Origin: an uncultured Desulfosarcina sp.
Lineage (GTDB): Bacteria > Desulfobacterota > Desulfobacteria > Desulfobacterales > Desulfosarcinaceae
Direction of reading: 5' to 3'
DNA length: 64,000 bases
Assembly: GCA_963674945.2 (NCBI GenBank)
Contig: CAXXWQ010000003.1
Location: 288,001-352,000 of the forward strand
The translations under genes were made by a program, and so were the position numbers. How positions within the stretch are numbered: the stretch's first letter is position 1; each line of letters begins with the position of its first letter. Below, in pieces: positions 1-64,000 of this stretch. The notes under the pieces were generated by a model. The model did not search any database. It had not been told where the DNA came from and saw nothing but the letters and a program-made list of their open reading frames with translations.

Positions 1-786
1 AATCAAACTGACATGCAAAATCGCATCTAGCCTGGACAACGCATTCACCACGGCGCTTACCTTGTCTGGTTCGCACCTGATCAGTGTAACTGCCCAATGG
101 CCATACCCCAGCACACTTGGATCGACGAGAGGGAAAAACCCGATAACACCGTCATCGATGTTTTTGTCCAGTGTCGCTTTTGCTGCCGACCTGCTGCAAC
201 CAATCGAATCAGCCAGTTCAGTGATGGTCTGTCGAGGGTTCAGTCGCATTGCCTTAATTACGGATAAATCGAGTTCGTTCAAACGGTCCCGGGAGAAATC
301 ATAAGCGTGATCCGTTTCATAGTCTTGAAATTTCCAGAACTCTTTGATCGAATAAATAAGGTGCATGGTTTCGATTGACGAGGCACCGGATATGCCCGAT
401 AGATCTTTTGAAATGAAACGGGCGAAATCCGTTCGATCACGAAAGATCCCCCACACCATGATATTATAATAATTGGCCGCCAGTTGAACTGCCATGACGC
501 CGGATAGATCCGCCAGTTGACTCGCCGCGGTGTCGCTCATGCCAGGACGGACCTTCACGCCAATCATGACCTTATACTGATATCCCAATCGTTCGGCATT
601 GCAGACACAAATGATCTTTAAAATACCTTCGGAAATGAGCCGGTTCATCCGATACCGCACGGTTTCTCTATTCACACCGACATTTCGAGCAAGCGCACGA
701 ACAGGCTGCCGGGCATCTTTACCGAGTTCGTTAATAAGAAGCATGTCAAGCTCATCGAGCGATTTTGGTGGTTGCTTGGTTTTCAT
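1..786 (-). CDS. Lrp/AsnC family transcriptional regulator with two tandem AsnC units (3' end outside window)
   Basis: Hand translation from ATG at 786: MKTKQPPKSLDELDMLLINELGKDARQPVRALARNVGVNRETVRYRMNRL..., with a second HTH unit LNELDLSVIKAMRLNPRQTITELADSIGCSRSAA. Absent from the ORF track because it runs off the window. Confidence 0.88.
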   Translation of the reverse strand, partial: MKTKQPPKSLDELDMLLINELGKDARQPVRALARNVGVNRETVRYRMNRLISEGILKIICVCNAERLGYQYKVMIGVKVRPGMSDTAASQLADLSGVMAVQLAANYYNIMVWGIFRDRTDFARFISKDLSGISGASSIETMHLIYSIKEFWKFQDYETDHAYDFSRDRLNELDLSVIKAMRLNPRQTITELADSIGCSRSAAKATLDKNIDDGVIGFFPLVDPSVLGYGHWAVTLIRCEPDKVSAVVNALSRLDAILHVSLI

Positions 787-1255
787 TGGATCAATCACCA
801 CATTTTCTCTCTCTTTCCCAGCGAAAATATCGTATATGGTTAATGTGGATAGCTGACAGTGCCAGCAAAGGCGAATACTGACGAAACCGCCTCGGATGGA
901 GAATGCGATTCCACATGAGAAGCAGACAGATAATTATTCATTTAATATACCACAATAACATTTTAAAAAGTAGGTGTAATATCAAATGGGCGTTATTAAC
1001 GAACCATTTTTTGCCAAATGCCCAACTTACACCTATCCGGAAACTGGAATGTATGACCCTGTTTGAAAACGCACGATTTTTCTAAATGCCCGGCATTGCC
1101 ATCCGACGGCTTGCCACATAGATATAAATGAAAAGCGATCAAAAACACCTCAATAATGAAATGAAATGTGCGATAACAACATATGAAAGAAATTTTTATC
1201 CCTTGTCCACGACAAAAGGGAATTCATGGCTGGTCAGGACAGATAGAGGTCAAGA

Positions 1256-3253
1256 GTGTTTAAAATAATGTCATTATTTCTATTTTTCATTGTTTTCACT
1301 GCATCGCTTTTTGCCACCGCCGATTGCCTTGCAGCCAGCAACGAAGACCTGACCCAGCTCAGCCTGGAAGATTTGATGGACATTAAAATCACTTCTGCAA
1401 GCAAGAAATCCCAACGGCTCTCCGAGGTGGCGGCAGCCGTATTCGTCATCACCCAGGAAGACATCCGCCGTTCCGGCGTAACCAGCATACCGGAGGCCCT
1501 GCGTATGGTGCCCGGAGTGCAGGTCGCCAAGATCGACGCCAATAAATGGGCGATCACAGCGAGAGGTTCCAACGGTCGTTTTGCCAACAAGCTCCTCGTC
1601 CTGATGGACGGTCGAAACGTTTACACACCGATCTACTCCGGCGTTTTTTGGGAAAACATCGACACCGTCTTGGAAGATATCGACCGCATCGAAGTGATCC
1701 GTGGTCCCGGCGCCAGCCTTTGGGGTGCCAACGCCGTCAACGGCGTCATCAACATCATTACGAAACAGGCCGATGAAACCCAGGGCATCCTGGCCAGTGG
1801 CAGTATCGGTAGCGAAGAAAAAGGAAGTGTCAGCCTGCGGTATGGCGGAAAAATCTTGGACAAGACACCTTTTCGGTTATATTTCAAAGGATTTGAACGT
1901 GACGGAGCGGTGGACGAAAATGGTGACGACACAGCCGACGATTGGCGGTACTTGCGCGGCGGTTTCCGCCTCGACCATCGGCGAGGCAGCCGCGACCATT
2001 TGACGCTTCAGGGGGACATCTTCGACGGCACCAACGGCGAAATCTTAGAATCGCCAAGCATTACGCCTCCCTACCTCGACAGACACAACAACGATCACAA
2101 GGAGAAAGGCCACAACCTTCTTGCACGCTGGACAAGGACCCTTTCCAGCCTTTCGGAAATCTCCCTGCAAGCCTATTACAACAGTAACGAGCACACCCTT
2201 CACCTGACCAAGGCCGAAATCGATACCTTTGATGTGGAATTCCAGCACCGCCTCCCCATCGGCAAACGCCACGATGTCACCTGGGGATTCGGATACCGCC
2301 TGTACCAGGATCATTACGAATCCGATGCGGCCCTTTTGACCATGGATACGGCCAGTATCGACTATTCCATTTTCAATGCCTTTATTCAGGACGAAATCGG
2401 CTTTTTTGACAAACGCCTCCGTTTAACCCTCGGATCGAAATTCGAACACAACGACTTTACCCATTCGGAGTTCCAGCCCAACGCCCGTCTGATTTGGCTG
2501 CCCAATGACAGGCACTCCACGTGGGCCTCCGTATCCCGTGCCGTGCGTACCCCCTCGCGGGTGGAAAGGGATGCCACGGCCCTCATGACCGTCATTCCCC
2601 CCGCAACCGCGGGAGGACTGCCGGCTGCTGTCACATATTATGGCTCGCAGAATTTCGATTCCGAGGAACTGATCAGTTACGAACTGGGTTATCGTGTCAA
2701 GGTAACACCCGAACTTACGCTGGATGCGGCGCTATATTACAACGACTACGAGGATTTACGGCAGACGACGATCGACGAAGCGACCATAGACGGGTGGCCG
2801 CCGACCCATGTGATTCTCTCCAGCACCGGAACGAACAATGCCCATGGAGAGGTACACGGTTTTGAGTTTGCCGCCGACTGGAAAATGACGGAATGGAGCC
2901 TGCTAGAGGCAGCCTATACCTATATGGACATGGACATGGATTACGGTGACAGCAATATCCTGGCCGAACAGGACCCTCAAAACCAGCTCTCTTTGCGCGC
3001 CTCCCTCGATCTTCCCTGGAATCTGGATCTGGATCTATGGTATCGTCATGTCTCTGAAGTGAGCGACATCGTCGACGGATACGATACCGTCGATCTCAGG
3101 CTCGGATGGAAATACGGCAAAACCGTGGAAGTTTCCGTCGTGGGGCAGAACCTTCTCGCGGAACACCATCTGGAATTTCAACCCGAAGGTCTCCACACCG
3201 TAGAAACGGAGGTTGAAAGAAGTGTCTACGGAAAGCTTACCGTCAGATTCTAG
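1256..3253 (+). CDS. TonB-dependent receptor (plug plus beta-barrel)
   Basis: Signal peptide, LSLEDLMDIKITSASK plug start, DIDRIEVIRGPGASLWGANAVNGVINIITK plug motif, C-terminal Phe. Confidence 0.95.
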   Translation: MFKIMSLFLFFIVFTASLFATADCLAASNEDLTQLSLEDLMDIKITSASKKSQRLSEVAAAVFVITQEDIRRSGVTSIPEALRMVPGVQVAKIDANKWAITARGSNGRFANKLLVLMDGRNVYTPIYSGVFWENIDTVLEDIDRIEVIRGPGASLWGANAVNGVINIITKQADETQGILASGSIGSEEKGSVSLRYGGKILDKTPFRLYFKGFERDGAVDENGDDTADDWRYLRGGFRLDHRRGSRDHLTLQGDIFDGTNGEILESPSITPPYLDRHNNDHKEKGHNLLARWTRTLSSLSEISLQAYYNSNEHTLHLTKAEIDTFDVEFQHRLPIGKRHDVTWGFGYRLYQDHYESDAALLTMDTASIDYSIFNAFIQDEIGFFDKRLRLTLGSKFEHNDFTHSEFQPNARLIWLPNDRHSTWASVSRAVRTPSRVERDATALMTVIPPATAGGLPAAVTYYGSQNFDSEELISYELGYRVKVTPELTLDAALYYNDYEDLRQTTIDEATIDGWPPTHVILSSTGTNNAHGEVHGFEFAADWKMTEWSLLEAAYTYMDMDMDYGDSNILAEQDPQNQLSLRASLDLPWNLDLDLWYRHVSEVSDIVDGYDTVDLRLGWKYGKTVEVSVVGQNLLAEHHLEFQPEGLHTVETEVERSVYGKLTVRF

Positions 3254-3275
3254 TAAACTGCCTTTTTTATCCCCT

Positions 3276-5393
3276 TTATAGGTAACTTTTTTTCAATAAC
3301 GCGGCAAAAACGGCCTCCGGCACGGGGTGTTTAAAAAGATATCCCTGCCCCTCGTCGCAACCGTATTTTTTTAACACTTCAAATTGTTCATCCGTCTCGA
3401 TACCTTCTGCAACGATTTTCTTTTCCAGGCTGTGGCCCATCGCAATAATTGCCTTGATGATGACCAGGTTCTTGGATTCGGCAGCACATCCCATGACAAA
3501 GGAGCGATCGATTTTCAGGATGTCCACCGGAAAGGATATCAGATAGCTGAGAGAGGAGTACCCGGTTCCGAAATCGTCCAGCGCGATTCTGACTTTCAGG
3601 TCTTTGATCCGCTGTAACGTGTCAATGGTTTCCTCGGTATTCTGCATCAACACATTTTCGGTTATTTCGATTTCCAGGTTCTGGGGACTGCTGTCCTGCG
3701 TGCCAAGAGCCTCTTGCATCGTGCCGATGATATTCTGACTGGTGAACTTGTAGCCGGATAGGTTCACTGCGATGGTAACCGGTTCCAGACCTTGTTCATG
3801 CCACTGTTTTGTTTGTCGACAGGCCTCTTTCAGGACCCAACGATTGATATCGATGATCTGACCGGACTCTTCGGCAAAAGGGATGAACTTATCCGGAAAA
3901 ATCATCCCTTTAACGGGGTGATTCCATCGGATCAACGCCTCTGCACCGACGATTCTTCGGGTTTCAAGTGCAACCCGGGGCTGATAAAACAACTCCAGCT
4001 CACCGTTGTCCAAGGCCTTTTTCAGATCCCGCTCCAATGAGAACCGTTCGAACACCTCCATGTTCAAGGACTCTTTGTAAAACTGGAAACCGTTTCGCCC
4101 GCTTTTTTTCGCGTGGTACATGGCAGTATCCGCCTTCTGTAACAGGACACTCTTCTCTCTGCCGTCGTCGGGAAAAATGCTGATACCGATACTCGTGGTC
4201 ATGGAGACATCATGACCTTCGAGTTGGTAGTTGCCTGCAATTTCCCGTGTCAGCCGCGTAGCTACCTTGGCCAAGGATTCCGGGCCTTTGACATCTGTGA
4301 GCAAAACGGTAAACTCATCACCTCCCAGCCGGGCAATAATGGAATCGGCAGGATCCATCTTGAGCAGGGTTGCAGAATCACTACCGCGAATATTGTTTTT
4401 CAACCGGGTGGCGACCTGTTTTAACAGTAAATCACCAATGTGATGTCCCAATGTATCGTTGACCAGCTTGAACTGGTCCAGATCGAGAAAAAGCAGAGCG
4501 AATTTCCGGTGTGTACGATTGGCACTGGCGATCGTCTGTTGCAACCGGTCCATGAACAGTGCCCGGTTGGCAAGCCCCGTCAGGCCATCATAAAACGCCA
4601 GCATGCGAATTTCCGCCTCTGCCTGCTTGAGTTGGGTAACATCCTGAATCACGCCCAGCATCAATTCCGGTGTGCCATCTTCGCAGAACAGGATCTCTCC
4701 CTGATTCAAAATGTGTTTCTGTGTACCACCGGGAAGAATCACCGGGTAGTTCACAATCAACTTTTTCTGGGAGGTAACGGCCTGTTGAATCTTCTGCGCC
4801 ACGGTATCGCGCTCACTGGCAATAATCGGAGACAGAAACGCAGAAAAAGAAAATTCCTCTTCGATCCCAAGCAATCGACACGCCTTGGACGAACAACTGA
4901 ACTGTCCGCTGGCAATATCGATCTGCCAACTCCCCAGCTTGGCCAGCTCCTGGGTTTTGGCCAGATGACTTCGGCTCCGGTCAAGCTCCTTAAAGGCCTG
5001 ACCGGCGCGCAGTATGTACTTTGCCTTGTGGCCCAGCATCGCCCAATTGATGGGTTTGGAAACGAAATCGCTGGCACCGGCTTCGAAAGCCTTTTCAATG
5101 GACGCCTTGTCATCCGAACCGGTAGCCATGAGGATCTGTATATACCTCCCCCCGGGAAGGCCACGGATGATCTTACAGGCTTCGAATCCGTCCATCACAG
5201 GCATCATCAAATCCAACAGAATCAAATCCGGCTTGTCGTCTCTGAATCGTTCCAACGCTTCTTTCCCGTCCTGTGCTTCGACGATTTCAAAGCCACTTTT
5301 TTTCAATGCCGCAGACATGAACAGGCGCAGGGAGGGATCATCATCCACCACCAGGGCGAGCGGCCGATGTGACGTTTCTTTCTCAGTTCTCAT
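3276..5393 (-). CDS. Response regulator, REC-PAS-GGDEF-EAL diguanylate cyclase/phosphodiesterase
   Basis: LVVDDD...LLDLMMP receiver, ARLGGDEF, AEALIRW and DDFGTGYSS motifs. Confidence 0.96.
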   Translation of the reverse strand: MRTEKETSHRPLALVVDDDPSLRLFMSAALKKSGFEIVEAQDGKEALERFRDDKPDLILLDLMMPVMDGFEACKIIRGLPGGRYIQILMATGSDDKASIEKAFEAGASDFVSKPINWAMLGHKAKYILRAGQAFKELDRSRSHLAKTQELAKLGSWQIDIASGQFSCSSKACRLLGIEEEFSFSAFLSPIIASERDTVAQKIQQAVTSQKKLIVNYPVILPGGTQKHILNQGEILFCEDGTPELMLGVIQDVTQLKQAEAEIRMLAFYDGLTGLANRALFMDRLQQTIASANRTHRKFALLFLDLDQFKLVNDTLGHHIGDLLLKQVATRLKNNIRGSDSATLLKMDPADSIIARLGGDEFTVLLTDVKGPESLAKVATRLTREIAGNYQLEGHDVSMTTSIGISIFPDDGREKSVLLQKADTAMYHAKKSGRNGFQFYKESLNMEVFERFSLERDLKKALDNGELELFYQPRVALETRRIVGAEALIRWNHPVKGMIFPDKFIPFAEESGQIIDINRWVLKEACRQTKQWHEQGLEPVTIAVNLSGYKFTSQNIIGTMQEALGTQDSSPQNLEIEITENVLMQNTEETIDTLQRIKDLKVRIALDDFGTGYSSLSYLISFPVDILKIDRSFVMGCAAESKNLVIIKAIIAMGHSLEKKIVAEGIETDEQFEVLKKYGCDEGQGYLFKHPVPEAVFAALLKKSYL

Positions 5394-5394
5394 G

Positions 5395-8295
5395 CTATTT
5401 CATCTCGCTTTCCAGCGCCTGTTTCACAACTTCAAATTCCGAAACGATCGCCGAAACCATCGACTCCCTTTTTTCGTCAGACGGTTTCGAACAATTCAGT
5501 TCCAGGTTCTGACAAATGTCGGCCAGTTTCATGGCACCCACATTTGCACTGCTGGATTTCATTCTGTGGGCGATCTGTCGCATTTCTTCCATGTCGTTTC
5601 GCAAAGATGCCGACGCCAGCTGTTCAACCAGTGGCGTTGTACCATCCAGATACGTTCGTATAAGGCGATCAAGAAAGTCCGGTTCTCCTTCCAACTGCAG
5701 TTCTTTCAGGGATTCGAGAACGTCCTTGTCGATGACATCGGTATCGTTAGATTTCTTGAAGGGCGATTTCTTTTCTGAATGGGTTTTGGAATCAGTCATG
5801 GCAGGCACCCTGCTGATCGATGTTCGTTGGCGGGTCCATTTTCTGATCATCTCCTTCATCTCATTTACGCGGAAGGGTTTGCTCATGTAATCGTCCATCC
5901 CGGCTTTCAAGCATTTCTCTTTATCCCCTTCCAATGCGTGTGCAGTGAGGGCAACAATGGGGGTGTGGACAACCCGGGTATGATGCCGCTCTTCTTTTCG
6001 GATCGCCTCGGTTGCCTGATACCCATCCAAGACAGGCATCTGACAGTCCATAAAGACCATGTCGTAATTCCTATCCGAAAATGCGTAGACCGCTTCTTCG
6101 CCGTTGGGAACGATATCTACACTGCACCCAAGCGCCTTGAGCATTCCCTTGACGACTTCCTGGTTGGTTGGATTATCTTCGGCAACCAAAATGCGCAAGT
6201 CGAGCTGTTTTGATCCCTCGGCAATGCTATGCCGCGTAACAAGCCGGTCCGAACTTTCGGAAGAATTGTCGCCAAGCAAGCTGGAAATGGTTGCCCGTAA
6301 ATCTGACTGACGTACCGGTTTGGTCAGATAGGCCGACACACCGCACTGCTTGGCTGTTTGCGCATCACCGCGAAGTCCCACCGATGTTAACATGATTATC
6401 GTTGTCTGGGACAGGGACGGATCGTTTTTGATCGTTTGGGCGACATCCATACCATCCATCTCCGGCATATCCATATCCAAGATCGCCAAATCAAAGGGAG
6501 AACCTTGTTTTTGGGCCGCCGAAAGAAGTTCGATTCCGTCGATCCCCCGGCTGGCACTTTTGCCGATCATCTTCCATGATGCCATCTGGCGCAACAAAAT
6601 CTCCTGATTGGTCGTATTATCGTCAATCACCAGCACACGACGACCGCGTAACACCTGTGTATCGGAAATCGTTTTGCTTCTTTTTATTTTGGGGCTACGC
6701 TCCAGTTCGATGGAAAAGTAAAAATCGGATCCTTCTCCCGGTTCGCTTTTGCAGCCCAAGACCCCGCCCATCAAGGTGATAAGTTCCTTTGAGATGGCCA
6801 GACCCAATCCCGTCCCACCATATTTTCGGGTGGTGGAACCATCTGTCTGTGAAAATGGGGCGAATAGCCGCTGACGGTTCTCTTCACTGATACCAATACC
6901 CGTGTCCCGTGTGGAGACGAAAAGCCTCACACGATTGTCTGAAACCCGTGTTGTCGACAAACTGACGATGACTTCCCCCTCTTCCGTAAATTTAATCGCG
7001 TTTCCGACAAGATTGGTAAGCACTTGCCGAAGTCGCGTGGGATCTCCTTTTAAATATATTTCAGTGTCCGCAGGAATATAGGAAGCCAATTCGATCCGTT
7101 TGGCATGGGCCCGGGAGGCCAGAAGTTGAACAACATCCTCCACCAGCATCTGGAGATCGAAATGGATGGTTTCGAGTTCCAGCTTTCCGGCCTCAATTTT
7201 GGAAAAATCGAGGATGTCATTGATGATGGACAAAAGGGATTCTCCGGATTTTTGGATGGTCATTCCGAAGCGGTGCTGCTCTTCATCCAGCCGTGTCTGT
7301 AGCAACAATTCCACCATCCCCAGAACACCGTTCATGGGTGTACGAATTTCATGACTCATGTTCGCAAGGAACTGGGACTTTGCCCGGTTGGCGACTTCAG
7401 CCGCCTCCTTTGCCGCTTCCAGCGAAGAGACCATGGATTCCAGTTCCCCTTTTGCCTCGGATAGATCCGCCGTTCGCAGCTCCACCCGCTTTTCCAGATC
7501 CGTGCTGTAGGCTTTGAGATCTTTATCCCGGTCATGGATCTCCTGGATCATATCGTTAAAACGATCGATGAGGATACCGAATTCATCGTGACTCTGCTTT
7601 TCCACGCGTACCTGGTAATTCTTCTCACGAATGATGGTGTTGATGGAGTTCAAAAGAGCGAAAAGGGGACCGACAAACACCTTTTGCAGTCGCGTTGAAA
7701 CGAAAAGGACCACCACGAGGGTTATGCCGACGGCACAAGCCAACATCCAATAAAACAGATGCAGGCGTTCTTTTCTTTGCTGTTGATTATCGACCAACTG
7801 GATGGCGCCAACGACTGCGTTATCCACCACCACCGGCCGAACGACATGCAGATGATCGTTTGCATAAAAATAGGTTTCACCGCGGGTAATCAGATTGTGG
7901 ACGAGGGAACTGTTTTTGAGATATCGATTACGAAATTCCACGATCCGTGGTTCCACATCCACCCCATCGGGGCTGAACTGGCTGAAAACGGCTCCATTTT
8001 TATCATATAGAACTGCCGCTACGATATCTGGTTTGGCAGACAGGGAAGCCAGGTCCTCCTCGGCACTGGTCTTATCGTTGAACAAGAGGGTGGCGCCGAT
8101 ATTCAACGCGACAACGTCCCCCATGGATTGCAACTCCCGAACGATGCTCCTTCGCGTACTCCAATTTTCGCTGAAGACGACTGCAGTGGTAACCAATAAC
8201 AATGACAAAACGGATGTCACACTCAATAGTAACATCAGCTTGTTCTTGATAGACAAGTGACTGCGCCGTCTTTTTCTGAATATGTTTCGCATCAA
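5395..8295 (-). CDS. Hybrid sensor histidine kinase (periplasmic CHASE8-like, HAMP, HisKA, HATPase, two REC, Hpt)
   Basis: Two TM segments, [16 protein letters not shown]-box, GGTGLGL G2 box, two receiver domains, AHRMKSSS Hpt motif. Confidence 0.96.
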
Positions 8296-8803
8296 TCACC
8301 TGCAATGCTTTTGGGTTCAGTAAGTCTGCAAGGAGTTTAGATTCTTTATAATTTTTAGGATTGTCGAACCTTTTCCTTTTTCGGCACCCGTCTGCGAGAT
8401 GGCCAAAATCGGTTCAAACCTTTTCGCAACACCTCATTTTAAACAAGTATCGGCCGATTTTTTCGATTCCATAAATTTCATTTTTGCCAATGGATGCGCC
8501 TTCACAATCCAATATGCTAAGCGGAATATCACCTTTCGATGATACGGCATCAATAATCAAACCATTAAATGGGAATGGTTGTATTTATCCATTCAGATTT
8601 CATTGCTTTCCTCCCATAATGAGAACTATGGCTTTTTATCATACCAATAGGAAGTTTTTGTTTTTCCATGCGTTCTCCAGTAAGTGGGGGAGTGAAGTTG
8701 TATCGGATTATCGTAAATTCGATTAGTTTTTTCAAAAGGCGGGATCGTGTGTATCAGTTTGCGAATGGGATGATTGGAAATGCCCGATTATTCACCTGGT
8801 GTG

Positions 8804-10090
8804 TTATGTTGATGCAGATTCTATTTCATTTTCGTCATTTAATAAAAAGGTTCTGTTTACATCCATGCTACTCATTATGGATTCGTCAGGCGGCACGCTG
8901 CATTTTGATTCCTTTTTCCGCAGTTTGGTCTTACTATTGCTGAAATATCTCGCAGTATAATCATGACGACATTCGATCGTATCTATGGATTCGGGCCTTC
9001 CGAAGTAAAAGCCCTGTCCCAGATCAAACCCAAGTTGCCTGCATACTTCAAATTCCTCCTCACATTCAATACCTTCTGCAAGGGCGAGTATACCAAGATC
9101 GTGAGATGCTCTGATAAATGTTTCAATCATTTGATGCAGTCGCTTTGGGGCGATGTGAATTTGGCGAATAAGAGAAATGTCGAATTTCAGATAATCTGGT
9201 GATAGATTTGAAAGTTCGACCAGCCTGGTTTGACCGACACCAAAATCGTCGAAAGCCAATGCCATATTCATCATTTCCAACGCATGACTCAACTCGGAAA
9301 GCGTATTTGCATCAGAGGCGGCCTTTTCGTCCAATTCCAGAACAATTTTATTGGATGGGGCAATATCTCTGATTCTTTCCAGCGAAGCGATAAGGCCTTT
9401 CATGTCGTATATTTCCAGCCTGTTCGTATTGACGAACAACACAGGCAATCCAGGCAAATTCTTCCCGATCTCAACACCGACTTCACGAAAAATAGAACTT
9501 AATTCCAAAACGCATCCCAAACTCTCTGCCATATCCAATAATTCAGATGGATTTGATGGCAAATCCACATCGTCAATACGTCCGAGAATTTCGTAACCGA
9601 CTTCTCTCATGTCAGAAAATCGTACGATGGGTTGAAAATGAGGGATTACGTTTCGCTCGTGAATCAACGACCGCATTTTGTCCTCTACTCCAGACAAATT
9701 ACAGATTTCTTCATTAATGGTTGAAAATACGGTATCCTGCTTTGTGTGGGGATTCGGCGCATCTATTCTTTTTGCCTTGAACTCATATTTCCCGATTGTG
9801 ACAATATCACCGGCTTCAATCATTTCAGCATGATCGATTTTTTTATTGTTGATAAATGTTCCATTGGTGCTGCCAAGATCACGAATCCATAAAAGGCCAC
9901 TGCTTATTCGAAGCTCACAGTGATATCTCGATATGCGCTTATCGAGTAGCCTGAAATTGCTGTCCTTTGCACGACCAATCACAAAAGGAACCGAATCTAT
10001 GCAGACCGGCCATTCTCTACCGATATCCGCTACAGCCTCCAAGCACCATTGGTACTTTTCATTTTCATTATGATCGTTCATTAACAACAT
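8804..10090 (-). CDS. FHA-domain plus EAL-domain protein
   Basis: IGR...ISRYH...DLGSTNGTFIN (FHA); HFQPIV, YEILGR, DDFGVG, LKFD, AEGIE (EAL). Start chosen after a GGAG RBS; the ORF extends to 10150. Confidence 0.9.
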   Translation of the reverse strand: MLLMNDHNENEKYQWCLEAVADIGREWPVCIDSVPFVIGRAKDSNFRLLDKRISRYHCELRISSGLLWIRDLGSTNGTFINNKKIDHAEMIEAGDIVTIGKYEFKAKRIDAPNPHTKQDTVFSTINEEICNLSGVEDKMRSLIHERNVIPHFQPIVRFSDMREVGYEILGRIDDVDLPSNPSELLDMAESLGCVLELSSIFREVGVEIGKNLPGLPVLFVNTNRLEIYDMKGLIASLERIRDIAPSNKIVLELDEKAASDANTLSELSHALEMMNMALAFDDFGVGQTRLVELSNLSPDYLKFDISLIRQIHIAPKRLHQMIETFIRASHDLGILALAEGIECEEEFEVCRQLGFDLGQGFYFGRPESIDTIECRHDYTARYFSNSKTKLRKKESKCSVPPDESIMSSMDVNRTFLLNDENEIESAST

Positions 10091-10427
10091 CTTATCTCCC
10101 ATTGACAAAAGGCTATTTGAATTTGCGCCGGAATAGCCATGCAGCCGCACTAAGGGATTTCGATGGACATGATTTTATTACTTCCTCGTTACATACGAAA
10201 ATTAAATGGTTCGCCGCTCAACACGTATTTCAACCAATAATAAGCATTCTCCCAATTATCGTTTTCGGTTTTCATTAGTATTTCTTAAGTTAAAAAGTTA
10301 TCTTTTAACTTGGACGTTGTGCACAAAAATGATTGAATTTTCTTTGGGAGGTTGACCCTGCTGTGCTATACATGGCCATGGGTCGGGGATGGTTTCACAC
10401 TGGTGTTTCTCTCTATTTAAGGAATAA

Positions 10428-11051
10428 TTGATGACACTGCATCTGTATATTCCATTTGTCATGGCGGCGATCATAATTCTGATCATACCGGGGCCGACAG
10501 TCCTTTTGGTAATAAGCCAGGCCGTCACACATGGAAAAAAGTCTGTCATTCCGCTGGTGGCAGGGGTTCTTCTGGGAGATTTTACAGCAATGACGCTTTC
10601 TCTTTTGGGACTTGGGGCAATCATGTCTGCATCGGCAGCCCTTTTCACTTTTTTTAAATGGATGGGGGCTCTTTATTTGCTGTATCTTGGGATCAACCTC
10701 TGGATCGCAACTCCTGAAAATCGTTCGACCACGGACAATGAGGCATGTGTATCGTCACAATCGCTTCTGCGAAGTTCGTTCATCGTGACGGCCCTTAATC
10801 CCAAAAGCATCGCATTTTTTGTTGCTTTCCTTCCGCAGTTTGTAAGTCCCTTCAGGCCTGCACCGCTCCAGCTGACGCTGCTCGGAGTGACGTTCTTGTT
10901 CTTGGCAACCATCAACGCAGCTTTGTATGCCGTATTTGCCGGTCAGTTGCGTGAACATGTTCGGAAGAAAAAGATTCGCAGATGGTTCAACCGGTGTGGA
11001 GGGAGCGCACTGATTGGAGCGGGCATATTCACTGCCGCGATGAAAAGATGA
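10428..11051 (+). CDS. LysE/RhtB family translocator
   Basis: PGP motif, KWMGALYLLYLG, LNPK motif, hydrophobic overall. Confidence 0.93.
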   Translation: MMTLHLYIPFVMAAIIILIIPGPTVLLVISQAVTHGKKSVIPLVAGVLLGDFTAMTLSLLGLGAIMSASAALFTFFKWMGALYLLYLGINLWIATPENRSTTDNEACVSSQSLLRSSFIVTALNPKSIAFFVAFLPQFVSPFRPAPLQLTLLGVTFLFLATINAALYAVFAGQLREHVRKKKIRRWFNRCGGSALIGAGIFTAAMKR

Positions 11052-11581
11052 CGAAAACAGATCAAAAAAAATGGGACACAAGATACGGCAGGAAACCGGG
11101 CGGATCGGAACCATCCTCAATCGTGAAAAAATATCATACGCTTGCAGCTTCCGGCAAAGCCCTGGATATCGCCTGCGGGAACGGCAGAAACAGCGTTTAT
11201 TTGGCGACAAAAGGCTTTGCTGTGGATGCGGTGGATATATCAACGGTGGCCACCGGCCAACTGGCAGGCAAACATCCGAACATCAACGTCATATGCGCGG
11301 ATCTGGATACATGGGATATCCCGCCGGACCGTTATGAATTGATCGTAAACATCCGGTTCTTGAACAGAAGGCTGTTTCCCATGATCCAAGACGGACTTCG
11401 ATCCGGCGGCGTCCTGATCTTTGAATCCTTCCTGGACGGGCTGACGGACAAATATTGTCTGAAGCGAAACGAACTACTCCGGGCGTTCCAATCACTCCGG
11501 ATCATCTACTATGAAGAAAAAAAGATAGATCCTGCTGAAAAGTATGATCAAATCGCATCGTTGGTATCGGTAAAAACTTAA
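11048..11581 (+). CDS. Class I SAM-dependent methyltransferase (TehB-like)
   Basis: ALDIACGNGRN motif I, VDAVDIS; ATGA overlap with the LysE stop. Confidence 0.88.
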   Translation: MTKTDQKKWDTRYGRKPGGSEPSSIVKKYHTLAASGKALDIACGNGRNSVYLATKGFAVDAVDISTVATGQLAGKHPNINVICADLDTWDIPPDRYELIVNIRFLNRRLFPMIQDGLRSGGVLIFESFLDGLTDKYCLKRNELLRAFQSLRIIYYEEKKIDPAEKYDQIASLVSVKT

Positions 11582-11596
11582 TCAATGAGGGGCAAA

Positions 11597-12076
11597 TCAG
11601 TAAATCATGCCCCCCACATATACACCCGCACCGACAAAAAGATCCTGATCCGGCACCCGATAAATATAGGTCAGTTTTTTGGAAGGTGTATTTTTACCGG
11701 GTTTGGGCCACATATATTCAACCCAACCATGCCCCACCTTTCGGGCAAGATTGACAAAATGCACAAACAGCGCCTTGTCCGTGGGGTCGGTGATCAACAG
11801 AACATGATCTTGTTTGGTAAGCTCTGGTTTAAACGGATGTGCCAGCATTTTACCATCCAGATTCATCAAAAATACGTAGGAATCCTTCCAGACAAAAGTG
11901 CCTTTGGGATTTGAAATCTCTTTGATGGCGGCGTCCACACCCTTTGAAATAATCATGGCCGCTGCCTCATGGCACTTGATCACACATTCATCCTTGGTGG
12001 CAGATTCACCTGCCCATCCGTTAACAGCAAAGATTCCTGCCATCAGGCAAATCGCAATGATTCTATATTTTTTCAT
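11597..12076 (-). CDS. Stand-alone periplasmic Cache-domain protein
   Basis: Signal peptide; YVF...MLAHP, GWVEYMWPKPG, KLTY, VGAGVY motifs. Confidence 0.88.
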   Translation of the reverse strand: MKKYRIIAICLMAGIFAVNGWAGESATKDECVIKCHEAAAMIISKGVDAAIKEISNPKGTFVWKDSYVFLMNLDGKMLAHPFKPELTKQDHVLLITDPTDKALFVHFVNLARKVGHGWVEYMWPKPGKNTPSKKLTYIYRVPDQDLFVGAGVYVGGMIY

Positions 12077-12139
12077 GTCATCCTCCGTCTTTATTCATGT
12101 CGATTGTATGTTGGTGCAGGATTGAGGCACAAGAATTCC

Positions 12140-12715
12140 TCATTTTTTCGGTTTGATCCAAGGATCCCCAACGGGCAGCACATCATAACCGAAAACCTGC
12201 GCGTAGATGACATGTGCCATCATATACAGGGCGGCGGCGGCACAAAGCATCAGTTCATATCCTGCCACTTTGGTAAGCCCCGGAAAGCCGAAATGAGCCA
12301 AATCAAGAAGAATGAATCCGATCAGCAGCAAGGTGAAGGTAACAGCCATGGCACCGTGGACGCGCATGGCCGGAACCCACATGATTGCCGTATAAATGGT
12401 CCATGCGACCAAAAACCATCCAACATCCGTCGTGGAGGAATGATAGATATTGTAGTGATTCAGAATAAAAATGACACCCAATGCGATCCAAAACGCACCA
12501 TAGGAAACAAAAGCGCTGAAACCGAAATTGTTGGCACATTTGAATTCCATAAAACCAGCAATCAATTGAGCCAGTCCACCAAAAATAAATGCCATCGCGA
12601 CGATGGGACCGACACCACACCAACCAACATTGTGAAACTGGAGCAAAAAGGTGGTGATTCCAAACCCCGCCAGGCCGACAACCGCCGGATTTCCCATAGG
12701 TGTTTCGTTTCCCAT
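12140..12715 (-). CDS. satP: Acetate uptake transporter, SatP/YaaH (GPR1/FUN34) family
   Basis: GNPAVVGLAGFG, FGGLAQ, NNFGFSAFVSYGAFW motifs; about six TM segments; GGAAGGAG RBS. Confidence 0.9.
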   Translation of the reverse strand: MGNETPMGNPAVVGLAGFGITTFLLQFHNVGWCGVGPIVAMAFIFGGLAQLIAGFMEFKCANNFGFSAFVSYGAFWIALGVIFILNHYNIYHSSTTDVGWFLVAWTIYTAIMWVPAMRVHGAMAVTFTLLLIGFILLDLAHFGFPGLTKVAGYELMLCAAAALYMMAHVIYAQVFGYDVLPVGDPWIKPKK

Positions 12716-13081
12716 GTTGAACTCTCCTTCCCTTGATTGGTTCATTCATTCAAATTTGTATTGTTGATCGAGACGAAAAGAATATCGATTTTTAATCAGA
12801 TCAACGCAGGAAGCGGAGTGTACGAAAAGTCGCAAAAGGCAGATTAGAGCGATGACCGATCGTGAAAATGGGTAACTGCTGCAAGTCACTTGGAATAGGA
12901 AGATTATTGATAAACTATACTCGTTTCGAGGGAATTAAGTCAAACATTATCGCGAAAACAAGCAGATGGAAATAAATGGTAAAATTCTTATAAAAAATTC
13001 CAATCCAACTGATGTAAAATGAACTGATTTTTGTAGAACAATGCCTCATTAATTGCTATACGTTTTTTCCGAGGATGATAA

Positions 13082-13842
13082 ATGAGACCGAAAACGCTTC
13101 CTGCCTTACTCCTGCTCTATTCTCTTCTTTTTCCAGGCGTGCTACTGGCAGCCAATGGCTATTTTCTCCATGGTATCGGTGCTGTGAATGAATCCATGGG
13201 AGGAGCGGCAACCGCGGGAAACCCTCAGGACCTGTTGGGTAGCCTTTACCGCAACCCGGCCAATGCAAATCTTTTTTACGGGTATTTATTCTCAATGAGT
13301 CTGGGCGTCATTATCTCGGATGCAACCGTAGAAAGTTCGTTTTCGACACTGGGAATTACCGGTTCCAGCGATTCCGATGCGGATACAATCCCAGCGGGAC
13401 ACCTGGGGATGGTCTTCAACGGTGATAACAGCCCGTTTTCCTATTATGTTGCCGTTGTCGGTGAGGCTGGTTCTTATTTGGACATTCCACAAAGCGAAAC
13501 CAATCCGATTTTCATTGCTCAGCAAGGAAAATGGGAATCCAGAAAAGTATCCACGACAGCTGGATTGTCAGGGCCGGCTACAACTACGGCAGCAATCCCA
13601 TCGGTGATGACATCACATTCTACAATGTGGGCACACCGCAGCACAACGAGCACCATTTGGCCTTGGGCGCTTCATGGATGGTTTCACGAAAAACGGCTAT
13701 CGATGTTGGCTATACCCATGCTTTTGAAAGTTCGCAATCCGGTTCATGGTATGATGCGACCGGTCAGCCCATTGGGCAGACGAACATTCACTCCTCACTG
13801 GCCTATGATCAAATTTCAGTTGGTTTCACCCATTCATTTTAG
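13082..13842 (+). pseudogene. FadL/TodX/OmpP1 family outer-membrane channel, internally deleted and frameshifted
   Basis: N-terminal NG...MGGAATA...YRNPA hatch motif runs to about 13530. C-terminal strands (RAGYNYGSNPI...VGFTHSF*) continue in another frame at 13531-13842. The middle of the barrel is missing. Confidence 0.85.
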
Positions 13843-13882
13843 TATGGGTACGAGTATAAAAATATTCAAGCATGGAGGTGAC

Positions 13883-14566
13883 ATGAGAGTTATCGTCTGT
13901 TTTCTTCTTCTTACTGTGTTTTCAGCAGAAGCGATCTTTGCCGGACCGGCTGAAGAATTGGGGGAAGAGCTCAAAAAGTGCGGAACGCTAAATCCCAATA
14001 CCGTCCCCGACAACTGGGTTTCCGTTGGCGTCATGACCGGCCAGCACAAATCATGTTTTACTTATATTCCGCCCACTTTTCGCCATATCCCTTTGGGAGA
14101 GGCTTCAAATCTCTATCTTGAGGATGATTATACCAGTGCCTCAATCATCGGGGGTGTGTTACCGCCGGGATATTCATGCGATCTGAATGGTGTGATCAAT
14201 TGGTACGGCGACATTGTGTCCCAGACCGGCTGCATAAACCCGAAGCTGGAATGGTATGATGTCAATCTGTCCAGTTTTGTTTATTCCTGCACCAAGAACA
14301 ATGTCCCTCTGGTCGGCGGTGTTAAGGTTATCGTCGATGGTTCGAACGGGTTAATGTGTAGCGTGAATGTAATGGGATACGCAATGCCGCAAACCGATAT
14401 TAAAAAGACATGTCAGCTATCCCAGATTCTTAACGGTGTGAAGTGTGCTAACCCGCAATATGGTGGCAAGGTCTGTCACAAACCGATTTGCAGCAATAAC
14501 TGCAAAGCATCAGGCCATCGTGGGGGGTACTGCAATTCGTTCGAAGATTGCATCTGTGTCGAGTAA
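13883..14566 (+). CDS. Secreted 227-aa Cys-rich protein with a C-terminal CS-alpha-beta defensin-like domain
   Basis: GGAGGTG RBS, signal peptide MRVIVCFLLLTVFSAEAIFA, 14 Cys in the mature part, ends CHKPICSNNCKASGHRGGYCNSFEDCICVE. Confidence 0.8.
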   Translation: MRVIVCFLLLTVFSAEAIFAGPAEELGEELKKCGTLNPNTVPDNWVSVGVMTGQHKSCFTYIPPTFRHIPLGEASNLYLEDDYTSASIIGGVLPPGYSCDLNGVINWYGDIVSQTGCINPKLEWYDVNLSSFVYSCTKNNVPLVGGVKVIVDGSNGLMCSVNVMGYAMPQTDIKKTCQLSQILNGVKCANPQYGGKVCHKPICSNNCKASGHRGGYCNSFEDCICVE

Positions 14567-14864
14567 AACGATTTCAGAGACATACACAGATCATAAGAAA
14601 ATCATCGCATCCACTATACTTCGTCTAACGTTTTTTACCAAAGTGCCGATCTTCTATAAAGCGTTGAAAAGACCGGCGGTACCAAATGGGATGAAGTAAC
14701 AACGCAATCGCGTTCAGTTACCCATTGAAGAACCACCCGGTCTCGTGTTCACCACTGCAAATGCATCGGTTTTACACACAAAGGCTGCTGCGGTGATCAC
14801 GGGTTACCAATCCAAACCGGAAGATCGACTTGGGCAACAACCATTTATTGACGCAAGGTAAACG

Positions 14865-15785
14865 ATGCAGACGATCTATTCCATAGGAGGAGGCAAAGGC
14901 GGCGTCGGCAAAAGTTTTGTCGCCGCAAGTCTGGGCGCGTTACTGGCCGATCGTGGAAAATCGGTGGTTCTGGTCGACCTGGATTTGGGGGGATCCAACC
15001 TGCACACCTTTTTGGGTATGCCGGCGCCCGAAGATGGATTGAATCGCTTTCTGGACCGAGCCGAACCGCAGCTGGAACGGGTGGCGGTCAGAACGTGTAA
15101 GGACAATCTTTTCCTTATCAGCTCCAACAACTGCTCCATGGAGATTCCCAATCTGTGCCATGCCCAAAAGATCAAACTGATCAACGCCATCCGCGGTTTG
15201 CCCTACGATTATATTATCCTGGACCTGGGAGCCGGCACCAATTTCAATACCCTTGATTTTTTTCTGGTCTCCCGGCAGGGAATTTTCATCTGTACCCCCG
15301 AACCCACCTCCATCGAAAACACGTTCCGCTTCATCAAGGCTGTCTACCTGAGAGGCTTGAAACAGATCGTCAAGGGAAACGGTTTCAAGCGGATGACCAA
15401 GGCGACAGTCACTGACAAGCGGGCCAACGGGCTGAAAGCCGACGAAATCTTCGATCTCGTATCCAGAACCGATCCGGCTCACGTGCTGCTATTGAAAGCG
15501 GCAATCGGCCGGTTTCACTTCAATCTGATCCTGAACCAGTTCCGTCGCAGCGCCGGGAGTACCCTGGGCCCCAAAATTACCGACGTGTGCAATCGTCACT
15601 TTTACTCTCCCTTTGAATTTCTGGGACAGGTCAATTTCGACGAAAGCGTCATCGATGCGATCTACACAAAAAAACTATACTCCGATAATTTCCCGAACAC
15701 GTTGACCGCCATGCAGCTGAAACAGATCGGCAGTCAGCTGCTGGCGCAATCCGCAAGACCCGATAATGACAGACTTTGTGCATGA
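14865..15785 (+). CDS. MinD/FlhG/ParA family P-loop ATPase
   Basis: Deviant Walker A GGKGGVGKS, DLDLGGSNLH, ILDLGAG, TPEPTSIEN. Confidence 0.92.
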   Translation: MQTIYSIGGGKGGVGKSFVAASLGALLADRGKSVVLVDLDLGGSNLHTFLGMPAPEDGLNRFLDRAEPQLERVAVRTCKDNLFLISSNNCSMEIPNLCHAQKIKLINAIRGLPYDYIILDLGAGTNFNTLDFFLVSRQGIFICTPEPTSIENTFRFIKAVYLRGLKQIVKGNGFKRMTKATVTDKRANGLKADEIFDLVSRTDPAHVLLLKAAIGRFHFNLILNQFRRSAGSTLGPKITDVCNRHFYSPFEFLGQVNFDESVIDAIYTKKLYSDNFPNTLTAMQLKQIGSQLLAQSARPDNDRLCA

Positions 15786-16438
15786 AGACCTTTGAATTCG
15801 ACAATTATTACGACATTCTTCAACTCCCGCCCAATGCAGGGAAGGAAGATATCCGCCACGCCTACCAGCAGACATCAGCCCTTTACGATGCGGAGAGCCC
15901 GGCCACCTATGCCCTCTTTTCGGAACGTCAGCGAAAGACCCTGCTCAACGCCATCGAAAAGGCCTTCGAAACCCTGATCGACGATGACCAGCGTGCCGCA
16001 TACGACCGGATGCTGCTCGACACCGGTGCGCTGGATGCCAGGGATTTTTCCGATAGCTCCCCAAATGAAGAGAACCAGCGGAAGGATAATGGCGGTCCGA
16101 CGAGGGAAGAGAGCCTCGTCCAATGGACGGCAAAGCAGGCCGAGACGCAGGGCATGCGTAAACGTATCGAAGCGATCCTGTCCGAATCGCGACTTTCCGG
16201 GTCGCAGTTGAAGGAGTTGCGAAACGCCTACGGCATCGAACTGTCAGAAATCTATGCTGCGACGAGAATCAGTCAAAACGTCATGACGGCCATCGAGGAA
16301 GACCGGTTCGCCAACTTGCCGGCCACGGTTTATCTGAAGCAATTTTTGAAAAACATAGCCCAGATTCTGCAGATCGATCCCTCACACGTGGTCCGGGGCT
16401 ATCTGGAATCCATGGGCGTCAGCCAGTCGGGAGGGTGA
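15782..16438 (+). CDS. J-like domain plus RodZ-type helix-turn-helix protein
   Basis: NYYDILQL...IRHAY...AFETL...RAAYD (DnaJ-like, no HPD); GSQLKELR...TRIS...AIEEDRFANLPATVYLKQFLK (RodZ-type HTH); ATGA coupling to the ATPase. Confidence 0.85.
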   Translation: MKTFEFDNYYDILQLPPNAGKEDIRHAYQQTSALYDAESPATYALFSERQRKTLLNAIEKAFETLIDDDQRAAYDRMLLDTGALDARDFSDSSPNEENQRKDNGGPTREESLVQWTAKQAETQGMRKRIEAILSESRLSGSQLKELRNAYGIELSEIYAATRISQNVMTAIEEDRFANLPATVYLKQFLKNIAQILQIDPSHVVRGYLESMGVSQSGG

Positions 16439-16506
16439 CGGCCGCCAACACGGCCTGCGGCCATGTTGCCGTTTCACAGCTCCTGATGTTCATTGGATAC
16501 AATGAA

Positions 16507-17757
16507 TCAAACGATCTCTATGGCGCAAGCCATGGAAACCCCTCCGCCGCCACAAAGTGTTGCCAGCCCTAAGGTGTTGCCGCGTTTTCTCATGGCATGA
16601 ATCAAAGATACCATGATCCGGCATCCCGTGGCACCCACGGGGTGGCCCAGGCCGATACCGGAACCATTGACATTGGTGATCTCCCGGCTTAGTTTCAACT
16701 CCCGTTCGCATCCGATGTATTGGGCGGCAAAGGCCTCATTGACCTCCACCAGGTCGAAGTCTTCGACGGTCAGTCCGCTGCGCCTTTTAAGATCCCTGAC
16801 GGCTGGGACCGGCGACAGTCCCATAATGGCAGGATGGCAGGCGCCCTTTCCCACGGCCCGGATTCCGGCAAGTGGTTTGATGCCCAGTTCATCCGCTTTT
16901 TCAGCCGACATGATCACCATGGCCGCCGACCCGTCGTTGAGGCCGCTGGCATTGCCCGCGGTAACCTTGCCGATTTTGGGAACGAAGGCGGGGGGCAGGC
17001 TGCGCAACTGGTCCATGGTCAGTCTCGGTCTGAAATGTTCGTCCTTGTCGAAGATCAGCGGATCTTCTTTTCTGCGGGGCACGGAAACCGGAACGATCTC
17101 TTCGGCAAAGACCCCGTCGACGGTGGCGCGTTCGGCGTTGTTGTGGCTGCGCAGGGCCACTTCATCCATCTCTTCTCGCGTGACACCCATTTTCTGCGCA
17201 ATAAATTCGGCGGTGTGCCCCATGATGTAGGGTTTCCCCAAAAACATGCTGGCCGGTGCCGCGGCGGTATCAACGGGAGCGTCCGTTGACAATGGCGCGA
17301 AGAAGGATCCGCTGTGAAGGGCATGGATCATGGCGTCGACAAAACCCTGGTCCTGAAGCCTTGCGCCCCAACGGGCACTGGGAACCGTGTACGGGATACC
17401 GGACATGTGCTCGACCCCTCCGGCCAGGATCACGTCGGCCATCTCCGCCTGAATCATGGCCATGCCGGAAATAACGGCTTCCATGCCCGAAATGCAGACC
17501 CGGTTGATGGTGACCGCCGGTATCGTATCGGGGACGTCGGCCAGTAACGCGCCAACTCGGGCCACATTGAGATTGTCGTGATGCTCCATGCAGCAACCGA
17601 AGCGCACGTCGTCGATCATCGAAGGGTCAATCCCCGCACGTTTGATCGCCTCTTTCATGGCGATGCCGGCCAGCACCGGCCCGGTAAGGCTTTTGAGGCT
17701 TCCTCCGAAGGTGCCGATGGCCGTACGGCATGCACTTGCAATGACAACGTCTTTCAT
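16507..17757 (-). CDS. Acetyl-CoA C-acyltransferase (thiolase)
   Basis: TINRVCISG catalytic Cys, VNEAFAA, GHPVGATG, LCGGGG; GGAGGTG RBS. Confidence 0.96.
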   Translation of the reverse strand: MKDVVIASACRTAIGTFGGSLKSLTGPVLAGIAMKEAIKRAGIDPSMIDDVRFGCCMEHHDNLNVARVGALLADVPDTIPAVTINRVCISGMEAVISGMAMIQAEMADVILAGGVEHMSGIPYTVPSARWGARLQDQGFVDAMIHALHSGSFFAPLSTDAPVDTAAAPASMFLGKPYIMGHTAEFIAQKMGVTREEMDEVALRSHNNAERATVDGVFAEEIVPVSVPRRKEDPLIFDKDEHFRPRLTMDQLRSLPPAFVPKIGKVTAGNASGLNDGSAAMVIMSAEKADELGIKPLAGIRAVGKGACHPAIMGLSPVPAVRDLKRRSGLTVEDFDLVEVNEAFAAQYIGCERELKLSREITNVNGSGIGLGHPVGATGCRIMVSLIHAMRKRGNTLGLATLCGGGGVSMACAIEIV

Positions 17758-17796
17758 CTTCACCTCCATTGCGGGTTTCATTCAGGTCGAATTCTA

Positions 17797-17919
17797 TCAA
17801 ATCGATTCGGTTTTTACCATCCATTCTTCGGGAGTGTGCGCCTGGCCATCCTTGATCGTCCACAACAAAGATTTGAATGCCGACAAATCTTCCAATGGAT
17901 CGTCTCGAAGGACAATAAC
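17797..17919 (-). pseudogene. C-terminal remnant of an amidohydrolase-family gene
   Basis: Hand translation VIVLRDDPLEDLSAFKSLLWTIKDGQAHTPEEWMVKTESI* resembles the amidohydrolase terminal pattern D(L)IVLxxDPLxDI...KxG. Confidence 0.6.
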
Positions 17920-17962
17920 GTATCAATTCCCATCATTTCCGCCGTGAATCATCCCAAGGCAA

Positions 17963-19202
17963 TCATACGCCATCGCCTCCCCCCCAGGCATTTTCATATT
18001 CCCTGAATAAATCAAGGGACGCCTCCGCATCTGAAAACGCCTGGTCGTAAGTGCCCATTCCATAATGGTTCAATGCACGAGCATACAGCAGCCAAACATA
18101 TTGACTGTCGTAGACCCCTTGTCTGGCGGCCATCATCAACCCTTTTTCGGCACATTCACAGCCCTGAGAATAATCAACCAGGTAATATACGGTCAACGCC
18201 GCCTGGAAATAGGTAATCGGCAGGAAATTATCCAATTCCATTTGCACGAATGTGGTAATAACTCTTTTATTCAAGGCGTCCGCTTTACGAAAATTACCGG
18301 CTACATGAAAACGGTAGGAATGACACAATTCAAGCCATGTGCGGATAAATGTCATATCGAAATTATCCGATACGGCAAATTTTCTCACGGCTGAACCGTA
18401 ATATTCGTCGGCGCCATCCACGTCGCCCGTGATGGCGGAAAAGAGAATCAAAAATCCCGCCATTTCTAACGGAAAAAACGGGTCCTTATGAGAACGGTCC
18501 CGAATGGCATCCATCTCCTGTATTGCCCTTTCCAATTTGCCTGTGAGATAATAGTGAAAGCCGATCTCCTTACGGCAATTGGCGATTCCATCGACATCAT
18601 TCTCTTCTTCGAAAAGAGATAGCGCGATTTGAAAATCGCGTATGGCCCTTTGGATCTCCCCGCCAACGGACATCACCTTCGCCCTGATGAACAGCAGTTG
18701 GGCATTATTTTCGATCAGCGCCGGCGGCAGCGTATCGAAAATTTTCTTTAGGAAGGTGATGGGGATATCTTTGAAATCGATAAGCACCAGTCCGGCAAAC
18801 AGGCGACAAACCTCTTCGTGATGCTCACCGGCGATATAGTGACGCAATATCGCAAATTTCGGGATCGAGATGGGAAAGGAGAGACGAACGCATCATAAAA
18901 TCTTGTATTTTTATAGGTTGACGTTCGACGATATCTGTTGTGGCGCGGTACCGTGAAAGCTTAAGACCAGGTTCTTTACGACTGATGATGACCAAATGGA
19001 GGGTGTTGGGCATTCTCTCCAACAACAGCTCAATCGCGCCAGGGATCTCCGTGCTCTTGCCATATCCGGCGCCGGCAATGATCAAGGCCAGTTTTTTATG
19101 TGTGATGGCCGCAAGCTGCTCTTTCAGGCGGGTACGTTGCAGGGTGCGTGCCGTGTAAGGCTTTGTCAGTTTGGATTGCAGAATCGGACGATGGGTTTTC
19201 AT
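17963..19202 (-). pseudogene. MalT/LuxR-type STAND ATPase-TPR regulator, multiply deleted and 3'-truncated
   Basis: ILQSKLTKP...R.RL...AGAGYGKST, LHLVIISR, DFMMRSSLL, then a frameshift into LRHY and TPR-like repeats. No C-terminal DNA-binding domain. Confidence 0.82.
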
Positions 19203-19777
19203 GTGGATTGAAACGTTATGATATAATTAAAATCACCAACATCAATGGATTTTTGTTTTTTAAACTCGTACCCAGTGACAATTTTTTCAACCTCATCTTC
19301 GGACAGTCGTATTTTCATGGGTGGTCCGGGCGGACCTTCCATCTTCTTGAATTCAATAACGGCAAGATGTCCATCCGGTTTGAGAAGGGTTTTGATCTGT
19401 TTCAATATTGTATCGGTTTTACCGGCTTCTTCAAAATCATGTAAAACGGTTGCCAGTAAACATAAATCGACGTGGTACGCGTCAATTTCAATCTCTTTGG
19501 TCGCATCAGCCCAAAGGGGCATTATATTCTTTATGTTTTTTTCATCAATTTGTTCCTTTAAAAGTGACAATCCTTCTTTCCAGAGGTCGACAGCGTATAC
19601 CAGCCCCTGTTCACCAACGATGTCGGAGAAGAATAAGGAATAATTCCCTTTACCGCATGCTAAATCAAGCACGACGGATCCATGTTTCACCGGCAAAATA
19701 TCCCTTACTATTTTGGGATCAATCAGTTCAAAACTACTTTTGCCGGCTCCTTTGGGATTTTTTTTTGTATTATTCAT
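19199..19777 (-). CDS. Class I SAM-dependent methyltransferase
   Basis: VLDLACGKG, VYAVD, VLHDF, LKPDG, GPPGPP; GGAG RBS before ATG 19777. Confidence 0.9.
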   Translation of the reverse strand: MNNTKKNPKGAGKSSFELIDPKIVRDILPVKHGSVVLDLACGKGNYSLFFSDIVGEQGLVYAVDLWKEGLSLLKEQIDEKNIKNIMPLWADATKEIEIDAYHVDLCLLATVLHDFEEAGKTDTILKQIKTLLKPDGHLAVIEFKKMEGPPGPPMKIRLSEDEVEKIVTGYEFKKQKSIDVGDFNYIITFQST

Positions 19778-20074
19778 ATCGTCAATCTCCATCTGATTCT
19801 TCTGAGACAACCTTGCCCCTCAATCGCTTTCAAGTAAAAAGCAAACGGTTGTTATTTTAAACAGATTATGGACGATCTGTACACCCAAAAGATATGTGAG
19901 GGGCAAATTGAAGGCGGGTTCCTTACATTCTTGCACGATTCAAAGACATCAACAAACCGGAGACAGGACTATCACGATTGAGCAGTTTGGGAATAAAAGA
20001 AGGGAAGGGATAAAGCGTTGACTCCTGTTTTACTTCTTGGGTCATTTAATGGATGCAGTTCTCTTGCGTTATCT

Positions 20075-20320
20075 CTACTTGTCCAAGGCTATCGAAAAGC
20101 CAATATTTCCTTTATTTTTCGACGAACATAACCTTAATTGCGCTTGATACAGTCTTGACTTATCTCTTGCCTCTTTTGATATGGTAACGCGGTCCACAAC
20201 ACCAAAGTCCTGACATTCATTTACTTCCCGATTTTCGATTTTAGGAGAGAAGTTGGCGGGTGACACAAGTGGATAGATTTTCTTATTATCAACAATTATA
20301 TAGGGTGTGTCATCAGCCAA
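20075..20320 (-). CDS. Small hypothetical protein
   Basis: GAGGTG RBS, TTG start, 81 aa (ADDTPYIIVDNKKIYP...VDRVTISKEAR). No family recognised. Confidence 0.4.
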   Translation of the reverse strand: MADDTPYIIVDNKKIYPLVSPANFSPKIENREVNECQDFGVVDRVTISKEARDKSRLYQAQLRLCSSKNKGNIGFSIALDK

Positions 20321-20532
20321 TAGAATCACCTCAATCCACAAAAACAAAAAATTGAACCCCACATCAAAAACAACGGGTGAACGCATTCAGAAAGCAATTT
20401 GTTACATTGTTCGATTCGCTGAGATCTTAGATTTTGAATGTAGAGCAATCTTTATACCAAAGAAGAACAGAATTTTAGATAAAATATTTATTGCAAATAC
20501 AACAAGATAACTATTACAGCATTTAATATATA

Positions 20533-22283
20533 CCTGAATTTTGCACGCAATTAGCTTTAATTGGCCACGGTGGCCAATTTTTTCAAAATGACGAAGAGTT
20601 CGTTTTCTACTCTAACACATGATCGTTGCCTTTAGTGTGAAGTATACGGTTTGCACGTGTTTCGTTTAACTGCCCATATACAAAGGAAATTGTCGTGAAA
20701 AAAAATTCTTGCATGATATTTTCCCGAGTTACGCAGACGTTCAACATGCCACTTGTCTCCACGGCTTCGGTTTCAATCGCGCTTGATCCAGGAAGTCGAG
20801 AAAATGGATCATCGCGGGCGTTCTCGCATCGTGTACGGAGAACTTGACCTTGTCACGGTTTTGATCTTTGACAACTTTTGCGGCAATGAAAAGCAGCTTC
20901 AACCTGGCGATCCGGATTGTATTGGATGCCACCGTTTTTAAATGCGGCATCTTTTTTCTGTCCTGGCTCATGGCGGCAAGCATCTTGATGTAACGCCAAA
21001 TGTTATACGACAGCACTACAAGTTGAAAGAACGCATAATTGTTTTTGAACTTTGCTGATGGGATGGCCTCAAGCCCTTCACGTTTGGCCTCACCCACCAG
21101 GTTTTCAACGTCAGCGCGTTTATCATACTTGCTGACCACCTCATGGGCCGGCCCTGAAAGGTTCGTGCAGAATATCCGGTATGTATAGTTGTCGTCTTCA
21201 AAGAGTAGGCATTGCACTTGCTGGTTTGAAGTTGATTTGGCTTTCGGTATACGCATGGCCACAAACCGGCACGGGGTATCCCAACCAAGGGGCTGATAGA
21301 CGCAGCTGTTATACTCAACATCCTTGCGTTTCCAGGGCCGATACCAACCTCTCGGATCAAAGGGCGGGTCGCATCTCTTGTTGGCGATGATGAAGTCATA
21401 GCCGCAGTGTCTTGCAGTCTGGACACTTTCCCAGCTCAGGAACTCTCCATCGGCCCGCAGCAGGACTTGGCGAACACAACCGGGTAAATGGGATTTTGTC
21501 TGGAGGATAAAGGCAGCGGTCTGTTTGCCACTGAGTGTTTCACCTTTTCGAAGCTTTCCGATAAGACACTCCCGGGTCTGCTCAATGAAGCACAGCACCG
21601 GACGGTAACCTTTCTTTCCCCGGTTTTTGGTGTTATGGCCTTTCCTGCCTCCTTGCTGATTGCCGTACAGCGTCTCGACGGTGGTGTCGATATCGATGCA
21701 TATCCGGTAATAATTGAAACCCAGTTGTTGCCACACCCGTTCTCGCAGAATGCTCATGAGCTTCTGAAGGGACTGGGCTTGGTTAATTCCCAAGCTGTCA
21801 AGGTATCGCCAGAAGGTGCTCGACACCGGCAACTTTGTCAGTCGGAAAAATCCACACAGCATGGCATCGAGTCGGATGTAGGTAAAATGCCAGATTCTGT
21901 TAAAGCCTATAAACAGTAGCATCAGAAGTCCTGCCACCATCGAATAGTGGCCCAGCTTTGGCTGCCGGACAGGCGCATGATAGGTGGAGTTAAATATTTG
22001 TTTGAAATCGATCAAATCGAAAAATTTGATCATCGCTAAAAGCCCGCCAAATGGACTTAGTTGCTCGCTGCATGTCTCATGCGGCGTAGAAGCGTTGATT
22101 TTTCTGGCCTTGGCAGCGTTTTTCTTAAACCCTTTGTTCTTGCGGTTTTTACGGCTTTTTGATTTACTTGATTTTACCATCTGGGTACCTCCTGTTTTTA
22201 TTGTGGAAGCATGTCACCTCCCTTTATAACAGGATTCCCAGATGGTTTCTTCCTTATTTATGATTCGTCGTGCAAAATTTAGG
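20533..22283 (-). mobile_element. IS1380-family insertion sequence
   Basis: Terminal IRs CCTGAATTTTGCACG / CCTAAATTTTGCACG (14/15); 5-bp target duplication ATATA at 20528-32 and 22284-88. Confidence 0.92.
20741..22180 (-). CDS. IS1380-family DDE transposase
   Basis: IDIDTT...YGNQQG...GYRP, LLRADG, YDKRADVENLVGEAK, TIRIARLKL. Confidence 0.93.
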   Translation of the reverse strand: MVKSSKSKSRKNRKNKGFKKNAAKARKINASTPHETCSEQLSPFGGLLAMIKFFDLIDFKQIFNSTYHAPVRQPKLGHYSMVAGLLMLLFIGFNRIWHFTYIRLDAMLCGFFRLTKLPVSSTFWRYLDSLGINQAQSLQKLMSILRERVWQQLGFNYYRICIDIDTTVETLYGNQQGGRKGHNTKNRGKKGYRPVLCFIEQTRECLIGKLRKGETLSGKQTAAFILQTKSHLPGCVRQVLLRADGEFLSWESVQTARHCGYDFIIANKRCDPPFDPRGWYRPWKRKDVEYNSCVYQPLGWDTPCRFVAMRIPKAKSTSNQQVQCLLFEDDNYTYRIFCTNLSGPAHEVVSKYDKRADVENLVGEAKREGLEAIPSAKFKNNYAFFQLVVLSYNIWRYIKMLAAMSQDRKKMPHLKTVASNTIRIARLKLLFIAAKVVKDQNRDKVKFSVHDARTPAMIHFLDFLDQARLKPKPWRQVAC

Positions 22284-22654
22284 ATATAATTAAGTAGTGG
22301 GTAAACAATTACTGATTGTGAAATAAATGTCTCTGTTATTTAGAAATTAAAATCATTACCGGCTTTACTAAATTCTTTTTCTCAATCCAACTGAGTAGCT
22401 GAGGATTAAACGAGATAATCCAATTTATCCTCCGATTCTTACTTCCTCCTTTTGGCTGTACCGAAATATCTGTGGGAACTGACGGCTGTGAGAATTGGTG
22501 CTGATCAATTCCTGTGGAGAATAACTCAAATTCTTCAACACACCGATATTCGAACTTCCTCAGGGCATGTGACTGCCGGTGTGTTTATTGGCCACGCAGA
22601 CTTGCCCAATAATGAATGTCGAAATGAAAACCCACGCTCTTAACAGCGGTTTCA

Positions 22655-22966
22655 ATGGTGATGTCTTTCGGTTACACGAGATACGGTATCAAACCGTTAA
22701 ATGAAGATAATAACCTGGTCGGCATGGTTACGGAAAAAGATATTCTGAAAGTCCTGTACACTGGCAAAATCAGAGGCAAGAGAGTTGAAGACATAATGTC
22801 CACGAAGATTACTACTTTCAATGAAAACGAGGACTTGATGTCAATCATGAAATGTCTCGTTGATAATAATTTCAGACGCGTTCCCATTACATCCGGAAGC
22901 ATATTGACGGGCATTATCACCCGACGGGATATTATCAAATTTCTTTCCAGCAAGATGTCTGAATAG
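22655..22966 (+). pseudogene. CBS-domain protein, probably 5'-truncated
   Basis: LVGMVTEKDIL...VEDIMS...RRVPI...GIITRRDII; first half of the first CBS domain missing. Confidence 0.65.
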
Positions 22967-23025
22967 GAGCATATGTCATAGGATTTTCATAAAAACCGCC
23001 GGCAAATTTCTTATATTCGCCACCA

Positions 23026-23646
23026 TCACTCCTCAATCATCCCGACGCCGGCATCGAAGGCCTCCAGATTCACCGGAACCTTGGATTCGGGCATCCGACT
23101 GCGGACCACCGCCTCGAAAATCTCCCGCCCAAGGGGCAAATCGCCGGTTTTGGCCAAGGCGCCGACGAGCATGACATTTCCGAAGATGGGATTGCCCAAC
23201 CGGGTTGCGGTTTCGGTGGTATCCAGAAACCAGGCTGCGGAGGAAAATTGATTGATCCAATCCATGATGGTCTCCGGCGCCGGATAGGTCTGCTCACCGC
23301 TGATAACCCCCATGGAGCGCACCGGCCGCATGTTCGTAATCACCTTGACGCCTGGGTTGCCATATGCCTTCAGGACCCGCAGGGCCTCTGTGGGTTCCAG
23401 GGACACCACCATGTGGGCTCGGCCCAGGGGAATCTGAGGGGACAGGCTTCCGTTCCGTGATACGCGCAGGTGACTCATCACCGATCCGCCCCGCTGGGAT
23501 GCGCCAAAGGTTTCGCCGATGGTGATGTCAAATCCCTGGCGGGAAAGCATGTCGCCGACCATCCGACTCGCCAGAACGTTTCCCTGTCCGCCCACGCCGG
23601 TGATAATCAGATTGTAGGGATCGTGTTGCAAGGATTTCGTATTCAT
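23026..23646 (-). CDS. iorB: Indolepyruvate:ferredoxin oxidoreductase beta subunit
   Basis: GVGGQGNVLAS, GASQRGGSVMSHLR, NVMLVGAL, NLEAF; ATGA overlap with iorA. Confidence 0.93.
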   Translation of the reverse strand: MNTKSLQHDPYNLIITGVGGQGNVLASRMVGDMLSRQGFDITIGETFGASQRGGSVMSHLRVSRNGSLSPQIPLGRAHMVVSLEPTEALRVLKAYGNPGVKVITNMRPVRSMGVISGEQTYPAPETIMDWINQFSSAAWFLDTTETATRLGNPIFGNVMLVGALAKTGDLPLGREIFEAVVRSRMPESKVPVNLEAFDAGVGMIEE

Positions 23647-25595
23647 GCGTTTACCACCTTTTCCACCGTGATCGCGTTGTGTGGGCAGACCTGGGCGCAA
23701 ACGCCACATCCCACGCAAACGAATTCATCGACGCGCGTCTGTTTCGCCTCCGGATCCCAAATCAGGCCGGGGCATTTGAAAATCCGTGTGCACAACCGGT
23801 TGCAGCCGCAGGCTTCGGCAACGCATCTTTCCGGATCCACCGACACGTTCCACGCCTTCTTGCCTTTGCGGGCCGGGCTCAATGCGCATGCCTGTCTGAG
23901 CACCAGCACGCGGACACCACCGGCATCGTCAAGCAGATCCGCAATGGTCTTTCTGGCCTCGGCGAACTGGAACGGATCGGCGATTTCCACCCGCACGCCC
24001 ATGGCCCGGCAGATGGCCGGAATGTCCATGGCCGGCAGTGGTTTTCCGTCCGCGCCCACGGGAATCCCGGGGTGGGGCTGAAAACCTGTCATGGCCGTGC
24101 CGGAGTTGTCCAGGATCACCATGATGATGTCCGCCTGGTTGTGGACAGCGTTCACCAGGCCCGGCATGGCGGCATGGAAAAAGGTCGAGTCCCCGCAAAC
24201 CGTGATGACCGGCTGGTCCATGCCAAAACATTGGAACTTGCCGAATCCGGAAGCCATGCCCACACCCGATCCCATGGCGGCAACAGTTTTCACGGCCCGG
24301 AAACCGCAATCCGACACCCCCAGGGTGTAGCAGCCGATGTCGCCACTGATGAATCCACGGCGGTTATCGAGTTTGAGGGCTTCATGAATCAGCCAGAAGG
24401 ATGCTCGGTGGGGGCAGCCGGGGCAAAAGGTCATCGGCCGGTCCGGAATGCCGCCGTCCAGTTCCGCCGCAATCTGCGCCCGGTAGTCGGCTGCGGGGTC
24501 ATCGACAGACAAGCCGAGAATCTTCGCCAGGGCCTTCATCACATGGTCGGGATTCAACTCGTCCACGGAAGGGATGGTCTTGTCCGCACGCCCGTAAAAC
24601 CTTGTCGGCCCGATCTCCTGGGCCCGCTGGGCAAACAGCGCCTTGATGTTGTCTTCCATAAACGGCGTACCTTCCTCGACAATCAACACACGGTCCGCAC
24701 AAGACAGGTGTTTTTCTAAAAGGCGCGGTGGCAGCGGCCAGGTGGTACCGAGCTTTAAAAGCCCCACCCGTTTCTTGACCCCCAATATGTCCATGGCCTC
24801 CCTGCAATAGGACGTGGCCGCCGAGCTTGTGATGACAAGCAGTTCTGGACGGTCCGGCCCGACGTAGGTGTTGAAGGGGCTGTCCTCGAAACAGGAGATG
24901 GCCTTTGAAAGTCCCTCGTGCTGTCGAACGCGTTGGACCGGTGCCGTGCCGGGCAGGGTCATGACCGGGCCGGTCATCTGATCGAAAAATCCGCCGTCGC
25001 AATGAAAATCGGCCTGCGCCGTGGTTTCCGGCAGGTCGCCGATAACCACGTTGCCCGAGGCATGGGACATGCGCGTTACGGAGCGCAGCATCACCACATT
25101 GCGGATGGTCTCGGAAAGCGTGAAGGCCCAGCGGGTCATGTCCTTGGCTTCCTGGATGTCGCCGGGCTCGATCAGGGGAAACTCCATCATTTTGCTATAG
25201 GGCCGGGAGTCGCCCTCGTTGGTGCTTGACAGGGAACCGGGATCCTCGCAGGTCACCAGCACCAGTCCGGCGCGGGACCCGTATTCCGCCAGGTGAAGCA
25301 GAAAATCCGAGGCCACGTTCACCCCAACCTGCTTCATCGTGCTAAGAGCGCGAAGCCCTGCGTATGAGGCAGCAGCCGCCACTTCCAGGGAAACTTTTTC
25401 GTTGGTGGACCATTCCACATAAAGGCCCATCTCCTCTGCCACGTCCCCTAAGGCCTGGGGAATTTCCGATGACGGCGTGCCGGGATACGCCGCCACCACC
25501 TTGACGCCGGCCTCCAACGCTCCCCGGGCAATGGCCTCGTTGCCCATCATTAAGAGACGCTCTCCTTTTTTTTTCTTACCGGATATGATCGACAT
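23643..25595 (-). CDS. iorA: Indolepyruvate:ferredoxin oxidoreductase alpha subunit
   Basis: GNEAIARG, YPGTPSSEI, EWSTNEK, FCPGCPHR, GDIGCY, GDSTFFH (TPP), C-terminal ferredoxin. Confidence 0.95.
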   Translation of the reverse strand: MSIISGKKKKGERLLMMGNEAIARGALEAGVKVVAAYPGTPSSEIPQALGDVAEEMGLYVEWSTNEKVSLEVAAAASYAGLRALSTMKQVGVNVASDFLLHLAEYGSRAGLVLVTCEDPGSLSSTNEGDSRPYSKMMEFPLIEPGDIQEAKDMTRWAFTLSETIRNVVMLRSVTRMSHASGNVVIGDLPETTAQADFHCDGGFFDQMTGPVMTLPGTAPVQRVRQHEGLSKAISCFEDSPFNTYVGPDRPELLVITSSAATSYCREAMDILGVKKRVGLLKLGTTWPLPPRLLEKHLSCADRVLIVEEGTPFMEDNIKALFAQRAQEIGPTRFYGRADKTIPSVDELNPDHVMKALAKILGLSVDDPAADYRAQIAAELDGGIPDRPMTFCPGCPHRASFWLIHEALKLDNRRGFISGDIGCYTLGVSDCGFRAVKTVAAMGSGVGMASGFGKFQCFGMDQPVITVCGDSTFFHAAMPGLVNAVHNQADIIMVILDNSGTAMTGFQPHPGIPVGADGKPLPAMDIPAICRAMGVRVEIADPFQFAEARKTIADLLDDAGGVRVLVLRQACALSPARKGKKAWNVSVDPERCVAEACGCNRLCTRIFKCPGLIWDPEAKQTRVDEFVCVGCGVCAQVCPHNAITVEKVVNA

Positions 25596-25654
25596 GGTAC
25601 CACCACCTTATGCGGATGTGGACGAAGGAATCACGACACCCGTGTCTGTTTTTT

Positions 25655-26734
25655 TCAATTTTCAAGCAGATCGCGCAAGTTCGACCGGCCTCGCCGCCGT
25701 TTGTTCATGGAGGCGGACTTGAGCTTGGCCAGACTTTCCGGGGACACCTCCTTGAACTCCAGGATGCCCTTCTCCCTGGCAAGGGACAGCAGCTGCTCAC
25801 CGGCCATGGTTCTGACGATCACCTGGTTCCAGTGCCGGTCCACATCCCATCCCTCGGAGCTTCTTGCCGAACCCACCGAAATATCGGCGAACTCGGCGGT
25901 CATGTCCGTGCAATAATCGCAGCATCCGCGAACGCAGCAGTTGACCCGGTCGATGGGAATCTCGATCATGCCGCTGCCGGTTTCCACCTCCATGCAGGCA
26001 TGGCTGGAGGGCGGGATATCCATGCCGAGGATGGTTTCGCCCTCGGTCGCAGCAAACACCATTTGCCGCAAGCGCCGCCAGTCCAGGGTCCAGCCGCAGA
26101 ACAGGCCGATCACCAATTTGAGCCGAGCGATCCGAAAGGCGTCCTCCGCGGCAGGACTGTTTCGCATTTTGGCCAGAGCCCGGGCCTGGCACGGCGTGGC
26201 CACTACCCCCAGCGGATCCGTCCCTTGGGCCGACACGCGATTGAACTCGGCCACCGACGGCGCGTTGCCGAATTTGCTGCCGGCCGCAGCCAGCACCTCG
26301 TCCCGATGAAACGCCGTTATGCTTTGGGGCAGCATTGGCGCCTCCTCTCTTGCCACGACACAGCCGCCGATGAGCCCGTGTTCCAGGGCCGCGCAGACAA
26401 GGGCACTCACCGTCCCTCCGTGCTGGGCCTTCTCGCGGATCACGGGATCGGTTGCCCGGGTCATGAAAAGCCCTTTGAAAGAACCGATTTCGGGGGTAAG
26501 ATCGGAGGCGTCGAAAAGCGCCTGGGCAAGGCCGTCCCAATCCGTTTCCATGCGGGGACAGTAGCGCCGGCATCGTCCATCCTGTCGGTCGCACGCGAAG
26601 AGCGCCACCGTGGCGCCCCGATGACTTCGCAGATAGGGGCAAAGCCCCACGCACGCACCGCAACCGGTACAAAGCCCGGTATCAATAACGGAAGAGGATA
26701 CAAGTAAATGTCCTTTTGTTTTTTTGTCCGTCAT
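25655..26734 (-). CDS. FrhB/FdhB family (F420 hydrogenase/dehydrogenase beta-like) Fe-S flavoprotein
   Basis: CTGCGACVGLCP, QHGGTVSAL, AGSKF, ATPCQ, IGLFC, CDYCTD...ADISVG. Start could be upstream (26791). Confidence 0.88.
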   Translation of the reverse strand: MTDKKTKGHLLVSSSVIDTGLCTGCGACVGLCPYLRSHRGATVALFACDRQDGRCRRYCPRMETDWDGLAQALFDASDLTPEIGSFKGLFMTRATDPVIREKAQHGGTVSALVCAALEHGLIGGCVVAREEAPMLPQSITAFHRDEVLAAAGSKFGNAPSVAEFNRVSAQGTDPLGVVATPCQARALAKMRNSPAAEDAFRIARLKLVIGLFCGWTLDWRRLRQMVFAATEGETILGMDIPPSSHACMEVETGSGMIEIPIDRVNCCVRGCCDYCTDMTAEFADISVGSARSSEGWDVDRHWNQVIVRTMAGEQLLSLAREKGILEFKEVSPESLAKLKSASMNKRRRGRSNLRDLLEN

Positions 26735-26888
26735 GGCGATCCGATTCCTTTGTTGTCTTTTTTCGCATTCGGCGTTTTGCTTTTTGTCCAAAAATCGTTC
26801 TGCCAGGCGATCCTCAGGCGTTTTGTCAATTTGCCCCTTCCAGCCCTTTCAACTGGATTTGGCGAATGCATACACTTTCGCTGCAGAG

Positions 26889-27347
26889 TCAATCGTTATT
26901 GATGTTTTGCCGCATCATCCGTTTTACCGTGTAAACCACGACCTCGTCGCCGTCCTGATTTATGACCCGGTGCCGAAAGGTAACAATCCCCCGGCCCGGT
27001 TTTTTCGTCCTGCGGGTCTCCACCACCTCGATGCGCACCGACACGGTGTCGCCGATGAAGACCGGCTTGAGAACATCGAGCTGCACCCCGAGAAAGGCCA
27101 TCCCGCTATGCAAAATCCCGGAAAGAATCGCCAGTCCCTCGGCAACGGAAAAGGTCAGCGCACCGGGTACGACGGGCTTTTTGTAAGGGGTGTGGGCTGT
27201 AACGAAGTCCCGGTCCATGAAAATGGGTTCGAAAAACCCGAAACTGGTGGTGAAGTTGACGTGATCCGCCTCCGAGATCGTGCGGCGGGCCGTTTCATAG
27301 GCCTGGCCCGGTTTGAAGTCGTCGAAAAAAAAGGTCCGTGAGTGCAT
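26889..27347 (-). CDS. MaoC-family (hotdog-fold) dehydratase-like protein
   Basis: FFDDFKPGQ...RRTISEAD...EPIFMD...PVFIGDTV. Confidence 0.87.
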   Translation of the reverse strand: MHSRTFFFDDFKPGQAYETARRTISEADHVNFTTSFGFFEPIFMDRDFVTAHTPYKKPVVPGALTFSVAEGLAILSGILHSGMAFLGVQLDVLKPVFIGDTVSVRIEVVETRRTKKPGRGIVTFRHRVINQDGDEVVVYTVKRMMRQNINND

Positions 27348-27382
27348 ATGGTTTTCCTTTCATCGGGTTTATCGAACAGGCG

Positions 27383-27620
27383 TCAATCCGATGCAAGTCC
27401 ATCGAAAAGATACGCCAGCCCGTTGACCTATATCTCATATACCATCTGCGGCATTTCGCCAAGCCTTCCAGGCGGAAACCCCTTTGGGGAAAACCAGACC
27501 ATATAGGGCCGCGGACAGGCCGATCAGGCGCCATTTCTTATATTTACCGGAGGGCATACAGATGTCGGCCAGCTTTAGGAGGACATCCGGTGCATGCCGG
27601 CGTTGTCGGTTTTCATTCAA
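27383..27620 (-). pseudogene. DUF3820-family small protein pseudogene
   Basis: LLKLADICMPSGKYK..., then a frameshift to YMVWFSPKGFPPGRLGEMPQMVYEI*VNGLAYLF, with an internal TAG where the family has EIK. Confidence 0.75.
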
Positions 27621-28021
27621 CGGTCTGCAGAAGCAAAGCCGAATGTCTTGCCGTTTTTTACTGCCGCAGGATCATTGCTCCATGAATATACAGACTCACC
27701 CGTTTGCTTTCCATTCACCATCAAATATGCCTTGACCCACAAGACAAATTTCCCTTCACCGGGTAACGTGATCGTGGTTTCGGTCTCCGTTCCCCGCCAG
27801 ATCCGCCCCGGATTCGATCGATCAATACCTGCTGTCCCCACTTCGTACTCGATGGTAACCGCCCCTTCCTGGCTGTGGAAATTTGTCGACACCGGATCCC
27901 ATGCTACCGTGACCGGGTTGATCGTGTGCCATTCGGTCACCTCCGCAACGGTGAGAGTGGGGGCACAACCAAGCGAGAGAAACAAAACCAACGAAACAAC
28001 AGCCTTTATATTTGTAAACAT
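27617..28021 (-). CDS. Exported hypothetical protein, FN3-like beta-sandwich (possible lipoprotein)
   Basis: Signal peptide with LSLGC; VTVAWDPV...YEV...VKAY pattern. Confidence 0.6.
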   Translation of the reverse strand: MFTNIKAVVSLVLFLSLGCAPTLTVAEVTEWHTINPVTVAWDPVSTNFHSQEGAVTIEYEVGTAGIDRSNPGRIWRGTETETTITLPGEGKFVLWVKAYLMVNGKQTGESVYSWSNDPAAVKNGKTFGFASADR

Positions 28022-28994
28022 ATTTCTTTTCCGTATTTTTTCGATCTTTGTTCCCTTGATCGAGGAGATCGGTGCCACCGGATAGCGCTGCATCCATGAA
28101 AGCGGCAGGCGCAGACTTGCCCCCCCGATCAAACACTGCAAGCACCAACGGTTGGCCAATAATGGTTTTGCCAATGAATTGGATATCCATTGGCGTATCG
28201 TCGGCAACGGCCCTAACACCATGTGCAAGCGGCGACTGGAAGGTAGAAATCTCCTTGATGGTACGGTTGTTCACCATGAACCCGTCTTGAACACGAAGCG
28301 CACTTTCGTGCGTACCCTCGGCGCCGGTAGAAACAGTTCGAAATTAACCGCAGAATCTTGCCCACTCACCGCTGGTAGGCCTAAGTTCTATTGATACGGG
28401 TTTGTGTTTGGACCGACCCGTCTTTGCCTCTGCAAAGACCTGCCTTAGATTTTTCACGTCTTCGTCACAATCTACTACCTGGACCATTGTCCCTTCACCG
28501 ATGAGAATATCATCGGCATTCACTCCCATGGCAACGGACTTTGCTTCGGCTCCGTCCTCTATTCTTGCGGTAAGGGTGTCATTCGCCGAACCTTGAGTAT
28601 ATGTTTTCCTGCATGTGCCTGGATATCTTACCGGGGGCTGTTTTCGCCTCCCCTGTATAGCTGTTTGCGATAATAGTGAAGTTAGCTATTCAGGTCAAAT
28701 GGAATTCTTCTGTTCTTTACTCCATAGCGACTCCCGCCCAACCTCTAAAAGTATTATCTTCATAATTTGATGATACACGAGAAGACATAGTATACAAAAA
28801 AGCACAAATATTGTGGATTGCGTGTGGGTTTCTGTTTTTGATTGTATCTACAATTGTCAGAGGTGTTTGCCGACGGTGCATACCTCAATCCGAATGTATA
28901 AGAGGCTGTTTTGCGTTCAGATTGATGGCATAACCATTCGATGGCCTCATATTTGCTTAAATCATTCTTACACTTTTAACGGAAAGGGCCGCCA

Positions 28995-29141
28995 ATGTAT
29001 CAGGACGATGATCATGATGACGCTAAAGAAATACGCCCATCGGGTTCACAAGTGGGCGTTCCGAAATGTGAAGATCAAATGCTCGAAGAGGAAATTGGGG
29101 AACTGTTTGATGAATTGACGCAGGAGAAGCCGAAGAAATAG
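28995..29141 (+). CDS. Possible small acidic protein (48 aa)
   Basis: MYQDDDHDDAKEIRPSGSQVGVPKCEDQMLEEEIGELFDELTQEKPKK*, purine-rich leader; below the track cutoff. Confidence 0.3.
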   Translation: MYQDDDHDDAKEIRPSGSQVGVPKCEDQMLEEEIGELFDELTQEKPKK

Positions 29142-29623
29142 GAAAACATGCAGAAATCAGCCTGCGCGACTTTCTAAAACGCGTTTCCAGGCAAAACAGT
29201 ATGATGAAAAAACGCACTCTGTCATTGGCGTGTCGATGGTCAGAAGTGGGAGAAGTCTTTTTAACTTATAGTATTGAATGCGTTCCGTAGAAGTCTTTCT
29301 TTATTTGTGCGGTAATTCATCATTCATGCACCAGACATCCACTGCATCCGCAAGTGCGTGGCATCGGAAGGAATATTCACGTCGATAAGGCCAACCCGGG
29401 CGCCCAAATCAGCCAAATCGCCTGACCGCATATTCGGATGCGGTCAGTTCTGTCACGAATCAGCCCTTTGATCCCGCCTAGCACCACTTCTCGCCCAAGG
29501 ATACGGCTGCCCTTTACTTCACGCTGTGGACATACCACGATATCATCTCCGATCTCCTGCCAGGCCCTGGAGGGCAAGTTTCATTGTCTTTGACATCCCA
29601 TCCCGCGAGTTGAAGTTTTTTGA

Positions 29624-29668
29624 TTGACAATGACAGACGATGCTGTTAATAGACATTTTTATCTATTA
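29624..29668 (+). promoter_or_regulatory. Candidate sigma70 promoter with overlapping palindromic operator upstream of the IclR gene
   Basis: TTGACA at 29624, 17 nt, TG-n-TAATAG; inverted repeat TAATAGA-N8-TCTATTA at 29647-29668. Confidence 0.45.
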
Positions 29669-29778
29669 GATAGACATACGACGCTCCTGTTCCTGATCTT
29701 ACTGGCAACGTGATTTGAACTTCCGATAAGTGGGCTCACCGTGTGAAATGGCGCATCCGTCAACGAATAGGTAAAAAA

Positions 29779-30585
29779 ATGGCAAATGTAGGACACAGAA
29801 CAAAAGAGGCGGCCAGACATGTGGAGGCCGTGGTTAAGGCACTGGAGATATTAGATTGTCTTGCAGAAAAGGGACCTCTGTCGATCAAAGACATCATTCA
29901 GGAAACCGGTTTGACCCGAAGTCGCATCATGAGACTGATGGGGACACTGGAATCCAAGGAGTACATCATTGAAACGCACACAAACAAGGTGTTCAATCTG
30001 GGCGTTCGGGTTGCGATTTTGGGAAAGGCATTTGAAAGAAGCAATCATCTCGAAACGCTTGTCCGTCCTGCCCTGAAAGACCTCGTCGATGAGACGCAGG
30101 AATCGGCAACCTTTTACGTTACGAACGGGATTGAACGCATCGCCCTGATACGTGAGGAAGGCCTGCATGCCATCCGTTTTTCGGTCCATGAAGGGCAGCG
30201 AATCCCCCTGCACGCAGGGGCTGCCGGAAAAATCCTCATGGCTTTCGGGCCGCCGGATCTGTTTGATCATGTCACTAGAAATAGTCGTTTACAGCAAATC
30301 ACACCCAATACCATCACCAACATTGAAAAGCTGAAATCGCAACTGGATCGGATACGCGAAACCGGATATGCCCTGAGCAAGGGAGAAAATGTTATCGAAG
30401 CGTATAGTCTGGCCGCACCGGTATTCAGCGCGAAACGGGAACTTATCGGATCCATCGGAATATCGGGCCCTCTTTACCGGCTTGAAGACGGCAATATTGA
30501 TGAACGTATTGAATGTGTCGTTCGGTCGGCGGAACTGCTTTCCAACCGCTTCAGATTCAGGGAGCCCATGCTACAAGATGAGTAA
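29779..30585 (+). CDS. IclR family transcriptional regulator
   Basis: AVVKALEILD HTH start, PLHAGAAGKILMAF, IRETGYA, LAAPVF. Confidence 0.95.
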   Translation: MANVGHRTKEAARHVEAVVKALEILDCLAEKGPLSIKDIIQETGLTRSRIMRLMGTLESKEYIIETHTNKVFNLGVRVAILGKAFERSNHLETLVRPALKDLVDETQESATFYVTNGIERIALIREEGLHAIRFSVHEGQRIPLHAGAAGKILMAFGPPDLFDHVTRNSRLQQITPNTITNIEKLKSQLDRIRETGYALSKGENVIEAYSLAAPVFSAKRELIGSIGISGPLYRLEDGNIDERIECVVRSAELLSNRFRFREPMLQDE

Positions 30586-30702
30586 AATACGATGATTTGA
30601 TTATCTTTGTTTGGCAGGCGCCAATTTGACGGTTGCCGGAAACATGGTTCAAACGGCTGCAACGCCCATATATGCGCAGTTAACATCAGGAGGAAACAGA
30701 CA

Positions 30703-31563
30703 ATGGTAGATTTTTTTAAAATGACCGACACTTTTGGGTTTCAGCTTCCCCGGAAAATTCTATTCGGCAACCAGGCGGTCGAAAAGGTTGGCGTCGAGAT
30801 AAAAGCAGAATTTGGATCAGGAAAAATACTTCTCGTAACCGACAAAGGCATTGCCAATTCAGGATTGCTTGAGAAAGTAAAAGATCCTTTGGAAAAAGAA
30901 GGCTTTGAAGTCATCGTTTTCGACGCGGTGTTGCCTGACTCTCCCATAAAACTGGTCATGCAGGGGGCGGAAATCGCCCGCCAGGCCGGAGCAACCATCA
31001 TCCTTGCATTGGGAGGCGGCAGTTCCATCGATACGGCAAAGGCCATTTCCTTTATGGTCGACTACAGCGGTGACATCCGGGAGATTCTTGGCAGCAACCA
31101 AGTAAAGCGTGCCGGACTTCCGAAGGTTTTCATTCCGACAACGGCGGGTACGGGAAGTGAATTGAGCCATACGTTTGTTCTGTATGATGACGACAGCGGC
31201 CGAAAAATCACATCATACAGCCCATTTGCCTTCGCCGACATCTCCATTATCGATCCCACATTGACATTGAACCTTCCCCCCAGAATTACTGCTGAAAGCG
31301 GAATTGATGCATTTTCACACGCATTGGAGTCTTTTGTCACCATTAAAGCCAATCCGCTTTCCGATCTGTTTTCCTTACGGGGAATCGAGCTTATCGCAAA
31401 GAACCTCAGAAAAGCCTATGCAAAGGGACCTCATCATTTGGATGCCCGCTACGCCATGTGTCTTGGCGTTTGCATGGGTACCATGGCCATACGAAGCAGC
31501 GGCGTCGGGGCAGTGCATGCAACATGCTATCCCCTTGCAATGAAATATAAATTATCTCATGGC
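30703..31563 (+). pseudogene. Iron-containing alcohol dehydrogenase, 3'-truncated
   Basis: AGGAGG RBS; LGGGSSIDTAKA, IPTTAGTGSE, DAFSHALE. Homology stops at LSHG; the rest of the ORF is antisense ACAD. Confidence 0.88.
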
Positions 31564-32381
31564 TGGCCGGTCAGTGGCTTCCCTCTCACGACCCGTTTTT
31601 TGGCAAAGTCAAGCGCCTCATCCATCGCTGCCTGGGCAATGCCCAGACATGCGGCACACTGCTGGATTTTTTCGACAGCGATCCAGTATAACAAGATATC
31701 GATGCCCGATCCCGGATCACCAAGGACATTTTGCCTGCCAAGAACGATGTCATCAAGAAACACATCGACGGTCTCGATTCCGCCACTTCCCATGAGCCGG
31801 TGAAGTTCGCCTGTTGAATACCCCGTGCAGAATTTATCGATAATAAAGGCAGTGCATCGATCCTCCTCTTCCCAGGCATACACAATAGCAAAACCGGGTC
31901 TGCGTCCGAAGGTACTGAATCGTTTCGATCCGGTAACATGATACGATGCCCCCTCAATATGCGCCCTGGTCTGCAACATGGCGGGATCCGACCCAGTCAC
32001 GTCCTCGGTAAACTGAATGCTCGGAAAGCTTTTTCCACAACACACTTGTGATAGATATTTGTTTTTCTGATCTCTTGTGCCGAAAGACAGTAGGCATTCA
32101 GGAATGCTATTGCTGAAGGCAGCATACCACCACGTTCCGCAGCCGGTATACCCCATCTGTTCGATTGCCAATACACAATCCAGCAAACTGGAATCCGTTC
32201 CGCCGAATTCCTGTGGCAGGATCATTCCCGGCAGGTTCAGATCAACCATTTTTTCTATGATACCGGCATGCAAGACGCCCTCGGCGTCGATCCCCGCGGC
32301 GAAAGGCTCGATCTCCTTCTGAACAAATTCCCGAATGGCCTGTTGGAGCATTTTCTGGCTATTATTCAGTGAAAAATCCAT
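31557..32381 (-). pseudogene. Acyl-CoA dehydrogenase, 3'-truncated
   Basis: MDFSL, FGG, TEDVTGSD, GSKRFST, LGIAQAA...AKKRVVRGKPL then stop at 274 aa; C-terminal helices absent. Confidence 0.88.
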
Positions 32382-32470
32382 CTTTGCATGATTTTTTCAG
32401 GTGGAATTTGATTCCGCGCCCGGAACGTCGTGAACCGTCTCCCGTGGCAAAAGATCGTTATGCATCACAA

Positions 32471-33226
32471 TCAACCGATCGTTTCAATACTGGAGATTTT
32501 ATCGTATTCTTTTGAAATCGTCTCCTCTCGGTGGATGCCTTTTATCATATAAGCCAAACTGTTTTGTATATGTTTTCTTGCATTTTCGACGGCACCAGCC
32601 ACATCTTTCTTTTCTATTGCATCCATTATGGATCGGTGCTCTTTCACAGCGACATTGATCCTTTCATTCAATAAGTATTCGGGCTTATATCCCAAATAAA
32701 TCCGCTCAAAAACTTCTTTGAGGATCGTCTTCAATACATTATTTTGTGCAATTTCAATTATTTTTAGATGCAACCCGAGGTCGCGCATGAGAACGAGCCG
32801 CCTGTGATAGGGGCTGAGTATATCGATACGCTCTTTGAAGGCATCATTGATGGTCTTCAGCTTTTCCGAGGTCGTTTTCTTAATCACTTCAGGCAGAATA
32901 TGTGTTTCAAGGGCTTCGCGGGCCTCAAAAAGTTCACGAAGTTCTGTTTCATTTATCGCTCGAATGAAATAGCCTCTATTTAATTCATATTTGACCAGCT
33001 TCAGTTCTGATAATCTGCCCAATGCATTCACGATGGGTGTCGCACTCATGTCGAGTTTTTTCGCCAGATCTTTATAGAGTACTTTTTGTCCTGGTGAAAG
33101 TTCATTCCTGTACATCATTTGCTTAATTTTCTGGAAAGCAATCTCAGAACTGTCATCTCTATTGCTGGAATTTGTAATCGCACTCTTTTTTTTCGGAGGT
33201 GCTTTTTTTGGGGTCCGTTTGTTCAT
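32471..33226 (-). CDS. GntR family regulator (FCD domain)
   Basis: LSPGQKV...LAKKLDMSATPI, LFEAREALE, LHLKI...AQN, EHRSI...KHI. Confidence 0.92.
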   Translation of the reverse strand: MNKRTPKKAPPKKKSAITNSSNRDDSSEIAFQKIKQMMYRNELSPGQKVLYKDLAKKLDMSATPIVNALGRLSELKLVKYELNRGYFIRAINETELRELFEAREALETHILPEVIKKTTSEKLKTINDAFKERIDILSPYHRRLVLMRDLGLHLKIIEIAQNNVLKTILKEVFERIYLGYKPEYLLNERINVAVKEHRSIMDAIEKKDVAGAVENARKHIQNSLAYMIKGIHREETISKEYDKISSIETIG

Positions 33227-33667
33227 TATCTAATCCTTGATAGTCTATTATCACGAAATCATCCGCACTTTGCTCACGCTATAGGCCGCACTCTACTCTT
33301 ATGGTAGTATGATTGAAAAATTTCAAAAAGTCCAGTGGCAGAATTTTCAATAAATAATATTATTTTTAATTAACTTTCTAATTATTCCACCTCCCCAAGT
33401 CAAGAATTAAACTTTTGTCGGTCGACAAAGGATCATCAATTTTGAAACAGGGAGAAACCGGCGTTGTGGATGGAAATCGATTCAACGATTGGATACGATC
33501 TCGTATCCTTTCATTGATGCAATGTGTTTTTCTCCGATGGCGGTTGAACGAAACGAAGAACGTGGTACGGGGATGTCAGAAGGGCGCTTTCAACTTTCCG
33601 GATTTTACCTTTGTGATAATTGCGCATCCAGCGGTACGCACAATGTTCCCTGTTTATACCATGGGTT

Positions 33668-34891
33668 TCACCTCGAAAGTGACCGTTTGCAGACAAACAT
33701 AGAAAACAAGATTGCGCTGGCGCCGGATACGAAAGCAAAAAAGAACCATGCCGGTCGATAGCTGCCGACCCGGTCATAAATCCAGCCTGCCAATGGAGCG
33801 CCGACGATAAGACCAGTCATTGCAGCAGTTCCGGCAAATCCAACAATGGACGCAATATTCCGGGAACCGAAGAAATCGAATACGATGCCGTTCAACATTG
33901 GCAAGGTTCCGCCCCAGCCGATGCCGAATATGACCATGAACGGAACGATGATCCACATGTTGCCGTCGACCAGGAATGACGGCAACAATGAGCCGAAAGC
34001 GATGAAGGTCATCGCAATCGTAGTCATCACCTTATTGCCCAATCTGTCGGCCATCCAACCGAATCCGATACGGCCGATCACCGTAATGATCGGCAAGAGA
34101 CTGGCAAGGAGGCTTCCTGTCGTCCGGTCGATGCAGATACTGGACCCAAAAGGCATGATATGGACGACAACGGCACCGACGGGCAGATACTGGCATATAA
34201 AACAAAAACAGATTGTCCAGAACAAAGTGCTTTTCAACACTTCTTTTGTGTCCATATCTTTTGCCATCCGGTGCAATCGTTTGTCTGCATCCGAAGCCGG
34301 AACGTTTTTCCCTTTCGCCGGATTACGATTGAAATATGGACTCGGTTTAAGCAAAAATGATAGCGGCAGAGGAATCAGCCACATACCGATTCCCATATAG
34401 AGAATCGCTGCCCGCCATCCAAGACTGTCGATCAGGCGTGTAACGAGAGGGATGAGCAAACCGCCTACGGCCACACCACTGCATGTAATTCCGGTAGCCA
34501 ATCCCAGGTTCTTTTTAAACCATCCTGTCACCGCAGCCATGAGAAGGGAAGAAGTGGCCGTGCTCAAACCGCAGGCGACCACGATAAACCAAGCATAAAA
34601 AGCCAGGAGTGAATTCACCTGACTTAAGCCTGTTAATCCGATTCCTACAATCACGGCACCGGAAGAGATGAGCACTCTCGGCCCCCACCGGTTCATCAGG
34701 ATGCCGGCCACCGGAACAAGCAGACCGCTTTCCATCCCTCTCAGGGACATAACAAAAGAGACCTGCGCGTAGCTCCATCCGAATTCACGAATTAAAGGTT
34801 CAAATACCGCGGTAAACCCAAGGAGAACGGCACCACTATAGTATGTGGAAATCAACACGCATGCGGTAACCACGATCCATCCGTAGTTCAT
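33668..34891 (-). CDS. MFS transporter (monocarboxylate/OFA-like)
   Basis: YGWIVV, REFGWS, WFKKNLGLATG, GRIGFGWMADRLG, GWIYDRVGSY; about 12 TM segments. Confidence 0.92.
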   Translation of the reverse strand: MNYGWIVVTACVLISTYYSGAVLLGFTAVFEPLIREFGWSYAQVSFVMSLRGMESGLLVPVAGILMNRWGPRVLISSGAVIVGIGLTGLSQVNSLLAFYAWFIVVACGLSTATSSLLMAAVTGWFKKNLGLATGITCSGVAVGGLLIPLVTRLIDSLGWRAAILYMGIGMWLIPLPLSFLLKPSPYFNRNPAKGKNVPASDADKRLHRMAKDMDTKEVLKSTLFWTICFCFICQYLPVGAVVVHIMPFGSSICIDRTTGSLLASLLPIITVIGRIGFGWMADRLGNKVMTTIAMTFIAFGSLLPSFLVDGNMWIIVPFMVIFGIGWGGTLPMLNGIVFDFFGSRNIASIVGFAGTAAMTGLIVGAPLAGWIYDRVGSYRPAWFFFAFVSGASAILFSMFVCKRSLSR

Positions 34892-35012
34892 AACTTTTCG
34901 TCTCGTGATTCGAAGGGTTGCAACAATCGAAGCGTATCTTTACCCCTGTTGGGAAAACCGGACCGATACCGGCATCGCACACTAGGACTTCGATTTTCTG
35001 AGTAAAGGAAGA

Positions 35013-35555
35013 TTAACCAGTGGTCCGCCCCAACTCCAGTCCCAGATCCAGGGCCCGACGGTTTATATCCTGAAAGCCCGCCGGAATACGCTTTTCGAGC
35101 ACCTTCATGATCGATTCCGGACGCACCACGCCAGTGAGCCCCACCACCGCACCCAGCATACAGATGTTGAACACGATGGGCTTACCGATCTTCTCCATTA
35201 CGGTCTCGTGCATCGGCAGCTCGCGCTGGATCGCGTCCACTTTCAGATAGGGTTTCACGTAGCGCGGGTCGGTCAGCAACAGGCCTCCCGGACGGATGAT
35301 CCCCATGAACTTGGTGTAGGCTTCCTGGGTCAGGCATACCAGCACGTTGGGCTGGTTCACCTTGGGAAAATTGACCGGCGTGTCGGCGATGATCACGTCC
35401 GTACGCGTCGCACCGCCCCGGGCCGCAGCCCCGTAGGCCTGGGTCTGAACCGCTTCCAGCCCCTCGTACAACACCGCCGACTCTGCCAGGATAATCGCCG
35501 CCGTGATCACCCCCTGGCCCCCGGAGCCTGAAAACACCATTCGGCATCTTTCCAT
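35013..35555 (-). CDS. korC: 2-oxoacid:ferredoxin oxidoreductase gamma subunit
   Basis: SGSGGQGVI, QAYGAAARGG, NICMLGA. Confidence 0.92.
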   Translation of the reverse strand: MERCRMVFSGSGGQGVITAAIILAESAVLYEGLEAVQTQAYGAAARGGATRTDVIIADTPVNFPKVNQPNVLVCLTQEAYTKFMGIIRPGGLLLTDPRYVKPYLKVDAIQRELPMHETVMEKIGKPIVFNICMLGAVVGLTGVVRPESIMKVLEKRIPAGFQDINRRALDLGLELGRTTG

Positions 35556-36359
35556 CTATTTCCCTCCCATGGCCCGGTCGATAATCCGGTCGTACTCCCG
35601 GCAGTACTCGGGCTTGTCCGTCTGAACAAAGATTCCCCGCTCGATCAGCTCCGGATTTTCCTGTTTGGCCTTGGAGCCCACGGGCGTGGTCATCGCCTTC
35701 ATGCGCTTCATCATCTCCACTGCGCTGCCCTGCTTGTTCTTGCGCCCGAAGTAGGTCGGGCACTGGCTCATGATCTCCACCACCGAAAACCCCTCGTGCA
35801 GGATCGCCTCCCGGATCAGGTCGGCCATCTGGTGCACGTGGTAGGTCGTGGTACGGGCGACAAACGTCGCTCCGGCCGCCCGGGCCATCTCCACCACGTC
35901 GAACCCCTGATCGATGTTTGAATAGGGTGCCGTGGTGGCCATCATTCCCGGGCCGGTCAGCGGCGAGTACTGCCCCCCCGTCATGCCGTAAATCCGGTTG
36001 TTCATCACGATGGCCGTAATGTCGATGTTGCGCCGCGCCGCGTGGATGAAATGGTTCCCCCCGATAGACAGGGCGTCACCGTCCCCCATGGGAACGATCA
36101 CGTTCAGCGCGGGCTTGCTCAGCTTCACTCCCGTGGCAAAGGCCAGCGCACGGCCGTGGACCGTGTGCAGGGTGTGAAAATCCATGTACCCCGAGATGCG
36201 CGACGAGCATCCGATCCCCGAAACCATCACAATCTCGTTGCGGCTCATGCCCAATTTTTCCACTGCCCTGATCATGCCGTTGAGAACGATCCCGTGCCCG
36301 CAACCCGCGCACCACAGGTGCGGGAAAAACCGCTGCCGGATATATTCCTGGACTGCCAT
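35556..36359 (-). CDS. korB: 2-oxoacid:ferredoxin oxidoreductase beta subunit
   Basis: WCAGCG, SGIGCS, HGRA, GDGDALSIGGNH, YGMTGGQYSP. Confidence 0.95.
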   Translation of the reverse strand: MAVQEYIRQRFFPHLWCAGCGHGIVLNGMIRAVEKLGMSRNEIVMVSGIGCSSRISGYMDFHTLHTVHGRALAFATGVKLSKPALNVIVPMGDGDALSIGGNHFIHAARRNIDITAIVMNNRIYGMTGGQYSPLTGPGMMATTAPYSNIDQGFDVVEMARAAGATFVARTTTYHVHQMADLIREAILHEGFSVVEIMSQCPTYFGRKNKQGSAVEMMKRMKAMTTPVGSKAKQENPELIERGIFVQTDKPEYCREYDRIIDRAMGGK

Positions 36360-36360
36360 C

Positions 36361-37509
36361 CTACACCCCCTTGCCCTTGATCAGGCGCAGTATCTGCTTG
36401 ATGTCCGTGGGCGTGATGAACACCCCGTCGATACGGTTGGCCAGAAACACCCGTTCCGGGCGCGCCACCGCACTCTTCACCATCTGGCATACCTGGCCCA
36501 TGTTCATCTCCACCACAACCGTCGTCTTGGCCGCACTGCAGGTCTCGCGCACCAACTCCGCCGGGAACGGCCATAGGGTCTGCAACTCCAGCAGGCCGAT
36601 CTTCTCCCCCCGGGATCTCAGGCTCTGCACGATGTGCAGGGCCGATCGCGCCGCCGACCCGTAACTCACCAGCACCGTCTCGGCATCCTCCATGTGAAAA
36701 GTCTTGTAGCGCGCCATATTGCTGGCGTTGTTCTCGATCTTGTCCACCAGGTGTCTGAGAAGCCCGTGGACCACTTTGGGGTTGTCAGAGGGAAATCCCC
36801 ACATATCATGCACCAAGCCGGTCACGTTGAACCTGTGTATACCCCCGAAGTCGCTCATCGGCAGACGTCCATCCTCCCGCGGCAGGTAAGGATGGTAGTC
36901 CACCCCCTCCCGTACCGACGTACGCAGGCGTTCCACCAGCGGAATCTCTCCCGGTTCGGGGAGTTCCAGCCGCTCACGCATGTGGCCCACCACCTCATCG
37001 AACAGGAGCACCACCGGCGTGCGATAGGTCTCGGCGATGTTGAACGCCTCCACCGTCATGGCGAACACGTCCTGATGATTGGACGCCGTCAGTGCTACGA
37101 TGCTGTGGTCCCCGTGGGTCCCCCAACGCGCCTGCATGATGTCCCCCTGGCTCACGTGGGTCGGCACCCCCGTCGACGGGCCGCCTCTCTGCACGTTCAC
37201 GATCACGCAGGGAATCTCGGCCATCACCGCGTATCCCAAAGCCTCCTGCTTCAAAGAAAATCCCGGACCCGATGTCGCCGTCAAGACCTTGTGCCCGGTC
37301 AATGATGCGCCGATGACGGCGCACATGCTGGCGATCTCGTCCTCCATCTGGATGAACTTGCCCCCCCGCTGGGGCAGCCGCACCGACAAGTGCTCGGCGA
37401 TCTCCGTGCTGGGAGTAATCGGATAGCCCGCGAAAAAGTCCAGACCTGCGTATAGCGCGCCTTCCACACACGCCTCATTGCCCTGGATGAATTTTATTTG
37501 TCTGGTCAT
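36361..37509 (-). CDS. korA: 2-oxoacid:ferredoxin oxidoreductase alpha subunit
   Basis: GNEA, GYPITPSTEI, QMEDEIAS, ATSGPGFSL, QRGGPSTG, EMNMGQ. Confidence 0.95.
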   Translation of the reverse strand: MTRQIKFIQGNEACVEGALYAGLDFFAGYPITPSTEIAEHLSVRLPQRGGKFIQMEDEIASMCAVIGASLTGHKVLTATSGPGFSLKQEALGYAVMAEIPCVIVNVQRGGPSTGVPTHVSQGDIMQARWGTHGDHSIVALTASNHQDVFAMTVEAFNIAETYRTPVVLLFDEVVGHMRERLELPEPGEIPLVERLRTSVREGVDYHPYLPREDGRLPMSDFGGIHRFNVTGLVHDMWGFPSDNPKVVHGLLRHLVDKIENNASNMARYKTFHMEDAETVLVSYGSAARSALHIVQSLRSRGEKIGLLELQTLWPFPAELVRETCSAAKTTVVVEMNMGQVCQMVKSAVARPERVFLANRIDGVFITPTDIKQILRLIKGKGV

Positions 37510-37580
37510 GCTTTCTTGCCTTTGGTTACATGAGTTGTCTGATTTTTCCTCATGGCGTTCTTTCAATCGCCAATTGTAAG

Positions 37581-37675
37581 AATTCAGGAGTCAAAATCCA
37601 GAATTCAGAAGTAAAGATGAAGTCACCGGAGGTGATACCGATCTATTCTGACGCCTGACTCCCGGATTCTGAATT
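37581..37675. repeat. Inverted pair of degenerate heptamer tandem arrays
   Basis: Left arm AATTCAG-GAGTCAA-AATCCAG-AATTCAG-AA (37581-610); right arm reverse complement AATTCAG-AATCCGG-GAGTCAG-GCGTCAG-AA (37646-675). Confidence 0.65.
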
Positions 37676-37876
37676 CTCTATTTCAACCTCGATTGCCAAG
37701 TCCGGGCAGCGCAGTTCGCACATCCGGCAGGCGATGCAGTCTTCCAGACGCACCGCCACGGCCTTCTCCTCCCGGTCAATTTCCAGCACGTTCTTCGGGC
37801 AGAAGGCAACGCAGATTCCACACCCCTTGCACCAGTCCTTATTGAGTGAAAAATTTTTTAGCTTAGGTTTTCCCAT
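37643..37876 (-). CDS. korD: 2x[4Fe-4S] ferredoxin, 2-oxoacid oxidoreductase delta subunit
   Basis: CKGCGICVAFCP and CIACRMCELRCPD. Confidence 0.93.
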   Translation of the reverse strand: MGKPKLKNFSLNKDWCKGCGICVAFCPKNVLEIDREEKAVAVRLEDCIACRMCELRCPDLAIEVEIENSESGSQASE

Positions 37877-38073
37877 GGGAAGTCCCTTTATCTTCCATCC
37901 GGCATCAGTAGTGTCCGGTTAGAGAAGTAAAAAAAGTAGGCCTGAAACGCTCACCATGCCTTTAACAAATTTAAAAAAAGAATCCTTTGCTTGTATCTTT
38001 CGTAATGCTGTAATGGCAAAGCGATATATGGCCCTGACTGAGCATCTGCTCTTCTTTTAACCATCTGAACTTT

Positions 38074-38484
38074 TTAGTCACCCGTTTCGATGGATGATTT
38101 TTCGGCTAACTCGAAAAGAATCCCTTTGGCGCTTTTCGGGTGAATAAATGCGAGTTTAGAGGGCTGATCGAACATTTTGCCTATGATTTTCAGCCCTTTC
38201 TCCTCCAGTGCGTTGCATTCTTCAGCAACATCATCGCAGAGCAAGGATATGTGGTGAAGCCCCCCTCCTTTCTTTTCTAAGAATTTTCCTGCCGTCCCAT
38301 CGGGGCCCGTGGGTTCCATCAGTTCAAAGCATCCTTTTCCGACCTGAATGATAGCGGATATCTGCTGCAACTTCGGTAACGGGACACGTCTGAGTTCTTT
38401 CGCACCGAAAGATTCTTTTAAAAAATCTACGACCTCATCAATGCTCTCGACAACGATTCCAAGATGATTTATTCCTTTAATCAA
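38074..38484 (-). CDS. VOC family protein, methylmalonyl-CoA epimerase-like
   Basis: INHLGIVV, ELMEP, KFLEKKGGGLHHI, AFIHPK..GILFEL; AGGAGG RBS with TTG start. Confidence 0.88.
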   Translation of the reverse strand: MIKGINHLGIVVESIDEVVDFLKESFGAKELRRVPLPKLQQISAIIQVGKGCFELMEPTGPDGTAGKFLEKKGGGLHHISLLCDDVAEECNALEEKGLKIIGKMFDQPSKLAFIHPKSAKGILFELAEKSSIETGD

Positions 38485-38513
38485 AATGCCTCCTTAAAAT
38501 GGTTTTAAAATCC

Positions 38514-39062
38514 TTATTCCACGCCATATCCCTTTAACAGCTGGTGAATATGTGGGCTGTCCTGCCGCCAGAACCAGCAGGTATCGACCAGGTATTCATT
38601 TACTCTTTTTTTAATATCGTTACCGTCTTGAAGATTCCTTGCCCGGTAGGTCCACAGGCCCTGTAGTGCAGCGGTGGCCATTGCCATCAGCAATCCATTC
38701 AGATGCGCACAACCATTGGGGCCACCAAGCAATTCACGAACTTTCGAGGTAAAGCCTTTGGCGATTCGAAGGCCTGTTAATCGAGAAAAATTCGGAATCA
38801 CTTCCTTGCACTCTTCATGTGGAACGCCAGGCATTTCGATTTCGACCTGAACAATCCGGATGGATTCCTTGTGGATCAGCAACCGCAAAAGAAGATTGTG
38901 AACACTGCCCGGTGACCTGAGTTTTCCGGAATGGCTATAATAGGGAATATTTCGGTTATCTTTTAATTGGCCTTCAACAATAATATGGGCGTCATCGTAA
39001 TCGAACGTCGTGACCTTGATATCTCGCGTGTAAATTTTTTTCTTTTCATCAATTTTCAGCAT
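38514..39062 (-). CDS. DUF2889-like protein
   Basis: YTRDI...EGQLKD...VHNL...PHEEC...GLRIAKGF...LGGPNGCAHL...DTC pattern. Confidence 0.8.
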   Translation of the reverse strand: MLKIDEKKKIYTRDIKVTTFDYDDAHIIVEGQLKDNRNIPYYSHSGKLRSPGSVHNLLLRLLIHKESIRIVQVEIEMPGVPHEECKEVIPNFSRLTGLRIAKGFTSKVRELLGGPNGCAHLNGLLMAMATAALQGLWTYRARNLQDGNDIKKRVNEYLVDTCWFWRQDSPHIHQLLKGYGVE

Positions 39063-40160
39063 ATTCAATTCAGCTCTTTCGTCTTCATATCGTTGCCTGC
39101 ACTCCAAAAAGTGTGAGGTCCGAAACACATGCTGGTTTTGGAGGCAATTGTTGATTGTCCCCTTATTAATAAAGGTAGACATGGGGATAGGCAATCATCT
39201 GCAGGGCAAGAGCGTTTCCCAATAAAAGTGAAACGCAATTGGGCGTTGTGCCATTTTTCAGCAGCAATTTGAAACATTCGTGAGTACCAATAAACGACCG
39301 TTAATATTGAATGTAATGACGATCTATCCTCTGTATGACCCGCACCTTTCGATTAATTGGCGACAACCTGAATTACTTCCTTGACATTTAAGATTAAAAC
39401 AATAAAAAAGTCAACAAAATAATTAATTATATTTTTGGTTTATTTCTTAATTATTGTTTTTGTTTGTTATTATCATGGTTTTTACTTTATAAAAAAGGGG
39501 GCTGTTTTGAGTAATTACGAACACATCATCGTAGAGAAAAAGAACGGAGTGGGCACGGTCACAATCGACAGGCCCAAAGTCAAAAACGCCATGGCCCGTC
39601 AAACCGCGCTGGAAATTCGTGCGGCTTTCGTAGAGTTTGACAATGATCCTGAAATCCGCGTCATGGTAATCACTCATACCGGAGAATTCTTCTGTTCCGG
39701 CGGAGACCTCCAAGGATACAAAGACGTACCGCATATCAAATACAGAGAGTATACACACACTGTTGCAGAATTGTGGTGGAAGACGACCACATTCAGCAAG
39801 CCAATCATTGCTTCCATCAAGGGGAATGTTCTTGGAGGCGGCGTCGGCATAATTGCGAACTGTGACATGGTTGTCATATCCGAAGATGTCTATGTTCAGG
39901 CCGCTGAAATCAATATCGGCATGTGGCCGATGGTGGTGATGCCCGTACTCTTCCGTTCGGTAGGTCGTAAAAAGGGCCTGGAGCTGATTATGTTGGGAGA
40001 AAGATGGACGCCCCAGCAGTGCTTGGAGGCAGGCCTTGTCAACCGCGTCTGCAAGAAGGAAGAAGTAGATAGCACAACGAATCAACTTTGTGAGACACTT
40101 ATCAGCAAAAGCCCGCTCGCCTTGAAACTGGGACGGCAGGTTTACTACAATATCGAAGAT

Positions 40161-42616
40161 CAGAACACTGCATCTCCGGGAAAACTATGTGACACCTCCG
40201 GCATGATTTGAGGTGCTGCAGCCATTTAGTTCGAATATCATTTGCAGCTCGGTACCGGGGTATTTTACCTGCGCACTGTTCAGATGCGCAAACAGTTGGC
40301 AAAGAGCCCGATTGGCCGCTGGGAACGAAGCGCCGTGCAATCGTATATTCAATTGCTGATTTTCAATATCGGGCAGTACATCGCCTTCGGTCTGGAACAG
40401 TGTCTGGAGAAGACTCCGTGCATCCGACGAGTTTACCGTCGGACCCGTGAGCAACCCAACCATTGCCGTCTCTGCACGATATGCAATCATACGAACCGTG
40501 TCCATCAGGCGTTTTCTGCCCGGTTGTAAACGTAAAAATTTATCTTTTGCTTCAAGTTCTCCCCACGTGATGTGTTTACTTGTCTGTTTTCGTTTTTCTT
40601 TCAACTCGCTGAGTTGATACTCCATCTTTTCGATTTCTTCTAACAGCTCGGCCTTTTTCTCTATCCACTTCTTAAACTTTACCGGTTTGTCTTCATTTTC
40701 AGGGTGAATGGTCATCTCGGCAAAACAGGCACGACGATATCGTAGCTTGTTCTGCAACGAATTACGGGATTGATTCAATTGCCGCCAAACGGGGTTGATT
40801 ACCCGTTCGGTATCAGGAAATTCAACGACACCATAATCTAAAAGCACATCGATATCAAAATGTTGCATCATATAGTTGAAAAAGTTTTCCTGACACCACC
40901 GGCTGAACATGCGTGCTGCCAATTGAGTATGCGGCAAATCGAAAGCGGTGCTGATTACGCTGGTCTGGTGTCCGGAATCGGTCAGTTTTCGCACTTGTCG
41001 CATCCATGTTGCACCCTTACCAGATCCCACCAAACTACCCATTTCGCAAAGCCGCATCTTCACCACCTCTTTGTTTGGCATCGCAACTTCATGCTCGGTG
41101 AACCAATGCTCCGGCCATGATTCACCAGGATGCTTATGATACGTCATGCAGCCGATTCGATGGCGATCCCACATTTCCTTGAAGAATGCGGGACTATATC
41201 CTTCCCTGTCGAAAACAAGAACGAACCGGCATAAACATGGGTTCTCTTGTAGTTGCTGCAAACCGGGTTGATTCGGAACGTCTTGCAACAACCGGGGAAC
41301 GATATCGTCTCTTAAAACCGCCAATAATCCAGGATCGATCTGCTTTTCGACGACAAAAAAAGGTCGGCCAATCGCATCGTTAACCCAATAGTCGGTAATG
41401 CCCCTCATGCACAATCGTTCCCGGGACACGTAGCGGCGCGGTAGTCGGGTCAATTTTCCATGATAAACACGTACATGCCCGTCAACATAAAGCGCGCCAA
41501 CCGATTCGGGCGCCTGTTCCATCCAGTATTTACCGAGGTATGCGGCCCACTTTTCCGCGCCGTGGTCTGCGCTCAACGCATCCATCTTGTAACGCAAACA
41601 GCGAACCTCCGGTGCACGATCCAAGCCCAATAACTTACCAAATTCTCCCGGAGCATGGCCTCGTATTTTTTCTGTCGTCTTGATCCTGCATAAGGCCATA
41701 AACGAAAGCAGCAACAAGACATGAAAGATCGTGTAATAGCCTTTGACTTGGCCGAGGAACTGTTTTGCGCCGGTAAACAACCCGTTTGCCACCAATGACG
41801 GTATCGCACAAAGAACGCCTGCTTTGGGAACGTCCAGGCATCTGTCAAAACGAACCGGCGCACCAACCATTTTGCCCAATGATGCCAATATGCGTTCCCC
41901 GACTCGGTTGCAAGCCGTCCCCATACCATCGGCAGCAGCCATGTCGACCATGTCCCGATCTGATTTGGTTAGACACGGTTCACCAATCCTTGATTCGATT
42001 AACCGACCATCATCTATAGCTTTGCGAAACGTATCGTATTTAATGCCAAGTTCCAGGGCGGCATCTTTTTTCGAGCACCCTTGATCCAGTAAACGTTGGG
42101 CTTGTTCAAGCACCTCAGGTTTGAAAACCTTGCCGCCGCGTCGTCCCCGCCGCTGAACGAAAAATGCCTCGGCGCCGCCGGACCTGAGTTTGTTCACGGA
42201 TCGGATGACATTGCTCTTGGATACGCCGAATGTGTTTTGGATATCGATCTGGCGGCAAGCTCCGGATTCAACCAGTTGGGCTGTTATCATCCGAAACATT
42301 CGTTGATCGCCTTGTCTGTGAGAATAAATCGGAACGGTCGATAGAAAATAGGTCCAGGTCGTATCGTCACGAAATACACTGACAAGCCCGTTGATTTGTC
42401 TTGCACCGCGAGGAATAAGTGGTAGTATCTGTTGAGGCATGGCATCCTTTTCCTTTCATTTATCCGCCAAGATAATAAGGTTAAAGGTGCCATGTTCATT
42501 TTCCGGTTGCAATACCTTACCGGCCTGCTGGATTCAGACTCCTATCTTTCTGTTTTTCAACCACTTACATTATGTTTTGCTTGCCATATGCAACAATTAG
42601 GAAATCAAGTTTCCTG
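40161..42616 (-). mobile_element. 2456-bp insertion sequence with a large DDE transposase (family not assigned)
   Basis: Imperfect IRs CAGAACACTGCATCTCC / CAGGAAACTTGATTTCC (12/17); 5-bp duplication AAGAT at 40156-60 and 42617-21; removing it restores the crotonase frame. Confidence 0.92.
40185..42440 (-). CDS. Putative transposase, 751 aa (two N-terminal HTH-like regions, DDE core, coiled-coil insertion)
   Basis: LYVDGH, VFDREG, MFSRWCQENFF (IS4-like RWxxE); fills the IS. Confidence 0.88.
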   Translation of the reverse strand: MPQQILPLIPRGARQINGLVSVFRDDTTWTYFLSTVPIYSHRQGDQRMFRMITAQLVESGACRQIDIQNTFGVSKSNVIRSVNKLRSGGAEAFFVQRRGRRGGKVFKPEVLEQAQRLLDQGCSKKDAALELGIKYDTFRKAIDDGRLIESRIGEPCLTKSDRDMVDMAAADGMGTACNRVGERILASLGKMVGAPVRFDRCLDVPKAGVLCAIPSLVANGLFTGAKQFLGQVKGYYTIFHVLLLLSFMALCRIKTTEKIRGHAPGEFGKLLGLDRAPEVRCLRYKMDALSADHGAEKWAAYLGKYWMEQAPESVGALYVDGHVRVYHGKLTRLPRRYVSRERLCMRGITDYWVNDAIGRPFFVVEKQIDPGLLAVLRDDIVPRLLQDVPNQPGLQQLQENPCLCRFVLVFDREGYSPAFFKEMWDRHRIGCMTYHKHPGESWPEHWFTEHEVAMPNKEVVKMRLCEMGSLVGSGKGATWMRQVRKLTDSGHQTSVISTAFDLPHTQLAARMFSRWCQENFFNYMMQHFDIDVLLDYGVVEFPDTERVINPVWRQLNQSRNSLQNKLRYRRACFAEMTIHPENEDKPVKFKKWIEKKAELLEEIEKMEYQLSELKEKRKQTSKHITWGELEAKDKFLRLQPGRKRLMDTVRMIAYRAETAMVGLLTGPTVNSSDARSLLQTLFQTEGDVLPDIENQQLNIRLHGASFPAANRALCQLFAHLNSAQVKYPGTELQMIFELNGCSTSNHAGGVT

Positions 42617-42783
42617 AAGATATGGAATACCGAAAAGCGCTGGAATATACGGCAGAAATGATTACCCTGCTATGCTGCAGCCACGACGGACAGGAAGGCG
42701 TCAAAGCCTTCTTCAGCAAAAGAAAGCCGGATTGGAAAATGTACTAATTGCATCAATGGAAGGCAAAAAAATATTATGAATTT

Positions 42784-42857
42784 TGATGAACTCGCAAGCA
42801 GTCTATACCGGCACCAAATATCGTAAAAATATTTTTGCTACCATTACGAGTTCATCA
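42784..42857. repeat. Short inverted-repeat element (MITE/REP-like)
   Basis: TGATGAACTCGCAA...TTACGAGTTCATCA (13/14) around a 46-nt spacer. Confidence 0.55.
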
Positions 42858-42890
42858 TTATTTATCCACGGGATTTGAAAGGCTTCGATT

Positions 42891-44249
42891 ATGAAAAAAG
42901 TTCGAATAGGCGCAGGGAGCGGTTTCTGGGGTGATAACCTGGACCCGGCTGTAGAAATCGCAAAACATGGAAATGTGCAGTATCTTGCATATGATTTTTT
43001 GGGAGAGCCCACCATTCCTATCCTCCAAAAAAGACAAATGGCCAATCCCAGTCAGGGATATGTACCTGCGATCGGAGCAGTCGTTCGGAGCGCATTGCCA
43101 ATTTGCCTGGAAAAAGGAATTAAGATCTTAACAAATGCCGGAGCGGCCAACCCGCACGCCTGCGCCGAAAATATCTTGAAAAAGGCGAAAGATATCGGAA
43201 TCAAAAAACTTACGGTAGGCGTTGTAAGCACCAATGATATCCGGAAAAAGGTGGATGAGCTGTTAGATCAAGATATGAAACTTACGAATCTGGACACGGG
43301 TGCAGACGATCTCGCTAAGATAAGAGATAAAATTGTCGCAGCCTATGTCTATTCCGGGGCATATGGATTCGTAGAAGCGCTTGAAAAAGGGGCGGATATT
43401 ATCATTTCAGACAGGACCACCGATGATGCCGCCGTTCTGGCTCCGCTCATCCATGAATTTGGATGGAATTGGGACGATTATGACAAACTGGCACTGGGTA
43501 TCATGGCAGGTCACCTGATTGAATGCGGCGGCTCCTGCTCCGGTGGAATTACCAGCCTCTGGCAGGAAGTACCGAACCCGTGGGATATAGGCTACCCCAT
43601 TGCCGAAGTAACCGAACAGGGGGAATTAACGATTTCCAAGGTCGCCGGAACAGGCGGCTTGATCAACCAGGTAACGCTTACAGAACATCTTCTCTATGAA
43701 GTGCACGATCCGGGAAATTATTTCATGCCTGAAGTAATCTGTGATTTTACCAGTGTCGAGATGGAGGAAATAGCAAAAGATACCGTAAGGGTTTCGGGTG
43801 TCAAAGGCAAAAAAAGACCGGACACGCTCAAAGCTGGAATTGCATACACAGATGGCTATATTGGTGAGGTGGAGTGCTCTTTTTCATGGCCGCATGCAGT
43901 AAAGAAGGCAAAAAGAGCGATCGAAATTATCAAAAAAAGATTTGAGATGGTTGAACTTGTTGCCAATGAGGTCCGTTTTGACATTATCGGTGTCGATTCT
44001 TGTTTCTGGTCGAATGCACCTGAGCCTGACGAAAACATAAATGAAGTCAGGATAAGAGTTGCAGCCAAGTGCGATGACATACGGGAAGCATCAAAAGTTG
44101 CGCGCCAATGCGTAATGCTGATGGGATCGGGTCCCATTGGTGCAACGGGACAGCTTAATACGCCACCACCCCGAGAAGTCTTCGCCTTGTGGCCGACACT
44201 AATTCCGCGACAGGAAGTAACGAACCATGTCGAAATATTGGAGGGTTAG
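42891..44249 (+). CDS. Acyclic terpene utilisation AtuA-family (DUF1446) protein
   Basis: VRIGAGSGFWGD, DFLGE, GY, TNAGAANP, AGHLIECG, GYPIAEV, EHLLYEVHDP..Y..P. Confidence 0.92.
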   Translation: MKKVRIGAGSGFWGDNLDPAVEIAKHGNVQYLAYDFLGEPTIPILQKRQMANPSQGYVPAIGAVVRSALPICLEKGIKILTNAGAANPHACAENILKKAKDIGIKKLTVGVVSTNDIRKKVDELLDQDMKLTNLDTGADDLAKIRDKIVAAYVYSGAYGFVEALEKGADIIISDRTTDDAAVLAPLIHEFGWNWDDYDKLALGIMAGHLIECGGSCSGGITSLWQEVPNPWDIGYPIAEVTEQGELTISKVAGTGGLINQVTLTEHLLYEVHDPGNYFMPEVICDFTSVEMEEIAKDTVRVSGVKGKKRPDTLKAGIAYTDGYIGEVECSFSWPHAVKKAKRAIEIIKKRFEMVELVANEVRFDIIGVDSCFWSNAPEPDENINEVRIRVAAKCDDIREASKVARQCVMLMGSGPIGATGQLNTPPPREVFALWPTLIPRQEVTNHVEILEG

Positions 44250-44252
44250 AAG

Positions 44253-44594
44253 ATGACAGGAATTCAGTTGAAAGACATCGTTTATTCCCGATCCGGAGAC
44301 AAAGGGGATATTTGCAACATAGCAATCATAGCCAAAGAAAAAAGATATTACCCCCTGCTCCAGAAATATCTTACCCCTGAAAAAATCAAAGAATTCTTTG
44401 GTGAAATGGTAAAAGGTGATGTATTTCGCTATGAAGTGCCAACGCTGAATGCGATGAATTTTGTTCTGATGAATGCCCTTGGCGGCGGCGCAACCAGAAG
44501 TTTACGTATGGATTTCACCGGGAAGACGATGTGCCAGGTCCTTTTGGGGCTGGTGCTGAATGTTGAAGAAAACGACTTGGATCTGATTCATTGA
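44253..44594 (+). CDS. AtuA C-terminal-like small subunit
   Basis: SRSGDKGD..NI, V.RYEVP.LNAMNFVL..ALGGG...SLRMD..GK. Confidence 0.9.
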   Translation: MTGIQLKDIVYSRSGDKGDICNIAIIAKEKRYYPLLQKYLTPEKIKEFFGEMVKGDVFRYEVPTLNAMNFVLMNALGGGATRSLRMDFTGKTMCQVLLGLVLNVEENDLDLIH

Positions 44595-45006
44595 TGTACA
44601 TCTGAAAATAACGTATGAAAGGAATCAAAAGGCGGTCCTTATAGATAGGTTGTTTCTGGAAGATGGTTCATCGTCAATTTGCCTACACCTTACGCGCTGC
44701 GATAGAAGAGACACAGTGACCCATTGGGGTAAAGCGATCAAACGCAATATGGAACATGCCGATTGCACCGCACAAAGCGAATCCACGAATCTCAAAAAGC
44801 CTAAAAAACGGACAAACCTGTAAGAAGCAATTGACGCAGATAGAAAACCGGGCATCTGTTTGCCTGGAACGATAATTGGATTGGAATCGTTGCCTGTTTG
44901 CGATGTCAGGTTGAAAACTTTCTATCAATGCTGCCCACATGATCGATCATCAGGCTGTGAAGATACTTTTTAAGATGGTTTGCTTACACATTTATGGGAA
45001 AATGGT

Positions 45007-45777
45007 ATGGCTGATTGCATATTGAAATATCATAAAGAAGGAAATGTTATTTCCATCACGTTCCCATCCGAGCCAATTGGCAAGGAACTGTTTGAAACGG
45101 TTCACTTCGAATTTTCCGATCTTGGCGAAATGATATTGGCTGAAAAAGATATACGCGTTTGTGTTTTATCGGGTATCGGCACGCAGACTTTCAAGTGGGT
45201 GACGGAAAGTCGTCATGGTTTGATGTGTTGGGCGGAGTGTGTGGGAAATGCACCCTCATTGTCAAATACTGCCATGGCCATGGACGTACCACTGATCGTT
45301 GGCATGGATGGCGAAATCGAAGGGCCGGGACTCGAACTGGCGCTCTTCTGCGATGTCAGGATAGCGACGTCGACATCCCGCTTTCGGTTTCCCCACGCGA
45401 AAATGGGGTGGGCTCCTTTTGATGGCGCCACGCAGATGTTGCCGAGGGTAATCGGAAAAAGCAGGTCCCTCGAGCTGCTTTTGACCGGTTCTTCCATCGA
45501 TGCAGAAACAGCCTATCGAATTGGATTGACACACTATATCGTTAATCCCGGCGAATTGACTGCAACCCTTTTCGAAATGTCTTCCAAGATGGCAGCCAAC
45601 AGTCCGACCTCCTTGCGGTATGTGAAAGAAGCAGTGGTCAAAGGTTTGGACATGACTGTCGAACAGGGGCTTCGGTTAGAGGCTGATTTATACTTTTTAT
45701 CGCATTCTACGGAAGATCGGATTGAGGGAATCAGCGCCTTCAAAGAAAAGCGAAAGCCATTGTTTACAGGCAAATGA
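45007..45777 (+). CDS. Enoyl-CoA hydratase/isomerase family protein, divergent
   Basis: GPGLELALFCDVRIA, GATQMLPRVIG, EGISAFKEKRKP; N-terminal AGxDL motif absent. Confidence 0.87.
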   Translation: MADCILKYHKEGNVISITFPSEPIGKELFETVHFEFSDLGEMILAEKDIRVCVLSGIGTQTFKWVTESRHGLMCWAECVGNAPSLSNTAMAMDVPLIVGMDGEIEGPGLELALFCDVRIATSTSRFRFPHAKMGWAPFDGATQMLPRVIGKSRSLELLLTGSSIDAETAYRIGLTHYIVNPGELTATLFEMSSKMAANSPTSLRYVKEAVVKGLDMTVEQGLRLEADLYFLSHSTEDRIEGISAFKEKRKPLFTGK

Positions 45778-45796
45778 AACTTAATTAACGATATCC

Positions 45797-46531
45797 ATGA
45801 GCTTTCAAACGATAATTTATGAAAAAATAGAACGTATTGGTCACATTACGCTACACAGGCCCGAAGCGTTGAATGCGTTCAGTGTTCAGATGCGGGATGA
45901 TCTTTATGAGGTGCTGGATGCAATCCGATGCGATGACGAGATTCATTCTGTCATCTTAAGCGGTTCTGGGGAGAAGGCCTTTTGTGCCGGAGCGGATTTG
46001 AGCGAGTTCATGACGGCGCCGCCTCCGATACAAGCGCGTCAGATTCGGTTTCAGCGGGATATCTGGACGTTGTTTTATCGGATTCCCCAGCCGATTATTG
46101 CCGCCCTTCATGGTTACGTACTCGGCTCCGGAATTGAAATGGCCTTTTTTTGTGATATTCATATCGCATCGGATGATGCCAAATTTGGTCTACCGGAAGT
46201 GGGACTCGGGATCATTCCCGCTGCCGGTGGCACCCAAATGCTTCCCCGAACAATTGGCAGATCGAATGCGATGGAACTCTTACTCAATGGCCGCTGGATA
46301 GACGCGAAAGAAGCCTATCGTATCAAACTCATTGATCAAATTACAGAGCGCAAAGCACTGATGGATCGTGCGAAGAACGTCGCGCGCCGAATTGCCTCAC
46401 TGGATCCACACGTTGTTCGCTCTATTAAGAAAGCGGTCGTTTCAGGTATGGATCTACCGCTATCAGCAGGCCTGGAACTTGAAGATCGACTCCGTCTGAC
46501 GGCAAAAAAAAAACGTGATCGCCGAAAGTAA
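45797..46531 (+). CDS. Enoyl-CoA hydratase/isomerase family protein
   Basis: RPEALNA, FCAGADL, GSGIE, FGLPEVGLGIIPAAGGTQ. Confidence 0.93.
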   Translation: MSFQTIIYEKIERIGHITLHRPEALNAFSVQMRDDLYEVLDAIRCDDEIHSVILSGSGEKAFCAGADLSEFMTAPPPIQARQIRFQRDIWTLFYRIPQPIIAALHGYVLGSGIEMAFFCDIHIASDDAKFGLPEVGLGIIPAAGGTQMLPRTIGRSNAMELLLNGRWIDAKEAYRIKLIDQITERKALMDRAKNVARRIASLDPHVVRSIKKAVVSGMDLPLSAGLELEDRLRLTAKKKRDRRK

Positions 46532-46644
46532 ATGACCATTAAAGCCGGTGTGATCGATACGACAGCGCGGCGGCAAATGACCTTCAAGAAGGTTTACAAT
46601 TTCGGAAGAATAATAACCAAACATCGAACGAATGGAATGATATT

Positions 46645-47385
46645 GTGAAAATGATCTATCAAAATACAACTGAGGCCATCTCCGACATTCCCAGCGGCGC
46701 CATCGTGGCCATCGGTGGTTTCTTCTCTGCCGGCGTCCCTCGAACGCTAATGCGTGCACTAAAGGAATTGGACATAAAGGATTTGACAATTGCCTGCGGA
46801 TCCGGACCCCTTCTTGGCGCCGCAGAGGAAGGGAAAGCGCTTTTGGAAGGAGATCAAATCAAACGTATCATCGACTCCTACGCCCTGCCGCGTTCCATCA
46901 GCAAGGGAAAGAACAACTTACTGGAACAAAAGGTTCGCGCCGGACAAATCGAGTTGGAGGTCTATCCCATGGGAACGTTAGCCGAAAAGTATCGCGCGGC
47001 AGGGGCTGGCGTTGCAGCATTTTATATCAAGACCGGGGTCGGTACGGTAGTGGAAAAAGGTGTTGTCACAAATATAGACGACAATGTCGCTTCCAAAGAG
47101 GTCAAAATCATTAACGGCGAAACCTGCGTGCTGGAATATGCATTACGGCCGGATTTTTCCTTAGTCCATGCGTATCGGGCAGATACCGACGGAAATCTTC
47201 AATATCGAAAGACTGCGCGCAATTTCAATCATGTAATGGCCATGGCCGGTCGCGTTACCATCGCCGAGGTGGAAGAGATCGTCGAGCCGGGCGAATTGGC
47301 TCCGGATTGTGTTCACACGTCTGGAATATTCGTTCAGCGGTTGGTGAAAGTACCGAAACTCGACTTCACTATTGGGATTGATTAA
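46645..47385 (+). CDS. 3-oxoacid CoA-transferase subunit A
   Basis: IGGF...GVP, PMGTLAEKYRAAGAG, TGVGT, GNL.YRKTARNFN, VHTSGIFV. Confidence 0.93.
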   Translation: MKMIYQNTTEAISDIPSGAIVAIGGFFSAGVPRTLMRALKELDIKDLTIACGSGPLLGAAEEGKALLEGDQIKRIIDSYALPRSISKGKNNLLEQKVRAGQIELEVYPMGTLAEKYRAAGAGVAAFYIKTGVGTVVEKGVVTNIDDNVASKEVKIINGETCVLEYALRPDFSLVHAYRADTDGNLQYRKTARNFNHVMAMAGRVTIAEVEEIVEPGELAPDCVHTSGIFVQRLVKVPKLDFTIGID

Positions 47386-47836
47386 CACAGGGATGAAAAA
47401 ATGAATCGATTTGAAGGACTACCTCGCGAAATGATCGCCATGCGAGCCAGCAGAGAAATTAGCGAAGGCGACTACGTAAACCTTGGCATCGGCATACCGA
47501 CACTGATCTCCGACTGGATTGAAGGGCGCGATGTCACCTTACAGGCTGAGATTGGAATGTGCAAAACCGGTCCGCTGGCATTCGATAAAGATATCGACCA
47601 AGACCTGATCAATGCCAGCTGTCAACCGGTGACCGAACTCCCCGGATGCTCCTATTTCGATATTTCGGAATCGTTTGCCATGATTCGTGGCGGCCACATC
47701 GATGTTACCGTTATGGGCGCTTTTCAAGTCAGTGAGAACGGTGATTTCGCCGGTTGGAACAACCCGTCGAGAGGATTGAGCAGAGTGGGAAATATCGGCG
47801 GGTCCATGGATTTGGTGGCAGGGGCAAAAAAATTAA

Positions 47837-48884
47837 CTGGGGTATGCACTTAAATCCAGCACATACTATATGTTGTGGCCCAGGTCATCGTCAATTGGAT
47901 CGAGATTTAAATTTGCTGCCCCTTCCAAAAACGGTAACGATGCACCTTTAAGAGTACTAGCTGGGGCAGGGTCCACCATCACGGCCTGTTGGACCAGCCT
48001 GTAAAATAGTTTTCCGCGAGACACTGATGTTCTACGGTTGAACCTGAATGTGAATTCATCCAAATAGTACATCAAATGAGACGGTCTGACCGCCCCTTGA
48101 TAAGTACCAAGTAACCATCGTTTCATGAGCGACGCTACCAAATGTACAATCTTCAAGTCATGCGATGGAATCGCAATATGCTTAAATCCTTTATCGCCAA
48201 GGCTGCTATAGCCGGGCCAATCATCCGTCCTGATGGTGCTGCCTGGCTGGGCGATTTCTTGTACAAATTGAGTCAGACTATCTCCCGATGCGTCTTCGAG
48301 GTGCCAGAGTCTAATTCGCCCAATTCCTTTTCGGCCTTTATCCTCCACGGCAATACCGACCAAAGCTTTACCTTCAGCACCCCGACCGCGTTTTCCAGAC
48401 TTTTTCCCACCGACATAGGTTTCATCAACTTCAACAATCCCGGACAATCGGTCACGTCCTGGACGAACCATTGCTCTTCGAAGTTTATGGAGCCATTGCC
48501 AGGCGGTATTATAACTCCCAAGGTTAAGTACTCTCTGAAGCCCAAGTGCATTAGCTCCGTACTTCTGACCTGTAATGTGCCACATAGCCCGAAACCAAAG
48601 AGACAAGGGCTTTCTGGTGCCGTGAAAAATTGTACCGGAAGTTATCGTAGATTGATTTCCACAATCAGTACAATGAAACTGGGATCGTTTAGTTCTCCAC
48701 GAGGATGCAGAACCGCAATGAGGGCAACGGAAGCCTTCGGGCCATCTAAGAGCCATCAAATAGTCAGTGCATCCAGCTTCAGAGCTAAATCGTTTTTCAA
48801 ATTCTATCAACGTTCTGGGGTAATCTTCCTCCATAGACTGGTACACTATATGTTGTGGCCACTGGAGTCAAGTGCATACCCCAG
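47837..48884 (-). mobile_element. IS1595-family insertion sequence (1048 bp)
   Basis: IRs CTGGGGTATGCACTTAAATCCAG / CTGGGGTATGCACTTGACTCCAG (21/23); 8-bp duplication AAAATTAA at 47829-36 and 48885-92. Confidence 0.95.
47866..48846 (-). CDS. IS1595-family transposase
   Basis: RWPEGFRCPHCG...CTDC zinc ribbon, VEVDETYVGG, TDDW, YLDEFTFRFNRR. Confidence 0.95.
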   Translation of the reverse strand: MYQSMEEDYPRTLIEFEKRFSSEAGCTDYLMALRWPEGFRCPHCGSASSWRTKRSQFHCTDCGNQSTITSGTIFHGTRKPLSLWFRAMWHITGQKYGANALGLQRVLNLGSYNTAWQWLHKLRRAMVRPGRDRLSGIVEVDETYVGGKKSGKRGRGAEGKALVGIAVEDKGRKGIGRIRLWHLEDASGDSLTQFVQEIAQPGSTIRTDDWPGYSSLGDKGFKHIAIPSHDLKIVHLVASLMKRWLLGTYQGAVRPSHLMYYLDEFTFRFNRRTSVSRGKLFYRLVQQAVMVDPAPASTLKGASLPFLEGAANLNLDPIDDDLGHNI

Positions 48885-49186
48885 AAAATTAATTATCGCC
48901 ATGGAGCATACCACAACCAAAGGCGCTGCAAAGATCGTTAAAGAACTATCCTTCTCTGCCACTGGTTTAGGCGTGGTCAATAAAATTTTTACCGATCTGG
49001 CGGTAATTGAGGTAACCCCTGAAGGATTGGTGCTTCAGGAAGTCTTTCCAGGATTGACTGCTGAAAACATCCAGTCAGTGACAGAGGCGAAATTAATCAT
49101 CTCTCCCTCCCTGAAGGATATTGAACTTTAAAGAAACGAAAACAAAATATTTCGTGAACTGATTTATGAAACGAAAGGAGTATAAC

Positions 49187-49309
49187 ATGGCAAACCAATC
49201 CGGAAAAAGATATGTCTGTGAAAAATGTGGGGCGGAATATATCGTCACACGTGCAGGAAAGGGTGATTTAAAATGCTGTGGAACCCTAATGGTTGAAAAA
49301 GGAAAATGA
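49187..49309 (+). CDS. Desulforedoxin-like miniprotein 1 (40 aa)
   Basis: AAGGAG RBS; MANQSGKRYVCEKCGAEYIVTRAGKGDLKCCGTLMVEKGK*; CxxC-x15-CC. Confidence 0.85.
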   Translation: MANQSGKRYVCEKCGAEYIVTRAGKGDLKCCGTLMVEKGK

Positions 49310-49343
49310 TACTGTTTAGAAAAGATATAAAGGAGACATGAAC

Positions 49344-49484
49344 ATGGCACAACTTGGCAAACGATATCATTGTGAAGTATGCGGGACGACAATCCTCTGC
49401 ACGAAAGCAGGGAAGGGAAATCCAGAATGTTGTGATCAAGAAATGAAGACCCAAGAACCTCGACCATTGCCCTCTTCAGACTGA
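49344..49484 (+). CDS. Desulforedoxin-like miniprotein 2 (46 aa)
   Basis: AAGGAG RBS; MAQLGKRYHCEVCGTTILCTKAGKGNPECCDQEMKTQEPRPLPSSD*; CxxC-x15-CC; alternative ATG at 49338. Confidence 0.85.
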   Translation: MAQLGKRYHCEVCGTTILCTKAGKGNPECCDQEMKTQEPRPLPSSD

Positions 49485-49508
49485 TGACACAAAATTTGGA
49501 ATAAAATT

Positions 49509-50036
49509 ATGATAAAGCCCATAAAAACAATTTTATTTGCTACCAACCTCAATGAGAACTGTAAGCCAGCCTTTGAAATGGCAGCTTCTATCGCCACGCG
49601 CTACCAGGCAACGATTGTTTTTTTACACGTTCTTGAAAAATTACCTACCGTTATTGAAGGACGCCTTAAATCTCTCGTTGGAGAAAAAGCCTGGCACGAA
49701 ATGGCCCAATATCATGCCGACAGCGCCCGCGATGTCATTATTGCAAAGAGGTCTTCCAACAAACTGATAATGAATGCTTTAGAGCATTTTTGCAGCAACG
49801 CCGGGATCGATAATGACAGTTGTGGGTATAATACAGTTGAAATTTTGGTGGCCGATGGTGAAGTTGTCGAAGAGATTATCAACCATTCCAATGAGTATAA
49901 TGCTGATTTAATCGTTATGAGGGCAAGAGTAGGTTTCTTATCCGACAACCGTATTGGTCACATATTAAAATCAGTCATTAAAAAAGCCCATTGCTCTGTT
50001 ATGATAGTTCCGAATATGAAAAATGAAAATGACTGA
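49509..50036 (+). CDS. Universal stress protein
   Basis: IKTILFATNL, LHV, GEVVEEII, ADLIVM, CSVMIVP. Confidence 0.9.
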   Translation: MIKPIKTILFATNLNENCKPAFEMAASIATRYQATIVFLHVLEKLPTVIEGRLKSLVGEKAWHEMAQYHADSARDVIIAKRSSNKLIMNALEHFCSNAGIDNDSCGYNTVEILVADGEVVEEIINHSNEYNADLIVMRARVGFLSDNRIGHILKSVIKKAHCSVMIVPNMKNEND

Positions 50037-50136
50037 ATTTGCACCTGACTAGTTTTGGGAAAAGAAGTATACGCAAGAAAGTACGATTCAGTGCGGGACA
50101 AGCCATCATGGCATTACCTCCTCCTCCCTCCCGCCA

Positions 50137-50189
50137 GGACTGGGCGCAAGTTTATCTCAGCTTAAAGGCCCATTACTTGCGCCCAGTCC
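50137..50189. other. Long intergenic stem-loop preceded by a CU-rich tract
   Basis: GGACTGGGCGCAAGT / ACTTGCGCCCAGTCC perfect 15-bp stem with a 23-nt loop; CCTCCTCCTCCCTCCC just upstream. Confidence 0.6.
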
Positions 50190-50279
50190 ACCAACTATTC
50201 AGCCATTTATGATCTGCCATGATGAATCAGTTGTACGGAAAAGACTTTATTATGAGAATAAACGAACAGGAGAATACAG

Positions 50280-51320
50280 TTGGCAAATAATCGCTTATGT
50301 GAACTTCTGAAGATCAAATATCCCATCATTCAAGCCCCCATGAACTGGGTCAGTGGTGCCGAACTTGTCGCTGCAGTTTCCAATGCCGGCGGACTTGGCA
50401 CGCTTGGACCCAATTGTGGCGCCGAGGATATTACCTCGGATGTTGACGTAACCGGTGAAAGGATGCGTTCTCAAATAAATAAAGTCAGGCGTCTTTGCGA
50501 GGCTCCCTTTGCCGTGAATATTGTTGTCGGAGTGGGAGAGGATTTGAAATACTCGAAGAAAATTGTTGAAGTAGTCATAGAAGAATCGGTACCGGTAGCC
50601 ATCGTCTCCGTCGGCCGCCCGGATATATATACGGAACCACTCAAAGCTGCCGGTGTTACGGTTCTACATGCGATCTCCACGCCCAGACATGGCCAGAAAG
50701 CCGAAGCAGCCGGTGTGGATGGGGTCATCTGCGAAGGATTTGAGGCCGGCGGTCACAAAGGTTTCACTGAATTAACCACACTGACGTTGACACCAATGGT
50801 CGCTGATACCGTCACTGTGCCGGTGATTGCCGGCGGTGGTATTGGCGATGCCCGTGGTGTTCTGGCCGTCCTAGCGCTGGGAGCCGATGGCGCATATATG
50901 GGAACGCGGTTCATGGTTACGCACGAGTCGGAGAGCCACTTCCGTGTTAAGCAGGCCATTGTTGAAAGAAACGACGTCTGTACCGTGTCGGTGCCCAAAG
51001 AACATATGCTCGCACGGGATTTGATAAACAATTTTACAGATGAATATCTGAAGATGAAGCATGCCGGTGCAAACAGAGATGATTTAAAAACCTACCTGAC
51101 TGGTCATGCGCAGTATTACTCCCAACACCTTGGACGGGCAGATGACGCGGAAATATGCTGTGGTCAGGTAGCCGGAATTATCCATAGCGAGATGAGTGCC
51201 GGTGAGGTGATCAAAGAAATATCAGAGAACATTCGCGAAACATTTGCGGCGCTGCAACAACGGTTGCATGTTTTTTATCAATCCTTAGATGAAAAAGAAG
51301 CAGACCAAGAGATCAATTAA
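50280..51320 (+). CDS. Nitronate monooxygenase / FabK-like FMN oxidoreductase
   Basis: YPIIQAPM, AVSNAGGLGTL, EGFEAGGH, PVIAGGGIGD, MGTRF, GQVAG. Confidence 0.92.
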   Translation: MANNRLCELLKIKYPIIQAPMNWVSGAELVAAVSNAGGLGTLGPNCGAEDITSDVDVTGERMRSQINKVRRLCEAPFAVNIVVGVGEDLKYSKKIVEVVIEESVPVAIVSVGRPDIYTEPLKAAGVTVLHAISTPRHGQKAEAAGVDGVICEGFEAGGHKGFTELTTLTLTPMVADTVTVPVIAGGGIGDARGVLAVLALGADGAYMGTRFMVTHESESHFRVKQAIVERNDVCTVSVPKEHMLARDLINNFTDEYLKMKHAGANRDDLKTYLTGHAQYYSQHLGRADDAEICCGQVAGIIHSEMSAGEVIKEISENIRETFAALQQRLHVFYQSLDEKEADQEIN

Positions 51321-51648
51321 CGGGCCTCTCATTTTGGGCTTGAAAATCCATACCAAAAGAAATACGCACTTGAAATCAGAAGCCACCTGACCTATTAAAA
51401 GAATAGTAATAAATTGCATAGCAAGTAACGAATTCCACCCCTGTCCACACAACATTTCTTCCTATGGAGAAATACGGATATCGCCGCTGCGATTTCATAT
51501 CCCTCATCATCATACTATTCAATTATTTTCATAAAAAAAATTACACAGTAAGAAATTTTTTCCACTACTCTACAACATTTTTATGGCTACCTTTTTTCTA
51601 ACATTATGTTTTATCAGTAAAAATTCCCACAGCAACATTCCATGTGCA

Positions 51649-51664
51649 TGGCAGATTTTTTGCA
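51649..51664 (+). promoter_or_regulatory. Candidate sigma54 (-24/-12) promoter for the lipoprotein gene
   Basis: TGGCAGATTTTTTGCA, GG-N10-GC spacing, in AT-rich intergenic DNA. Confidence 0.55.
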
Positions 51665-51806
51665 TATACTCAAATTAGCGGAACCTCTCACCGATTTTTA
51701 ACGTTTGGTTATTCTATAAAAATAGTTTTGGGTTTCACCGGTTCTCAAACCATACCAAGAGCCTTGGCTATTTGGCAATGTGTCTGCTCAGTTGAAAGGA
51801 ATGATT

Positions 51807-53519
51807 ATGAAACGCTCTTTGAGATCGCTGTTGGCTGGAATCGTACTTTTTTCATTTTTGGCGATGGGTTGTGGAGGCGGAGGCGGCGGTGGGACGGTTT
51901 CCGACACAACGCCTGCTTCGAACAACAATAGTTATTACTCCAATCCTACGGACAGCAGAATCATAACGATTGTCGATGAGGAGGATCGTTCCACCTATAC
52001 CTATAACGGTGATATCGATACGGATGGGCAAATAATAAAACTAACCTCAATCGTCGTCAAAGATCCGGATCTTGAGGAGGATATTGTCTACTTTCTGAAT
52101 GAAGAAAGCTTTCCCGCCATGATCCATACATCCGAATTTACTTTTGCGTTGGAGCCCGTCTCAAATGCTGTCGTCCGTTTAACCGCCATCTCGACACTGG
52201 GTGAGGTCATGGTGAATATGCCGGTTGAATTGGACACGGGCGGCGAAGCCGGTGTGAGTGAAATATCTATGGAAGAAACGATGCCAAGCGCCATAAAAAG
52301 CCAGGCGCAAAGCAGTGCCGCCAATATGTATGCCACACTGACCAAATGTGGAAAGCTGGTGGAAAATGCTGCGATCTCCGTCAATATCGACCCGAAAATC
52401 GGCACAAGCAATCCGGTTGGTACGCATGTCGGTGATGGCCAATATGCGTTTCATATTCCTTCAACAGTTGAGGGCATGCTAAAAAAGTGTGATGCCATTC
52501 CTGACAAGATGGCTTCTTTTTGTGTTAAAGCAGCTTTGATTCCTACAAGTATTAAAACCTGTAATCAATTAGCGTCCGTTGTGGGTCTTATCAGTTCTGA
52601 CTATGCAAAGAGTGTCCAAAAATATTGCAAACCGGCGTTATTGAAACACCTGCCCAAGATAAAAACGATTTTATGCGATGAAAAAATGAGGAATGAGATC
52701 AAAAACGTCTGCAAATGGAACGTCATTATGGACATTCCCGAAGAAAGCCACTCTTTCTCATTTTCGGTTAAAATTCCCGGAAGCAAAACGTTTACAACGG
52801 AGACTGTCCCATTCTCTCCCAATATGAAATCTGTATCTGCATGGGAAATCACCGCACCATATGAAATTTCACTGGATAAACTGTATATTGTCCCCTCCGA
52901 TCCTGAAAGTGACGAGTGGTATACGGCGCATGCCTCCATGGTCTGTCCGGATCCTGATTACGGTACGACTGTCACACTTTCCGTCCAGGGCAGCGAGGGT
53001 TACAAAAATTCTGTCGAAGAAGTGATGAAAGTCAATTCGACAATCAGCCTCGATGTCCCGCCGGCATCTGATTCTGAAAAAGATGTTATCGATAAGATCA
53101 CCGTTTCCGCAGAAGGTCAGACATGGAGCATGAAGACCATGGCCGACGATACCAGAACTTGGACAATGGTTGTTCAAAGAGCCGCAGATGCAACCAATGA
53201 TGATGATATAACGACATGGTATGTGTGGTATGTGGACAACATGGGGTTGAAGCCGGTGATGGTGGGCACCAAAAAAGAGTTCGAAGAAGACAGGCTGTGC
53301 AGTTCATATCCCGGTGGCGGCACGGATCCCAATCTGCTCATGGATAAAGTACCGATTGTAGAGGCCTATGCAACCGAAGAATCAGCCATTGCGGCCGCCT
53401 GCAGTCAATTCACCGACATCATACGAGTGCCGGGCAGTTCCACATTCATATTTACGGACTGGATCGGTTACCTCGATGGAGAGAGACATGATATCGATGA
53501 ACTCGACGGATGTCAGTAA
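51807..53519 (+). CDS. Hypothetical multidomain lipoprotein with a Cys-rich helical insert
   Basis: Lipobox LAMGC followed by a poly-Gly linker; 570 aa; no family recognised. Confidence 0.75.
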   Translation: MKRSLRSLLAGIVLFSFLAMGCGGGGGGGTVSDTTPASNNNSYYSNPTDSRIITIVDEEDRSTYTYNGDIDTDGQIIKLTSIVVKDPDLEEDIVYFLNEESFPAMIHTSEFTFALEPVSNAVVRLTAISTLGEVMVNMPVELDTGGEAGVSEISMEETMPSAIKSQAQSSAANMYATLTKCGKLVENAAISVNIDPKIGTSNPVGTHVGDGQYAFHIPSTVEGMLKKCDAIPDKMASFCVKAALIPTSIKTCNQLASVVGLISSDYAKSVQKYCKPALLKHLPKIKTILCDEKMRNEIKNVCKWNVIMDIPEESHSFSFSVKIPGSKTFTTETVPFSPNMKSVSAWEITAPYEISLDKLYIVPSDPESDEWYTAHASMVCPDPDYGTTVTLSVQGSEGYKNSVEEVMKVNSTISLDVPPASDSEKDVIDKITVSAEGQTWSMKTMADDTRTWTMVVQRAADATNDDDITTWYVWYVDNMGLKPVMVGTKKEFEEDRLCSSYPGGGTDPNLLMDKVPIVEAYATEESAIAAACSQFTDIIRVPGSSTFIFTDWIGYLDGERHDIDELDGCQ

Positions 53520-53594
53520 AAAGATTCATCATTTCCTATTTTGACAAGCACAACACTTTATTCTTTTACTACGATCACGGTAAACGACGAACCA

Positions 53595-53630
53595 AGGGCG
53601 GGGCTTTAAAATTAGAGCCCTGCCCTTTTT
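53595..53630 (+). terminator. Rho-independent terminator
   Basis: AAGGGCGGGGCTTT-aaatt-AGAGCCCTGCCCTTTTT. Confidence 0.75.
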
Positions 53631-53878
53631 GTCTCGATTCCTTCGCCAAAGCCTCAGTGTATCACGTCAATTCTACCGACATTCAGCCTCTATTGACATA
53701 TAAGCCATCTTGATATACATATCGCTTATTTAGTATATATATTGCAATTTAATTTTTTACATATTATACATCCAATATATAATTTACGTATAATATGATC
53801 AAGCCGAGTGGCTATGAGTACCGAATTTCCGTTTTTTGGAACCACATCATTTCATCAATAAATTTCAGGAGGTTGGAA

Positions 53879-56473
53879 ATGGCAGCCAAGACAACTGCGA
53901 AAGCTGAAGAAAAAACAAAGGAACCGCCGGTAATTTCCAGAAAGATTAACATCGACGCGATCAACAAGACCAACGGCTTTACGCCCAGGGTTCAGGCCAG
54001 CAGAAAGCGATACATGGAAACAATGTCCAAGGTTTCCAGTGACCGGGTCTGGTACATGATGCAGTCGTACAAAGAGACCGAAGGCCAGCATCCCTATCTT
54101 CGTCAGGCGAAGGCCCTTGCCAATGTCTGGGACAATAAAGCCATCGATGTCTTCGATTACGACCTCATCATCGGGAACTGGACGGACGCCGTCCGTGGCG
54201 CCCATCCAAAAACGGAGTTCCAGTTTGACCAGATGAAGCTGATGTTGGCCAACAACACCGCCGCCCGGACCAACTCGGAAGGCCAGGAGGCCTCTTTGTC
54301 ACAGCAGGACTATGACAGGCTCATGGCGGCTGCCGAGTATTGGGGAGAGAACTACCCCGACCCGGAAACACAAGAACGGTGGGACAGGATATTTGCCGAA
54401 CATGATCCTGATGACTGGGCCGGCGATTTGAGCTACACCGGGCTCGTCATGCGCTGTGAGCGCAACCCCGCCGACAAGCGCTTCAAGATGTCCGGCCACA
54501 AACGAATTAACCATGAACATGGTTTCGCCCAGGTAACCAACATTCAGGCTGCGGGTGCGAATTATGCCAACATACTGAAAATCGGCTACAGGGGCTACGT
54601 CAACAAGGCTCAGGAAGAAATGAAAAAGGTAAAGGAAGCCGCCAGGGGACGGGACTTCACCGACGATGAGAAGGAAAAGCTGGCCTTTTGTGAGGCATCC
54701 ATTATCGTCACCGAAGCCATGATCCGCTATGCCAAGAGATATTCCGCACTGGCTGCGAAAAAGGCCGCAAAAGAGAAGGATCCCCAGAGGAAAAAGGAAC
54801 TGGAAAAGGCAGCGGAAGTTTGCCTGCGGGTACCGGAGAATCCCGCCCAGACATTCCAGGAAGCCCTGCAGACCGTATGGTTCCACTTTTTGGGCATTCA
54901 TATGGAAAAAGCCATGCCCAATGTATTTGTGGGGCGCTTCGACCAGTATACGTTCCCCTACTACCAGGCGGACATCAATGAAGGTCGCATGACCCGCCAG
55001 GAAGCGGCGGAACTCATCGGTTGCTTCATCATGAAGATGGCGGAACTCGAACCGTACCTGACGCCGGAGCACCGTGCATTCATACAGGGCACGAATTATG
55101 AGAATGTTACCCTGGGCGGTGTGGACATCCACAACCAGGATGCATCCAATGAGGTTTCATGCCTGTTTTTGCATGTGGCCAAAGATCTGCGGATGCATCA
55201 ACCCTACATTTCGCTGCGGTATAACCCGAAAATGGCGCCCGAGCTGGAGGACAAGGCGTTCGAGTGTCTCCGGGTCCACGGGGCCGGAATCCCCGCCTTC
55301 TTCAGCGATCTGGTGAACATTCCGTACATGCTGGGCCGCGGGCATACCATCGAACATGCCCGGGACTATGCCATCGCCGGATGCATCGATGCCGTCTATC
55401 CGAACACCTTCGGCTGGGTACGAGGCAATATCGGCTTCAACAACATGGCCAAGGTAGTGGAAATTATATTGCATGAGGGCGTAGACCCGCGCACCGGGAT
55501 CAAGATCGGCCTGGATACCGGCGACCCGCGCGACATGACCTTCGACGAACTGGTGGATGCCTGGAAGAAGAATGTTTCTTACCAGATAAACAGGCAAATC
55601 GATATGTTCGAGGTATGGGACAGGGAGGGGACGGTTACCAAGGACAGCTTCCCTTACACGTTTATCTCCACCTTCCTGGATGGCTGTCTTGAAAACGGCA
55701 AGGATGTCACGCGGCATGGGCCCAGCGTCATCATTGACGATGCACACTACGGTCTCGACCGCTGTTTCCAGGACGCTTCCGACTCGCTGCTGGCCATCAA
55801 AAAGCTTGTCTTTGAGCAGAAGAAGTACACCATGGACGAGATGATAAAAGCGCTCGATGCAAACTTCGAGGGATATGAAAAACTCCAGGCAGACTGCATC
55901 GCCCAGCCCAAATTTGGAAATGACGACGATGAGGCAGATTACTTGATGAACGAACTCTGGACCTTCGTCAACAACCTGTATACGTCGAGAACAGATTACA
56001 TCGGCCGCAAGTACAATTGTTACCGCCAAGGGTCGGCGGTTGCCCACCAGGCTGGCAAATGGACCGGGGCGCTGCCCAATGGCCGCCTGGCCGGCGTTTC
56101 GCTGGCGGACTCCTCATTGTCACCGATGCAGGGTATGGACCTGAAGGGCCCCACCGCCGTCATCAACTCGGTCACCAAGATCGATGTCACCGATATGGAT
56201 GGCACGCTGTGCAATATGAAGCTTTGCCCAAGCCTGATCGATAAGCCCGGTGGAATGATGAAATTCAAACAGCTGGTGAGAACCTTCATGCTCAAGGGGG
56301 GCCAGCAGATTCAGTTCAATATTCTGGATAAGGATCGGCTGCTGGATGCCCAGAAGCATCCCGAGCAGCATCGCGATCTGGTAGTGCGTGTGGCCGGGTA
56401 CAGCGCATTCTGGGTTGACTTGGAGAAACAGGTACAGGACGAGATCATCAGCCGGACAGAGCATGCGATTTAG
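53879..56473 (+). CDS. Glycyl radical enzyme (PFL2/GRE family) of unknown reaction
   Basis: AGGAGG RBS; GRFDQY, NVTLGG, AGCIDA Cys loop, KFGNDD, GALPNGR, QIQFNI, LVVRVAGYSA glycyl loop; 864 aa. Confidence 0.95.
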   Translation: MAAKTTAKAEEKTKEPPVISRKINIDAINKTNGFTPRVQASRKRYMETMSKVSSDRVWYMMQSYKETEGQHPYLRQAKALANVWDNKAIDVFDYDLIIGNWTDAVRGAHPKTEFQFDQMKLMLANNTAARTNSEGQEASLSQQDYDRLMAAAEYWGENYPDPETQERWDRIFAEHDPDDWAGDLSYTGLVMRCERNPADKRFKMSGHKRINHEHGFAQVTNIQAAGANYANILKIGYRGYVNKAQEEMKKVKEAARGRDFTDDEKEKLAFCEASIIVTEAMIRYAKRYSALAAKKAAKEKDPQRKKELEKAAEVCLRVPENPAQTFQEALQTVWFHFLGIHMEKAMPNVFVGRFDQYTFPYYQADINEGRMTRQEAAELIGCFIMKMAELEPYLTPEHRAFIQGTNYENVTLGGVDIHNQDASNEVSCLFLHVAKDLRMHQPYISLRYNPKMAPELEDKAFECLRVHGAGIPAFFSDLVNIPYMLGRGHTIEHARDYAIAGCIDAVYPNTFGWVRGNIGFNNMAKVVEIILHEGVDPRTGIKIGLDTGDPRDMTFDELVDAWKKNVSYQINRQIDMFEVWDREGTVTKDSFPYTFISTFLDGCLENGKDVTRHGPSVIIDDAHYGLDRCFQDASDSLLAIKKLVFEQKKYTMDEMIKALDANFEGYEKLQADCIAQPKFGNDDDEADYLMNELWTFVNNLYTSRTDYIGRKYNCYRQGSAVAHQAGKWTGALPNGRLAGVSLADSSLSPMQGMDLKGPTAVINSVTKIDVTDMDGTLCNMKLCPSLIDKPGGMMKFKQLVRTFMLKGGQQIQFNILDKDRLLDAQKHPEQHRDLVVRVAGYSAFWVDLEKQVQDEIISRTEHAI

Positions 56474-56515
56474 TGCATAAATGTTCTGACGAAAGCTGAG
56501 CCAATGTGGTATACA

Positions 56516-56549
56516 ATACAGGTCGCGCTCTTTTGAGCGCGGCCTGTAT
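56516..56549. terminator. Hairpin after the GRE gene, probable terminator
   Basis: ATACAGGTCGCGCTC-TTTT-GAGCGCGGCCTGTAT. Confidence 0.6.
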
Positions 56550-56834
56550 ATGTATCGGGTAGTGAATCCTAAGCTGAGCGTTTCAAATTTTCTCATATGA
56601 TGAAAGGCCCAAAATCTATTAAACGATAGCGAAATATTTCCTCGAAAATTTGAAACCCGTTGGGATTGCCGATCTTACCGCATCTACGGCGTCAAATGCC
56701 TCCCCGCATAGGCGACTATAACGGAAAGTCATCTTCCTTGTACCTGCGGCAAGCTCGACAATCGCTCAACTTCGGTGAATGATAGAAACGATTACGGCTG
56801 CTGATCTCAATCCGGTTCCAAGGAAAATAACGAC

Positions 56835-58130
56835 ATGGTGGAAGAAAAAAACGAGAAAAAAGGAAAAGAATCGAAGACCGTCCCATCCCCAAACGGCAAG
56901 CGCCGATGGCTGATCCGGATCTGCGGTGTCGGTTTGCTGATCCTTGCATTGACCATCGGAATTCCCTATTTACTGCACGCGCTTTCCCATGAATCCACCG
57001 ATGACGCCTTCATCGACGGAACCATTGTATGGATCAGTCCGCGGATCAGCGGTACCGTGACAAAGGTGTTGACCGACGACAATCAATGGGTTCGGGCGGG
57101 AGAACCACTGGTTGCACTGGATCCGGGTGATTGCAAAGTTCGGTACGATGCCGCGACCGCCGCCGTAAAAGCGGCCGAAGCCTCCGTTGTTGCAGCCGAA
57201 GCCATGGTAAAAACAGCCGAAGCCGCAACCGCCGCAGCAGGCAGTCATCGGGATCAAGCCAAGGCGCAGCTGGTTCTCGCCGAGGCAACCCTGTCCCAAC
57301 ATCAGGCGGAGGCGGATTCAAAGAAAGAAGAACATCAGCGCAACATCAAAGACCTGGTCCGCGCAAGGCAAATGGCCAAAACCGATACCATCTCCGAGCA
57401 GGGTCTCGATCACGCGTTGGCCGCTGAACGGATGTCCGCTTCGGATGTAAAGGCCGCGGAATACAAAATCGAGACACAGAAGGCCGCAGTGCAGCAGGCA
57501 AAATCCGCCCTTGCGGCCGCCGAAGACTATTTGCGTCAGGCTTGCGCACAAACCGACGCACAGCGTGCACAGGCTCTCAAGGCACGCGCCGATGTCGATC
57601 GGGCCGCTGCGGAGCTTGAACAATCCGCCTTGCAGCTTTCCTACACGAAAATCATTGCACCGGTAGACGGCTATGTCACCAAAAAATCGGTCGAACAGGG
57701 CGCCTTTGTCCAGACGGGGCAAATGCTGATGGCATTGGTTCCTTCCGAAGTCTGGGTGACAGCCAATTTCAAGGAAACCCAGTTGACCCATATGCTAGTT
57801 GGACAACCGGCGACCATCAAGGTGGACACATTTCCGGATGTCACGTTTACCGGCCATGTGGCGAGTTTTCAGCGTGGCACCGGAGCACGATTCAGCCTGT
57901 TGCCCCCTGAAAACGCTACCGGCAATTTTATCAAAGTTGTCCAACGTGTTCCGGTAAAAATCATTTTCGATAAAACCGATCAGCTGAAACGCTATCCGCT
58001 GGCCTTAGGGCTTTCCGTTCAACCGGAAGTCGACATCCGCGCAAACGGTGTTATGCCCGGTACGGCAGTTGGTAAGAACCAACCTTCAAATTTCGATATA
58101 GCGGGCAAGAGCACCGGAGCCGAAAAATGA
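56835..58130 (+). CDS. HlyD/EmrA family membrane fusion protein
   Basis: ESTDDAFIDG, long coiled coil, IIAPVDG, WVTANFKETQL, FSLLPPENATGNFIKVVQRVPV. Confidence 0.95.
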   Translation: MVEEKNEKKGKESKTVPSPNGKRRWLIRICGVGLLILALTIGIPYLLHALSHESTDDAFIDGTIVWISPRISGTVTKVLTDDNQWVRAGEPLVALDPGDCKVRYDAATAAVKAAEASVVAAEAMVKTAEAATAAAGSHRDQAKAQLVLAEATLSQHQAEADSKKEEHQRNIKDLVRARQMAKTDTISEQGLDHALAAERMSASDVKAAEYKIETQKAAVQQAKSALAAAEDYLRQACAQTDAQRAQALKARADVDRAAAELEQSALQLSYTKIIAPVDGYVTKKSVEQGAFVQTGQMLMALVPSEVWVTANFKETQLTHMLVGQPATIKVDTFPDVTFTGHVASFQRGTGARFSLLPPENATGNFIKVVQRVPVKIIFDKTDQLKRYPLALGLSVQPEVDIRANGVMPGTAVGKNQPSNFDIAGKSTGAEK

Positions 58131-59701
58131 CCGAGCCTTCAATGGCCACAAAGCCCCCGGACACCGGGGCGATCAATAAGTGGATCATTGTGGCGACCAC
58201 GGTGTTGGGCTCGTTCATGTCGGTTATGGACGTCAGCGTCGTCAATGTGTCCCTGCCCCACATGATGGGAAGTTTCGGCCAGGATCTGTCGTCTATTACC
58301 TGGGTCGCTACCAGCTATACCATTGCCGAGATCATCATGGTCACCATGACGGGGTGGTGGAGTACCTTCATCGGACGGAAACGGCTCTATCTCTGGTCCT
58401 ATGGATTGTTCACCATCGGCTCCATCCTTTGCGGAACCGCCCAAACCTTCCCCCAGTTGATCGTCTACCGTGTGCTTCAAGGTATCGGGGGCGGCGCCCT
58501 GATCCCCGTCTCAACGGCGATCATGCGCGAGGCCTTCCCACCCGAAGAGCAGGGCATGGCCATCGCCATCAACGGCATGGGGGTAGTGCTGGCCCCGGCC
58601 CTCGGGCCCATTATCGGCGGTTGGCTGACGGACCAGTACGGTTGGCCCTGGATCTTTTATATCAACGTTCCGGTAAGCATTATAGCAATCTCCATGGCCG
58701 TGGCCTTTATCCATGATCCTCCTTATCTGCGGCGTGGAATCAAAAAGATTGACTGGGCAGGCATCATTCTTTTGGCCGTGACCTTGACCGGTATGCAGAT
58801 CATCCTCGAGCGGGGGCAATCCGAGAACTGGTTCGAATCAAACCTGATCACGGTTGGAACGGTTGTCACTTCCGTGGCCGCCCTGATTATGATCTGGTGG
58901 GAAATGAAAACGAAAGAGCCCGTGGTCAACCTTCGCATCTTACGGAATCTGCGCTTCACCGTTGGTTCGTCGGTGGGGATGCTTTTTGGATTGGCGCTCT
59001 TTGGGACCACCTTCGTTCTGCCGCAATTTACCCAGCAACTGCTCGGTTATCCCGCCTTCGAGGCGGGCCTGGTGCTGGCGCCAAGAGCCGTCATGCTGAT
59101 CATCATGTTTCCGGTGACCGGACACTTGATAAAGTACATGGAACCACGAAACCTCATTTTGATCGGTGCCGTCGTTACGATTTGGTCTTACCACGATTTA
59201 TCACAGCTTTCCCTCCAGGTCGGGTTCTGGAATATGGTCCCCATGCTGGTGGTCATGGGTATCGGTATGCCGCTCGTATTCACCACTCTCGGCACGGTTG
59301 CGCTATCCAACATTCCCCGCCCGGATATGACCGATGCCACGAGCCTTTACACGCTGACCCGGCGCGTGGGGGGAAACATCGGGTATGCCCTGGGCGCGAC
59401 CTGGGTATCCCGTGGCTTCCAGATTCACAGAAGCCATCTGGTCTCGCACGTCACGGCATCAAGCCCCCAACTCCTGGCCTACACGAAAGCAGGCACCGCA
59501 CTGGCTTCTCAAACCGCTATCGGAGCGGCCGCGGCGCCTCAGGCAAGCCTGGGCCTCGTCGACATGGTGGTGAACCGTCAGGCCGCCATGCTGGCCTACA
59601 ATGATACCTCCTTTTATTTCGGACTTCTCTACATTGCGATCATTCCCCTTGCGTTTCTTCTCCCCAAACGCTCCGAATTGTATACGCCAACGAAGCATTA
59701 G
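58127..59701 (+). CDS. DHA2 (EmrB/QacA) MFS efflux permease
   Basis: MDVSVVNVSLP, WVATSY, RVLQGIGGG, GPIIGGWLTD.YGWPWIFYINVP; ATGA coupling. Confidence 0.95.
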   Translation: MTEPSMATKPPDTGAINKWIIVATTVLGSFMSVMDVSVVNVSLPHMMGSFGQDLSSITWVATSYTIAEIIMVTMTGWWSTFIGRKRLYLWSYGLFTIGSILCGTAQTFPQLIVYRVLQGIGGGALIPVSTAIMREAFPPEEQGMAIAINGMGVVLAPALGPIIGGWLTDQYGWPWIFYINVPVSIIAISMAVAFIHDPPYLRRGIKKIDWAGIILLAVTLTGMQIILERGQSENWFESNLITVGTVVTSVAALIMIWWEMKTKEPVVNLRILRNLRFTVGSSVGMLFGLALFGTTFVLPQFTQQLLGYPAFEAGLVLAPRAVMLIIMFPVTGHLIKYMEPRNLILIGAVVTIWSYHDLSQLSLQVGFWNMVPMLVVMGIGMPLVFTTLGTVALSNIPRPDMTDATSLYTLTRRVGGNIGYALGATWVSRGFQIHRSHLVSHVTASSPQLLAYTKAGTALASQTAIGAAAAPQASLGLVDMVVNRQAAMLAYNDTSFYFGLLYIAIIPLAFLLPKRSELYTPTKH

Positions 59702-60184
59702 AATGGACGATAAAAGGGGAAGGGGTTGTTGTTTTCGGCGTAGCGGTTTCACATCGCTTATGGTCCTCAGGTACCGCTGCGTCGTTACTGGATGCCGTGG
59801 CGAATCAAAAGTAACGTTACTTAAACGATTCGTATTTCAGTTGGCGGCTGGCCACCCGCCAGAAAGAAGGTGCCACGCAGGAAAAACACCGGCATCTGCA
59901 TGATTCTGAATCGTATAGACATCTCAATGTGTCTGGACCATCCAGGATTGTGAAATACACGCAAATATTGGCATCCTATCGCTGATCAGGCCAGATCCCA
60001 ACTGGCAGACGAGATGCAAGATCTTAGAACCACCACAAAACCTTTACAATTTATCTACTGCCGCCATCTGTTCGGACCATCTTGCTTGTCCCGTTTCCTC
60101 CCGGTTCAATCACTTGTTAGGAAATTTATTGGTCCAGCCTTACCCTCTGCCGCGTGGTGAAGGTAACGGACGGCCCAATGGGCA

Positions 60185-60200
60185 TGGCATCTTTCTTGCT
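60185..60200 (+). promoter_or_regulatory. Candidate sigma54 promoter
   Basis: TGGCATCTTTCTTGCT, matches TGGCAY-N5-TTGCW. Confidence 0.6.
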
Positions 60201-60308
60201 GTCTTATTTGGTCAAAACGATCCTTTTCATATTAGCGCCAAGAAGAAGTTTCACCCGTATTTCCCAACCATGGTAAAAGGTCATTCGGAAAGACAGAAAG
60301 GGGGGAAC

Positions 60309-60527
60309 ATGATTCAGTCACCGTGTCGCAATTGTCCAAATCGGGACAAAGACAAGCGTCATTGCATGGAGTCTTGTGTTCTGATGCATCGGGTGCAGAT
60401 GTTCCAGATTGGACGATTGGAACCGCCGATCTATACGGCCGTAGATTGTGCGGATGACAATCGCTACCGATTGCTGAGCGCCCATGATATACGGCGATTC
60501 GACAGAGGCAGTCCAGGTTTCTATTGA
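60309..60527 (+). CDS. Small Cys-rich hypothetical protein (72 aa)
   Basis: AAAGGGGGG RBS; MIQSPCRNC-x9-CMESC... Confidence 0.65.
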   Translation: MIQSPCRNCPNRDKDKRHCMESCVLMHRVQMFQIGRLEPPIYTAVDCADDNRYRLLSAHDIRRFDRGSPGFY

Positions 60528-60628
60528 GCCATAGTGAAGCGTTTCTAATGTAGAAAAACTGCCGTCGCCCGACCATCCATGTTGAGAGGTTTCTCTGCAA
60601 CATTGTGTCCATAAAGGAGGAAAATAAA

Positions 60629-60874
60629 ATGGAAAAAAAAGTAACGACTTATGAATGTGCCTTTTGCGGTTATACTTCCGAAGGTAAGTTCGAAGGAGAT
60701 ATCTGTCCCCAATGTAATTTGACTTACTGGAAATGTGGAAACTGCGGATTTCTGGTAACCTCGGGGAAACCACCGGAAACTTGTCCTAACTGTAGTGAAA
60801 AGTGCGCATTTAAAGATGTTACCTGTTACACCCCCGAATGCGGAGGCCCCGGTCATGTCGATAACAGGTTGTAA
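60629..60874 (+). CDS. Double rubredoxin-like/zinc-ribbon protein (81 aa)
   Basis: AAGGAGG RBS; four CxxC pairs (CAFC, CPQC, CGNC, CPNC) plus a C...VTCYTPEC tail. Confidence 0.82.
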
Positions 60875-60924
60875 AACTCTTAGAATGAAGAAATTCACGG
60901 TTTTTCACTGCCCAGCGATGGATA

Positions 60925-61689
60925 TTACAGGGAGGGATATTGGTTTGTGTTCATCAGGCCCGGCGTGCCAACCCGGATCAGATCGCCAAGCAGCTCCTGC
61001 CCGCTTTCTTCGAGCTTTGCCAGGCAGCGCTGCAGGATCATGGCGGTGGCCAGGGCATCACCGGTGGCGCTATGCCGCCGGTAGATGCGGATCCCCAGAT
61101 GCTGGGAGATGGATTCGAGATCTGCAACGGGGAAACTGCGTGCCGGTTTCGTTGCCCCGCTTACCGACAAGTCGGGCTTTTGCGGCGGTGGCAGGACGTG
61201 CGTCAGCAGCAGCCGCTCGCAAAGCAGCCGGTTGTCGATGACCAGATTCTGCAGCCGGAATCCGCACCGGGCCAGCATCAGGCGGTTGAGAAAGGCGATA
61301 TCGAACCAGGCCGGATGCGCCACCAGAATATCACTGCCCAGAAACGTCAGAAATCGATCCAGGGCTTCCGGACCGGACGGTGCGGAAACCAGCATCGAGG
61401 GGACGATGCCGTGAACGGTAATGGCCTCGGGAAGTGCCGTGTTACCTGGGTTGACCAGTTGATCGAACATTCGGCCGAGATGGATTCGTCCGTCGATCAC
61501 CTTAAACGCCCCAATGCTGACCACGCTGTTCGTTCGCGTATCCAGGCCGGTGGTCTCCAGGTCCACTACCGTAAATGTATAGCTTGCGGCGGGCCGGGAG
61601 ATATCCAGATGGTCCAGCGCATCCAGATTTGCGGCCGCAATGGGCGGTAGGGTCCGGCGGCGCAGTTTAAAGCGTAGCAGACGGTTCAT
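60925..61689 (-). CDS. DEDDh 3'-5' exonuclease (DnaQ-like)
   Basis: VVDLETTG, VHGI, AHPAWFDIAFL, RHSATGDA. Confidence 0.92.
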   Translation of the reverse strand: MNRLLRFKLRRRTLPPIAAANLDALDHLDISRPAASYTFTVVDLETTGLDTRTNSVVSIGAFKVIDGRIHLGRMFDQLVNPGNTALPEAITVHGIVPSMLVSAPSGPEALDRFLTFLGSDILVAHPAWFDIAFLNRLMLARCGFRLQNLVIDNRLLCERLLLTHVLPPPQKPDLSVSGATKPARSFPVADLESISQHLGIRIYRRHSATGDALATAMILQRCLAKLEESGQELLGDLIRVGTPGLMNTNQYPSL

Positions 61690-61723
61690 GAAGCGGGCAG
61701 GAAGAAGTGTTACCTTGGTACGC

Positions 61724-63661
61724 CTATCGCAGGTTCCAGATTTGGTACCTTCTGGACAAGAGATCTTGCAACTGCCGGATGATGGTAAAGCTATCCTTGA
61801 GCACCTTGCGTTCCATGGGATTGAGCAGGGCCGGATCTACAAAGTTGTTCAGCGGCAGCCCATGCGCGCGGGCGCGCAGATGGTGACTGATGCGGATGAA
61901 GTTGATGTAATCATACGCGTCATCGATCGCCGCCGTGAAATCGGCGTCGAGAACGTGCTGCTGTTGAATCCTATTAAGACGGGCCATGGTATTGGTTTCC
62001 GGGATACCCGCCTCCAAAGCCATGATCCGGGCCGCATCCACCACTGGCGTCAGGCCGTGTAACTTCAGGTTGAGCCCGCTGCTTTGCGCACCGGATGTCT
62101 CCACCACGAACTGACGCAAAAATCCCAGGGGTGGTCGGTTGGTCAGCGCATTCGCCGTCATCTGTCGGGCGTAGTGTATCTTCCCTGCAGCCATGTCGGT
62201 CAGTTGACGGCGCAGTTGACGGGCTCCGTCGAAGCCATCGCCGACGCTGCGGAAGTCGAAAAAAACGGTTGCCAGGCGCATCCTTTCCGGTGTTGGATTA
62301 TCTATCCAGTCGGCGAATATCTTCCGCCATGCGCGCTGTCCCATGCACCATTGGGGATTGCTCGCCATCACGCCACCTTTGCAGCGGGGAATGCCGAACC
62401 GCGCCAGGGCATCCACCACCTTTTGAGCCAGGGTCTGAAACCACTGCCGCACGACCGGCTCCGTCTCCGGATCGACATCCTGGTAGAGCAGTGCGTTGTC
62501 CTGATCGGTGCAAAGCGTTTGCTCCCGACGTCCTTCGCTGCCCATGGCCAGCCAGCAGTAAGGGACAGGCGGCGGCCCCCATTTGTCCGCCGCCATCTTC
62601 TCTTCGATGACGCGGATAAACTGGCGGGTGACGCGGTCGTTCAGCTCGGCAACCAGCGCCATCATGGGTTTGACTGCGCTGCTGCGCTGCATCGCCATTT
62701 CCAGGACCCGGTCTATATGAACCCGTTTACCGACCAGTTCGTCGATGCTGGTGGCATTGGCGATGTCACCGATTATGCCTACCGGGGTCGTGCCGGTGGC
62801 CAACTGAAAATCGTGCTCGCTGATGATACCCGTCGCACGCCGGTTCTCGGTTACGACCAGATGGCTGACGGCAAAGCGGCTCATATCCAGCAGCGCATCG
62901 AATGCAAAGGCATCGGGTGCGATATCACGTACCGGTGTCGTCATTATCCTGCCAACAGGGGTGTCCAGGCCGTGTCCGTCGGCAACGATCTGGTTGCGCA
63001 GGTCGGTGTCTGTTAGAATGCCTGTCGGCTGGCCGTGAGAATCGAGGATGATGATGGAGCCGACACCGCGCGCCTTCATTCGCTGGGCCGCGAGCCGTAC
63101 GGACGTCTGCCGATCGCAGGTCAAAAGATTCTGCGACATCAATTCCCATACCCGTTTGCCGGTCATGAACTGGTCGAATTGAATCTGGTTTTCAAGGGTC
63201 AACAGATCGCGTTGGGTGTCAGCGGACCTGCGCACGGCCTTGAAATTGCGGGCCAGCGAAAAACCAAGGAAGCGGTGAAACTGTGGATGCTTTGCCAGCA
63301 GACGGTCCACGGTCGCCTTTGGGACAAGGAAAGCGATCAAGTCCTCCTGGGCGGTGATGTTGAACAATGCATTCTTACCCTCCAGAAGGCTCACGGCACC
63401 GAAACTGTCCCCCTCACCCCGCAAATCGACCAGGATCTCCTCGCCCGATTCGTCGGGGATGGAGATTCGGGCGCAGCCAGTCTGGACGATGTAGAGGAAG
63501 CCACTGGGCGGCTCACCTTTATGGATGATTTGCCGGCCGGCCGGATAAAAAGCAACCTGGGTCGCTGCGACGACCGCAGCCATTGTGTCGTTCTCAAGAT
63601 TGTTGAACGGCACCACGGTTTTCAAAAATTCGATGATTCCCGGCAGGGGATTGGTATCCAT
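61724..63661 (-). CDS. cNMP-binding + CBS pair + DUF294 putative nucleotidyltransferase
   Basis: cNMP-type GDSFG, two CBS domains, MGSEGRREQTLCTDQDNAL, GGVMASNPQW, FFDFR, NLKLHG. Confidence 0.93.
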   Translation of the reverse strand: MDTNPLPGIIEFLKTVVPFNNLENDTMAAVVAATQVAFYPAGRQIIHKGEPPSGFLYIVQTGCARISIPDESGEEILVDLRGEGDSFGAVSLLEGKNALFNITAQEDLIAFLVPKATVDRLLAKHPQFHRFLGFSLARNFKAVRRSADTQRDLLTLENQIQFDQFMTGKRVWELMSQNLLTCDRQTSVRLAAQRMKARGVGSIIILDSHGQPTGILTDTDLRNQIVADGHGLDTPVGRIMTTPVRDIAPDAFAFDALLDMSRFAVSHLVVTENRRATGIISEHDFQLATGTTPVGIIGDIANATSIDELVGKRVHIDRVLEMAMQRSSAVKPMMALVAELNDRVTRQFIRVIEEKMAADKWGPPPVPYCWLAMGSEGRREQTLCTDQDNALLYQDVDPETEPVVRQWFQTLAQKVVDALARFGIPRCKGGVMASNPQWCMGQRAWRKIFADWIDNPTPERMRLATVFFDFRSVGDGFDGARQLRRQLTDMAAGKIHYARQMTANALTNRPPLGFLRQFVVETSGAQSSGLNLKLHGLTPVVDAARIMALEAGIPETNTMARLNRIQQQHVLDADFTAAIDDAYDYINFIRISHHLRARAHGLPLNNFVDPALLNPMERKVLKDSFTIIRQLQDLLSRRYQIWNLR

Positions 63662-64000
63662 GAAAATTCTGGCTCACGACGAATGGGACTGGTGCGAGCG
63701 CCGGCAGTTGCGCTTTCGGTAATGGAGGTCAGCACACCAATATGGCCGGCGATCTGTCTGACAGTCACAATAAAACCGATTACAACTCCAGACTATTTGT
63801 TTTTAGTTGTTAAAATACCATTAAATATTATCTGAAAAATATTCTCCGCGAATTGGTCCGCATCATACGTTTTGTCAAATAGAAGACTTGGCAAGACAAC
63901 ATGCTCTATGCTTCCCAGAATAATTTGCATGAGAAACCAGGACGAAACATCCTCTCGAATTTCACCACTGTTGATTCCTTCCTTAATCAGAGAGCGAATG

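Follow-up and report, generated by a model that had tools for sequence, protein, structure and literature searches.

The window analysed here, a stretch of 64,000 nucleotides, carries at positions 13883-14566 of its forward strand a gene whose translation gives a protein of 227 amino acids, with the final 30 residues forming a defensin-like tail. The gene and the features around it are as follows.

13082..13842, forward strand: broken FadL/OmpP1-like porin gene, outside the main finding (PF03349, 33.3 bits on 13531-13839)
13874..13879, forward strand: ribosome binding site GGAGGT, read from the sequence; purine-rich stretches lie upstream of two orthologues too
13883..13942, forward strand: probable Sec signal peptide, residues 1 to about 20, without a lipobox (judged by eye, with a presumed cleavage site)
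13943..14446, forward strand: Mog1p/PsbP-fold domain, residues 21-188, with eight cysteines
14447..14473, forward strand: Gly/Pro linker, nine residues in this protein and 4-9 across the family
14474..14563, forward strand: CS-alpha-beta (cis-defensin fold) module, residues 198-227

The gene and its surroundings

The gene lies within a longer open reading frame of 494 amino acids, in which the first-pass annotation had recognized it as a separate unit with its own ribosome binding site and signal peptide. This assignment is borne out. The orthologues in Desulfosarcina variabilis (Dvar_04010) and in an uncultured Desulfosarcina encode 227 amino acids, are 78% identical and start at the same methionine. 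Their open frames span only 239 and 231 amino acids, and thus the 494-residue frame is not conserved. The sequence GGAGG at 13874-13878 precedes the ATG by 4 nucleotides. The signal region is only 21-47% conserved in the two orthologues compared, versus 81-86% for the mature part, which, together with inspection by eye, identifies residues 1 to about 20 as a probable Sec signal peptide.

The longer frame exists because the 5' piece of the porin gene happens to continue in frame into the 227-residue gene. Of two FadL-like pieces, the first (13082-13540) corresponds to residues 1-108 of an intact 432-residue homologue and the second (13531-13842) to its residues 305-432; they lie in different frames and the middle part is absent, which indicates that the porin gene has suffered an internal loss and a frameshift. 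The 494-residue frame was therefore rejected as a true protein: its 5' part is a broken gene and the orthologues lack the extension. The real gene is 13883-14566. A database protein of 494 amino acids (P0037) is a false fusion of the porin piece with this gene. No second copy of the FadL-like gene was found in the genome with the queries used.

The gene stands alone, flanked by the broken porin gene on one side and a MinD/ParA-like gene on the other. Both orthologues sit behind a divergent P-loop ATPase gene (PF09818), which is not beside the window gene, and their downstream genes differ; at the metagenome locus L012 the neighbours are unrelated genes. The neighbours in the window, L002, L003 and L012 thus offer no hint of function. 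In seven relatives sharing the upstream cache/SatP genes, similarity ends at 12786. Contigs from two sequencing runs cover 12900-14900 with no difference, but are possibly the source of this DNA, and contigs of a third run match parts of the region exactly without bridging the FadL break. In run X1, one contig of low depth passes from 12960 to 14618 through 148 other letters, with a likeness of 90-95%, and hints weakly at a related strain devoid of both the porin remnant and the gene; it could also come from another organism. A consensus scan of the forward strand found no promoter or terminator, and the GC3 of the gene (0.53, the 13th percentile of 2488 long open reading frames) gives no strong signal. 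Elsewhere in the window, a 479-residue open reading frame on the reverse strand (20741-22180) resembles a DDE transposase by eye.

The defensin-fold tail and its disulfides

The first tail cysteine, Cys198, is encoded at 14474 and opens the 30-residue spacing C-x4-C-x3-C-x9-C-x5-C-x-C that had been read from the sequence before. When the 7.08-Mb genome was scanned in six frames (14,151,716 residues), both the loose and the strict version of a CS-alpha-beta pattern had a single match, in each case here, which argues against a chance occurrence. A profile of the family tails likewise found a single significant place in the genome (E 1e-13; next 0.27). The tail also fits the pattern C-x(2-18)-C-x3-C-x(2-12)-C-x(4-17)-C-x-C of a published screen (PMC11561630).

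The proposed identity of spacing with insect defensins from the second cysteine onward is confirmed by a gap-free alignment (E 4.5e-4). A profile of seven tails matches insect defensins at E 2.3e-6, and the best sequence matches in the PDB are insect defensins. Against the gathering cut-off of 20.4 bits, the insect defensin family PF01097 scores marginally, with 21.4 on an isolated 38-residue piece, 16.5 on the whole protein and 19.2 in the genome search; it matches 10 of 35 family members at E 0.05. In the structure model, a helix (200-209) is followed by two strands (214-217 and 223-226) with pLDDT values of 96-98 across the tail, the helix plus beta-hairpin that a defensin fold calls for. 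Computation thus shows a complete six-cysteine CS-alpha-beta module, as predicted, at the C-terminus. Fold searches with the whole model returned matches filled by the N-domain. The pTM of the whole protein is 0.86, above the ceiling of about 0.78 expected if both signal peptide and tail floated, and this suggests that the tail is docked and packs against the N-domain.

Within the family alignment of 35 rows, Gly215 of the GXC motif (gamma-core) precedes Cys4 in every row, and the n-loop has four residues in 30 of the 31 six-cysteine rows, one fewer than the x5-12 given in excerpts of PMC6989792. An acidic residue at position 221 is found in 29/35. The six cysteines are conserved in 31/35, whereas the GGYC core that had been pointed out is present in the window tail and not family-wide: its tyrosine occurs in 9/35, and only Gly215 and Cys217 are invariant. 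The strong likeness to insect defensin A is therefore particular to the branch of the window gene, which comes closest in the family to insect defensins. A recent transfer from an insect is not favoured, given how widely the family occurs in bacteria, its fixed fusion and a GGYC likeness limited to this one branch.

The tail has no cationic character. The net charge of the window tail is 0 (three Lys/Arg, three Asp/Glu and two His), in line with the approximate neutrality noted before. Over the 35 rows, the tail is neutral in 10, carries +1 in 2 and is negative in 23.

The pattern of cysteine losses points to disulfide pairing in both domains. Cys207 and Cys225 are lost jointly in 3/3 rows that miss either; these rows form one clade and hence represent one event. 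Cys203 and Cys223 are lost together in the single row concerned (1/1), so that each paired tail loss counts as a single evolutionary event, and Cys198 and Cys217 are retained in 35/35. We infer the bonds 198-217, 203-223 and 207-225, the 1-4, 2-5, 3-6 pattern of cis-defensins. The mature N-domain contains the eight further cysteines counted before (33, 58, 99, 117, 136, 159, 177 and 188), with one more in the signal region. Residues 117 and 136 show ten joint losses and one single loss, 99 is lost with 159, and 58 is lost with 188 in one row. The likely N-domain pairs are thus 58-188, 99-159 and 117-136; by elimination, 33-177 would be the fourth, although in two rows only one of its cysteines is missing. 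In P0027, P0031, P0035 and P0038, Cys99 is gone and a new cysteine stands a few residues ahead of Cys159, which suggests a rewired disulfide.

This anaerobe could plausibly form disulfides, because the genome encodes a 405-residue frame with VKOR and DsbA/thioredoxin-type domains (G000:C3:715364-716473; L030, L033); no DsbB match was found in the genome. A further DsbA-family match at G000:C4:2034806-2035372 (L027; 111.7 bits) contains one in-frame TGA and possibly encodes a selenoprotein.

The N-terminal domain and the family

Computation assigns the N-domain, of about 175 residues, to a predicted Mog1p/PsbP fold, in agreement with the PsbP/DcrB-like character suspected earlier. The structural match spans most of the domain and lies above background, and the fold neighbours of the model are PsbP, Mog1, MTC28, LpqN, Apa, DcrB, SciW, Tsi3 and TplEi. 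At the level of sequence, residues 1-196 match no Pfam family at E values up to 1, and none of the 35 members matches PsbP (PF01789) or DcrB (PF08786) at E 0.05. The ESM Atlas yielded no usable match for the window protein; for the relative P0015 it returned only unnamed clusters and PsbP/DcrB-like neighbours. Identity to Mog1p/PsbP-like proteins (CyanoP, PsbP, Mog1, DcrB, LpqN, MTC28, Apa, SciW/Eag, Tsi3, TplEi) is 4-15%, and in contrast to these the family adds four disulfides, an N-terminal helix and the defensin-fold tail. The sole invariant polar residue other than cysteine in the 35-row alignment is Gln181, and thus no catalytic set is evident. Solved members of the Mog1p/PsbP fold mostly bind other proteins.

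A search of 1.84 billion protein representatives gave 32 at E 0.001, which together with three more close rows make up the 35-row alignment. All 32/32 cluster representatives end in the cysteine-rich tail. When the tail was cut off, 15/32 still passed E 0.001 (17/34 rows tested, filters off), and tail-less relatives that are equally close should therefore have appeared. For the comparison of homologues with and without the tail that had been called for, computation hence shows a fusion that is fixed among the sequences retrieved. A shared-word profile search with the full alignment scored 8000 candidates, gave 7 matches and was swamped. No match was found in viral contigs or in the phage and plasmid collections, and no free short tail relative appeared in an insensitive search requiring three shared 5-residue words.

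Family members are 227-436 amino acids long (complete relatives 237-436). Among 30 proteins looked up, few carried a name, and these belonged to Oligoflexia, Thermodesulfobacteriota, Myxococcota and "Deltaproteobacteria bacterium". The gene, rare among the relatives of its host, occurs in 3 of 65 genomes at the level of the taxonomic family. Apart from the host, it was found in 0 of 400 sampled genomes of the order and 0 of 400 of the phylum, these surveys being samples in which scoring was limited to the top candidates of each genome; the tail profile likewise matched 0/400 sampled genomes. Each genome has a single copy, and the partner domain is always the same. Four-cysteine tails appear only at two tips of a mostly six-cysteine tree.

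Of the 29 rows whose N-terminus is intact, 20 have a lipobox-like cysteine by a simple pattern, with a long low-complexity tether after it; this count leaves out one pattern match that is an internal cysteine. The window protein lacks a lipobox and is not a lipoprotein. In P0005 and P0009, one or two additional N-terminal beta-rich domains, fibronectin-III-like by eye, precede the conserved part, with a weak PF16656 match below the cut-off in one of them, and this layout looks like a surface-protein architecture. At L014 (880-1503) a family member is apparently broken at its 5' end, and L015 (1-587) holds only the end of a member, which runs into unrelated sequence and is possibly chimeric.

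In codon comparisons with the orthologues, residues 21-197 give dN values of 0.09-0.11 and dS values of 0.8-3.0. For the tail, pN is 0.09-0.13 with saturated synonymous sites (pS), and identity is 77-83% versus 81-86% for the N-domain. By these values, the gene is under purifying selection.

Proposed role and alternatives

Six-cysteine defensins are already known from bacteria, many of them deltaproteobacterial, and comprise the class I cis-defensins (corallosins and kin) and the class II xanthusin-1 (Cardoso et al. 2024, PMC11561630). The family shares with them the six-cysteine CS-alpha-beta module, the short n-loop, the GXC motif, deltaproteobacterial hosts and a signal peptide. These known forms, however, are free peptides whose precursors span 30-130 amino acids, whereas the module here follows a PsbP-fold domain at the end of a protein of 227-436 amino acids. 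Insect defensins (defensin A, 1ICA; sapecin; lucifensin) differ by a long n-loop, cationic character and the absence of a fusion. With actifensin/actinomycesin (NF038042; 16.1 bits against a cut-off of 65) and plectasin-type peptides, the family shares a six-cysteine CS-alpha-beta module with 1-4, 2-5, 3-6 bonds. In excerpts, PMC6989792 describes actifensin and refers to Dash et al. (2019) for more bacterial sequences. AdDLP of Anaeromyxobacter (Zhu 2007) is likewise a deltaproteobacterial defensin-like module, presented in excerpts of PMC5116183 as a four-cysteine peptide without antibacterial activity and a proposed ancestor. It has only the two helix bonds, while in four-cysteine variants of the present family bond 1-4 persists and one of the helix bonds is gone. 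The excerpts of PMC8538405, PMC12766674 and PMC12881460 contain nothing on fused defensin forms. No PsbP-fold/defensin-fold fusion was described in the full-text literature searched, which mostly excludes subscription journals, and the two-domain family is apparently undescribed.

The missing features of antimicrobial defensins, the lipobox and tethers, and a tail conserved like the N-domain together point to an uncleaved, exported binding protein. We favour this reading with a little better than even confidence: a two-domain, non-catalytic binding protein of the periplasm or cell surface, in which the knot is a binding surface and not an antibiotic. Sec would export a protein with seven disulfides that remains in one piece. 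The Mog1p/PsbP-fold domain would bear the knot on its short linker, probably packed against the domain, and the pair would act as a binder, soluble in Desulfosarcina and in most relatives held by a lipid anchor on a long, flexible tether. The knot would provide a rigid, variable surface for an envelope or extracellular partner. Of the two functions suggested by the first-pass annotation, the reuse of a defensin fold for envelope binding is the one that fits, whereas a carrier with a lipid II-binding antimicrobial fits poorly in view of charge, lipobox and motifs. Against the binding reading, the acidity of the tail correlates with that of the N-domain (Spearman 0.69 over 29 rows, in which kin are not independent), and tail acidity may thus reflect composition rather than function. 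Moreover, the window protein is soluble and its tail the most insect-like, so that its role may not be that of the acidic lipoprotein branch. A role as K-channel toxin was rejected, since the dyad lysine before Cys4 (KCXN motif of alpha-KTx-type scorpion K-channel toxins) is found in 0/35.

The leading specific form of the binding reading, possible yet on balance improbable, is an orphan immunity protein or inhibitor, in which the PsbP-fold domain and the knot jointly block an incoming envelope-attacking enzyme of competitors or predators, such as a secretion-system effector, muramidase, lipase or protease. This is opposed by the lack of an adjacent cognate effector gene at the window, L002, L003 and L012, and by the top fold matches, which are PsbP and Mog1 and not immunity proteins (with 5-6% identity to them).

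Alternatively, the N-domain could be a carrier or pro-domain that folds, masks and exports the knot until a protease frees an antimicrobial at the linker to hit lipid II or membranes. We regard this as unlikely. The complete module with its GXC core in C-terminal position, its resemblance to antibacterial insect defensins and the PF01097 score of the isolated piece would suit such a release, as would the Gly-Gly present in 26/35 linkers, the N-domain fold shared with Eag chaperones and immunity proteins, and two histidines that could render the window tail cationic at low pH. Yet no tail among 35 exceeds +1, whereas according to excerpts of PMC8819291 a net positive charge is found in 80% of mature bacterial defensins. 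The N-terminal G-aromatic-G before Cys1 and the helix histidine before Cys3, which excerpts of PMC12284004 link to the binding of lipid II by plectasin and actifensin, occur in 0/35 each. No linker has a dibasic or R-x-x-R processing site (0/35). No exporter, peptidase or immunity gene lies nearby, unlike in the Actinomyces clusters, and no ABC-exporter cluster of the actinodefensin type is near the gene in the window, L002, L003 or L012. The tail bears no sign of diversifying selection, free short relatives were not seen in the insensitive search, and six-cysteine xanthusin-1 from myxobacteria was inactive in antimicrobial tests (PMC11561630). Judged from the sequences, an antimicrobial function of the tail is unlikely. 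Anionic defensins do exist. Double-glycine leader processing is not favoured, because the export signal is N-terminal, the site is internal and 9/35 linkers lack Gly-Gly.

It is less probable still that the tail is a mere structural cap, a disulfide-rich lid that stabilizes the PsbP-fold domain and whose defensin likeness may be convergent. Once Cys and Gly are set aside, the tail varies to the same degree as the N-domain (both show 27% pairwise identity), two lineages tolerate one lost bond, and 30 residues with six cysteines hold little phylogenetic signal. However, PsbP-fold proteins are stable without such a lid, the acidic residue at 221 is widely retained, and spacing, GXC motif and pairing jointly fit the defensin rule. 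That the cysteines bind zinc or iron instead of forming disulfides is very improbable: the host group is anaerobic and the genome has no DsbB match, but the export signal, the paired cysteine losses and the encoded VKOR and DsbA-type domains argue against it.

A cultured host, D. variabilis (Dvar_04010), exists, and thus processing and partners are directly testable. Should the protein, against our expectation, be a self-contained effector, in which an immunity/chaperone-fold domain keeps a defensin-fold peptide of the same chain masked up to its release, it would be the first bacterial defensin with a fused carrier, present in a sulfate reducer and in uncultured Myxococcota and Oligoflexia. 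Its neutral or acidic knot would be directed at something other than lipid II, and fused domains of this kind could be the ancestors of free cis-defensins. Defensin-fold domains in larger proteins are invisible to screens restricted to short precursors, such as that of PMC11561630, which filtered out proteins longer than 130 amino acids. The family keeps a complete three-disulfide fold as a fixed, mostly neutral or acidic domain in several bacterial lineages, and this speaks for a use of the fold in bacteria other than as an antimicrobial. It is also relevant to the proposal that the fold arose from a four-cysteine myxobacterial peptide, because bond 1-4, which is missing in AdDLP, is invariant here.
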